This document shows positions 1 to 64,000 of a DNA stretch of 64,000 bases, in pieces. The notes under the pieces are model-generated. The model was not told where the DNA came from. It was given only the letters and a program-made list of their open reading frames with translations, and searched no databases. The translations under genes and the position numbers were made by a program. The number at the start of each line of letters is the position of its first letter. Position 1 is the stretch's first letter. The DNA is from Octopus vulgaris (lineage: Eukaryota): assembly GCA_951406725.2 (NCBI GenBank), contig OX597816.1:74772001-74836000 (forward strand), given 5' to 3'.

Positions 1-412
1 GTGTGTGTATCCATATATATTTGTTTATTTCCTTTACACGTATGTGTGCTTATGTACATATTCCTGTTTTAGGTGCGTATAATATATACATACACACACA
101 CACATATATGTATGCATGTATGTATACACACTACACACATACACACACACATATATATATATACACAACGCACATACGCTTATGTACACACATATATGCA
201 TACATATAAGCATGCATACATAGTGCATACATAAGTACGTACATACATATACATATACATACACACACATACATGCATACATACATACATGCATGCATGC
301 ATGCATGCATGCATACATACATACATACATACATAGATACATACATACATACATACATACATACATACATACATACATACATACATACATACATACATAC
401 ATACATACATAC
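1..412. repeat. Compound (TA)/(CA)/(TGCA)/(TACA)n microsatellite
   Basis: Direct reading; source of the MYVC/IHTY pseudo-ORFs. Confidence 0.97.
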
Positions 413-574
413 ATTTTCTGTCAGTAATCGTTGTTACAGATTGGTAATATTGATGTGACAGTAGTGTACTGCAACTGGTGTGTCACTTAACCTGTCGTCA
501 CAGACGTGCAATATGGCGGGGATTTGAGGGCTCTGTGCAATGTTATCCCACTGAATGAAGCTACAAATCGTTAG

Positions 575-735
575 TCGATTAAGTCGACTTCACTACTTAA
601 ATCTTACTTTATTTTTATCGATGCTGCATGGATGAGCTTTGACCTCAGCTGGAATTGAATTCAGAAGTTAAAGAGCCGGAACCAATACCGTAAGGCATTT
701 TGTCTGACGCGTTAACGATCTACCAATTCACCTCC
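575..735 (-). mobile_element. Degenerate SINE family A copy
   Basis: Decayed match to the reverse complement of the family-A body (…tttatcga…gacctc…ggaattgaattcagaa…gcattttgtctgacgcgttaacgat). Confidence 0.6.
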
Positions 736-772
736 ATAAATATAGATATACTGCTGGAAGACAGTTATGATG

Positions 773-885
773 TATCACGTGACCTAATGTAAAGAACAGA
801 CGACATATTGTATCATGTTACTAGATGTAAAGAGCAGGCGACCATTTTACCACGTAAATAAATAAATATAAAGAGCAGACGACAC
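773..885. repeat. Short degenerate minisatellite, 3 units of ~38-45 bp
   Basis: Recurrent tatcacgt…taaagagcagacgac unit. Confidence 0.65.
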
Positions 886-1244
886 GTCTATTATATTTGT
901 TTCGATGTCATGTTTGTTAAGTCAACTTAATGTAAGTTATTTATTAAAAATATAGTCGTGAGAAATATAAAAAATTAAGATATTTTAATGTTAATCCATT
1001 ATTGACTGACAAGTAGTGACTCCCTAAAACTTGTATAAATATTAGTGTTTGTGTGTGTTTGTGAGTGTATGTGCATGTATATGTGTGTGCGTGTGTGCGC
1101 GCGTGTGTGTAAGTGTGTGTGTTCACTTATATTTATAAATATTTATAAATATTTATGAAAATAGCATCCGCTTAAAATCATGTATAGACAGTTATATTGC
1201 TTCTATTGTAAACTTTTTCGTTGCACTGTATCTTCATCATTTAA

Positions 1245-1275
<31 letters not shown>

Positions 1276-1286
1276 GGCAGACAGGC

Positions 1287-1318
<32 letters not shown>

Positions 1319-1374
1319 GGACGGACGGACGGACGGACGGACGGACGGACGGACGGACAGACAGACAGACAGAC

Positions 1375-1441
<67 letters not shown>

Positions 1442-1449
1442 GAGACAGA
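1245..1449. repeat. Compound (ACAG)n(ACGG)n(ATAG)n microsatellite
   Basis: Direct reading. Confidence 0.97.
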
Positions 1450-1794
1450 TCGTCAGGTATGCATGTGCGTAAGTTATCGATGAATAATGGATACATTTGC
1501 AATAATTCACAAGGTACAGCGTGGAACTATGCTTAAAATATTTCCTGGTTGTTCCACTAAATGCTACTCTATCTAGCATATAATTTGATATAAAGTGCGA
1601 ACTAGAATACAGCTAGATTCATTTCTTAGGGTCATATCGAGATGATTAAACAAGACAAATTCCGAATTATATGAAATAACCACAATAGTTTACAGCGGTG
1701 CAGCCTCACAAATTTGTAACGGTGCAGGAGAGTTCAATCCATTGTAACTCTCTCTCTCTCTCACACACACTCTCTCTCCATCTCCCTCTCTCTC

Positions 1795-1877
<83 letters not shown>

Positions 1878-1880
<3 letters not shown>

Positions 1881-2015
1881 AGAGTTTACGAAAAAAAACA
1901 AAAGGCGAAGACAGGTGGTGTACAAAACAAACAGATGTATTAGTATAACGCTCAGGAATAGAAAAAGTATTTTACGTTTCGAACCTACGCTCTTCTACAG
2001 AAAGGGACACAGAAA
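1878..2015 (-). mobile_element. Penelope-like terminal fragment with degenerate minimal-hammerhead motif, abutting (TA)n
   Basis: Minus strand ctttctgtagaagagcgtaggttcgaaacgtaaaa…cctgagcgttatactaatac; nearly identical to 23760-23900 (+). PLE assignment is inferred from the GAG-loop-CTC-GAAACGT motif and TA-tract association. Confidence 0.55.
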
Positions 2016-2135
2016 AAAGTAATGATCCCTCCCTTTGTCTCTCTTTCGGTTTTTGGCATTCGCTTAGATTCGCATAATCTGCATTAGCTACATGTGCAGA
2101 TTTGCATGCGGGATAGATATATAATGTGTGTGTGT

Positions 2136-2186
<51 letters not shown>

Positions 2187-2204
2187 TGCATATATGTATA
2201 TATA

Positions 2205-2421
2205 CGAGGTGGTGATGACAAGTTCCTGGCTTTGAGGGTGTCGCAAAAGGCTTGGTTGGAGGCTCAACCTTACAATCTCTTTTACGGAGCTTAGGAAGAC
2301 TGAATGACCGCTGCAATAAGTGTGTAAGTCTGAGAGGGGAATATATTGAATAAAATCATAATTATCTGAGCCTCCTACATTTTCATTAACCCATAGCGAG
2401 GAACTTTGCATCACTCCATCG
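2205..2421 (+). mobile_element. Mariner-derived MITE (internal deletion derivative)
   Basis: TA-flanked; imperfect TIRs (cgaggtggtgatgacaagtt / aactttgcatcactccatcg); keeps the transposase C-terminus (…LRKTE/DRCNKCVSLRGEYIE*); homologous to 28568-28785. Confidence 0.8.
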
Positions 2422-2520
2422 TACGTACACACACACACGTACACACGTATGTATGTATGTATGTATGTATGTATGTATGTATGTATGTATGTATGTATGT
2501 ATGTATGTATGTATGTATGT

Positions 2521-2665
2521 CTCTTCAATTTTTTTAATTATTATAAATCTCCCACTGAGGAAGGAGCCGGTTTCCAACAAAGATACAAAGCTCCATCTTT
2601 GGAATGTAGTTAACACAGACAAATTCACATCTGGAACTTGACAAAGAGTCTTGCATAGTTTTATT
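2521..2665 (-). mobile_element. 3'UTR fragment of a (TACA)n-associated R4/Dong-like LINE
   Basis: Embedded between two (TATG)n tracts; minus strand attccaaagatggagctttgtatctttgttggaaaccggctccttcctcagtgg aligns to the 3'UTR at 62336-62390 (attccaatgaaggcccttggatctaggttagaaaccagctctttctctattgg). Confidence 0.6.
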
Positions 2666-3939
2666 GTATGTATGTATGTATGTATGTATGTATGTATGTA
2701 TGTATGTATGTACCAAAGTCCGAATAAACCAAAAGTTTGCTCCCCGTTACTTGTACCGTGGTCAGCGCATAAAAGTGCAAATTTTTACCTTATAACTGAT
2801 CCCCGTAAGTTTAGATAGTGTTTTGAAACTTTTTGGTTTTTGGCATTCCCTTAGATTCTCATAATCTGTAGTATCTAAATGTGCAGATTTGCATGCAAAA
2901 AATAATGAACTCCTGTACTTCTGTTTTAGTCACATGATACAGCGTGCCGTCTGTTTTTCTTCTTGATTTTCTCAAATTTTCTCACTCTTTTCACCTAACT
3001 TCCATTATCAGCCCCTCTTCTTATTTTTACACCCACACAAATATCTAGATCCGTATTTATGCGTCGCTAAATCGGTCCTATAAAATCGGCTTGAAGAGTT
3101 TAAATTTTTTTTTTTAAACCTGTTAATTTATAGATTTCTATTCTAAAGCTCTGAACGTCTCTGCTATTTTTAAAAGTGTTTTAGTTCTCTCCTTTACTTT
3201 GTCTATGCGTTCATTGTGGGTGGTAATAAAAAAAAATTGAATCAAATAATAGGATACAGAAGGAACATTTAAAGATATTATGACAATTTGGAAATAGATA
3301 GCAAATGAAAATAATACGTTTTTTGTTGTATCAAAACGTGTCAGTTTTAGACACAGCTTAACATGTCACACCTGACAGCTTAAAAATAAACGAAGATTTG
3401 TCCATCAATTCTGTGTGTATACATGTTATTATTCCAGATATATTATGGTTGTTTACCATTCCTTCGGTAATGAAGATAAATATTCTCTAGATCAGTGCCT
3501 CTTTCGCCGATTGGTATTTTACAGACATACCCCACCCTCTGTCGGTGTATGTCTGTTAAAAAAATGCAGATTATTTTAAAGAAACTGAAGCTAATTCTTA
3601 TGTAGTGGTTTCGTATCCAATTTTTTAAAATAGTAATACATCATGTGCTTCTTTTTTGACTTACGTGAACTAATGCAGCCACCCACCCACCAACACATAC
3701 TTCTATGTCAAATTGTTATAGAAATTACAAAAAAAAAAAATTGGAATTGTTATCGTCACAGATGCATCACCAATCATGATAACTGATCAAACAATGTCTA
3801 TCCTATTATATTTTGAGCGCATCAGAGATTTTTTTGGAAAGCATATTTTTAAGGTGTTTAAAATACAAGTAATGCACCTAGTTTAACTATTATATTTGAA
3901 AGAACAATCACCACTATAAGTTTAACTCTTCCTTTTCAA

Positions 3940-4650
3940 ATTATTTCGCCCCCAATCGTGTGCTTATAGATGAGGTACGTCCTGACTATCATACAATAAA
4001 CTCAGGTGTCAATTTTAGCGTGCCTGAAGGTTTGTCTATGTTTCCAGCACAATTTCCTCTGTACACTAACGACCTTCTTGGCGAAACTTTTAACTACACG
4101 GTCTCCCTTCAGATAATATTACTCTTTAATTCTCCGTAAATTACTGCACACTGAATATAATCCATACTAAATCTAGACTACTCTGACCAGATATGTATTG
4201 TTTCTACGAAAAGAGACATTGGCAACTGGTAATGTAACAGCCTACATATATAAAGAGCAACCACCTACAACATCACATGTTACCTACTTACAAACCATCC
4301 TCAATTAAAACCACTGATTCTCAGCAAAATCTAGGCCTTACAATTTCTCTTAGTGTCTCACATCGACCACGCATCTATAATATTGCCAAGAATTCTTCTC
4401 AAACGTTTGCCTGTCTCTGTAGAGCATAAAACTATTCTATACAAAACACATGATTCGCATTAGAGTACTACTTACATATTTGAGACGATAATACTGTTAC
4501 ACATACAATCATTATAAACCACATGTCCCAAAATATTCTCTGGCTTACATACAAACCTCAGTTATCAACCAATAGTTCAACAACATGCAGACTAGTGCCT
4601 TTGCCTTTTCTACCGTGACTACATCGGTCTGTGTTCTGATCTCGTAATCT
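3940..4650 (+). pseudogene. Highly decayed CR1/L2/Jockey-group LINE reverse-transcriptase C-terminal remnant
   Basis: Patchy translations SVPEG…LYTNDLL, YKT..IR.LEYYLHI, LCLFYRDY.GLCS resemble GVPQG…LFINDL, LYK.QIRP.LEY..HIW, SL.LFYRY..G.CS of these clades; many frameshifts. Confidence 0.5.
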
Positions 4651-5249
4651 ATATATCTAAGTGCTAACGTTCAGTATGTTTGTTTCGCTTTCCCTCTTTT
4701 TTATGTTTTATCTTGTTTTGCTTCATTTTTTTTTTTGCTTTTTTTTTTTGCTCCTAGGGGAATAAAAGACAGTCTCCATGATGCTAAATTCTTGTGATTG
4801 GTATATCAAGGAAGTTATTCTCACACAGGAAACTTGGCATCGACGCTTGCTTCAGAGTAAACTCCGTTAAAGGTAGTCAAAGATCAAGTGGTGGTGTTAA
4901 ACTGAGTGACAGATTAAGTTTAAGAATCAAAAACGCAGAAGGCAAAGATCTGGAACAAATAGCAGATGATCTCTTGTCCGACGCTCTAATAATTCCACCA
5001 ATCCACCATCTGTTACTTTATTTATCGACCACGAAAAGATGAAAGAAAAAATTGATCTTGACGCCGACGGTATTTGAACACAGAGAACCAGAACAAACTC
5101 ACCTTTTATTTCTCTGCCTGTCCTCCTGACTTCTAATCCCTTTCACCCTAGACTCTGTACTGGACACTGTTGCGCAACAATGCCCCCACCTCCATATAAC
5201 TGCAAACCTCAGGAATATTCTCTGTGCCAAAAGATAGTCTCCAATTAAA

Positions 5250-5462
5250 GTAATGAACTGACAGAATCGTTAGCACACCGGGCAAAATGCTTAGCGGCAT
5301 TTCGTTCGTTTTTACGTTCTGAGTTCAAATCCCACCGAGATCGACTTTGCCTTTCATTCCTTTCGGGGTCGATAAAATAAGTACTTGTCGAGTACTGGGG
5401 TCAATGTAATCGACTTAATCTTTCTCCCCGAAATTGTTGGCCTTGTGCCAAAACTTGAAACT
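5250..5462 (+). mobile_element. tRNA-derived SINE family A
   Basis: A-box-like ctgacagaatcgttagc, B-box gagttcaaatcc, core gactttgcctttcattcctttcggggtcgataaaataagtac, tail ggccttgtgccaaaacttgaaa. Confidence 0.9.
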
Positions 5463-5707
5463 ATTATTTACTTTCCAAACTTCAACCAAAATTTCAAGAT
5501 CAATATCAAACACTTTTGATATCCGTAATGTGGGACAGCTTGCAAGAGAAATGAGTGCGGCTCCTCTTTTTCAGACTAAACAAAACAACGTATACACCCT
5601 CACCTTGGGATTCAAGTCTATTTCGGTGAATCAGAATAGAATACACTCGATATTACTACTGTTTCTCGCACGCTTATTTTATTACATAGCTCAACATGCA
5701 AAGACAT

Positions 5708-5832
5708 AGGTGAACTTTACCTTTCATTTTTCTATGGTCGATAAAATAAGTACAAGTTAAGCCCTGAGGTCGACGTAATTGATTTCCACATCCTCTTAAA
5801 AATTGATGGCCTTGTACCAAAATTTGAAACAA
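5708..5832 (+). mobile_element. SINE family A, 5'-truncated
   Basis: Core and tail match 5340-5462. Confidence 0.75.
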
Positions 5833-7964
5833 TTGTGTTACTTAATCACGGAAGGCGATAGTACCTATATTCTTTGTAGGTCTTCCAAGAGTTATACGAC
5901 TGATACAGTTGATGTTTAGTTTGAACGCCCCTAAGGTAACGACTGAAGGTAAAACATAGACGAACGGGATTTCAAAATAGTTGTCTCACTAAGTAGGAAT
6001 GATTAAACAGAGTATTTAGTTTGGGAAGTGGTAAACTAAGGCATAAGTACAGGACGACGAGCGAAAGAGAGAACCTCTGCATTATCACTCGACTTGCAAG
6101 AAATATCAACCAAATCTTCTTTAAATAATGCCTTACCGTCACTTAGAATTATGTCATCCTGAATTCCCCGCACAGAAAAAATACGAGGATGTCACAACTG
6201 GAATGTTCTTCGCTCAGCTCAACCAGAATTGACCAGCAACAACAACGTGAAGAAAGGAGTCGACTGCGTTGATTGATCTAGTTGTAGCATTCTTTTTAGC
6301 TCTTGGTCAGTATTAATCAAGCAAATCTATGGTCAAAAGCAAGTGTTCTCAAATTCATCTCAGGCCTCCGTTAACCACCAAATTCTTTAAAAACTAATGA
6401 CACTTCTCACCACCTTCCCATAGAATTCTTTATTAATTATGGTGTGATAAGTTAAAAAGGTTTATAATCAATTTAATTTGGTTAAAAATGGTATTGGAGA
6501 TAACTGTTCCATGAGAGTGAAGGAAGGGGGAGGCGCAAAAGAGGAAGAGAGCTAAAAATTGGTGGATGATTGTGCTGCAAGAATGGGTGGAGAATGAGGT
6601 GTTTACTGGTAGAAGTTGGTAGTCAAGTGTTCGCAGCTCGTACCCCCCCGGGTAAGGCCTATTGAACCTTGAGCATTACAAGAATGAGAAGAAAAAGAGC
6701 CATCAAGAACAAGGTAGAGGCTGCTGCTGCTGAGAAAGAATTTAGGTAGCTCTGACTGAAAAAAGGTGGTTGGTAGAATCAATAGAATGCTACTTGGACT
6801 CGAGATTAGCTCTGATATCAATCTAAGTCGGATCACCTGGATGTGGGTGAATGTTATTGGACCCTAAACACTCAGAAACTTCAGAATACAACATTGACGA
6901 TGTATCCAAGCATTGCATCTCTAGACGTATGCTGAACTGTCGATCTTCGACCAGTGATTCTATTATAATTATTCAAAATAGCAACTCCTCCAGAGTAGAA
7001 GATGCTCCTCTTAACTATGATAAACACCGGTTCAAAATGTTCTGTCTATAATCAGCCTTTCATTTCGTTAAGGCTCTTCCGTTCTTTTATTCGAAATTGC
7101 TAGCCTTTTGCAATATTATCATCATTTTTTTTTTTTCAGGCAGTTTTGCTATGCGGGTATTGTGACAATACCTCACGGAGGGACGACTGTGCCCAGCACA
7201 GTTACAGGCTGTCCTTTGGCAAGGCATAGCACTCGTTCAACCACCCTGCCAGGGATACGGTGAAGTCATGTGACTGTAACATGGCGGGTTGTAAAGAGAT
7301 AGCAAACGGGCTCAACTGAACCAACAATGCTTCTTATACTGATGCTGAACGGAGAACTCCTAGATCAACGACCAGAATCACCAATTTTTATCAAAAGAGT
7401 AACTACAACGCATCCATAGGGTTGGTGTCCAAAGTTATGTAATCAGTTAATGGAAGATTCGCTATGATTCAAGATCCCAATTTAAATTCATAATGGAATT
7501 GGATGGCGACAGAGAGCTATGGGAATCCGCGAAAGCAGCGTATGATTATTATTCGGGAAGCATCATGTAATAAGCGCTCTGATTTTAAAGGGATTTGGCT
7601 GCTATTACTAGCAACTACGTAGAAGAGGCGCCCTTGTTAGATTATCGGATGACCTATGATAGAGATGATACAAACCTTGCCAATACAAAAGAACAGAAAC
7701 TGGTTTTTAAGTACGTAATAAGATATAAATCTTATCATATGACGTTTACTGATGTATTTCAATGAATTTCAATGAATAAATCTCGTCATATCGCACATTT
7801 TGAGGAAACATTTACCAAGAGATGTTAACATGCCGGAAATAAGAAATAAAACTTGTCTTAGTTTGTTCTTTTCAATTATTTTATCTATCTCATGAACAAA
7901 ATAGTTAATCTAAAGTAAATCAATCTAGATGGTTATCTTCGCAGAAGTGAGAATTCGTTTGTCT

Positions 7965-8039
7965 CTATATATATTGTATATGCGTATGTGTATAAATGTG
8001 GGCGTGTATATATTTATATATATATATATACATACATAT

Positions 8040-8082
<43 letters not shown>

Positions 8083-8092
8083 TATACAAATA

Positions 8093-8138
<46 letters not shown>

Positions 8139-8175
8139 AATATAAATGTGTGTATATATATACACACATACATAT
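7965..8175. repeat. (TA)n microsatellite, interrupted
   Basis: Direct reading. Confidence 0.95.
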
Positions 8176-8273
8176 TCATACAGATACCAAGGTCAACGAT
8201 CTGTTTATCGTATTAATCTAATTTTGATACAACTCATTCTGCTGTTAGAATTATGACTAATATTAATAATAAT

Positions 8274-8474
8274 CCTTTCTACCGTAGGCACAAGTCCTGA
8301 AATATGTAGTGGTGGTGCGGGGGGGGGGGGACTAATTGACTACATCGACTCCAGTGTTTCACTGGTACTTAATTTATCGACTCCGATAAGTAATTTGAAC
8401 TCAGAACGTAAAAATGGGGGAAATGCCGCTAAGCATTTCGTCCTGCGTGCTAACGAGTCTGCCAGCTCGCCGCC
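8274..8474 (-). mobile_element. SINE family A
   Basis: Minus strand starts ggcggcgagctggcagactcgttagc; ends in tcctttctac/(aat)n tail. Confidence 0.9.
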
Positions 8475-8476
8475 TT

Positions 8477-10724
8477 GATGATGACGATGATGATGATGAT
8501 TTCATTTATTTGCCACAAGGGCGAAGGATGGAGGGTCAATACAGAGATAGACATAAAGTGTGTGGTTTACATATAATGAAATGATAAAAGAATACTAAGT
8601 ATACACGGTGTACACTGAAAAAGAAGGGACTTATGCATAGCGTAAAAAGGTAAAAAAAAAAAATGGCAGGGAGGATGATACAGATGTGGCCCTCCTGATA
8701 CAAGAAGGCCCCTAGGAATAAACGAGGAACCCCACTATTCGAGATTTCCCTGAAACTCTAGGAGCAACTCCCCTCTCCAATTCCTTGTCTCCGACTCACA
8801 GGTCTACACTTAGAGAGGTACCATCCACTCTTGCCATTTCCGCAACTTTCACCCACATTTCAATAAACTTACTCGAGGACAGCACTTCCCTCTCCACTCT
8901 CAGTATCCTTTTCAAGTGAAACTTGAAGAAGTCACTGAGAGCTCTACCAAAAAGGAATGTATTTGTCCTCATGCCTTTCAGCCTTGTCCACCAACCTCTT
9001 CCGCGACGGCCACCAGGCAAGGGAAAACTGCCTTGCCTGCCCGATTGAAGGAGGGCGGTGGTGCAATCATCCCTGCAGACTCGGCCGACAGAGGGATCCG
9101 TCCCACACGTGACAGCAGCTGCTCGACATAACCCCACAAGTCAGCAATGTCCGGACACTGAACGAGATCATGCAGAACGGTTTCGTTACTGTGCGCACCT
9201 CGGACAAGCCCGTCTGACAGCACATCCGTGCCTGAAGAGCTTGTCTCGAACCAGTAGCGCCTCCCGATAGCATTGCCAAGCCAAAGACATCTTGAAATTA
9301 TCCATAATAGTTCCCGACCGGAAAGTCCTCCGGAACAGACTAGCCACTTCGTTCTCATCGGCGCCCATAGTTTCCCCGACACTAATTCTCTATAAATTTC
9401 TAAAACGGAACGTCCACCGATCCCATTGTCTCACTGGTAAAGGGTTGTAAGCGCCTGACAACATTCAAGGTGCCCAGTCTCGGTCTTTTCTTTACCCAGG
9501 ACTGCAGCTCCGTCAAAAAGACGATCTGCGGAAAGACGAGCTTCACAAACGAAACCGTCCAGAAATCGTTGCAGGCGGCGTAATCTTAGCGCGTTTCTGC
9601 GCATTAGAAGCCACGGCAAACCTAATCTGCCACTAAGAGGATGCTGGCAACAGACTGACCGCCTGACCATTGGAACGCGTCCCTTTGACAAGAATAAGAG
9701 ACGCTCCAACCTGATCAAGCAGTAACCGGGACAAGGCACGACGGTCAGGCGATAAATGATAACGGAGGCATTCGCCACCTCTTCAGGTACAGCTTTATTT
9801 CAACTCATTTCTCGGTAAGACTGGTCACCACCTCGTCAAAGTTCTTACCAACCTGGAGGTCGAAACCAAACCAGACCCCGAATACTTTAACTGGTTCGTC
9901 GGTCCAGCGTCCGACGATGCCATCCGAAAGCTTCATTCTGCCTCTCCAGGAGCCCAACAGCAAACCAACCGATTTGTTGGCGTTGATTTTAGACCCTACG
10001 ACCGATTCATATTCCTTTAGGAAGGTGCCGACCGTCTCAACTTTGGAGGTATCCGACACCATGACGGTGACGTCCGCGTATGCTGACACTGCCCCTCCTT
10101 GTCCCAGTTCGAAAGGGATGCTCCTTAGCTGTTCCAACTTCTGAAACAGTGGCTCGTGTGCCAATACGCATAGAAGAAGCGACAGTGGACAGCCCTGACG
10201 GACCAAGCGTGCGATGCCAAACGGTTCTGATAGGTGGCCGTTTACTTTGACCACTGAACAAGTGCCGCTGTGCATTGCAGCGATCAAGCCTCTGAAAACG
10301 GATCCTAAACCGCCTACTTTCAGGACGGCTTCCAAGTAATGATGGTCGATCCTATCGAATGCTTTTCATTGATCCAAATGGATCAGAGCACCTCCGAAGC
10401 CAACTGTCGTCCCAGCCCTCTCTATGACGTATTGCATAAGGTGGGGGTTGTGGATAGACCTGCTCGGGATTACGTACATTTGTACTTCTCCGACCAGGCT
10501 ACCGACGACAAGCGCCAACCTTTTCGCTAACACCTTGGCTAAAATCCTAAACTCTGTGTTTAGCAGAGTTATGAGCCGAAAATTCTCTAGTACATTGTCG
10601 GCGTCCTTCCTCAGCAGTGTCACCACACCTCTGCTAACAGCACTAGGAATTCTCCTGTTCTGTTGCCAGTTGTAGTAGACGTCTGCCAAGAGATCGTCAA
10701 ACAAATCTGTCATGAATACATAGA
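8477..10724 (-). mobile_element. 5'-truncated, frameshifted L1/Tx1-clade LINE (ORF2 RT through C-terminal zinc region, 3'UTR, (ATC)n tail)
   Basis: ORF fragments 10366-10713, 9805-10335, 9431-9778, 8978-9382, 8796-9137 give FRLITLLNTEFRILAKVLAKRL, LDQ*KAFD, VRQGCPLS, SAYAD, GSKIN..KS, CPRC…ETVLHDLVQC; AATAAA then (ATC)n at 8477-8500. Confidence 0.9.
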
Positions 10725-11427
10725 TTTCGTAACATTTTCTTTATTAACCACAAAACTCACTAAAAAGATCGAGTATGATACAGGATAGCATAGGAGAAGG
10801 CAGTGTGGAATTGCATTAAACAGCGTGTAAACAAGACAAATAACAAAAATATAAAAATTCCTTAAAAGGACTACTCGTAGACACCCAACAAAACTTACCT
10901 TACCGGCTTATAAAAATTGCGTGGTGGTTAATGAAATCTTGGAAACATTTATTTCAAAAAAATGAAAAGAAAACCTCATCAAACTCGAAAGCTTTAGATT
11001 ATGGAACTGATAGATAAAAGCTGATATGAAAGTTAAACAAAAAGGACAAGGAATTAACTGATTAGTGATTAAGCACAATTCTCTGTTCTCTAATATGAGA
11101 GAGTAAAATTAAGGCTGCGAGCTGACAGAATCGTTACCGCACCGGGCAAAAGGCTTAGGTGCATTTCGTCCGTCTTTACGTCGTGTGATAAAATTCCGCC
11201 GAGGTTGACTTTGCCTTTCATCCCTTTCGGGGTCGATAAAATAAGTAGTAGTTAAGCACTAGGTCGATGTTATCGACTTACTCCCTCCCCTTTCGTAACA
11301 TTTTCTTTATTAACCACAAAACTCACTAAAAAGATCGAGTATGATACAGGATAGCATAGGAGAAGGCAGTGTGGAATTGCATTAAACAGCGTGTAAACAA
11401 GACAAATAACAAAAATATAAAAATTCC
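10725..11427. repeat. 137-bp identical direct repeat (10725-10861 and 11291-11427)
   Basis: Base-by-base identical; second copy interrupts the tail of a family-A SINE. Confidence 0.92.
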
Positions 11428-11460
11428 CTAAAAAAATGGCCTCGTGCAAAAATTTGAAGC
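11112..11460 (+). mobile_element. SINE family A interrupted by a 137-bp insert
   Basis: ggctgcgagctgacagaatcgtt…ttactccctcccc[insert]taaaaaaatggcctcgtgcaaaaatttgaa. Confidence 0.88.
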
Positions 11461-11959
11461 CGGTAAAGAGCAACATACCTGCTGAATGGATTCGAACCAC
11501 GTATCTACCACTTACTAAGTATTCTATGTTACACGTTAGATTCCTCTACTTGACATCTAAACATTTATTTCATTGTTTGAATTTCTTGCATTACTATCTA
11601 CCAACGTAAACTGTCACTGCGTACCTCAATGTTACTACATTCCCATTATTACAATACAGAGGGTTTGTTATTCTCGGTTCTAAACTTAGCTACTACTAAG
11701 AAATACTTTTCTTGCTATTCTAGCTGGTATTTTTATTGTTAAAAGCAACAAAAAACAAAATAACATATGCTGTACCTAATTTAAGAAAAAGGGCCAAGAA
11801 TAACGTTGAAGTGTAAATAAGCATTTTTTGTTTCTGAAGTAAATCACTTAAAGTATTTTAATTTATTTATTTTGTTAGTTAAGTTGATAACCATTGGATT
11901 TGTGAACAATAATGCAGTAGGTTACTAAAGGGGCAATCACTATTTCATTTTATTTACGA

Positions 11960-12356
11960 CTAGCAGTATCGCCCGGCGTTGCTCGGGTTGTAAGGGAAAT
12001 AACTATATAAGCATTTTTAGAGAGTTATAGCCAAAAAATAGCAAAAAAATGCATTAAAAATTGAAAAAAAAATTAAGGTAAATTTTTATTTTTAAATCGT
12101 TGACACATCGTAGATATTTTTAGAGAGTTACTTCCCTTATATAAAAGCGAAAAAAATGCATTCAAATGGAAAAATATGATGGTAATTTTTTTTAAATCGT
12201 AGACTCATCGTAGACGCGCGCTAATACCCAGAAGGGCTCGATATGAATCACGACTATAAGATACCCGCTTTTGGTTAAACTGCACGGCAAAATGTGGGAG
12301 TAGTTACGAATCTAAATCGAAGGGGACAGACACACAACTTCACTCTTATATAAAGA
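11960..12356 (-). mobile_element. Non-autonomous Helitron
   Basis: Minus strand begins TC(TTTATATA), ends hairpin cccgagcaacgccggg + CTAG, inserted between A and T with no TSD. Confidence 0.85.
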
Positions 12357-12779
12357 TGCTTATTTTTTTTCAGTCATAGAGTTAGATTTATGAAGGTCTT
12401 CAGTAGAAAATCCTTCGAATTCTGACTCGCTGCTTGATATAATGAAATTCGTATCCATTTTTTGTCAGAATTACAAATTTTGAAAACACAATAGGAACAA
12501 ATTTCGGAAAAAATCTCCCATAATTCACGGAATTAAAATTACACTTCGATTTTTGTACAAAACTGTATTTGAAGTGTTTACGAAGTATAATACGTGTTTT
12601 CACGAATGTACTAAAGAGATTTACTCTGATATTCTCATTTAAATATGAATAGGTAAATTCGGGTAACGAAAGGGTTTATATAAGTGTCGTCTGTTTATAC
12701 ATAAACACTGTTTCATACCTTCAGTATAGTCTTGCTCAAATCACTCTGTCGCTAATTTACTCTCTTCCAAGAACATTTT

Positions 12780-13129
12780 CACTCACTGTTATCTGTTAGC
12801 TTCCCATACATTTTACTCATGTATCTATCAGCGTGATAGACAGAAACAAATATTACATTTACTTTCATTTTATTCGTCGCACACTGTGTGTGTGCGTTTG
12901 CGTGTGGTGTAAACCAGACTAAGAAAAGCATTTGACACACACACCAGAATGTGAGTTTTCTGTAAATTTTGCTTAATTGGAGTTTAAATTTTAAAAACTG
13001 GACCTGGCATGACGCGATGCATTGTACTCTCAAAAATGCTAGGTAAATTGTAATTGAAGAAATCCTATATTGTAGATTTCTATAACTCCCAAAGGGAGGC
13101 AGATAAAATCTGCCTTTTATAATAAGAGA
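12780..13129 (-). mobile_element. Probable Helitron-type 5' end (left boundary uncertain)
   Basis: Minus strand A|TCTCTTATTATAAAA start with subterminal hairpin ggcagat-N3-atctgcc (13098-13114); no 3' CTAG end located. Confidence 0.35.
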
Positions 13130-13239
13130 TAGAGGGGTTAGCAAGTGAATGTGTGTGTGTTACACAGAGCTGAGCAAATATCTCAGGGAATTTGCGTTAA
13201 AAAAATTCGAGTTATCATTTATCTAAAGGATCTTTACAT

Positions 13240-13607
13240 AATCCTTTCTACTATAGGTAGAAGGCCTGAAATTTGTGGGGAAGGGGAGTAGTGTTTCACT
13301 GGTACTTAATTTATCGACCTCAAAAGGATGAAAGGAAAAGTCGACCTCGGCAGAATTTGAACTCAGAACGTAGCACGTAGCAACGGGCGAAATACCTATT
13401 TGTTTACTACCCACAAGGGGCTAAACACAGAGAGGACAAACAAGGACAGACAAACGGATTAACTTGATCCCAGTGCGTAACTGGTACTTATTTAATTGAC
13501 CCCGAAAAGATGAAAGCCAAAGTCGGCCTCGGCGGAATTTGAACTCATAACGTAACGGCAGACGAAATACGGCTATGCATTTCGCCCGATTCTGCCAGCT
13601 GGCCGCC
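13240..13607 (-). mobile_element. SINE family A dimer
   Basis: Full head (ggcggccagctggcagaatc) + long tail, followed by a second B-box/core unit with the alternative tail. Confidence 0.88.
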
Positions 13608-13649
<42 letters not shown>

Positions 13650-13661
13650 ATAATAATAATT

Positions 13662-13860
13662 ATTCCCACAGAACTCCCAATGAATCATTCTTGCCACATT
13701 CTCATGTCTTTTGTAGTCGCGTTGCGCCAATCTCGGGCATTCGCTAACGATGTGCCATACTGTTTCACTCCTCTCACCACGCATTCTGCATTTGTTGCTC
13801 TCGGTAGTGTTGTCGATTTCGCAATAAGTGCTTTTGTTTATCACTCCCCTCCTCCTGTTT
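13662..13860 (-). repeat. Inverted (fold-back) copy of the 5' part of the adjacent R4/Dong-like fragment
   Basis: Reverse complement of 13962-14211 with small deletions; same start junction and same C-to-R lesion (CRMRGE). Confidence 0.9.
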
Positions 13861-13907
13861 ATTATTATTATTATTATTATTATCATTATTATTATTATTA
13901 TTATTAT

Positions 13908-13961
<54 letters not shown>

Positions 13962-13964
<3 letters not shown>

Positions 13965-14699
13965 CAGGAGGAGGGGAGTGAGGTGAAAATAAACAGAAGC
14001 ACTTATATGCGCAGGACAAGTACAAGCGTTAAGGACTAACTATGTGAAATGCGAAATCGACAACACTACCGAGAGCAACAAATGCAGAATGCGTGGTGAG
14101 AGGAGTGAAACAGTATGGCACATCGTTAGCGAATGCCCGAGATTGGCGCAACGCGACTACAAAAGACATGAGAATGTAGCAAGAATGATCCATTGGGAGT
14201 TCTGTGGGAATCACAGCCTACAAAGAGCAAAGACGTGCAGAAGGAGTCACCGAGAATGAAGATTGCAAAATCCTGTGGGATGGAATGATTTAGTGCAATC
14301 ACCTGAAAGAAAGAACTTGCATGATAATCGACATAGTATGTACCGGTGACAAAGAAGCAAAGCTGAACAACTGCAACATTTTGAAGTGGGAAATATGAAA
14401 ATTGTGGTCAATGAAGAAAGCAAATGTGATATCTATATTAATTGTCACACTTGGAAATATTAGCAATCAACTACCCACTTAACTAAAAAAGATTGGTACA
14501 AATGTAAAGATAGAACACCTACAAAAATCAACATTGCTTGGAACTGCAAGAATTTTTCGCAGAGTTCTTGAAGCATGACCAGTAAACAAGTGTCACCTTA
14601 GTTTTCTAGCTGTGGACAGCTGACACTTTCCATCATACCTAGCAAAATAAGCTGAGAGTTTTCAAAGAAGAAGAAGAAGAAGAAGAAAAAGAAGAAGAA
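13962..14699 (+). mobile_element. 5'-truncated R4/Dong-like non-LTR retrotransposon (CCHC knuckle + restriction-like endonuclease, decayed)
   Basis: KCRMRGERSETVWHIVSECPRLAQRDYKRHENVARMIHWEFC, KILWD, IIDIV, QKSTLLGTARIFRRVLEA* (stop 14576-14578); starts in (TAA)n and ends in (GAA)n. Confidence 0.85.
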
Positions 14700-14890
14700 T
14701 CCTTTCTACAAAAGGCACACGGCCTGAAATTTTGGCGGGAGGGTACTAGTCAATTACATCGACCCCGGTGTTTCACTGGTACTTGATTTATCGATCCCGA
14801 AATGAGGAAAGACAAAGTCGACCTCGGCTGAATTTGAACCCAGAATATAGCGACAGGCGAAATACCGCTAAGCATTTTGTCCAGCATGCT
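14698..14890 (-). mobile_element. SINE family A, head truncated
   Basis: Core and tail match other copies. Confidence 0.8.
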
Positions 14891-15363
14891 GAGTTGAAAT
14901 CGTACTCTTCATCTTTTCGGATTAATAAAGTACCATCGCAGTGCCTAAGCTGCTTCTCTTCATATTCTTCACATGATTTCGTTTCACTTCCTCTTTTAAT
15001 CAGAAAACGTCATGTCTAATTTTTAAAAATAATATTTAGGAAAGTTAGGTAAGCGTTACCTTTTGGAAAATATTAGCATGATTTGTTAAATTCAGGTGAG
15101 TCAATTACATCAGCCTCATGGAAAGAAAAACTGTTTAAAAATAAATAATATTGTACAAAAAGACTTTATAGTGTTTCTGATAGTTTTTCTTTTCTGGCTT
15201 ATTTATTTTTTGTTTGTGGCGTTAAATTGCACCAGATGCGATTTATATTCAAGAGCATATGTACTTTTCCCCTTTTTTATATGAATGATGGTGGAGTTAA
15301 ATTAACATATCTATTTTGACAAGGATTATAGTCAAATACATGGGGTAATTAATATATTAAAAA

Positions 15364-15379
15364 AGACAGACAGACAGAC

Positions 15380-15467
<88 letters not shown>
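15364..15467. repeat. (GACA)n(GATA)n microsatellite
   Basis: Direct reading. Confidence 0.97.
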
Positions 15468-16478
15468 TTGATATGCTAGTGTAAAATATGTAGAGAGAAA
15501 CATAAGAAAAGATACTTATGTACTTTTGAACATCTTGTAAGAATCTCCTTTTAACAGTATCTCTAATTACTACAGATAAAGTTCATACTGTAAGCGGCAG
15601 TTAATAGCAAATTAATCTTCAAACCATGTGCGATTAATTGTTACACAAAGGCCGAAGAAAATATATGTTCTTAGATGGCTTCGTAGGTAACGGGTTCGCT
15701 TCACAACTCCGTGGGTTTTTGTTCGTTCCCTCTGCACTCTCGGCAAATATCTTCTGTAACATAGTTTCGAGTCGACCAAAGTAAATGAAATTTGATTGAC
15801 AGAAACTAAATGGAAAGTTTTGAACGGACCATTCTTACTTGTAAATGGCCGATTAATCTATCACCAGGCTTCAACACCAACTCTACTTTCATGCTACCCA
15901 TTCTGATGTAAGCATTCGGGCATGTTTCCCCGTCTGAAGATAACCCTTTACGTTCTTATCAATCAAAGATACACTCACTGAGCGTTAAATAAAATAAAAT
16001 AAAATAAAATACTACTGTCAGATTTACTATTTTGTTGGATCACTGAACTTTTCAGGGGTTGTTTTCTTCCGAATCCTTTTTAGGAAACATTAGTAATTCT
16101 ACTTATTGATTATTTGGATTGGTAAAGTTAGTATTTAGATACAGCCTAACGAACTAGTTTACTATCCAGGACGTCGATAAATATAGCACCAGTCAAGTAT
16201 CGAAGTCTTTTAATCCTTCCATCAGAATGTGCGGCCTTATACCAGCATTATAAATCAGTTTTTACCAGATTTTGACCCTCCGAGCATTTGAGTGAAATGC
16301 AATTTCCTCCAACGACTGAATCATTCGTTGACTGTCGAAAGATGCTGGAAGGTTGTTTTTCTTTTTCTTTCTAGCTAACACTTTTCTAAGGCAGCCATCA
16401 CACGTCAGTTTATCGTCTGTGTAAATGACTCTTTACCAACTTTCTTGTAAAATCGATATTCGGATCTGTTGCTTTATA

Positions 16479-17027
16479 CAGGGTAGACCAAAAGGATCTG
16501 ACACATTTGGAGGCTTAATAAAAGCACAAAATAAGAAATAATGAAAAGAAAAATTTTATTTTTTGAATGTACATATAATGCCATTTTATTTCATTAAGTT
16601 TTAAAAATTAAATCAGCTAAATGCTTACCATCATTGTCAACACACTGTTGGAGACGTTCATGAAAGTTATCGATAACTCTAGGGATCATTTCTTCTGAAA
16701 TGGTTGCTATTTCTATACAATTTGCACGTTTTAATTCATCAATAGATCGAGGGCGATGACGGAATACTTTTGATTATAAATATCCCCACAAGAAGAAATC
16801 ACATTTCACCATTCCAGAAGAAATGATCCCTAGAGTTATCGATAACTTTCATGAACGTCTCCAACAGTGTGTTGACAATGATGGGAAGCATTTAGCTCAT
16901 TTAATTTTAAAAACTTAATGAAATAAAATGGCATTATATGTACTTTCAGAAAATAAATTTTTTATTATTTCTTACTTTGTGCATTTATTAAACCTCCAAA
17001 TGTGTCAGATCATTTTGGTCCATCCTG
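16479..17027. mobile_element. Palindromic non-autonomous Tc1/mariner-superfamily element built from two right ends
   Basis: TA TSD (16477-78, 17028-29); termini cagggtagaccaaaa / ttttggtccatcctg; ~225-bp arms 16479-16704 and 16808-17027; minus strand encodes KCDFFLWGYL*SKVFRHRPRSIDELKRA…NFHERLQQCVDNDGKHLADLIFKT*. Confidence 0.9.
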
Positions 17028-17672
17028 TATTACACATTCCCTCGCATCATATCACAATTTGTTTGAAAGTGCAAGTAGATATGGTTGTAGAGTAGAGGTC
17101 TGCCATCAGAACATAAATGAAAAGTGTAACTAAATATCACAATGAATTTTGTCTGGTTCTCTTCAGATTCTGTTGCTTCACCGCCCCTTGAAAGGTAAAT
17201 TGACCATGGTAGGATTTGAACTCAGAACAACAGTGAGGATATAACTAAATCTCACAGTGAGGTTTAGTCCGATTCTCTGACAATTCTACCACTCCACTAC
17301 TCTAATTATTTCCATACTAGTTTAGTATTAATTATCGATAAGGCTGCAGGACTTCATATTATGTGAAGAAGATATGTTGACTACCTGGTATCTCTTGTAG
17401 CGATTTCCGAAGGATAACAGACATAATCGATCTCGGCGTTATTATAATTCAGAATATACAGAGGCGTAGCTATATAAAGCAAATAAATTTGCCAGACACT
17501 TTCAGTTTGAACAATCCATCGCCCTCGCTTTCTTACATAAACACAGAACCAGGCATTTGTATGGGAAGGGTACAGTCAATTAAATAGATAATAGCACTTT
17601 ATTTTACAGACCCTCAGCAGGATTTGAATTCAGAAAGCAACTAAATGCTGCAATACATTTTGCGTGATGTAT

Positions 17673-17907
17673 TACCTATTTTTTTACTACCCACAAGGGG
17701 CTAAACACAGAGGGACAAACAAGGACAGACAAATGGATTAAGGTCGATTACATCTACCCCAGTGCGTAACTGGTACTTATTTAATCGACCCCGAAAGGAT
17801 GAAAGGCAAAGTCGACCTCGGCGGAATTTGAACTCAGAATGTAACGGCAGACGAAATACGGCTACGCATTTCGCCCGACGTGCTAACGTTTCTGCCAGCT
17901 CGCCACC
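17673..17907 (-). mobile_element. SINE family A, full length
   Basis: ggtggcgagctggcagaaacgttagc head to ccccttgtgggtagtaaaaaaaatagg tail. Confidence 0.92.
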
Positions 17908-18572
17908 TTGGCGTGATGTATTACCAATACGGCCATACCGCAGGTTGCAATTGCAATCTACTATATTACCAATTATCACTTTTATCGTTCTCGCAGTTGT
18001 TATTGTTGTTGTTTTTGGTCAAACGCATGCCAGGCGTGACCACCCGGCCATATTTTTCGGACATGATGTATCTAAGGCTACGTAAACCACTGTGTCCTAT
18101 TTAGGAAGTCGAGGTGTTATTGTCTGCTATTTAAATGTAGATGCATGCATCTATGCATGTGTGTGTCTGTGTGTAGTGAATATGTGCATATTTTATGCAT
18201 GCAAAAACAACTGCACGAAAGACAGAAAAAAGAGTATTCAATAAGTATTGTAGAGTTTTGTGTATGGAAACATTCTAAACCGTTCCTTTTAGTTTCACGT
18301 TCCGAACTTCGGACGGCAGTAGATGTTGGAACAAGTAGAAGTAGCTTATGCAACGATACTCTTAAATAAGATACTCTTAAATAAGTATAACTTTTACCAG
18401 AACGAGATTCACTACAGAAGGACAATCATGCAATATTAATGTATGATACAATATAATAAATTATAAAACCACCATAAACCAAGAATCCCCTTCTATTCAA
18501 AAAAGGGGCAAATATTTTTGTATAAAGGCGAACCCTGATTGGGTGCATAGCCGCCAAGTACATAATAAAAAT

Positions 18573-18715
18573 ACTTTTTCAAGTTATCCCGATAAATTTT
18601 CTACAGAAATTATAGCTAGCACTGAAAGTGACGACGTTTTGTATACGAATACGTTGTCACTGTCAGTACTGGCTCTAATTTCTATAGAAAATCTTTAGAG
18701 ATAGCTTGAAAAAGT
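18573..18715. repeat. Old loopless 143-bp palindrome
   Basis: actttttcaagttatc…gtgacgacgt / acgttgtcac…gatagcttgaaaaagt; arms align over ~70 bp, mostly transition mismatches. Confidence 0.8.
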
Positions 18716-19367
18716 GATTGAATCGCAAACTAACACACAAAGGATACGGTAGTCACTTATAAGTCTTTAGTTTACTTGGTTGTATATCATTGTTGCATAA
18801 TGAAATACGATGTCCCTGCCGGCAACTAATGTGTGTGTATTTATCTTCTTATGTGTTTATGTTTGTCATCCCACTGTTTGACAACCGGTATTGGTTTATT
18901 TACGCCTCCATCACTTAGTGACCACACAAAAGAGATCTATAAAAATAAGTCCCAGGCTTTAAAAATTAATCCAGGACTCAATTAAAGTTTTCAAGGCGTT
19001 GCTGCAGTATGGCCGCAGTCTTATAACTGAAACACATGAAAGAAAATAAACGTAAAAAATATGATAATCTATGTGATAAAAAATTACAAATTCATGAAAT
19101 ATAGATTTTTTTTTTTTTAAGTGGTAAAGCAAATTTTCGAATGTCAATTCCTTTGAAACAGTTGTATTTTATTTTATATTTTCGTATTTAATTTTACTAT
19201 TAAGCAGTAGTGGAATGCTTTTTTTTCATATTCATATTATTTAAAAGAAATTCTTCGCTTTTGCGAGATGGTTATTTCTACTTTACGCGAATAGTTTCAT
19301 TATACTTGCGAGATGTTGTTTCAATAATTCTTGTTGTGTCTTGGGGTTCGTTACGCTAATAATAACA

Positions 19368-19548
19368 ACCCTTTCAATAACAGGCACCTGACCTGAAATT
19401 TTGGGGCAGGGGCTAGTTGATTACATCGACCCCGATAGGATGAAAGGCAAATTCGACCTCGGCTGAATTTGAACTCAGAACGTAAGGACAGATGAAGTGC
19501 CGCTAAGCATTTTGCCCGGCGTGCCAACGATTCTACCAGCTCGCCGCC
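19368..19548 (-). mobile_element. SINE family A with internal deletion
   Basis: Head ggcggcgagctggtagaatcgttggc; tail tgcctgttattgaaaggg. Confidence 0.85.
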
Positions 19549-19565
19549 TTAAAGAGGGATATGCA

Positions 19566-19621
19566 GGTTCTGGCAAGGATTGAACTCACGACCTTCTGCG
19601 TGTAAAGCAGATGTGGTACCA
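19566..19621 (-). pseudogene. 5'-truncated tRNA-Val(TAC) pseudogene
   Basis: Minus strand tggtaccacatctgctTTACacgcagaaggtcgtgagttcaatccttgccagaacc: anticodon stem tctgc/gcaga with TAC, variable loop, T-loop gttcaatc and 3' acceptor strand; 5' acceptor strand and most of the D-arm missing. Confidence 0.8.
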
Positions 19622-19942
19622 GTGCGTGTGTTATTATTACTGGCGTAATGACCCTCCCAGGATCCTAGATTTGTTTCAACACACGAATTCACATCAAGAA
19701 TTTTGCAAACAGAATATAAAAATGGAGTTTCTATAATTACCGCTACCATTATGGCAGCGAGCCGGACACAATGCACATTACGTTCTGAGTTCAAATGATT
19801 CCGAGGTCAAATTTGCCTTTCATTCTTTCAGGGTTGATAAAATAAGTATCGGTCAAGCACTGAAATCGATATAATCTACCTGCCTTTCCCCATAAAAAGT
19901 ATTGATTTGTGCCAAAATTAGTTTTAAAAAGGTCGTTATAAT

Positions 19943-20325
19943 AGGTGCAGGAGTGACTGTGTGGTAAGTAGCTTGCTTACCAACCACATGGTTCCGGGTT
20001 CATCCCACTGCGTGGCACCTTGGGCAAATGTCTTCTACTATAGCCTCGGGCCTACCAAAGCCTTGTGAGTGGATTTGGTAGACGGAAACTGAAAGAAGCC
20101 CGTCGTATATATGTATGTATATGTTTGTGTGTCTGTGTTTGTCTCCCCAACATCGCCTGACAACCGATGGTGGTGTGTTTACGTCGCCGTCACTTAGCGG
20201 TTCGGCAAAAAAGACCGATAGAATAAGTACTAGGCTTACAAAGAATAAGTCCTTGGGTCAATTTGCTCGACTAAAGGCCGTGCCCCAGCATGGCCGCAGT
20301 CAAATGACTGAAACAAATAAAAGAA
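19943..20325 (+). mobile_element. tRNA-derived SINE family B (CORE-like central domain), full length
   Basis: ggtgcaggagtgactgtgtggtaag A-box, gggttca B-box, CORE-like tgcgtggcaccttgggcaa, internal (TA/TG)n, tail cagcatggccgcagtcaaatgactgaaaca. Confidence 0.9.
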
Positions 20326-20468
20326 TAATACAAAAGAAAGAATTATTTGTTTATGTACATAAATAAAATCATTAGATGTCTATCTGACTGTTGGATCCGA
20401 CGCTCTCATACACTCACATAGACACGCTCACGTGCACGCACTAATTATATGCATACATATGCACGTGT

Positions 20469-20874
20469 GACATGGTTCCGGGTTCAGTACAACCGCACGG
20501 CAACTGGAACAAGTCTCTTCTACTATAGTCTCGAGCTGACCAAAGCTTTGTGAACAGATTTGATTGACGGAAACTGACAGAAGCCTGTAGTATATGGGTG
20601 TTTGTGTGTGTATGTGTGTGTGAGAATGTGTGTGTGTATATGTGTCTCTGTGCTTATGCCCCCCCCCCCCCACCGAACCGTTTAACAGCCGGTATTAGTG
20701 TGTTTATGTTCCTGTAACCAAGCAGTTCAGCAAAAGAGACTGATAGAGTATAAGTATCAGGCTTTGCAAAAAAAAAAAAATATAAGTACTGGGATCGGTT
20801 CATTTGACTGAAGACCCTTCAAGGTGGTGCTCCAGTGCCCCAGCATGGTCGCAGTCTAATGATTGAAACAAGTA

Positions 20875-20875
<1 letters not shown>
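20469..20875 (+). mobile_element. SINE family B, older copy, followed by (GATA)n to 20963
   Basis: Colinear with 19943-20325. Confidence 0.8.
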
Positions 20876-20964
<89 letters not shown>

Positions 20965-21724
20965 TACAGCGACCGTCTCAAATATCAACACTTGAGATTC
21001 CTATACGTTCATAGAATGATGGCTGTCAGTAAAAAATATGAGAATTAAATCGGTGAAATATGTAACTAATGAATCAGATAGTTCGTTATTACACTTCATA
21101 GTTTAATGAAGAAATAACCAAGCTCTTAGTTTCGTTTTGCAGTAAAACTATATTAGTAAGTTTATTCATTGTGTTAGTCTAGTAAGAAAGCTAGCATAGC
21201 AAATCAGCTGATAGCTGGAACCCAAGAAAACTAATGATGGGATATCTATTCAGTAATTAGTTCATTTGCAGAGTGAAGAAGCTAACGTTTCGCGATTATT
21301 AATTGCCAACGTAATCTTACATCCAGATTCTCCAACCCATGCCAACACGGGAATCAGAATTTTGATTGAAAGACTGAACAGTGGTATAGATGTCAACAAA
21401 ATTATTTCTTCTTCCTCTCTTCCTTCTGTCTTTCCTTCTCTTTTCCATGAACACTTCTTTCAGATACACAGGTACCAACCCACACACACACACACAATAA
21501 AACGCATACACACTCTCTCTCACTGGACAATGAGGAAAAGAAATCCAGACAAAAATTTTTTTTTGAAAACCAAGAGACCCCTTGGAGTAGCCACCTGATT
21601 TTACCACTTTTAAAAGGACAAGCATCACTTTCTATTGAAAGAACTGACCAGCTGCAAAGATGTCAACACATTTTTTCTTATTTCTCTCTTCCTTCTTTTT
21701 TTCCTTCTATGTACACTCACACAT

Positions 21725-21960
21725 ACATCACAATCGGGAGATCGTGAGTTCGATTCCCAAACAAGGCGGTGTAGAGTTCTGAGTAAAACACTTCACCTCA
21801 CGATCGAGCCGCGATCACTTCAGCGTCTGATGTGTGGAGCATCCTGCACTTCTACAGGCAATGTCAATTTGAAGAGAGGCACCTAAACATTAGATCACTA
21901 TAAACAAACTACATGTGCAAGTTGTTCAGCAAGAAATTTCAGAGCCGTCTTTCTCGGGCT
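21725..21960 (+). mobile_element. SINE family C variant, decayed
   Basis: tcacaatcgggagatcgtgagttcgattccc B-box, ttctgagtaaaacactt; tail shared with 57660-57745 (-). Confidence 0.6.
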
Positions 21961-22608
21961 GTGTGAGTGTGTATGCACACGCACGCACGCGAGTGTATGT
22001 ATATATGCGTGTAGCAACACGAATTACATGAGTCACTGAAAGAAAAAAAACTCATTAGAAACTAGAGTAAATTATATGACATAATATAGTCTTCAGAACT
22101 GGTAAAGTCACTACAATAGTTCCACCAATTGGTTATTTGATAACATCAACTAGAGTAGACTGCACACATGTAGTTCTTTAAACGTCCATACAGTAAGTGA
22201 TAGCTTCCTGTCATGTGCAATAGTGTGTAGGAGTATAATTTGCATTTACTACCCTTAGATCAACAACTATCAGAGATCATGGTTTTAACTTGACAAATGT
22301 TACTAATTATTCAGGTGGTAAGTAAAGGGGAGATAAGTCTAAAAACTCCACGACACAGTTATATCGGAGGTGATGTGGGAGATTATATGTTTTCAGTATA
22401 AGGTGGTGACTGTCTATTTGAGACACGTTTGCTCTTTTTTCGTTTCTGCGATTTTTCTTTCCTCATCATTCTTTCTGTACAAGAGTGCAAGCTCGAAATG
22501 TATAAAGACCTCTAATGTTTCTTATGCGTAAAACCTAATATACCCTGGGGTTTTTTTTTTGTCTTTTGGGTTTTATTTTACCTCAACTTCGTATTTTTAT
22601 TTTTGTAC

Positions 22609-22627
22609 CATATATGTGTGTGTATGA

Positions 22628-22683
<56 letters not shown>

Positions 22684-22694
22684 TATATATATAT

Positions 22695-22768
<74 letters not shown>

Positions 22769-22866
22769 CTCATATATATATACATATATATATATACTCA
22801 TATATATACACATATATATACTCATATATATACATACTCATATATATACATATATATATATATATA

Positions 22867-22947
<81 letters not shown>

Positions 22948-23056
22948 TCATATATATATACATATATATATAAATATACTCATATATATATATATATATA
23001 TAAATATACTCATATATATATATATATATATATACATATATATATACACACACACA
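22609..23056. repeat. Long (TA)n tract with recurring CTC/CA interruptions
   Basis: Direct reading. Confidence 0.95.
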
Positions 23057-23628
23057 CAGGCACAGGAGTTTTTTTTTGCTTACCAACCACATGGTTCCGG
23101 GTTCAGTCCCACTCCGTGACACTTTGTGCAAGTGTCTTTTACTACATCCTCGCGCTGACCAAAGACTTGTCAGTGGATTTGGTAGACGGAAACGGAAAGA
23201 GGTCCGTCGTATATATGTATTTCACTACTGCCCACAAGGGGCTAAACACGGAGGGGACAAACGGATTACGTCGATTACATCGACCCAGGGCGTAACTGGT
23301 ACTTAATTTATCGACCCCGAAAGGATGAAAGGCAAAGTTGACCTCGGCGGAATTTGAACTCAGAACGTAACGGCAGACGAAATACGGCTACGCATTTCGC
23401 CCGGCGTGCTAACGAGTCTGCCAGCTCGCCGCCGTATATATATATGTGTGTGCGTGTGTGTGTGCGTGCGCGTGTGTGTGCGTGCGCGTGTGTGTGTGTA
23501 TCTGTCTGTATCTGTGCCTGTGTTTGTACCCCACCATCGATTGACAACTGATGTTGGTATGTTTACGTTCCCGTAACTTAGCGGTTCGGCAAAAGTAACC
23601 GATAGAATAACTACCAGGTTTACAAAGA
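23057..23628 (+). mobile_element. SINE family B with a full family-A SINE (23217-23433, minus) nested in its internal microsatellite
   Basis: B 5' half ends ccgtcgtatatatg, A copy follows, B 3' half resumes at ~23500. Confidence 0.88.
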
Positions 23629-23646
23629 CGATTATTTATACCGTCT

Positions 23647-23687
<41 letters not shown>

Positions 23688-23734
23688 ACACATACATACA
23701 TACATACATATCGTTAGCTACTAGACACATTTTT

Positions 23735-23900
23735 TCTCTCCTTGTTTCTCTCCTTTATTTCTGTGTGCCTTTCTGTAGAAGAGTGTAGGCTCGAAACGTA
23801 AAAGACTTTTTCCATTCCTGAGCGTTATACTAATACATCTGTTTGTTTTGTACACCACCTGTCTTCGTCTTTTGTTGTTGTTTTCGTAAATTCTCCCTAT
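23735..23900 (+). mobile_element. Penelope-like terminal fragment with degenerate minimal-hammerhead motif
   Basis: ctttctgtagaagagtgtaggctcgaaacgtaaaag; same family as 1878-2015; runs into (TA)n. Confidence 0.55.
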
Positions 23901-23906
23901 ACATAC

Positions 23907-23948
<42 letters not shown>

Positions 23949-24354
23949 TATATATATATCTATATATACATACATACATACATACATATATATATACACG
24001 TACATACACATATATATATACACATACAGATATGTGTATATACATATATGTATGTATGTATTATTTTCTTTCAGTGGAACGTGAAATGCAAAGCTATATA
24101 TAATAGCGTGTAAATACTAGGTTGAAGATCCCTACGAGGGGAAACGTCGAAGCCTGCCAATGGGACACGAAGCCACACCGTTCAGTAAACATGACAGATG
24201 CTCTAACATTCTTATGACGTAAACAATATGTGTGCAGGTGTACGTGTATTACAAGTACTCCCATCTAATTCGGTGGTGATATGACTTTCTAAGACTTTAA
24301 CAAAAAACTTCTATTAGGCTTTAGTTAAAACAGAAATGTACGATAGTAGGATGC

Positions 24355-24690
24355 AAGGTAAATACCCACTTCGGTTATGAATGACCATGGGATTGCACCT
24401 AAAAACGTACCCGCTGAGGCACAAGTCTGGGCGAGGTTCTTTATGGGAGACCAGCGGTTGCCCATGCATACCAGCCTCCCCTCTCCACGCTATCGATGTT
24501 ATCCAAGAGAAAGACAAAGGCTGATACAGCTTAGCATCAGTGAAATCGCAACTCATTTCTACAGCTGAATGAACAGGAGCAACGTGAAATTAACTGCCTT
24601 GCTCAAGAACGCAGCATACAGCCCGATCCAGGAATCGAACTGACGACCTCATGATTTGAGCCTGACTCTCTAACCACAGAGCCATGCGCC
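24355..24690 (-). mobile_element. tRNA-derived SINE family C, full length
   Basis: Minus strand ggcgcatggctctgtggttagag A-box, gttcgattcc B-box, ttcttgagcaaggca core; colinear with 27693-28032. Confidence 0.88.
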
Positions 24691-24974
24691 TACGACAGTG
24701 TTATAGAAGAAATTGATCGAAGGATGAATACATACAGCAGCTCAAGATGCAGAAAACGTATTGCGAATGTTTTGAAGTTAAATATTTTGTTAATTCAGCC
24801 ACATACATTTAATAAGGTCCAGTTCTTGTTGCAGTGAGGTGGCTTCTGTGCTTCAATGACAATTAATTAGAGTTCTACCAGAGGTATACAAGCTCCCGGT
24901 AGAGCCTCCCATGATTGGAATTGGTCACCTCTTCCCAGAGGTAAAAATGAGTTTGCCTAGAAGCAACACACCTA

Positions 24975-25298
24975 CATAGAATAAAGCAAATCAACAAAAA
25001 CAAAGCATTGATGACTATTACAAACCAGCAAAACCTAAAAGGCCTTCCCTTGTGGAAACATATGATGCGGTGCAGCAAAACCCGAAAGAAACTCTACACC
25101 CTAGGCTCTAGCCTGGAACCCACTAGAGAGGGAGAAGAGTGGAAACCTAAAAATAGTTGCAAGCAGGATACTGAGGCAGAGGTAAAACATATGGGATCCA
25201 TCCGGAGAGAAGCAGAAGGGACAGCCTAGAGTCGGGGACACAGAAAAACAGTTGTCGATGATCTGTACGCCATTGGGCAGAAGGGTTTTAGTAAGTAA
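24975..25298 (+). mobile_element. RTE-clade LINE 3' end, decayed
   Basis: Translations …LGSSLEPTREGEEWKPKNSCKQDTEAEVKHMG…EAEGTA*SR…VVDDLYA resemble the RTE C-terminus (WNP.G.R.RGRPK..W…A.DR..W…V..L); ends tagtaagtaa. Confidence 0.65.
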
Positions 25299-25390
25299 AC
25301 CATATCTACTCAACTCTGGATAATTTACGGGCATCTCTTTTGCGATTAATTACATACAGCAATATAAATAAAGTAAGAAAATTCTGTAGA

Positions 25391-25757
25391 GGCGCAGGCG
25401 TGGCTGGATGGGTATTAGGTTCAGTCCCATTGCGTGCCACCTTGGGTTAGTATCTTCTACTATAACCTCGGGCCGACCAAAGCTATATGTTTGGATTTGG
25501 TAGACGGAAACTCAAGTCCATCGTATACATGTGTGTGTATGTGTGTGTGTGCTCGTGCGTGTGTGTGTGTGTATCCCACCACCGCTTAACAACTCGTATT
25601 TGTTTGCTTACGTCCCCGTAACTTAGCGGTTCGACAAAAGAGACCGATAGAATAAGTACCAACTTTACAAAAAATAATAAGTACTGGAGTCGATTCGTTC
25701 GACTAAAATTCTTCAAGGCGGTGCTCCAGTATGGCCACAGTTTAAACAAGTAAAAGA
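25391..25757 (+). mobile_element. SINE family B
   Basis: ggcgcaggcgtggctg head; colinear with other B copies. Confidence 0.85.
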
Positions 25758-26283
25758 CAACAGATTAAGAAGGGAAAATCAATCCATCCACACAGGAAGA
25801 ATAATTCCTTAACTTCTTACAACTTAGACTGAACGCATATTAAGCTATGTCCCCCAAAATCAGTACCAACTACCATCAAGAACTAAAATATAGCCGAAAC
25901 AGAAAAACTGATAATAATCGAAACTATACACGTAACACTATACATCTAACTTAATGATAACATACACCAATCACAAAAAGGTTACTCACTGATGATATGT
26001 AAATATTATAATCTAAATTCAAATTCTGAGGTAATATATAAACCCACTACATTGGGCCTACCTGTTATGAACAGGCAGCAACACACGCCAACATCACTTT
26101 ATCCAGAAGATGAGACTGAAAACGACAGGAGACGTTGATGATGAATTTAAGACTTTTGCTGTTCCAAATAAACTGCAAGGAACTCATGGAAAAATAAGAA
26201 AATATCTTGATAAAAAAGATTAGACAAGAGCGCAATTATTTGCAACACACTTGTATGTGTATGTATATCTATCTATCTATATA

Positions 26284-26329
<46 letters not shown>

Positions 26330-26330
<1 letters not shown>

Positions 26331-26924
26331 AGAAAAAAACCCATCTTTTATCAATTCAAAATGAACAATTAAATTACACCATCTAGAAAATTACATATAA
26401 TAGAAATATTAAAATTAAAATAACAATAAAATGTCAATGATTAAGTAAATTGCAAAAAATAATAATAATAATAACGTATATAATATATGACCGAAGAGGG
26501 TCTTTACCCTTCTTTATAAAAGAAAAACAAAAGAAAACAGACGCGAAAGGTGTATCAATTTTTAACTTATCAAAGTGCAACAATTTGCAAAATAAATAAA
26601 TTTCCTCACCTTTTATAATATTTTGTAATGAAGTCTTGCAGTAAGGCACTCTATATTTCTTTATGCCTTATTATATTATTGTTATAATATAATATTATTA
26701 TAATATTATTATTATTATATTGTTATTCTAATATTATTGTAATATTATTATTATAATATTGTTATTCTACCTATTATATACGTTTTTTAAAATTATTTTT
26801 TGCAATTTACTTAATCATTGACATTTTATTGTTATTTTTATTTTAATATTTCTATTATATGTAATTTTCTAGATGGTGTAATTTAATTGTTCATTTTGAA
26901 TTGATAAAAGGTAGGGTTTTTTCT
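26330..26924. repeat. Inverted repeat, ~155-bp arms (26330-26485 / 26772-26924)
   Basis: ttttatcaattcaaaatgaacaattaaattacaccatctag… versus its reverse complement; both outer ends abut (TA)n. Confidence 0.9.
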
Positions 26925-27717
26925 AATTTTATATATATTATATTGTGGGAAATTTGATTTAGTATTTCTAAATTGAATTTTTTTTTCCTTGTTAGTTTGG
27001 ATTTTATTCCCTCAATTAATAATTATTATAGAGAGAGAGAAAGAGAGACATAGAGAGAAAGGAGGAGAGATAGCTACATACATATATACACATATATGCA
27101 TATATATATATGCATATGTATTTATGTGTGGGAGGCGTAAGTACGTACATTTACTAAAAAAATAACAGAAACGGCCATGTACAAATCGGATCCCTTCATC
27201 AGTTGTCTGTTAGAAATCGTCCCGATTTCGACACCTAGGACAATATCGTTCATTCCATCAGTGCACACAACTTAGAATTGCAAGGTTACTGCCGAGTGCT
27301 ACGGAAAAGACTCAGAAAAATACAAAACGAAAGGAATTGAGAACGTACAAGGTCTTACGACCACAAACAATTATGATAAAATATGGTAGGAGAAAGACAA
27401 GGGAGCAAAACGAATAGAGAAATATATATAAGCGGTCGTAAGACTTGATAATTCTAAGACGAAAGAAATACGAAACGATGCGATAAAGAGATAAAAAGAA
27501 GTTTGTCTTTAGAAATAGGCGTTAATTAAGATAAAGGCATAGAGAAATATAGAATGCCTTAATGCAAGACTTCATTGCGAAATATTATAAAAGGTGAGGA
27601 AATTTATTTTATTTTGCAAATTGCTGCACTTTGATAAGTTAAAAATCGATACACCTTTCGCGTCTGTTTTCTTTTGTTTTTCTTTTAAAAAGAAGGGTAA
27701 AGGCCCTCTTCGGTCAT
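26487..27717. repeat. Inverted duplication, ~183-bp arms (26487-26669 / 27534-27717)
   Basis: ORF track shows the same peptide (FCKLLHFDKLKIDTPFASVFFCFSF) on opposite strands; arm includes the last ~25 bp of the SINE C at 27693. Confidence 0.9.
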
Positions 27718-28032
27718 GCATGACCATGGGATTGCACCTAGAAAGTTCCTCCCCGAGGCACAATTCCGGGAAAGGTTGTTAATGGATGACCAGCGGTTGC
27801 CCATGCAAACCGGTCTCCCCTCTCCACGCCACCGATGTTATCCAAGGGAAAGGCAAAAGGGGCCGATACAGCTTGGCACTAGTGACGTCGCAACACTTTT
27901 CTACAGCTGAGTGAACTGAAACAACGTGAAATAAAGTGTCTTGCTGAAGAACACAACACACAACCCGATCCGGGAATCGAACTCACACCCTCATAATTAT
28001 GAACCCGATTTTCTAACCACTGAACCATGCGC
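27693..28032 (-). mobile_element. SINE family C, full length
   Basis: Colinear with 24355-24690. Confidence 0.88.
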
Positions 28033-28330
28033 TTTCACATTGTCTTCTTTATATTCTTGTATAAACAAATTCCTTTGATTTTTCTTTGCTGTAGTGGAAA
28101 TAGCAAAGATTGTTGCTAGCAACATGTCACAATGGAATACAAACGTTTAATGTTTAGTTACGTAACAGTGCTACTATAGAGAACATTTAGAATACTGAAT
28201 TTCGTTTTCGGAATGGTTTTTCGTGATTCTGAATTTCATGTTAGCCACGTTGTTAAACATTGAATTCTCATAACAATCTAAAATAGTTACAAAGGTTTCT
28301 GTTATAATTGTTCTCTAACAACGGTCCCTC

Positions 28331-29215
28331 AATCAGTTTGTCCAACTGTTAGGAATAGGTACCAGATCAATATAGTTTAGCCTCAAAGAACAGTCTACCA
28401 ATTACTTCATCCAGGTGTCAGGAATAGAAGCCGCATCAATGTGGTTAGGCCTCGAATAATACTTTCTATCAATCAGAGTATCTAACGCCTAGAGATATGT
28501 ACAAGATCAATATAGTTCAGACTCATACAACACTCCACTAATCAGCTTCATCAAACTGTTAAGAATACGAGGGTATGCTGAAAGTTCCTGGCTTTTAATG
28601 GTGTCACGAAAGGCCTGGTTGGGGGCCCAAACTTCCGAGTGCTTTTACAGGACTTAGAAAAACTGAAGGACTGCTGCAATGAATGTGTGAATCTGAGATG
28701 GGAATATGTTGAATAAAATCGTAATTAACTGATCCTCCTGTAATTTTCTTTTAGCCAAAGCCAGAAACTTTTCAGTATCCCTTCGTAGGTACCTGATCGA
28801 TATAGTTCAGCCTTAAAGCACAAACGACTAATCATTTCACCCAGCTGTCATGAATCGGTGCCAGATTAATGTGTTCTGCCTCAGACTACACAGTTCACCA
28901 GTTAGTTCACCAGGCTGTCAAGAATAAATATACCATCAACGTGATTCAGTTTCAGACCATCTAGCTTTCAGAAATAGGTACCATATTAATGTAGTTCAGC
29001 GTGAAATTACAGCCAACAAATAGTTTTACCAAACTGCTAGAAGTGGGTAGCAGAGTGATGTAATTTAAACTCAGGCAACAATCTCCCAATGAGTTTTACT
29101 AGCTGTCAAGAAAAAGTGCCAGATCAACGTGATTTAACTTCATATCGCAGTTCACCAATCAGTTCACCAGGCTGTCAAGAATATATACCTGATCAATATG
29201 AATTAATCTCACACA
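28331..29215. repeat. Diverged minisatellite, ~10 units of ~69 bp, interrupted by a mariner MITE
   Basis: Consensus ~aatcagttcaccaggctgtcaagaataggtaccagatcaatgtagttcagcctcaaacaacagttcacc; unit 4 reads through when the MITE is removed (aagaata|ggtacc). Confidence 0.8.
28568..28785 (+). mobile_element. Mariner-derived MITE
   Basis: TA TSD; TIRs cgagggtatgctgaaagtt / aacttttcagtatcccttcg; GLRKTE/DCCNECVNLRWEYVE* transposase tail. Confidence 0.85.
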
Positions 29216-29908
29216 CTGTCGATCGTCTCATTTTGTCTCTTTATCATAGCCCCAGATTCTACTTCTGATTTGCACGCTGCATATGTTTGTTGCTTTGCAG
29301 CAGCTAATTTCATGCTGAACTTGTTAAACATGGGGAATGGCCTAAAGCTATCTGGTGAAGATCTTCGAATTCACCACAAACCATTTCTGACGATAAATTT
29401 GCAATTAATTTCGGGATGAAAAAAACTATAACATTTCAGTTTTCATCTGTCTTCTCGTTAGAGATTTTAACATATTAAACAATTTGTCTTATTTGTCTGC
29501 TATATAATGAATGCGCGATAGTAATTCAACGATAACCAAATATGGGCCATTTACTTGTGGCAACAGTATAATAAATAGTTTATTATAAACCGACCGATAG
29601 ACCGTACTGATATTCATCCGGAAGCAGGTGCATTTTGATTATTAACAGACGCAACATTAGACCAGAGTGGCGGCAAAAGTACATACATTAGCCATAACAG
29701 ATTTATGTAGAGAGTGTTTATAAGTGAGAAGGAGACAAATGAGACTGTGTGAAGTTTATTTGTGCTTTTGCGCTGAACATCACATGAAACTCACTTAATC
29801 TCTCTTCACATTTCTTCTCAGCAATAAATCTTAGCCCTTCACTTTATCTACAGAATCATTACTTACATAGGAACTGCTGAAGTGTGTGTGTGTGTGTGTG
29901 TGTGCGTA

Positions 29909-29942
<34 letters not shown>

Positions 29943-30393
29943 TGTATGTGTGTGTGTCTTTATGTCTGTGTCTAGTCCCTCCACCACCGCTTGACAACGT
30001 CCTCGTAACTTAGTGGTTCGGCAAAAGAGACCGATTGTATAAAGTATTAGACTTCAAAACAATAAGTACTGGGGTCGATTCATTCGACTAAAAATTCTTC
30101 AAAGCAGTGCCCCAGCATGGCCGCAGCCTAATGACTGAACCATGTAACAGATAAAAGATAACATTTCGTTGATTAATATCACTCAGCAATAGTCTCTTCG
30201 GGGAAGTCCAGTAAAAGCTGTGTTGAACAGAGATGCATAAACGACTGCATACTAAAGACTTAATGCCAAATCGTCTGAAGATTAAAACGTCTCTGACGAT
30301 TTGACATTAAATCTTGAATATTGTGCATTTTATTTTAGGCCATTTTTTATTTTAGAAATGCTACACACAAACACACACAAGCACACCATGAAC

Positions 30394-30428
30394 ACAGACA
30401 GACAGCAGACAAACAGATAGATAGATAA

Positions 30429-30493
<65 letters not shown>

Positions 30494-30645
30494 TAGATAG
30501 ATAGGTAGATAGATAGATAGGTAGGTAGGTAGGTAGGTAGGCAGGTAGGTAGGTAGGTAGGTAGGCAGGCAGACAGGCAGACAGGCATGCAGACAGACAG
30601 GCAGGCAGACAGACAGATAGACAGGTAGGTAGGTAGGTAGGTAGG

Positions 30646-30720
<75 letters not shown>

Positions 30721-30724
30721 TTAC

Positions 30725-30792
<68 letters not shown>
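30394..30792. repeat. Compound (GACA)/(GATA)/(GGTA)/(GGCA)n microsatellite
   Basis: Direct reading. Confidence 0.97.
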
Positions 30793-30793
<1 letters not shown>

Positions 30794-31404
30794 AGCAGAC
30801 GAGAGAAAAAGAAAAGAGAGACGGAGATGTGTGATTATATGTTGAAAGAAACTATACTTATATTTTTACGCTTTATTTGTACAGCTGAATCATAAGAAAC
30901 TAACTGAAACCGAATCACTTAAAAATAAATAAAACATCTTTATGAATGATATAATCTTTGATTGGGCTATGTCTGGACAAAAGGCGGCAAAATCCGATAT
31001 GGAACGTCTCTGAATGTAGATCTACTGGATCATGGCGTAAATGGGGCTGAACAAAACGAGCGATAGCTAGCTCAATGATCGATAAGCTAAGAATATCGAC
31101 CAAATCTCTCTCAGATCACACCGGAAAGACGCACTGGATGATGTTGGCTTTGAGACAGTTTAGTAAATAAGGGTTAACTAATATGACTAAACAACAGCAA
31201 AAAACCTGCAAATTATAGATACCATGCATACTTTTCTCACTATAAATAGAACATCACTGGTAGTACACCCTTTACAAGTGGTTTTCTTGCATAAAACTCC
31301 ACAGTAATTAATATTGTTTTAAGCTATTTACTGTAGAGAGAGGGGGAGAATCAAAATTCTAATTCTGAATGCAGGCCATGAATTGTGCTGGTTATTTTTT
31401 TTTT

Positions 31405-32206
31405 CTTTATTTGTTTTAGTCGCTTGACTGCGGCCATGCCGGGGCACCGCCTTTAGTCGAACAAATGGACCCCAGGGCTTATTCTTTTATAAGCCTGGTC
31501 TCTTTTGCCGAATCGCTTAGTTATGGGAATGCAAACACACCACCAGCGTCACTTGTCAAGCGATGGTGGCGGGAAAAACATAGATACACAAACATATATT
31601 CCTATATATGTATATATATATATATACCTATATATTCAAAATGTGACCGCGCGTGTACCGTTGGCGATTTTTTTTCCTCCGCCTTCCCTTCTCTGGATCT
31701 TTTCTTTTCCTATGTTTCTGACGAAGAGCTCTGCTCGAAACGTTAAACCCTCCTTCTTCCCTTCCTTCCTGAGCGTCCTAATACTATATTTGTTCCACGT
31801 CCTCGTGTTGTTGTGTTTTCTCTTTGTGTTTTCATGTTTGGATTAACTTTGTATATATATATATATATATATATAAATGGAGTTAACGCAGGTTTAAACA
31901 AGTATTTTTACTTTCGACACATGTTTCGAAAATTCCACTGATACTGTGAGATTTTTGCTGCCCTGGTAACTATTTATTTATTTTTCCGTGTTAATTGTTA
32001 ACAAGGTAAAAATACACTCATCTATTTATAATATATATATATATATATACGACGGGCTTAATTCAGTTCTCCGTCTACCAAATCCACTCAGAAGGTTTTG
32101 GTCGGTCCGAGGCTATAGTAGTAAACACTTTCCCAAGGGGCCACGCAGTGAGACTGAACTCGGAACCATGTGGTTGAGAAGCAAGCTTCTTACCACACAG
32201 CCACGT
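31405..32206 (-). mobile_element. SINE family B split at its internal (TA)n by inserted Penelope-like fragments
   Basis: 3' half 31405-31590 and 5' half 32050-32206 are colinear; 31640-32030 is foreign. Confidence 0.75.
31714..31748 (+). ncRNA. Ultra-minimal type I hammerhead-like motif in a Penelope-like fragment (31640-31850)
   Basis: gttt-CTGACGA-a-gagc(tct)gctc-GAAA-cg-TT-aaac: 4-bp stem I, 4-bp stem II, palindromic aacgtt in place of stem III. Confidence 0.5.
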
Positions 32207-32661
32207 CTAAAAGACAAAATTAGCTCAATCACTGACATCATTTATATTATTTTAATAGCTTTGTTAGTATGAAGAAAACTTGCAACAAGTTACATTATTT
32301 TTCGACTTCTTCAACAAAGCATAGACTTCATCGTATATTTGTCAAAATAGAGATTAGGGAATTACTAAATAAATGTAGAAAATTGAAGCCAATTTTTTTT
32401 TTAAATATATAAATCACTGAGGTTAATTACGAAAATAAAACGTCACTTAACATGAAAACCATTAATTTAATGTTAATATATTTTAAGTCAAAAATCTTGT
32501 AGGAAACACTTATATGGAGAAAACATTATTTCTGATGCCTAAACACGCCCTGCTGTTAATACATGAGATAACAGCAATTTATATACTTATACATACATAC
32601 ATACATACATACATACATACATACATACATACATACATACATACAGACATACATACATATG

Positions 32662-32696
<35 letters not shown>

Positions 32697-32736
32697 ACAC
32701 ACATATCTACTTACATATATACATAGATATATCTTT

Positions 32737-32798
<62 letters not shown>

Positions 32799-32815
32799 AT
32801 GTATACATACATGCG

Positions 32816-32893
<78 letters not shown>

Positions 32894-32896
32894 TAA

Positions 32897-32957
32897 TAAG
32901 GGCTTAGAAAGAAATTTTCTAGCCTGTAGGCTGAGAAAATTTCTTTCTAAGCCCTTA
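32897..32957. repeat. Near-perfect 61-bp hairpin beside (TA)n
   Basis: taagggcttagaaagaaattttct-agcctgtaggct-g-agaaaatttctttctaagccctta. Confidence 0.9.
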
Positions 32958-33048
32958 TAATTATACATATAATTTCACCTTAATCGGTTCCCTTTTATAT
33001 GCTGCCACTGATAAAACTTTTTAATACATATATAATATATATATATAT

Positions 33049-33959
<911 letters not shown>

Positions 33960-34111
33960 TTGTATACTGTCAACATAACGTGACAGTCCCGTAAGGGAAT
34001 TACACCACCGATTTTAGCCCTAGGAAGCATCGACGCTTCCTGTCGGCTTTGACACATTTTCTGTGTCCTTATACTTGCGAAGGGGAGGCAAGCACCCCCA
34101 CCAGCTAGGAT

Positions 34112-34170
34112 TCACTCCTGAGGACATGCATGTTTCTGGGTCTTAACCCGTCATCAGCCCAGGATAGTGA
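34112..34170 (-). ncRNA. Type I hammerhead ribozyme motif (minus-strand copy)
   Basis: tcac-ta-tcctggg CTGATGA c-gggt(taag)accc-a GAAA c-atgcat-g TC ctcagga-gtga; stem I 7+4 bp; C·A mismatch at the base of stem II. Confidence 0.7.
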
Positions 34171-34277
34171 GACCTGCTGGTTGAGATGTCTGTCTAGCCT
34201 TCGCTAGACTAGTGAATAGATTTCACTGTAATTATATATATTTGCGAAGGCTAGACAGACATCTCAACCAGCAGGTC

Positions 34278-34336
34278 TCACTATCCTGGGCTGATGACGG
34301 GTTAAGACCCAGAAACATGCATGTCCTCAGGTGTGA
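34278..34336 (+). ncRNA. Type I hammerhead ribozyme motif (plus-strand copy)
   Basis: CTGATGA 34291-34297, stem II gggt/accc, GAAA 34312-34315, palindromic stem III acatgcatgt, GUC triplet 34323-34325, stem I cctggg/ctcagg. Confidence 0.7.
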
Positions 34337-34529
34337 ATCCTAGCTGGTGAGGGTGCTTGCCTCCCCTTCGCAAGTATAAGGACACAGGAAATGTGTCAAA
34401 GCCGATAGGAAGCGTCGATGCTTCCTTGGGCTAAAATCGGTGGTGTAATTCCCTTACGGGACTGTCACGTTTTATGTTCTGAGTTCAAAATCCGCCGATG
34501 TATGTATCGGGCGGCTTTTAAGCTAGTAT

Positions 34530-35035
34530 ATATAGCTTTTAAGCAGCTGACCCCGAATGGGAAGATCTGCAAACAGATCTCTGACTCGTTTTGGAGAATT
34601 TGTTGCAATTGCTTCCTCCAGAGTCATATCCCAATGATTATCATATTCGTCGCAACAAATCATATAAAAAAATTCACCAAAAACAATCGCAATAATGAAA
34701 ACATAGAAATCCAAAATTTCAGGATTGCAGGTTCGGATTCGGCCCGGTATGTAGTTAATTTACTTATGGAGTTGGCCTAAAAATTGTTATCGTACAAAAA
34801 ATTTGTTGCAAAAAGTCACGTAAAAAAAATTGCCGAAAATAATCACAGTATTGAAAACTTCGGAGTCCAAAATTTCAGGATTGTTGGTCCGGATTCGGCC
34901 CAGAATGTTTTTAATTTACTCACGGAGTCAGCCTGATTCCAAAATGGTATGACATGTTGGGCTACGGCCTCTAGGAGTAAAGTTGAAATGTGTGACACAC
35001 TGATACACTGATATTCACATTTATTATATTATATT
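34530..35035. mobile_element. Probable Helitron-like non-autonomous element with internal ~70-bp direct repeat
   Basis: Repeat at 34708-34777 / 34865-34935; terminal gtgacacactg…cacatttattata motif recurs at 35455-35490 (ending tagat) and 36058-36100. Confidence 0.4.
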
Positions 35036-35037
35036 AA

Positions 35038-35439
35038 GGCGGCGAGCTGGCAGAAACGTTAGCGCGCCGGGCGAAATGCTCAGCGGTATTTCGTCTGCCG
35101 TTACGTTCTGAATTCAAATTCCGCCGAGGTCGACTTTGCCTTTCATCCTTTCGGGGTCGATTAAATAAGTACCAGTTACGCACTGGGATCGATATAATCG
35201 ACTTAATCCGTTTGTCTGTCTTTGTTTGTCCTCTCTGTGTTTAGCCCCTTGTGGGTAGTAAAGAAATAGGTATTTTGTCTGCCGTTAGGTTTTGAGTTCG
35301 TATTCCGCCGAGGTCGACTTTGCCTTTCATCTTTTTGGGGTTGATAAAATAAGTACCAGTTACGTACTGGAGTCGATGTAATTGACTTAAACCCCTTACC
35401 CAAAATTTGAGGCCTTGTGCTTCCAGTAGAAAGGAGTTA
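35038..35439 (+). mobile_element. SINE family A dimer, young
   Basis: ggcggcgagctggcagaaacgttagcgcgccgggcg head with CpGs intact; second unit restarts at gtattttgtctgccgtt. Confidence 0.92.
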
Positions 35440-35705
35440 TTAAAGTTGAAAAAGTGTGACACACTGCCATTCACATTTATTATACTAGATATGTTTAATT
35501 TAGAGGAAACTTTATTTCAATTAAAGCGTACGTAACTAGTACTTAATTAATCGATCCTGAAAGGATGAAACGCAAAGTCGACCTCGGCAGATTTTGAACT
35601 CAGAACGTAAAATAGACGAACAGGAAAAGTATATTGAATAAGAAAATGTTTGGGGTATTTTATAATGGAAAGAAGTAAAACACTAAGTTCTCAAGCCATC
35701 TTCTT

Positions 35706-35753
<48 letters not shown>

Positions 35754-35920
35754 CAATATAAATGTACCCGTATGAAATTGCTGAGCCTTTTCTATCACAT
35801 GCCCATTCTTTCTCTCTGTTTTGTCATTACTCCCACTGCCACCATCAACACTACTACTTTTAATAAAACATCATAAACTCTCCCTAAATTTCTTTGTCTC
35901 TCTTTCTCTTCCTCTCTTTT

Positions 35921-35957
<37 letters not shown>

Positions 35958-36566
35958 GTCTTCGCCACCGCCCTCACCGTCTCTACGCCTACTTTTACTT
36001 TCACCCTATCATGAGGAATAGTAGGAGTGTCATTGAATAGTGATAGAGGGGGTCTAAGTGTGACACACTGACACACAAATTAGTTTTCGCATTTACTATG
36101 ATGTATGTATGTATGTATACTAAAACACTTTCAAAACTTAGTCATAATATAAACAAACGTTCACCTAGCTCTACATCTATCACCGCATTTGAAGCTTATT
36201 TTATACTCAACTAGTTCAAGCCATATATTAAATCTAATGGGTACCACGGCTAACGAGTTAATAGCAAACTAATCGTGATTTTCACGACACATATCAAAAA
36301 CCCTCTTTCAACTCTTAAGTGGAAATGAATATTTTATATAAAATAACAAGATAATATAATGTTTTATCTCCCCAATGCAAACACCTTCAACGCAATCCTT
36401 CTCTACTTAGGGGAATCAACTATATATTATACATAGGTAGATGTTATCGCCATTATAAACGGCATCACTGTTACTCTTATTGCTCAATGATTTATGATTA
36501 ACAGCACGTACAGCTGCAAAAAAACATTAATCTCACTCTCTTCATTTCTCTCCTTATTCTTCGCTT

Positions 36567-36646
<80 letters not shown>

Positions 36647-36709
36647 AAGAAAACATTATCATCGTTGTTGTTGTTGTTGGTGGTGGTGGTGGTGGTGGTG
36701 GTGGTATTA

Positions 36710-36925
36710 AGGTAACGAGCTGGCAGAATCGTTAGCACTCCGGTCAAAATTCTTAGCGGCATTTCATCCGTCCTTTACATTCTGCGTTCAAATTCCGCCG
36801 AGGTCGACTTTGCTTTTCATCCTTTCGAGGTCGGTAAATTAAGTACCAGTCAAGGACTGGGGCTCGATATTATCGACTTACTCTTCCTCCAAAATTTCAG
36901 GCCGTGTGCCTTTAACAAAAAGAAT
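36710..36925 (+). mobile_element. SINE family A
   Basis: Full head, core and tail. Confidence 0.88.
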
Positions 36926-36930
36926 TATTA

Positions 36931-37296
36931 TTATTACCTCCTCCTTAGGGAAAACGGGGGTATTGTTTTTCAGTCGTATTTGTTTGTCCGTGGACAAGAT
37001 CTCACAAGAACCGCTGAATGGATTCGAATGAAACTTTCAGGGATGTTTGGCCTTGTGACTGGCACGAACTGATTAGATTTTGGGATTGATCCGGTGCCGG
37101 ACAAAGATTCTGAATTATTTTTCCTGTTTTTATACTTCGTTTTTGAGAGCAGTCGGGTTCATTTTTAGTATTCTCGTTTGTGAGAGCAGTCGAGTTTATT
37201 TCAGATATTCTCATTTTAAAAATCATCTCTGGCTAATCATTGAGAGGACGTTGGTGTTGCCTTGGTGGAGGTTTGCGCTCTCTGAGTGTTCTTGTT
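36931..37296 (+). mobile_element. Helentron-associated non-autonomous element (HINE/DINE-1 type)
   Basis: 5' acctcctcc..agg with nearby inverted copy and (tgtt/tgtc) microsatellite seed; 3' ccttggtggaggt + short hairpin gcgctc-tct-gagtgt + ttgtt; inserted in T-rich site. Confidence 0.75.
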
Positions 37297-37308
37297 ATTA
37301 TTATTATT

Positions 37309-37861
37309 GAGTGAGAGACCAGTGCATGCCATCAAAGTGAGACTGGGGTAAAATAGATGAAGCCCAGTATACCCATCATGACTACCCGTTTGATAAGGGT
37401 ACACCAGGCACAACCATATGTGCACGTCATGGTGATCTCATATTAAGATTATCAGCGTATGACCTTGCAGGTGCAGCCTAGTTAGGATTTTCTTCGGGTT
37501 GAGTAGCCCATTCCACTCAAAAGGTCTCTGAAGAAGGGTTGTTTAAGGGTGTTGAACGAACCACCCATGTTTCCTGAGGTGAATTATCCAAACCCCAAAG
37601 AATTCCTCTCAACACATGACTATGATGCTCCCCTCACTACTTCTGCTCGTGACCAGAGATGCACATATCATCAGCCACTAAGGGACATGCTCAACTGGTT
37701 ATGGCCAAACGACTGACAAACAATTCTGTGATATTGAGCTAATATTTGCTGTAGCTCATCTTTTATACCAAGACAAAACAATGTACATGATAACACTCCC
37801 AATTAGTTAAGATCAAAAGCCATGAGAGCCACTGTCTGGTACTGCATCAATAGCATAGGGC
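37309..37861. mobile_element. ~550-bp non-coding interspersed element bounded by (TTA)n on both sides
   Basis: Colinear with 51848-52394 (full) and 39953-40151 (partial); starts gagtgagaga, ends ggtactgcatc. Confidence 0.85.
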
Positions 37862-37879
37862 TATTATTATTATTATTAC

Positions 37880-38253
37880 TTCAATTTTGTTTCTATTTCT
37901 TGCTCGGTGTCTTTTCGACACCTAGGGCAAATAAATTCACTGTATACATTTGTTGGCCTTTGAAATAAACACATCCGTTTGTTCATTTACAAAGTCAAGA
38001 TGTGGTAGAGAAAAGGGGGAAAGTGCAAAAAAAAATCATTAAAAAAATAGAAAAAATGAAAATAAGCGAAAAAGAAAAAGAGCGACAATGCTCTTCTCAA
38101 TACGTGTGACGTATCAGTTAAAACAATCTTTTGTACTTCTTGTACTTCCTGGTCAGCCAGGAATCATTCTCAAATAATTTTTAGTTCCTTTTTTCATCAT
38201 TCCAAGTGCTCCTACAATCAATGGTGTTGTAACCGTTACGAGATTCCACATCT
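37880..38253 (-). mobile_element. R4/Dong-like LINE 3' end with (TAA)n tail
   Basis: Minus translation MWNLVTVTTPLIVGALGMMKKGTKNYLRMIPG…QEVQKIVLTDTSHVLRRALS; 3'UTR runs into taataataata. Confidence 0.8.
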
Positions 38254-38348
38254 CAAGAAAGTTAGATTAATTATTATTATTATTACTACTACTACTACTA
38301 CTACCACTACTATTATTATTATTATTATTATAATTATTATTATTATTA

Positions 38349-38382
<34 letters not shown>

Positions 38383-38779
38383 AGGCTTGCACTGCGAGGT
38401 ATTCTCTTCATCACTTATTGAACCTATTTCGGAACCTTTCTTACTGTACCGCTTCTGCCAACACTCTCGAGCAGCACTGATACTAGCAAGGAATGTCCAA
38501 GCTCTAAAACCTTACGACGTAGGCCACGTGTTTTCCATCTTGTTAGTCATTTACCCATGCAATTACCTTTCCAAACCAAATGCAACTGTAACCATCAAAT
38601 GATTATATTGTTATGCAATTCATTCAGGGCTTGTTCTTCACTTTCGGCAGTAAACTTTCTCTCCTTTGCATCAGCAATACTCATGATGATATGTTCTATA
38701 CTTTTCTTTCCAGTTCGCAAATACTACTCTGCTTCTTCTCATCTTCTGCCTATATCGAATGCCGACCAGATTGTGTATC

Positions 38780-39045
38780 TCATCTCATCTCTATTGGACA
38801 TACTGTGTAAAACTCAGTAAACCTTTCCTAGTCCAAGCATTTCCTTTTGTGAACAAACTCCATAGAGCCTTCTTAAGGAACTCCACAATCAGGACGTTTT
38901 TGTCCACGTAACACTGGGATGTTGCTTCGTTATTACAGTATGGCTTGGTAGCACGAAAGCCTTCCCTAAATCCACCAGGAATTTCAACCGTGTTTCGTGG
39001 TCTGCTACCACAACAGCTCCTTTATAGGATCCAGTTAGCTCAAGA
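38780..39045 (-). pseudogene. Decayed Gypsy-type aspartic protease (retropepsin)-like remnant
   Basis: Minus frames give VVVADHETRLKFLVDLGKAFVLP and LYGVCSQKEMLGLGKVY*, resembling V.D..T..RFLVDTGA..SVLP…TYG…..LGL.R.F.W; catalytic DTG reads DLG. Confidence 0.45.
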
Positions 39046-39215
39046 CATCAGCAGGAGGAACCACGTCCGGTTTCGGCCCCTACTCCTCTACCGTTTTGAC
39101 GTGGTGGGAGCCCGCCCCCCTTTCGGAGGTGTATTCAGCTCTGGTGTTGGGTGCATGTCTTCTTTCTTCTGTTCCCTGGCTTCTTCGATGTAGCGTCCAA
39201 CGAGTGTCAGCAGGC

Positions 39216-39321
39216 GACTGACTGTCCTGTCAAATTTTTCCCTTTAAATACCTGCAGTAGGCTCCAGCAGGCAGCCCCAGTAAGATGTCACGTGACAATG
39301 TCTCAACTTTAACTGACCAAT
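39216..39321 (-). promoter_or_regulatory. Candidate Pol II core promoter: CCAAT, palindromic E-box, TATA-like box, Inr
   Basis: CCAAT 39317-39321, tgtcacgtgaca 39286-39297, TATTTAAA 39250-39243, TCAGTC 39221-39216 with its A 31 nt downstream of the TATA start. Confidence 0.45.
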
Positions 39322-39753
39322 GAAGGCGCGTAGTCTCAGCCCACGCATTCTCTAAACGATACCGTCATCTGTCGCAGCATTCAGACACCTCTATCTTGAC
39401 TTTGCCTAAGCTCTCGCATCGCTTTTTCTCGTCTTCATCTTGGAAAACAACAAGGCGCAACTTGAGCATGATTCTTAACGCTTTGATGATGAAGATAATG
39501 TAACTGTTAGTATCTGCTCTCAATCAATCCAAGAATTGGATTCCTTAATTGCTCTCTAAATTATGGACAGATTGCTACATTTTTTTACTTCGGTATAATG
39601 TTGATATTGTTGGATTAGCTCATCCAACTAGGTTAGGACAGTTTCTGCTGCTTCTGGTCTTGAGTCTTGAATTCGCTGTGGTGGTGGTTGTGGTGGTGGT
39701 GTTGGTGGTGGTAGTGTAGAAAATCTAAATTCAATCTAAAGACAAAACGCATC

Positions 39754-40151
39754 GATCCGGTGCCGGACAAAGATTCTGAATTATTTTTCCTGTTTTTATA
39801 CTTCACTTTTGAGAGCAGTCGGGTTCATTTCTAGTATTCTCGTTTGTGAGAGCAGTCGAGTTTATTTCAGATATTCTCATTTTAAAAATCATCTTTGGTG
39901 TTACCTTGGTGGAGGTTTGCGCTCTCTGAGTGCTCTTGTTATTATTATTATTGAGTGAGAGAGCAGTGCATGCCATCAAAGTGACACTGGGGTGAAATAT
40001 GCGAAGCCCAGTATATCCATCATGACTACCCGTCTGATAAGGGTACACTAGAAACATGCATCGCAACCATGTGTGCGCGACATGGTGATCTCATATCAAG
40101 ATAAACAGCACATGACCCTGCAGGTGGGGCCCAGTTAGAATTTTCTTCTGG
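39754..40151 (+). repeat. Second, partial copy of the HINE + (TTA)n-element composite
   Basis: Colinear with 37088-37497 across the same junction. Confidence 0.88.
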
Positions 40152-40478
40152 ACGATAAAGACGGTTTTATTCTATAAATACAGAATAGGGAAATACATTC
40201 TCTACTTAAGGATAAGTTAATTTGACTGACGTGTCTGGTGAACGAGATAAAATTATAGTGAATGATATAAAAAAAGCTTTAATTTCGGCGTCCAGAAACA
40301 TTACTGATAACAGAATAGAAGAACGCACCGTTCTATAAAAAGTATTGATAGTGAATATACATGTGTGTGTGTGTGTGTGAGTGTATACACACACACGCAT
40401 ACACACATATACACACACATAGTATAAGTCTAACAACACGAGCCTCGTTGGAGCCTGATCATATGTATAGATAGATAA

Positions 40479-40528
<50 letters not shown>

Positions 40529-40821
40529 TTATATAGAGAGATATTCATAATACTTTCATGTACCTCAGACACGCGTACACACGCACGCACACATGCACGC
40601 ACACACACACACACACACGCGCGCACGCATGCACACACACGCACACGCACATACATACATATATATATATGTGTGTGTGTATATATATATTATTGATAGA
40701 AATGGCAAGACAACAAAAGAATGAAAGAGACCTCGATATTATGTACAGGAATTTATCTGTAAGTCCGAAACTCGGAGTTTTATCATGGCTATCGAATAAT
40801 TATCGATATTACATTTACATA

Positions 40822-40943
<122 letters not shown>

Positions 40944-40974
40944 GGAGGCGCATATTACATTTACAGATTCCCAG

Positions 40975-41042
<68 letters not shown>

Positions 41043-41179
41043 CAAACGTGTGCAGAAACGACGTACTCCGCATGAATTAAAAGGTAACGCAATCGGAGGG
41101 TAGAGTAAGAAATCCATGAATTAGGTACTCTAAAACAGTCGGAAGGACTGGGACGGTCCGTGTCAGCTTGCAATAAATA

Positions 41180-41335
41180 TTGTCAATTCAAATAGACGAA
41201 TGAAAAAAAAAACGAAAAACAAAAACGAACGTGCGGACATGCACAAGGACTGTATTAGCTTGACGCTCGGTAAAAGGAGAGAGTTTGACGTTTCAAGCTT
41301 AGCTCTTCGTCGAAAAGGAGAAAGGAAAAATTGTC
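41180..41335 (-). mobile_element. Penelope-like terminal fragment with degenerate minimal-hammerhead motif
   Basis: Minus strand ttttcgacgaagagctaagcttgaaacgtcaaac…ccgagcgtcaagctaatac; related to 31640-31850. Confidence 0.5.
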
Positions 41336-42518
41336 TTATAGCACCTGAAGCGTGTACAGTCCGACTCCTCCATCAACCAAGGAACCGAACACCACCACGG
41401 ACAGTGACTCTAATTATGAAGTGTGAAAAAAACCTGTATAATCAATAGAACTAGTTATCTTCCACAGAAGTTACCTTAGCACCATACTATGTATAATTTT
41501 ACGCGGTTACATCCTAAATGAAACTAGATGAAAAATAGGTAAAATATAGTAATAAAGTACTTTAACCAAATTAGCCTTCTGAGTATTAAACATTAATGTA
41601 GATACATCGAGAAAAGGCAAAATTTACTGCGGTATTCGTCCGGGGATAGTTTCTCTTATGGACGTGCTGTGTTTAAAGACACAAATATATCAGTAGCGGA
41701 TGGAAACCGTCGAGCAGCGGCGGTGAGAATGTTAGTTGTACATTTCTACGTAGTTGAGCTTTGCCAGTAGCATGCACTTACTGCCAAAAGTGGCTGCCAA
41801 AATGCTGATGGAAAATTTGAACTCATCACAAAGAGAGCAGGGTGAGTATTACATAATCGAGGCCATCTTGCCTGTCATATCAACTTGTTCTGCTCTCGTA
41901 ATAAATCGCACGAGATACAATATAAAAAGCAAATAATTAAATTCTGATTCAGGAAATTTAAATTTTTGTCTCCATATTTATTTACGGCTGGACTGTTTTT
42001 AGGAAACTTTGGGCCTAGTTGAAATACCAGCTAAATTCTCTCAAATCACCCTCGACAGTTTTTTTCCTTAGATGACGGACAGCAAAATGATTAATGTAGT
42101 TTCATATCTACAAAAGTCGGGATAGTCATAGATCTGCTCAACAGATGTCGGTTATGGTCTATGCACCCCCACTCACACACACACACACATATCTACATGT
42201 GACGCTGTCGATCGAAAGAACTAAAGAAATATCTCCTTATTTGTTTTCCAAATTATTGACAGTCTGTCGGTTGCACCTCCTAACAGAAGTGTCTCTTTTT
42301 TTTCCGTGATATAACGGGTACAAAGTATCCAGTCTGGGACTCTAACGATTCTGGCAATCCCCTTGCTCTCGACTGGTCCCTTTTTATTAAAAAGAGGAAA
42401 GGCAAAATTGCCCTCGGCAGGATTTGAACGCAGTAAGTCGGAACGAATATCAGGAAGCATTTTGTTCAACACGCTAACGAATATGCCAAATTGCAATCTG
42501 ATTTGTGTATATGTGTAT

Positions 42519-42550
<32 letters not shown>

Positions 42551-42620
42551 AACACATGCCTACACGTACATACATATATGTGTGCGTGTATATATATGTG
42601 TGTGTGCGTATGTATAGATT

Positions 42621-42714
<94 letters not shown>

Positions 42715-44054
42715 CGTACATTTAAGTGGGTATACACATACGTTCACAATTTTCTGGTTACTTGAGTCGGTATGCAGCGTGACTGCGCATTTATAAAAAG
42801 TAAAATATTTGCTTGTTGATACAACAAACCAAATGGTTTGAAATGCATGTTGTTGTCGTTGTTGTTGTTGTTATTGTTTTGCTTGGGGTTTTTAACATTT
42901 CGACTCTAGTTGATAAAAATATAACCAGTTGTGTCGTCATTGCTTAGTTTTCACAACGAGGCTAAAATTGTGTTTGTTAGAAAGGTATACCCTATATTAA
43001 CCTTTCACCTGCCCTGTGCATTAGATGTTATACATAAGACATATTTCCCTTGCGTCTATGCATCATATGTGATACACAATCTCAATTCTTTTCAACCACC
43101 CAAGTAACTTAAGATTATGAAAGGAAAGCTTTTTTAGAACGTGTGAAACGAAGGTTAACTAAAAGTCTGAAAGCAAGCATGGACGTTTCGGACAAGCTTA
43201 TGAAAATGCTTTGAACAGGCAAAGGGTTAAGGTGGCAAATTAACGGCAGCAGTCCACACGACTCTTGGAGGTCCATATCAGATTTTGTTGCTAAAGTTTA
43301 TGTTCAATAATTTGGTTATACTTCTATGACATACAAAATATTTTTGAGAATTTTTTATACAGTTCCTATTAATATTTAATTTTTAAAAAAATACAATTGG
43401 ATGTTTTCAAACATCGAATGGTTTTTAGGGTCCACTTGAGTAAAATAAGTATCAAAGGGGTTCATAAGTAAAAAATGGTTGAGAACTATTTTTCCGGCTC
43501 TCTGCGCTCCGAGTTCAAATCCAGCTCGATATGATCAATGTTGCCTTTCATTTTTTCGGGCTTGTTAAATAAAGTACTAATTCTGGAGCTCATCATTTCG
43601 TCTTCTTTCTGAAAGAAATCGTCTAGATCAGCTTTGATCATAGTTGTCCTTGATCATGGTTGACTTGGGGCTAACAACAACAATTTCCTTTCGTCTAGAT
43701 TTGGCAAGATATGTAGAGCGTCTGATAAAATGCCGTTCTTAGTTCTGTACCTTTACGTTCAAATCTCGCCCAGGTTGACTTTGCCTTCTATCTGTAAGAC
43801 AGAAGTTGACTCTTTCAAATAAAAACGAACCGATGAACACATTATCTGACGGGTCCTTTCCTTATACAATAATATCTGTAACCTGATGTAACCTCACAGA
43901 TCGACTAAATACGTATAGATAACATCTGATAACCATACACTCCCAAGAGGCCTGTTGGTTTGCCAGAGATACAAAATAACTCCTTCAAAGAATAGAAATG
44001 ATATCGTACGTTTGTCTTTCAAATTATCCAAAAGACTGATACAATAATTATCAA

Positions 44055-44582
44055 TTTCCATTCACTAAATTCACTCACAGAGTATTGGTCGGCCCAGAGC
44101 AAAAGACACTTGCCCAAAGTGCACAACAGGACTGAACTCTAGAGCACCTGGTTTGGAAGTAGGTTTCTTACCCACAAAGCTACACCCGAACGTTCAGTCT
44201 CATGCATGAAGTTTTATATTTCAGGCATAGGAGTGGCTGTGTGGTAAGTAGCTTGCTTACCAACCACATGGTTCCGGGTTCAATCCCACTGCGTGACACC
44301 TTGGGCAAGTGTCTTCAACTATAGCCTCGGGCCAACCAAAGCCTTGTGAGTGGATTTGGTAGACGGAAACTGAAAGAAGTCCGTCGTACGTGTGTGTGTG
44401 TCCCAAACATCGCTTGACAACCGATGGTGGTATATTTACGTCCCCGTAACTTAGCGGTTCGGCAAAAGAGACCGATAGTATAAGTACTAGGCTTACAAAG
44501 AATAAGTCCTGGGGCCGATTTGCTCGACTAAAGGCGGTGCTCCAGCATGGCCACGGTCAAATGACTGAAACAAGTAAAAGAA
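44055..44582. mobile_element. Head-to-head SINE B pair (44055-44187 minus, partial; 44223-44582 plus, full)
   Basis: Both match the B consensus; ~35-bp spacer. Confidence 0.85.
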
Positions 44583-45441
44583 TTAAAAATTTGTTTAAGC
44601 TATCCAACGTAAACAGTAACAAACCATTAGAAAATCTTGTTCGTTATATTTTAATCGTCATTAAATTAATTGATATTTGATATGATATTAACGACAGAAA
44701 TTATTAACGTTAGAAATTCGCATGTGTCTATTTTGCACCAGGTATTCGGTTTTAACTGTTACACGGCGGATGCCAAATTACTTGCATTCCAGAACAATTA
44801 GATTTTGTTTTTTAATCAAAGATGCACTTTGTACATAGCATTCTATCTCCTGAAATATTGCACCTATGAAATAGATTTAACTTATTTTGGTTTTGTGAAA
44901 GTTATGCGATGAATATAATCGTGTGTTACAGCTTGTTTCCCACCGAAATAAACCATAGAATTGGAATAACACCCGTTGTTGCGAAAGATAGAGATGCAGA
45001 TAGAGAAATATACGGAAAGATAGCGTCAGACAAATAGACAAACATAAAGCGAGAGGGGGAGATAGAAGGGTGGGAGGAATAACATAAAGCAATAATAGCG
45101 TGAGTCATGGCATCATTCAAGAGCTATGTGATATGTTAATCGACATTTTCAGGGCATTCTCTGACAGCTTTCTCTTTCTCACCGAATTCGTAAATCTTTT
45201 ACCTAACGAAGTTACTGAGTCAAACAACTGACAAAAAGTATTACATCTCAGTGAGCCAGCTATTGGTTCGTTGGAAACCTGTAAACATCGACGCTGTCGT
45301 GATACAAACGTGATATAAAATTTTTAAAAAGTAACCAGTAACAAAAGAAGTTTTCTATAAACCGTTTCATGTCTCAAGAAAGTACAGCAGTGCTTTCCAG
45401 TTACTTTTACAAAGAAAAAGGGAGTGCAGACAGTACTTTCT

Positions 45442-45835
45442 TATTTCTTTATTGCCCACAAGCGGCTAAACATAGAGGGCACAAACAAGGATAGACAAAC
45501 GGATTAAGTCGATTGCATCGACCCCAGTGCGTAACTGGTACTTAATTTATCGACCCCGAAAGGATGAAAGGCAAAGTCGACCTTGGCGGAATTTGAAATA
45601 CCTACTTCTTTCCTACCCACAAGGGGCTAAACACAGAGAGGACAAACAAGGACACACAAACGGATTAAGTCGATTATATCGACCCCAGTGCGTAACTGGT
45701 ATTTATTTAATCGACCCCGAAAGGATGAAAGACAAAGTCAACCTCGGTGGAATTTGAACTCGGAACGTAAAGACAGACGAAATACTGCTAACCATTTCGC
45801 CCGGCGTGCTAACGATTCTGCCAGCTCGCCGCCTT
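45442..45835 (-). mobile_element. SINE family A dimer with 18-bp target-site duplication
   Basis: gtgcagacagtactttct at 45424-45441 and 45836-45853. Confidence 0.93.
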
Positions 45836-45855
45836 GTGCAGACAGTACTTTCTGA

Positions 45856-46170
45856 AGGCTCTTGGCTTAATGGTTAGGATATTTGAATCACGATGGTAAG
45901 GTCTTGTGATCGATACCCGGCGGCGCGTTGTGTCCTTGAGCAAGACATTTTATTTCACGTTGCTTTAACTGACAAAAACAGAGGGATACCTATATTTCGA
46001 AGGACCAGCTTTGTTATATGTTGTGTCACGCTGAATCCCCTTGAGAACTACATTAAGGGTACATGTGATTGTGGAGTGCTCAGCCACTTGCACGTTAATT
46101 TTACTAGAAGGCTGTTCCGTTGATCGAATCAACTGGAACACTCCTCGTCGCAACCGACGGAGTGCCAGTT
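45856..46170 (+). mobile_element. SINE family C variant
   Basis: tggcttaatggttagg A-box, gatcgataccc B-box, tgtccttgagcaagacattttatttcacgttgct core, different tail. Confidence 0.75.
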
Positions 46171-46760
46171 TAAGGTATAGGGACACTGTGCAGTTTCTCA
46201 AGCATCTCATGGATCGGAGACCCGATTCTGATCTAAGTATGTTGTGGTATGCTATAATGGTTATTATAAGGCTCATTGCAATGATTTGCCCGGGAGTTTG
46301 TAATGCTGCCAAGACAGCCCTAGGTATAGATTACAGGACAGCGGTGGGTAGTTTTGAGGCTCCTGTGTGTTTGCCATAGATTTTGCCATAGCTTTTTTGT
46401 CAGACTGGGCATGGGGAGGGCCGGCGTCTGCAGGGAGCGGTTGTGGTAGAGTGGGTATGGGTGAGAGCCGGGTGGGTGTGGGCTAAGGGTCATCTTCCAC
46501 CCTGTGTGTCCCCTCCTCTCCACCACCTTCCAACCGGCACTCGACTCCCCGTTCCTCTCGACACCAGCGCCTATCCTCCTCCGTTGCTCCACTCTCAACT
46601 CATACCTCAACTTCTCGCGCGACGCCCCTTCATCACACAAGAGGCAAAACGTCGCTCCACCAGGACAGCAAAAAAAAATAAAATAAATAAACAAAAAATC
46701 ATGTGTGTCCCAAACACATCCAACAATGCAACTGAACAACCATAAACCGGAAGTCACCTA
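46170..46760 (-). mobile_element. GC-richer unclassified fragment, possibly LINE 5'UTR/ORF1
   Basis: Begins at an ETS-type ACTTCCGG (46748-46755); broken CPV*QK…AVL.NL…WQHYK is only loosely PHD-like. Confidence 0.25.
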
Positions 46761-46870
46761 CTCTCGACTTTCTGCTGTCGACCGGTTACTGATTTATTTA
46801 TAATGGCTCTACTACCATTTTTGACAGACAGACAGACAGACTGACAGACAGACTGACAGACAGACAGACA

Positions 46871-46934
<64 letters not shown>

Positions 46935-46938
46935 AGGC

Positions 46939-47011
<73 letters not shown>

Positions 47012-48012
47012 TGTGTTTCAATAATTTGACCGGAGCCATGTTGAGGCACCACCTTGAAAGGTTTGGTTGAACAAATTGATCCCACAACCTATTTAAATCT
47101 GATACTCATTGTATCGATAGCTCTGGCCGAACCGCTAATTTACGGAAGTGGAAACAAATCAACACCAGCTATCACACACACATACATACACACATATATA
47201 TACATATATAAATATATATGTTTATTTATTCGAATGGCTTCGACACAGTTCCCGTCGACCGAATTCACTGATAACGCATCGGTCAGCCAAGGGTTATACA
47301 CGAAAATACTTGCCCAAGGTGACGCACTGTGAGACTGAACCGAAAACCACATGGCTTCAAACGAGTTTCTTAACTGTACAGCCATGCTACTATTTTGCTA
47401 GTTCTGTTTTATGGGCCCCCAACAGTTTGAAACACAAAATAAACATGGGTGTAGATTCGAACACAAAGCTTGAAGAAACAAATGTTTCCATCAATAATAA
47501 TGGTTTCTAACATAGCATTTTATCGACTCCGGAACGATGGCATGCAAACTTCACTTTGTCGTAAATTCGAATTCAGGACATAAAGACCGTAAGTGGACTT
47601 TTCCACCAATAACAACAATAAATTGTAACTATACGCTCAGGTATGGATGTGTGGTTAAGAAGGTCGCATTCGGATTCAGTCCCACTGTACGGCGCCTTGG
47701 CTGTCTTCTACTATAGCCTCGGAACGATCAATGCCTTGTGAGGGAATCTGGTAGACGGAAACTGTGTAGAAGCCTGTCATATATATATATTTGTGTGTGT
47801 ATGTGTGTACTTGCGTTAGTCCTAATTTTCACCGCCTGACATCTGGTGTTGGTTTATTTACGTCCCTGTAACTTAGCGGTTCGCCAAAAGAAACGATAGA
47901 ATAAGTACCAGGATTTTAAAAATAAGTTCTAAGGTGGATATGTTCGACTAAACTCATCAAAGCGGTATCCTAATATGGCCACTGTCCAGTGGCTGAAACA
48001 AGTAAAAGATAA
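47012..48012. mobile_element. Head-to-head SINE B pair (47012-47388 minus; 47635-48012 plus)
   Basis: Both colinear with B consensus; older copies. Confidence 0.8.
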
Positions 48013-48156
48013 AAGCTATATACTTATGTGTGCGTGAGTAATCGATTCAACCAATCCGGAGTATTCTGCTGGTACCGTTGAAGCACAAAATAGAGCTGGG
48101 TGTGATTTCGAACTCAAGGCCTGAAGAACCAGATGTTTCCATCAATAACAGTGAAC

Positions 48157-48753
48157 AATATATTGTGAATATGAAAATGAGAGGTGGCAGTATTGATAGC
48201 ATGTCGGACAAAATGCTTAGCGACATTTCGTCTGTTGTTACGTCCTTTCATCCTTTCGGGGTCGATAAAATAAGTACCAGTTGAACACTGGGGTCGATGT
48301 AATCAACTTATTCCCTCCCTCCGAAATTGTTGGCCTTGGTCCAAAATTTTAAATTAATATATAGTGAATATAAAGGTGTCACACTGGCAGCATCGTTAGC
48401 ACGCCGGACAAAATACTTGGCGCCATCTCATCAGTCCAAACGTTCAAATTCCGACGAGATCGACTTCTATTAATCTTTTCTAGGTCGATAAAATAAGTAC
48501 CAGTTGAGCACTGGGGTCGACAAAATCGACTTCCCGCCTTTCACAAAACTGCTGGCTTTGTGCCAAAATTTGAAAACAAAACACCGTGAATATATTGAGA
48601 TCAAATTCCGCCGAGGTCGACTTTGCTTTTCAGCCTTTCGGAGTCAATAAAATAAGCACCAGTTGAGCACAGGGGTCAATGTAATCGACTTACCCCGTCC
48701 CTAAAAATAACTGGCCTTGTGCCAAAACTTTGAAATCAATACATTGTGAATAT
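48157..48753 (+). repeat. Three tandem family-A SINEs separated by four copies of a ~17-bp motif
   Basis: aatatattgtgaatat-like motif at ~48157, 48356, 48578, 48738. Confidence 0.75.
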
Positions 48754-49180
48754 ACAACATCAAATGTACGTTTTATGAATTTATGGTGAACCTTGAAAGA
48801 AGACGTAAGCCATGCTAAGTATTTAAACATCTTATTTATCCTGCCTCTCTAAACGAGTCAAAGTGTATGTAGTTAAATAGATATTTCTGTTCAAAAAGTA
48901 GATAAATTATCTACAAGAAAAACAAGACTGTCATGTTTTCAGGCAATGTTGGCAAAATATACCAATCTCTTGTTTCTTTCTCCAACTGCAAATACTAAAA
49001 TCTACCTTGTAAATGCTATCATCTCTCCACAAACAACTCCGTTTTATGAGCACCCAAAATGTAAGGACGTTATTCAAATTACGAAGAGCAGAAACACAAC
49101 CTACTCAACGCTCAGCTTGTGTAATAAATACCAAGTAAAAAGTCAAATAATTAAATGCGTTTCTAAATGCTCACATCTAC

Positions 49181-49303
<123 letters not shown>

Positions 49304-49511
49304 ATATCTTAAATACTTCTATCTTTCCAGTGAAATCTGTACTCCAAATTGCTACTGCTGTAAGTAATTACTATTATATGAAAATATATAAGAAGAAAGC
49401 TGTCAGACAAAATATATATTCTTCTCTTTCGTTTACTTATTTCTTGGCTTGCGTGATTGCTCTTTATGCAAAAATGTCAGAGTATATGCATTTGTGCGAT
49501 TTGTGTGATGA

Positions 49512-49554
<43 letters not shown>

Positions 49555-49583
49555 CATACATACATGGATACATACATGCATAC

Positions 49584-49873
49584 ATGCAAATCCAGTACTC
49601 AGGATACACTTTCAGCTTCATACCTATGACTATTGGAGCAACCGGATGCATACCAAGCTGTCTGGAGCATAGTGTGGATGAACTCGGGTTCTTGAGGCGA
49701 GAAAGCAAATCTTTAATTCATGCACTACAGAACTACAGATGATCATATCTGGAGCTATGAAAATCTGCAAGACCTCCTTAAGATTTAAAGGATGATGAAC
49801 AAGACAAGATGCTTTTGTTCATGGCCTTGCCAACAAGTCAAAATTTACTCGAAATAAAAACGAGAAAGAGTAA
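49584..49873 (+). mobile_element. R4/Dong-like LINE 3' end, divergent subfamily, flanked by (TACA)n
   Basis: MQIQYSGYTFSFIPMTIGATGCIPSCLEHSVDELGF…ISGAMKICKT aligns with LQLLYPDYMFRFIPVIIGALGYITHCL…ITGTVTICKT at 62001-62207. Confidence 0.75.
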
Positions 49874-49944
49874 ATACATACATACATACATACATACATA
49901 CATACATACAATATATATATATATATATATATACATACATACAT

Positions 49945-49986
<42 letters not shown>

Positions 49987-50010
49987 CATACATACATCCA
50001 CATACCTCCC

Positions 50011-50052
<42 letters not shown>

Positions 50053-50054
50053 TA

Positions 50055-50980
50055 TTGGGCCATCCCATAAATAATGTGGGTTTGTTTTTTAAATTGCATG
50101 AACTAAAAGTCAGAGGGGGACGGGATAAACTACCTGCATTAACCTGCTGTAAAAACAGGTAGTAATTTTACCTGGTTCTTATTCTTAGTGCAAATTTTGA
50201 AGAGTGCAATTCGATTTTAGTAGTTATCTTATCAAGGCTATAATGGAAGTGACAAAGGAGAATATTCGGCATATTTTGCTTTGTGAATTCAATAAAGGTG
50301 ACAATGCAACGAAAAGTGATTGGAATATTAATGCAGTATATGGGATTGGACAATAAGTGTAAGCCAGTGTCAACGATGGTTTCAGATATTCCGAACGGGA
50401 AATTGCAGCCTAAAGACGAGCCTCATCCTGAAACATCAATGGAGCTCGACGAGAACGTCCTGCAAACCCTGATGGAACAAAACCCCATAGTTACTGTTGG
50501 GGAATTACCAGAGGAGCTTGGATTTGGTAATTCAACCAGTCATTCAAGTCAGCGCTAGAAGAGAAACGACCGTCTTTTGTTTCAAGACGAAAAATTTTCT
50601 TCCATCAGGATAATGCTCGGTTACATATAGCGAAGATAACATTCCAAAGACTGGAGCAGTTTGAACGGGAAGCGATGCCCCCAACCCACCATATTCGCCG
50701 GACATTGCCCCATCTGATTATCATTTATTCCGCAATCTTCAAACTCATTTGGAGGGAAAAAATATGAATTCTGTAGACGAGGTCAGAACAATACTGGAGA
50801 AGTATCTTTTGTCAAGGATAATTGAATTTTGAAAGAGGGGCCTTGCAAGTTTACCAGATAGATGGAAGAGTATTGTTTAAAATGAAAGAGGGTATATTTT
50901 AGATTAAAAACAACTTTGTTTATCTTAATTTTGAAAAATAAAAGAAGTATAAAAAAAACACTATCTATGGGATGACCCAA
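50055..50980 (+). mobile_element. Decayed mariner (DD34D-type) transposon with internal deletion, inserted in (TA)n
   Basis: TIRs ttgggccatcccataaata / tatctatgggatgacccaa; broken transposase 50243-50907: MEVTKENIRHILLCEF…QCQRWF…, HQDNAR, PPYSPDIAPSDYHLF, LPDRW…YILD*. Confidence 0.93.
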
Positions 50981-50981
50981 T

Positions 50982-51048
<67 letters not shown>

Positions 51049-51783
51049 GTGTGTTTGTTTTTCTGTATGTATATATTGTCCTGGGTATGACTTTAAACTA
51101 CTTGAGCTCTAGTTCTGGAGTTTCAAAGTTTCGAAGCCTCTTAGGTACGATTGTTCCCAAGTCTTCTCTGACCCGGAGTAGTAGCACCTCTCAGGATCCC
51201 AGCTATGGCTTGACTAGCTTATATAATGACATTCCATCTGAGCGCGGAGATGCAGGAATCTCTTTGGTAAATGTCAAAGTGCGCAGTCAAGCCACTGGGA
51301 GTGAGAGATCCCTAGCTGTTGTCAAAGCATCCTTCTAGTAGCGGGACAATTATGTAAAACTTGTAGTTTCACGTACGTGATTATTGGTCATCTCTCTTCG
51401 ATCTGTGTCTAGGTATTAATCATGGAGATTCAGAGTATGGTTCTCGTGTTGTACAAGTGTTTATCACAATAATCCAGTGATGCAAATATGTCTCTTTATG
51501 GTAGCCTCATTTGTCATTCTGTCTTTTGAAAGTCCTATGGTGATGGAAGAGTAGTGACGTGTGCAGATCTAACCAGTTGCAAGCACACACCAAGTTATAC
51601 CTTTTGTCTGTCAACTATGCACCAAACTATGCATATGTACAACAGGATTGAATAATCCTCTGAGATCACGGATGGAAAGTTAGAAATGCCAGTGAGGAAG
51701 CACAAGGATATGGCAATCACCTGTTAAGATGGATTAATCATCGTGTGTCTATGTATCTATATAATTAATGAACGTACGGACAA

Positions 51784-51847
<64 letters not shown>

Positions 51848-52394
51848 GAGTGAGAGAGCAGTGCATGCCATCAAAGTGACACTGGGGTAAAATATGCGAA
51901 GCCCAGTATATCCATCATGACTTCCTGTCTGATAAGGGTACATTAGGCACATGCATCACAACCATATGTGCACGACATGGTGATCTCATATCAAGATAAA
52001 CATCACATGACCCTGCAAGTGGGGCCCAGTTAGAATTTTCTTCTGGTCGAGTGACCCATCCAGCTCAAAAGGTCCCTGAATAAGGATTGTTTAAGGATGT
52101 TGAACGAACCACCCATGTTTCCAAAGGGGAATTATCCAAACCTCCAAGAATCCCTCTCAACACATGGCTATGATGCTTCCCCACTACTTCTGCTCGTGAT
52201 CAGAGATGCACATATCGTCAGTCACTAAAGGACATGCTCAACTGGTTACGGTCAAACAACTAACAAGCAAATCTGTGGTATTGAGCAAGAATATTTACTG
52301 TAGCCCATCTTTTATACGAAAACAAAACAATGTACATGATAACACTTCCAATCAGAAGCCACGAGATCCACTGCCTGGTACTGCATCGGGGCAT
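51848..52394. mobile_element. ~550-bp (TTA)n-bounded element, full copy
   Basis: Colinear with 37309-37861; (TTA)n at 51787-51847 and 52399-52444. Confidence 0.88.
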
Positions 52395-52396
52395 AA

Positions 52397-52445
<49 letters not shown>

Positions 52446-54070
52446 GTAAGTATTGTTATAATGAAGTTATTAATAGTTAAAAATAATTATACATTGGTCT
52501 CAAAACTTAAGCTTGTAAATTTAAATCGTTTGCCCCTCTTATCAAGTAGCCCTCTGAATTAACATCCCTCTAATCGAAGCAAACCTGCAGTGTGTCACTC
52601 TCTGTCATTTTGTGTGTGTTTGCGTGTGTTTGCATCTGCATGTGACTGGATTCAGTAATTGTAATTAAAAATTTCCAACATAAGCACAGAGCCAGAAAAT
52701 CGATAGGAAGTTGTTTAATCCGACTCTAAGACTTTTGATTATGCAAGCATGAAATCGACTTCGGCGGATTTGAACGAAGAACATAAAGATGTTACGAAAA
52801 AATTGGTTAACAATTTAAACACGAAACCAGTTATTTTGAATTAAGATACCAGTTATGGATACCATCGACCCTACTAATTGACTATTACCTTATTTTGTCA
52901 AAGCCAGTGGCGGAGTGAATGAAAACCAAAGGTGACATTGACGAAATTTGAACTAAACAATCCTTTATACTATAGATACAAGGATTATATTTTGGGGTGG
53001 GATGGGACAAGTCGATTACAACCACCACAGTATTCAGCTGGTAAATATGAAAGGCATAGTCTACCTCAGACTATGAACTTAGAGCGTAAAGCCGGAACAA
53101 AATGGCACCAAGCATTTTGTCCAACGTGCTAACAATTCTGTCAGCATGCCGCCTTAGATTTGAACTAAATATTAACGTGTGTTTTTCTTCATCTGCCAAT
53201 CCTGTCCACTCCTAAATACAACAATGTAATTAAGGTAGTAAATTGTGGCCAGTTAATACAAGGGGGTTAACCATTTCTTTCAAATATTTGGCGTGATTAG
53301 AAGTTTGCATTTGAAATTTAGGAACAAGGAAAAAGATACACAGAATACGCATCCTTAATTTGTATTCTTTCTTTTTTGGCGCTTGCTTATTGCGAAGTTC
53401 TCAAAATATCTCGTCAGTGATAATCACGTATCGCACTCTATCATTCTTTCTAGAAATTATCCACATGGCATAACCTGAGATATATTAATTAAAGATTCTA
53501 TGGAGTGAAACAGTTCTTAAAGGTGGAAAATAACTACAGTCTGCAAGAAAATGATGGAATCTATGTTTTATTTTTCCTTTTATCGTTTTTCTTTTTCTTT
53601 ATAGACCGTTCAATTTCAATCAAAAGCATTATTTTCCACTTGCTTCTATTTTTCGACGATGTATAATATGTGAGTGTGTATGTGTGAGTCTGTTTGTGTA
53701 TGTATGTGTGTCTGTGTGTGTCTGTGTGTATGATTATGGGCGTGTGTGTATGCTTGTAAGTATTCTCCCTATTAAAATAGAAAATTATTTAAAATCCGTT
53801 CCAAAGAGATGTATTATTTCTAATACTCGACAGCGTGGTATAATACACATTTCTCTCTAACAAGGTCATTCATGGAATACTGTTCATATTTTTGTGACGG
53901 CAATTTTTCACCATCACTTGAATGCATTGGATACTATCCAAATAAACACTCTTCGTATACATATATATGTAAGTAGGTGTGTGGATGTGTAGGTGTACAG
54001 ATGTATACGTATTTAAGTATACATATATACATAAACTTATATATACACACACTCACGCATATATACATAC

Positions 54071-54116
<46 letters not shown>

Positions 54117-54302
54117 CGCAGTTATACTGAAAATACATTTTGCGTTAAATGCGAATTAACGAGATACTGAATTATGAAGAAAAGAAACAGATTTAGAACA
54201 ATAATACATACAGTGATGTATAAATACAACTAATCTGAACACTCACATGAATATAATGCCAACCCAATATTGCCACATATTGAAATGAATACATGTATAA
54301 TA

Positions 54303-54620
54303 CTAGCCCTCCCGGCGGTTTACTGCTGGTTTGTGCAGTATTATCTTTTCTCTTGTTTCAGTCAATAAACTACGGCCATGCGGGAACACTACTCTGAAGG
54401 ATTTTAGTCGAACAAAACGACACCAGGAATTTTTTCTTTAAAGTCTAGTACTTATTCTATCAGTTTCTTTTGCCGAACTGCTAAGATACAGGGACATAAA
54501 CACACACCCTCGGTTGTCAAGCGATGGTGGGGTGGGGTAGGGGCAAACACAGTCACAAAGACACATTGATAGGTATATATATATATATGCTGCCCCAACA
54601 TGGCCACAGTTTGATAAAAG

Positions 54621-54712
<92 letters not shown>

Positions 54713-55033
54713 TATATACATTTCTATATGTACATAACTACATATATATGTGCATGCATATTTGGATACAGGACATCAAAAAAAAACCGTAGACAGAATG
54801 AAAAACGAGAACATAAAAACCAAAACATAGAAAACGAACTTTTTTTCAAACAACGAAAAAAACAGAGAAACGAGACATGCAACATAAAGAACATTCCCTT
54901 CATCAGTTGTTCCCTGTTTTATCTACTCCGCGTAGATTCGCGACTTTCTTTAAAACAGTCCTTCCCGCAAAGCAAATTAAATAAAATTTGGGATTTTTTG
55001 CGGAGGGTGAAGGTGGTAACAAAATCAGGACAT

Positions 55034-55070
<37 letters not shown>

Positions 55071-56090
55071 GACTTCTTTCAGTTTCAGTCTACCAAATCT
55101 ATTCATAAGACTTTGGTCGGCCCAAGGCTAAAGTAGAAGACACGTGCGCAGAGTGTTACGCAGTGGGACTGAACCAAGAGCCATGTAGTTGAGAATCAAA
55201 CTTCTTAGTACACATCCACATCTGCACCTCTCATCTTTTCCATGTGTCATTTCCGTTCAAGACCACCACCTAGTATCATGGGTACCTTTATCAAAGTTCA
55301 CTCTGAACAAGCATTCAGACCAGATATCTGCTTTGAGAATATCTTCCTCTCACCAATCACCGAGCCCCTGTAAAAGTTCACGAGAGCACCCTTCCTTTTG
55401 GAATTTGAGAAAAAAATTAGAAATTCTTAGAGATACTCAGAAGGAGCGGAGATTGGTGGAGGTTTTGAGTAGCTTCCCCTTAAAAGACAATTTTTTCTTC
55501 ATTTTATTTTTTGTTTTTCGTATTCTATTGGTTCAAATACCTGAGATGACCATTCTGGTGAAAAGGGGGGAAAAATCAGAAATTCGAAGAGATTTTCGGT
55601 AGCAAGAAGGGGTTTGGGCGGAGTTTAGGAGTAGTTTTCCCTTAAGAGACAATTTTTAATTTATTTCTTTTATATTATTATTTTTATTTTTTATATTCCA
55701 TTGTTTCAAACACTACTCTGGAGAAAGAAATTCAGAATTATATTTTTACCGATTTTTTTGCTCTCCATAGCAGAATTTCGATGTAGCCCCGCCCTTCTTT
55801 CCTTAAAAGTGTTTTTTTTTTTTTCTTGGTGGTGGGGTTTCGTTTTGAAGTATTTCAGTGTTTCAAATAGCTGAAAATTTTTTTAATACATTTTTTTGTT
55901 TTTGGTCACATTTCCCTAATCCCGTGCCCTTGTGTTCCAAACGCTGACATTTTTCCTGAGGGTAAGAAAATATTTTATCCCTTAACAATTAATAACATCC
56001 TACAAAGTTCCTTGAGATCCATAATAGAAGGAGCCACGCCCATATCCTAGATCGCGTCAATAGAAAGGACCTTCACGTCTTACTATTAGA
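54303..56090 (-). mobile_element. Probable Helitron interrupted by a SINE B (54342-55220), itself split by (TA)n and a Penelope-like piece
   Basis: a|CTAG + hairpin ccggcgg/ctgctgg at 54303-54329; candidate far end tattaga|t at 56090; internal ~80-bp repeats at 55462 and 55623. Pairing of the two ends is inferred. Confidence 0.45.
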
Positions 56091-56248
56091 TTTTTTCGAA
56101 TTGTTTTCATAATTAAACCCTTCTAAGTGTTTCTTTGTTTTTATCATAATTTATGTTTTTTAAACGAGACTCTTATAACACCATTTCAACTTAAAATTAC
56201 TAGTTTTACATTTTTAAATACTTATTAATTACATAAATGTTCAGTTAT

Positions 56249-56298
<50 letters not shown>

Positions 56299-56789
56299 CT
56301 TGATACATGTACTTTTAAAACCAAATGAGTTTTTTTCTCTCTCGTTAAAGAAAACAATACTTTCGTTTCCGTTTTGGCATTTAGAGGAAACCACGATGTT
56401 TACTTAATATATTTTTCTACTTTAAACTTGATATGTAATTCTCTTTCCATTTATTAAATTTAATTCTCCATATTTACCAGGTTTTTGGTGGCGTTTTTTT
56501 TGTTTTGTTTTTTTCACGAGAATGATAAAATGAGAATTCGTTTCGGAAAGTAAACAAAAATACAAATGGAAAATTTTCGAAAGAGAAATTTATGAATGGA
56601 GGTGTATGCTTCTGCAGACGATATTTAAAATTCGAAAGACCGCTACATCGCGAGGAAATTGGGCGAATGGATTTGCAGTAGCATAAAAATATTTTGATTT
56701 GTTACAAATGACGCACGATGGAGCCTCGATGTTGTTCTTGGATCTGCTAAATATATATGAAAAAATCCTTTGATACACTCACATATACC

Positions 56790-57405
56790 ATATTGGTTTC
56801 AAATTTTGACACAAGGTCAGCAATTCCAGAGGGAGAAGTAAGTAGATTACATTGATCCCCAATGTTCAATTTCTACTTATTTTATCGACCCCGAAAGGTT
56901 TGAACGGCAAAGTCAACTTCGGCGGAATTTGAACTCGGAACGTAAAGACGACGAATTGCCACAAAGCATTTTGGTCGGCGTGCTAACGATTCTGCCAGTT
57001 CGCCGTTTTGTGTGAGTATACTATTTGGTTTGGAATTTTGTCACAAAGCCAGCAATTCGAGGGGAAGGGTAAGTCGATTACATCTTACAGCGACCCCATT
57101 GCTCAACTGGTACTCATTTTATCGACCCCAAAAGCTTGAAAGGCAAAGCGACGTCGGCGTAATTCGATCTAGAAATGTAAAGACGATGAAATGCCGCTAA
57201 GAATTTTGGTTGGCGTACTAACGGTTCTCCAAGCTCACCGCCTTTTTCTACTCTAAGCACACAAGCGCCGTAATTTGGAGCGTGGAGGCCAGTCGATTAC
57301 ATCGACCCCTGTACGCAATTGGTAATTAATTTATCGATCCCGAAAGGATGAAAGGCAAAGTCGACCTCGGCAGAATTTGAACTAAGAACGTAAAGACAGA
57401 CGAAA
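56790..57405 (-). mobile_element. Three tandem family-A SINEs
   Basis: Units ~56790-57006, 57022-57243, 57245-57405. Confidence 0.85.
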
Positions 57406-57934
57406 TATATATATATATATATTTAAGAGTTCAACACATGTTACAAATGTTTCAATAACAGGCCGATTTATTTGTACTCGTTGTATTACAACATATGATG
57501 TGATGCTACATAGTTTCCATTATTTTATATGCTAAGTTTTCAGCCATTTGATCAAATACGCATGAGCTATACTAGACTATAGCTCGTATTGAGCCGTCGC
57601 TTTGCTGAACAACCTGCGTAGATGATTTACTTACAGGGATCAAATATTTTTTTGCGGTACATTAGGTCACTCCTTCCATCAAATCAACATTGCCTGTATA
57701 GGTGCATGATGTGTCACACGTCAGTTATCACAGTGATCGCAGGATATTAGGATATTGAGAATATTAGGCTTAGCCTACCATACTGGTCTATACGGCGTCT
57801 TTTCCGGTGGACCGTTCCAAGCATAGGATTTTGATGGCAAGAGTTTTCTTCCTCTTTTATTGGGCCTGATTGTTCGAGAGCACCTACGATGGTCCGTGAA
57901 GAATTTTGCCCAGCTCCCAAGGAGGAACTGCCAC

Positions 57935-58001
<67 letters not shown>

Positions 58002-58145
58002 TACATATATATACACATATACACACAGACATACACACATATACATACACACATATACGTATATATATGTACTCATGCATGTATAAACTACTGCTACGCA
58101 CACGCGTGTGTGCGCAGCAGCAACAGTAGCAGTAGTAGTAGTAGC

Positions 58146-58201
<56 letters not shown>

Positions 58202-58876
58202 GTATGCCACTATTAGTTATACACACACACACACACACACTCACACACATACACGTTCATGTGCCTCGAAAGAAAATCATTCCTATCTTTAGATGTTAGG
58301 GATGCAAGGGGATGGAATAAATACTAACGCATCCAAGGCGTGAAATCTTAGATGAAACAAGAAAGGCTGATGACGATACCATCGTACTTTTCCCATATAC
58401 CAAACACCGGGTACAGTGTTACGTCACAAATACAAGTCAATACCCTAATATAGTAACCGTAACTATAAATGAAAATAGTAAAAGAATAACGGGTACAGTT
58501 AGAAGTGGTAGGAGATACACATATATGACACTTAACCTAGAATAAATTAAAGTATTTATAGAGAGACAATATGTTATAGATCAAGCGGATACTTCTGATT
58601 TCCTCACAGAGCATCAAATCAGCGAACGATAATTTTACCACTTCATAAGGATCTAATTTATCGCTAGCATTACTCCCAGAGGACTTGTTGCCTATTTTCT
58701 TTTCATTTATGTTCACGTATTTTCATTAATGCTCCCGCAAAAGCAACTTTCACAGCACGAGCCAAACACGGCAGCGTCAGTGAGCACCCGGACGCGCGAG
58801 TGTGTGTGTGTGTGCACGAGTGCTCGTTCAATTTCCTTCAAATCACGCCCTACTCTTTGTGTGTGTGTGCGTGTGT

Positions 58877-58922
<46 letters not shown>

Positions 58923-58983
58923 ATGCATGTGTGTGCGTGTGTGTGTATGTGTGAGAGAGAGAGAGAGCGAGAGAGTATGGGTA

Positions 58984-59984
58984 TACTCTTTACTCTTTTA
59001 CTCTTATTTGTTTCAGTCATTTGACTGCAGCCATGCTGGAGCACCGCCTTTAGTCGAGCAAATCGACCCCGGGACTTATTCTTTGTAAGCCCAGTACTTA
59101 TTCTATCGGTCTCTTTTGCCGAACCGCTAAGTGACGGGGACGTAAACACACCAGCATCGGTTGTCAAGTAATGCTAGAGGGACAAACATATACACACACA
59201 TACATATATATATATACATACATTCGACGGGCTTCTTTCAGTTTCCGTCAACCAAATCCACTCACAAGGCTTTGGTCGGCCCGAGGCTATAGCAGAAGAC
59301 ACTTGCCCAAGATGCCACGCAGTGGGACTGAACCTGGAACCATGTGGTTGGTAAGCAAGCTACTTACCACACAGCCACTCCTATGTGTGAAAGAGAGACT
59401 GGTTACATAAATGGTAAAAATGGTAAAAATGGTTCAATACATACAGTGAAGTTTATCCGTTTCATGTTGATTCATTTTCTATCGTAACTATTCAAGCGAC
59501 AAATATATACATATACGTGTGCGCGCGCGCACACACATATATACATATAAACATACGTACATACACACACACATACATATACATACAAACACATACATAC
59601 ATATACGTATGAGTGGCTGTGTGGTAAGTAGCTTGCTTACCAACCACATGGTTCCGGGTTCAGTCCCAATGCGTGGAACCTTGGGCAAGTGTCTTCTACT
59701 ATAGCCTCGAGCCAACCAAAGCCTTGTGTGTGGATTTGGTAGACGGAAACTGAAAGAAGCCCGTAGTATATATGTGTGTGCGTGTGTGCTTATCCCCTCA
59801 ACATCGCTTGACAACCGATGCTGGTGTGTTTACGTCCCCGTAACTTAGCGGTTCGGCAAAAGAGCTCGATAGAAGAAGTACTAGGCTGCTAAAGAATAAG
59901 TCCTGGGGTCAATTTGCTCGACTAAAGATGGTGTTCCAGCATGACCGCAGTCAAATAAGTGAAACAAATAAAAGAGTAAAAGAT
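58984..59984. mobile_element. Head-to-head pair of young, near full-length SINE B copies (58984-59385 minus; 59611-59984 plus)
   Basis: ORF track shows near-identical peptides on opposite strands (RASFSFR.PNP.TRLW.ARGYSRRHLPK). Confidence 0.92.
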
Positions 59985-60096
59985 AATATACATACAGACA
60001 CACACACACATACAAGTATACATGCATGCATACCAATGTACACACACATACATACATACATACATACATACATACATACATACATACATACATACA

Positions 60097-60766
60097 TAAA
60101 ATGTGATAGCCGATGCAAACTTTGTAGAGTTAACACCGAAGATATCACCCACATCATAAGCAGTTGTCCAAAAATGTCATCACAGTATTATCTACCGATG
60201 AGACATGTTTTAGCTGGAACACTCAATAATGAAATCCGTCGGAAGGATAAACTCGAGGACAAAGAAATAAGAACCTACAGTATGGTAGAAGTCATAGCCA
60301 CTCATAATAAAACGGAGTACAGGTGGAATGTTCCAGTGTAGACCTCAATAAAATGTAAGCTATGTACAGTTGTGGAAATTGGCTACCCAGAGGATGTTAA
60401 CATAAAGCTGAAGATCAGTGAAAAAAAGAATATCTATGCTGAACTATTGAGGAATCTGCGATTACTTATCCAGATTAAAAGTTCGGGTTTATACCTGTAA
60501 TTATTGGACCCCTTGGATATGTAACACACTGCCTACATACCAATCTTGAGGAATTAGGCTTCTCAAAAACAGAAAGGAGAAAGCTAATTCGAAGACTACA
60601 GATCCAGTCCATCACTGGAACTGTAAACATTTGTAAAACTTTCCAGTTTATCATTTAAATATATATGAGCATGTCTAGATATGCATCTATATGCATGAGA
60701 ATACATACATAAAACATACAAATCTGCACACACATACATACATACATACATACATACATACATACA
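60097..60766 (+). mobile_element. 5'-truncated R4/Dong-like LINE in (TACA)n
   Basis: KCDSRCKLCRVNTEDITHIISSCPKMSSQYYLPMRH; near-identical to 61622-62300; (TACA)n on both sides. Confidence 0.88.
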
Positions 60767-62440
60767 ATATTCTCAAAGGATGTAAGTTTGGAGTTTGGTC
60801 AGGTTAAATGTTGCTATATGTTTCTTAAAAGGTGGAAAACTATAAACCAGGCTAGTAGCATCTCCGTCAATGATTTGACTGTTTTCCCTGTATCTTACGA
60901 GGAATGTTACCGGTATCAAGGAGTGGATGAAAATATATCTTACAGTGGCACCTGTAACAAAACACTAAAGAATATTAGAGCCAGATAAAGAAAATTGGAA
61001 CTTCAGAACTCTCTACATTCAATAAAACAGAGTGGCCCACAATGTGTTTGCAGTGCCAGTATTCATACCACCATTTGGGCTGCTTGATTGGATGCTTGAT
61101 GAGATCCGAGCCATTGATGCGAAAACCCGAAAAATACTAACAAGCACACATAATTTCCACATAAACAGTGATGTAGACCACCTGTACTTAAAACGTAAAC
61201 AAGGCGGCATGCCTTTGAATGTCGCACTATTTCCCTTCGGCAACATCTTTTAACCACTAAGTGTCGAAGTGCATCCCTTGACCAAGCTTGCATACATGAA
61301 GCTGATAACATCATAAGACTTGTAAGGAAGCTCCTTGAGCAACACTCTTTGTCTGATAACCTAGAATGCATGCCCAAAATGTCGCACGACTCTACCGCGA
61401 CATATCATCAGATGAAAGGATGAGCCTTTATGAGCAGAAGACTGTGCATGGATATGTTAGTAGAAAGCTCCCTGATGATAGAAACATCGATCACCAAAGC
61501 GGTTTATCATGGACGAATAGCCGGATTATTACCTCCCACTTTGAAGGGTATGCGTTTGCAATCCAGCAAATATCAACCAAGTACCTGATGCACAAAAGGG
61601 ATAGAGATGCAGGAAAAGCCGTAAAATGTGACAACCGATGCAGACTTTGTTGAGTTCACACTGAAGATATCACCCACATCATAAGCAGTTGTCCGAAAAT
61701 GTCACCACGGTATTATCTACCAATGACACATGATGTTGTAGTTAGGACACTGTATAATGGAATCCGTCGGAAGGATAATCCCGTGGACTAAGAAATAAAA
61801 ACCTACAATATGGTAGAAGCCATAGCAACTCATAATGAAATGGAATACTGGTGGAATGTATGCACAACAGACCTAATATAATGATTTGGGATAGAAAACA
61901 GAAGCTGTGCACAGTTGGGGAAATTAGCTTTCCAGAGGATGTTAACATAAAGCTGAAGATCAGTGAAAAAGAGAACACTTATGCTGAGCTATTGGGAAAT
62001 CTGCAGTTACTCTATCCAGATTACATGTTCAGGTTTATACCTGTAATTATTGGAGCCCTGGGATATATAACACACTGCCTAAATACCAATCTTGAGAAAT
62101 TAAGCTCCTCAAAACCAGAAAGGAGAAAGCTAATTCGAAGACTACACATCCAATCCATTACTGGAACTGTAACAATCTGTAAAACTTTCCAGAAGTTTAT
62201 CATTTAAATATATATGAGCATGTCTAGATATGCAACTATATGCATGTGAATACATACATAAAACATACAAATCTGCACCCACATACATACATACATACAT
62301 ACATACAAACAAAAATACCCTGTTGCTGATGTTGAAATTCCAATGAAGGCCCTTGGATCTAGGTTAGAAACCAGCTCTTTCTCTATTGGCAAGAAGTCTT
62401 GAAATGAAACTGAACAATGACGTACATACATACATACATA
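60767..62440 (+). mobile_element. Longer 5'-truncated R4/Dong-like LINE (RT C-terminus, CCHC, restriction-like endonuclease, 3'UTR) in (TACA)n
   Basis: EFGQVKC…YRYQG, LYLKRKQGG, HGY, CDNRCRLC…HIISSC, NRPNIMIWDRKQKLCTVGEISFP…EKENTY, FIPVIIGALG; ends gacgtacatacatacat. Confidence 0.9.
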
Positions 62441-63295
62441 GAAGAAATGCTAATTATGTAGTCAAGGTAAGCAGTGATTGCCCAGACTAAAACTGTAACA
62501 TTTAAATTATTTAAATGCTAGTTTACTCACTACAGTCCTTTTATGTGCTTACTACAAAATTTTACAACTGCTTACGCCGGCGTCGCACATAATCAGGTCT
62601 AATTTCGATATTGATTTCCTGTCATGAAGTAAAAACTCCCAAAGTCATTTCAGGGTTGTCTCTCTTGCAGTACACGTTGCTGATGATAGCCAGTTAACTA
62701 GAAATACATTTACCGTTCCACAAGAGAGTGCCATGAAATGACTGTTGGTGTTTTCAACACCCATTGCCAAAAACGAGAATTTTCTCAATGCCAAATAGCA
62801 GTGAATACGGCATTTTTTTAGATCAAATACGTCCTATACACATTCTAACTGATCTAAATGTTTATTTAAATGATTAAAGCTATAAATGATTTTCAGATAC
62901 CGAATACCAAGCATTTAATGCACGGTATTCGATGTACAACTCAGTAAATTGCCTCTATATTTATATGAGAAAGGCACAACTCCCCCTACCTTTCAAGTTC
63001 AATGTATATAATATGAGAGGAACTATAAAAAACACTGTGATCTCTAGAATTATAGTTGCTATGAAGGCAGGGATTATCTTACCTTCATTTTAAGTCAATG
63101 CAGAAGGAGGAGTGCCTGTGCGTTTGTGTGTTTGCGTGCGTGAGGTAGTGTCATATTGCATGTATTTTACACTGAGCTTAAGCTATGTTACGTTATATTG
63201 CGCCTGTGTTTGCATAAATTAATTGAGCTAATTTTCAGAAACGCTTATTTTATTTCTTAAGTGTATTGATAAAACTAATAATAAATATGCATTTT

Positions 63296-63330
63296 AGTGT
63301 GTATGTATACACACACAAATACACGCATAC

Positions 63331-63361
<31 letters not shown>

Positions 63362-63580
63362 CATACATATATATATATACATACATACATATATATACAT
63401 ACATACATATACATACATATATATATACATACATACATATACATACATACATATACATACATACATATACATACATACATATATATATATATATATGTAT
63501 ATGTATATATATATATGTATGTATGTATTTATGTATGTATTTATGTATGTATTTATGTATGTATATATGTTTGTATGTAT
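63296..63580. repeat. Compound (TA)/(TACA)/(TATG)n microsatellite with strand switch at ~63490
   Basis: Direct reading. Confidence 0.95.
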
Positions 63581-64000
63581 GGAGAGAGTAAGAGAAACAG
63601 GGATAGAGAGAGAGAGGGAGGGAATAACAAAATAAAATGTGTGGGTTGTATGTACGAACTCCTCTAAAAAAATAGCGTAAACAACATTATATATGCTACA
63701 TGGAACTTTGTATATATAACAGTATTTATGTTTGTTTAAATGTATATGAACATACAACCTACTGAACTTTATATGTATAGGCAGTATATAATATGTATGA
63801 GTGTACAAAGGTATGTGTGTATATGTATGTATGTATGTATATATATATGTATATATATATGTGTGTGTATGTATGTGTGTGTGCGAAGGTATCCATACGC
63901 ACACCACATACGCGGTCATACTCCTTTTGCACTGAAATACAAAAATAAAAAAATGTATAACTCAGTACATTTCTTGTTAAAATTTTAACATATTGCCTCA

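Follow-up and report, generated by a model that had tools for sequence, protein, structure and literature searches.

The palindrome at positions 33977-34471 of a 64,000-nt stretch of Octopus vulgaris DNA (hereafter the window) very probably arose when a dispersed 353-nt hammerhead unit inserted once, in head-to-head form, likely through the reverse transcriptase (RT) and endonuclease of a Penelope-like element (PLE) acting in trans. The locus itself is ordinary, and the weight of this reading lies on a signature found at the level of the repeat family, in which the strand-inverted scar is routine and is carried by about a third of the sampled copies.

The inverted repeat consists of two 228-nt arms (33977-34204 and 34244-34471) that are 98% complementary, with exactly five mismatches, as in the earlier note on this DNA, which had described 228-bp arms with about five mismatches. 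The repeat stands as described, and its limits prove wider on the left, where the arm extends 24 nt more. This left arm (33953-34204, minus strand) aligns to unit positions 101-353 of the family, is 5'-truncated and stops at 33953, the family's normal 3' end (site 1), with (CT)n(TA)n next; the (TA)n(GA)n microsatellite at that end (33810-33952) is a typical family target, most 3' ends in the sample adjoining TA/CT repeats. The arms are indeed 39 nt apart, yet 37 bases of the supposed 39-bp spacer (34207-34243) are the 5' part of the right copy, which covers unit positions 64-329 on the plus strand (34207-34471), and the head-to-head junction is a gap of two bases between the aligned segments (34205-34206). 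Within 34211-34243, a small hairpin (34211-34227) and a TATA-like run (34229-34243) of the unit, both on the plus strand, form a possible promoter. With the left arm ending at site 1, the right arm is expected to end at a second fixed site of the family (site 2), of which it falls about 81 nt short, and a later deletion would be the simplest reading of this shortfall. At the position matching 34471, other family members carry on differently, while here the shortened end is joined to a fragment of an unrelated, apparently SINE-like abundant short repeat (34472-34498, plus strand), recognised by a 13-mer that occurs 10 times in the window with similar flanks. The window copy has one intact end only (site 1) and no scorable target duplication, and no third copy of the arm is present in the 64-kb window. 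Among 113 of the 126 window ORFs of at least 75 aa, Pfam recognised no host exon or gene, the matches being confined to RT fragments at 9808-10740 and one low-complexity match. Decayed L1/Tx1-type RT fragments (RVT_1 matches) lie on the minus strand at 8799-10740.

Each arm carries a type I hammerhead motif, all parts of which could be placed where they had first been noticed. In the right arm (34285-34331, plus strand; assigned from sequence and folding), a 6-bp stem I (34285-34290/34326-34331) encloses CUGAUGA (C3 at 34291), a 4-bp stem II (34299-34302/34307-34310), GAAA, a stem III made of the perfect palindrome ACAUGCAUGU (34315-34324) and a GUC site (C17 at 34325), with the cut predicted after C34325. 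The motif is free of mismatches between the arms, so that the left-arm hammerhead (34117-34163, minus strand, predicted cut after 34123) is its identical mirror. The core nucleotides C3-A9, G12-A14, A15.1-U16.1 and H17 and three helices are present, and the pair next to the core, G10.1-C11.1 in the consensus, is replaced by C34298·A34311. Hammerheads have been described in canonical and minimal forms, with G10.1-C11.1 conserved (PMC4209133), and activity is possible with a U-U mismatch at 10.1-11.1 (PMC3088659). The description of the motif as 'minimal' has to be dropped, since a 6-bp helix I, a 4-bp helix II and a palindromic helix III make it canonical metazoan type I. A covariance-model search had also been suggested; the Rfam scan of 32000-36500, up to E 5, gave only microsatellite and hairpin noise and no hammerhead match. 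A degenerate hammerhead pattern, by comparison, matched the genome 862 times vs 0 for its reversed control, and the motif is therefore not due to chance.

The C·A pair was flagged earlier as a caveat; it is present but represents the family state and not a lesion of the window copy. In the first 100 listed of the 862 matches, counted by hand, the base after CUGAUGA was C in 68, T in 25, A in 4 and G in 3, and the base before GAAA was A in 98 and T in 2. Across 85 distinct motifs, a script counted 70 with C·A and 12 with T-A at the base of stem II, where T probably arose by CpG decay. Stem III was perfectly palindromic in 69 of these 85 motifs, with seven sequences of 6-10 nt. Furthermore, pairing in stem I was examined in 33 motifs from both unit families, a set in which the search pattern fixed the core and part of stem II and left stems I and III free. 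Covariation between subfamilies was strong: all 6/6 stem I pairs varied on both sides, and 94% of the stem I cells were paired, compared with 77% when shuffled (0/500 shuffles reaching 94%) and 7-54% when slid; two covariation measures that count pairs or types showed no excess over shuffles. Core conservation was assessed in 18 segments recovered by a 3'-end pattern, the core not being used. Herein, the core was changed at 2/198 positions vs 186/3283 elsewhere (p 0.002, or 0.045 without polymorphic columns), so that it is more conserved than its flanks, the opposite of the outcome put forward beforehand as evidence against a ribozyme. A similar comparison on all segments (0.7% vs 6%) was discarded because of bias from core-based searches.

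Folding predictions are consistent with the earlier view that this is a type I hammerhead of the PLE and retrozyme kind that would act as a dimer. When two motifs were co-folded, the predicted lowest-energy structure was a double hammerhead (-42.7 vs -31.4 kcal/mol), and the predicted lowest-energy fold of the monomer was a misfold with a stem III pairing of about 0.01. In addition, the 353-nt circle was predicted to be strongly self-paired (z about -10 on 60 shuffles). In the preferred reading, the hammerhead is under selection in the copies that serve as sources, and cleavage would take place in a dimer formed through the palindromic stem III. Points to be set against that reading are the monomer misfold, the negative Rfam scan, the departure of C·A from G10.1-C11.1 and the failure of 8/9 predicted Xenopus retrozymes to cleave in vitro (bioRxiv 10.64898/2026.07.22.740005).

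The family was sampled by querying the 2.8-Gb genome with one arm, which returned 1795 first-look candidates, of which 40 were scored at 87-100% identity. The unit is a dispersed, ORF-less 353-nt hammerhead repeat (period measured in copy L003) whose copies are circularly permuted, the sequence passing through the 3' end into the start again. For the structural analysis, 120 loci, seen with 1.5 kb of flank, were collapsed to 87 insertions comprising 137 segments, a sample biased to the best or close matches, to exact patterns and to a long variant. Single segments accounted for 43 of the insertions, same-strand groups for 14 and head-to-head pairs for 30, and no insertion was tail-to-tail; the genome-wide arm search called for earlier thus found dispersed, mostly single-armed copies, with inversion in 30/87 and some same-strand groups. 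Segments longer than one turn were found in 20 of 137 cases, the longest (613 and 576 nt) each having one damaged core, and two intact tandem hammerheads were seen in none of the 87 family-A insertions, nor was a source locus seen among them. Head junctions fell at a different unit position in every palindrome, mostly with small overlaps or fillers, and no second copy sharing the window junction was found in the sample. A second unit family (B), of about 358 nt, is represented by L211, L215, L218, L225, L231 and L236; its stems differ, and the C·A pair, the hairpin and TA run before the hammerhead and the inverted copies are as in family A. One family-B locus has two hammerhead motifs 358 nt apart.

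An artefact of assembly, or an inverted duplication that arose once and locally, the latter having been one of three options offered at first, would fit two observations: no public contig crosses the head junction in the window, a weak point given that contigs are short at repeats, and the window arms, 97.9% alike and sharing three variants each found in at most two other copies, resemble each other more closely than they do any other copy. The five arm differences and the asymmetric centre speak against it, as do a further 29 palindromes in the sample, with their shared end rule and their target duplications, and with inversion recurring in 30/87 insertions this explanation is extremely improbable. 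Contigs from four sequencing runs contain family members, and one has another opposite-strand joint.

Another possibility is an element specialised for folding back, or a locus under selection for a ribozyme in either direction of transcription or for read-through dsRNA. Both hammerheads are intact and identical, and folding predicts that a read-through transcript of the palindrome would close into a hairpin of -487 kcal/mol and mask both completely, much as had been anticipated when the ribozyme was proposed to be buried in dsRNA. The family as a whole does not behave in this way: 57 of the 87 insertions are not inverted, the junction differs from palindrome to palindrome and is unique for the window copy in the sample, many palindrome arms are without a hammerhead, at a divergence of 1% per arm the cores would be expected to be intact, and a host exon was recognised in none of the 113 window ORFs. 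Such an origin is very unlikely, and the fold-back family once proposed gives way to a mostly single-armed one. As for the idea of an either-direction ribozyme, an intact, identical motif does lie on each strand, but nothing points to its use or selection. With one sense hammerhead per strand and neither arm a full unit, the window copy cannot release a monomer.

The preferred reading, insertion by PLE machinery, is carried by the ends of the copies. Unit 3' ends cluster at two sites separated by 57 nt, site 1 at positions 343-8 and site 2 at 53-66. Both ends lie at a fixed site in 22 of the 30 palindromes, and in 22/22 of these one arm ends at each site (p about 5e-7 at a best-case 50:50); in the remaining 8, the window copy included, one end is shortened or beyond the locus edge. 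By comparison, 32 of the 57 non-inverted insertions end at site 1, 19 at site 2 and 6 elsewhere. A target duplication of 12-14 nt surrounds the whole palindrome in 9/9 non-repeat targets among the 22, two more show 10-11 nt partly in a TA repeat, and 11 lie in microsatellites and are unscorable. Furthermore, of 238 polymorphic sites the two arms of a palindrome match at 218 (discord 8% vs 36% for random pairs), and rare variants are common to both arms at 4.6 times the rate for random pairs, but arm-arm identity exceeds that to the best outside copy in only 2/23 pairs, which limits a reading in which both derive from a single RNA molecule. At one locus (L012/L023, C3:97529938), a short-unit arm is paired with an arm that begins in the 3' end of a cassette described below, so that two RNAs or one composite RNA took part in a single insertion.

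These marks closely resemble those of PLEs. PLE insertions have been described as carrying an inverted pseudo-LTR (pLTR), a one-sided 31-bp tail and 8-10-bp duplications, with head-to-head copies usual and cargo mobilised in trans (PMC3846280), and the insertion structure is reported to be the same across clades (PMC8557442). A PLE protein, predicted to be dimeric, cuts and extends both strands without needing hammerhead cleavage, and for a lizard PLE two internal RT start sites bound the tail in vitro (PMC11167929). Like the endonuclease-positive PLEs portrayed in these papers, the unit shows head-to-head inversion, two fixed 3' ends and a one-sided tail (PMC3846280, PMC8557442, PMC11167929), together with duplication of the target flanking the insert as a whole, TA/AT-rich targets, partial tandems and a hammerhead near the 3' end. 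For PLEs these papers give tails of 30-40 nt and duplications of 8-10 nt, both of which the unit exceeds, with 57 nt and 12-14 nt respectively, and the strict pairing of one arm per site is absent from the passages on PLEs in the same three sources. In contrast to PLEs, the unit has no ORF, and the searches found no autonomous element that shares it.

The same genome provides a positive control. A GIY-YIG search revealed a young PLE family with intact 781-aa RVT_1+GIY-YIG frames, which we take to be Neptune-type. Its repeat has two ends 40 nt apart with targets in TA repeats, and its head-to-head copies (L174, L241, L254 and L263) carry one of each end in 4/4 cases. Clear sequence similarity between this PLE family and the hammerhead unit was looked for and not found. 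Copies of the family at L171:1244-2100 and L170:2842-5184 are very young, with the 781-aa RT+EN frame preceded by an upstream frame of up to 479 aa, and their repeat includes a motif resembling a hammerhead, with UUGAUAA as core and ACAUGU as palindrome.

That the unit is simply the pLTR of an autonomous PLE, its copies being very short 5'-truncated insertions with no independent retrozyme-like cycle, has to be weighed at this point. All the integration marks are those of PLE ends, and strong 5' truncation is expected to give short pLTR-only palindromes, as set out for PLEs (PMC8557442). The sequence upstream of the hammerhead, in contrast, was a previous unit turn or a gag-only cassette and never an RT ORF in the sampled copies, and past site 2 the unit is back at its own hammerhead within 90 nt. 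An RT plus GIY-YIG ORF beside the copies had been suggested as a check; no RT ORF linked to the unit was found in 148 unit loci with 1.5-kb flanks, and the Neptune-type protein matched five of these loci with short fragments, all apart from the unit. Comparison of the unit with 30 GIY-YIG loci likewise gave no clear match, a weak 31-nt match coming from another unit copy nearby. An autonomous source of this kind is accordingly unlikely; among the three options of the earlier note, an inverted PLE pLTR pair comes closest, except that no RT ORF adjoins the unit.

Insertion of the unit in trans could proceed as follows. A PLE protein, probably a dimer, would make staggered cuts, 12-14 nt apart, in the two strands of AT-rich DNA, and each DNA 3' end would prime cDNA internally on unit RNA, site 1 serving one end and site 2 the other. 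The two cDNAs would stop early, their free ends being joined mostly at 0-8-nt overlaps or through short fillers, so that their 5' ends meet mid-insert as a head-to-head palindrome; extension of only one end over a long distance would yield a single-armed insertion. The predicted cut site is spanned by 81 of the 137 segments, and no 5' ends lie at unit 178-189, which argues against a cleaved linear monomer as template. A pile of 5' ends at unit 121-140 stems from the long variant, which had been searched for. The template would instead be a ligated circle, to which we give slightly better than even chances, or an uncut more-than-unit transcript, for which they would fall slightly below even. 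The window copy would then be a dead end that later lost about 81 nt of its right arm, and its second ribozyme a by-product.

In other respects the unit recalls non-LTR retrozymes. Metazoan retrozymes are described as tandem repeats for which PLEs have been proposed as movers (PMC7229834), and the link between retrozymes and PLEs has been based on co-occurrence and trees, with monomers common (bioRxiv 10.64898/2026.07.22.740005). Of nine predicted Xenopus retrozymes in that study, one cleaved in vitro and eight did not, and tails, palindromes and head-to-head copies do not come up in its main text (bioRxiv 10.64898/2026.07.22.740005). The octopus unit resembles these elements in being non-coding, about 350 nt long and equipped with a canonical-size type I hammerhead (PMC7229834; bioRxiv 10.64898/2026.07.22.740005), its 353 nt fitting the retrozyme range of about 170-400 nt, and also in its highly self-paired predicted circle, permuted copies and coexistence with PLEs. 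Unlike tandem arrays, it is dispersed, extends under two turns and is inverted in a third of its copies; moreover, unlike the retrozymes covered there, the base of its stem II is C·A (or carries an extra C and an extra A), and its stem III palindromes are 6-10 nt long. In Schistosoma mansoni, opposite-strand hammerhead pairs 100-700 bp apart have been ascribed to truncated PLEs (PMC4209133). The two opposite-strand hammerheads of the octopus locus resemble these minimal-hammerhead pairs, but differ from the minimal motifs reported there in their 6-bp helix I, 4-bp helix II and the presence of helix III (PMC4209133). The unit appears to act like a non-LTR retrozyme that lacks the tandem arrangement, and is unlikely to be simply a pLTR. 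A literature search, to which subscription papers were mostly inaccessible, returned no description of the family, the C·A variant or the end-pairing rule.

In a 2-kb variant of the unit, a 1.7-kb cassette containing a CCHC-knuckle frame lies just upstream of stem I, flanked by direct repeats of about 21 nt. Cassette-bearing units (L061:8046-10000, L062 at C10:59763045-59765190, and L065-L094) belong to several hammerhead subfamilies and have spread with PLE-type ends, constituting a protein-coding form of the unit. Related cassettes number 13485 candidates in the genome. Gag-only CCHC cassettes of 1.7-1.9 kb, of mixed subfamilies and with frames of at most about 500 aa, stand head to tail in arrays of 5-10 or more at C4:70034000-70052000 (L115, L116, L125), C14:37734000-37754000 (L122, L129) and C4:27054000-27066500 (L117, L118); each arrayed cassette ends in AATAAA plus an A-run, and two arrays end in an APE+RT ORF2. 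Such arrays presumably resemble HeT-A stacking, but away from telomeres. The long variant with its CCHC ORF was considered as the autonomous element and rejected, since it has no RT and related cassette arrays end in APE+RT ORF2. The cassettes look like gag-only L1/Tx1-type inserts that were then carried by the unit.

A more speculative picture, which we regard as rather improbable in its entirety, would join these features. A circular RNA of retrozyme size would parasitise a PLE whose protein dimer would bind a single RNP with two fixed start sites and assign one of them to each cut DNA strand, and the stem III palindrome would join the RNA pair; the C·A hammerhead would be an undescribed active variant, and one lineage would have gained a gag-only L1/Tx1-type cassette to become a protein-coding circle, so that three retroelement systems ride one another.

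The enzyme that moves animal retrozymes has so far been a hypothesis from co-occurrence and trees, as presented in the available accounts (PMC7229834; bioRxiv 10.64898/2026.07.22.740005). An ORF-less hammerhead unit with the full PLE integration signature, together with a PLE of the same genome as positive control, offers evidence, at the level of integration, for a retrozyme-like unit being carried by PLE machinery. In addition, the 22/22 arm-end pairing yields a sharp prediction for the two in vitro start sites of the lizard PLE, and should hammerheads with the conserved C·A at the stem II base prove active, the patterns used to search for hammerheads would become broader.
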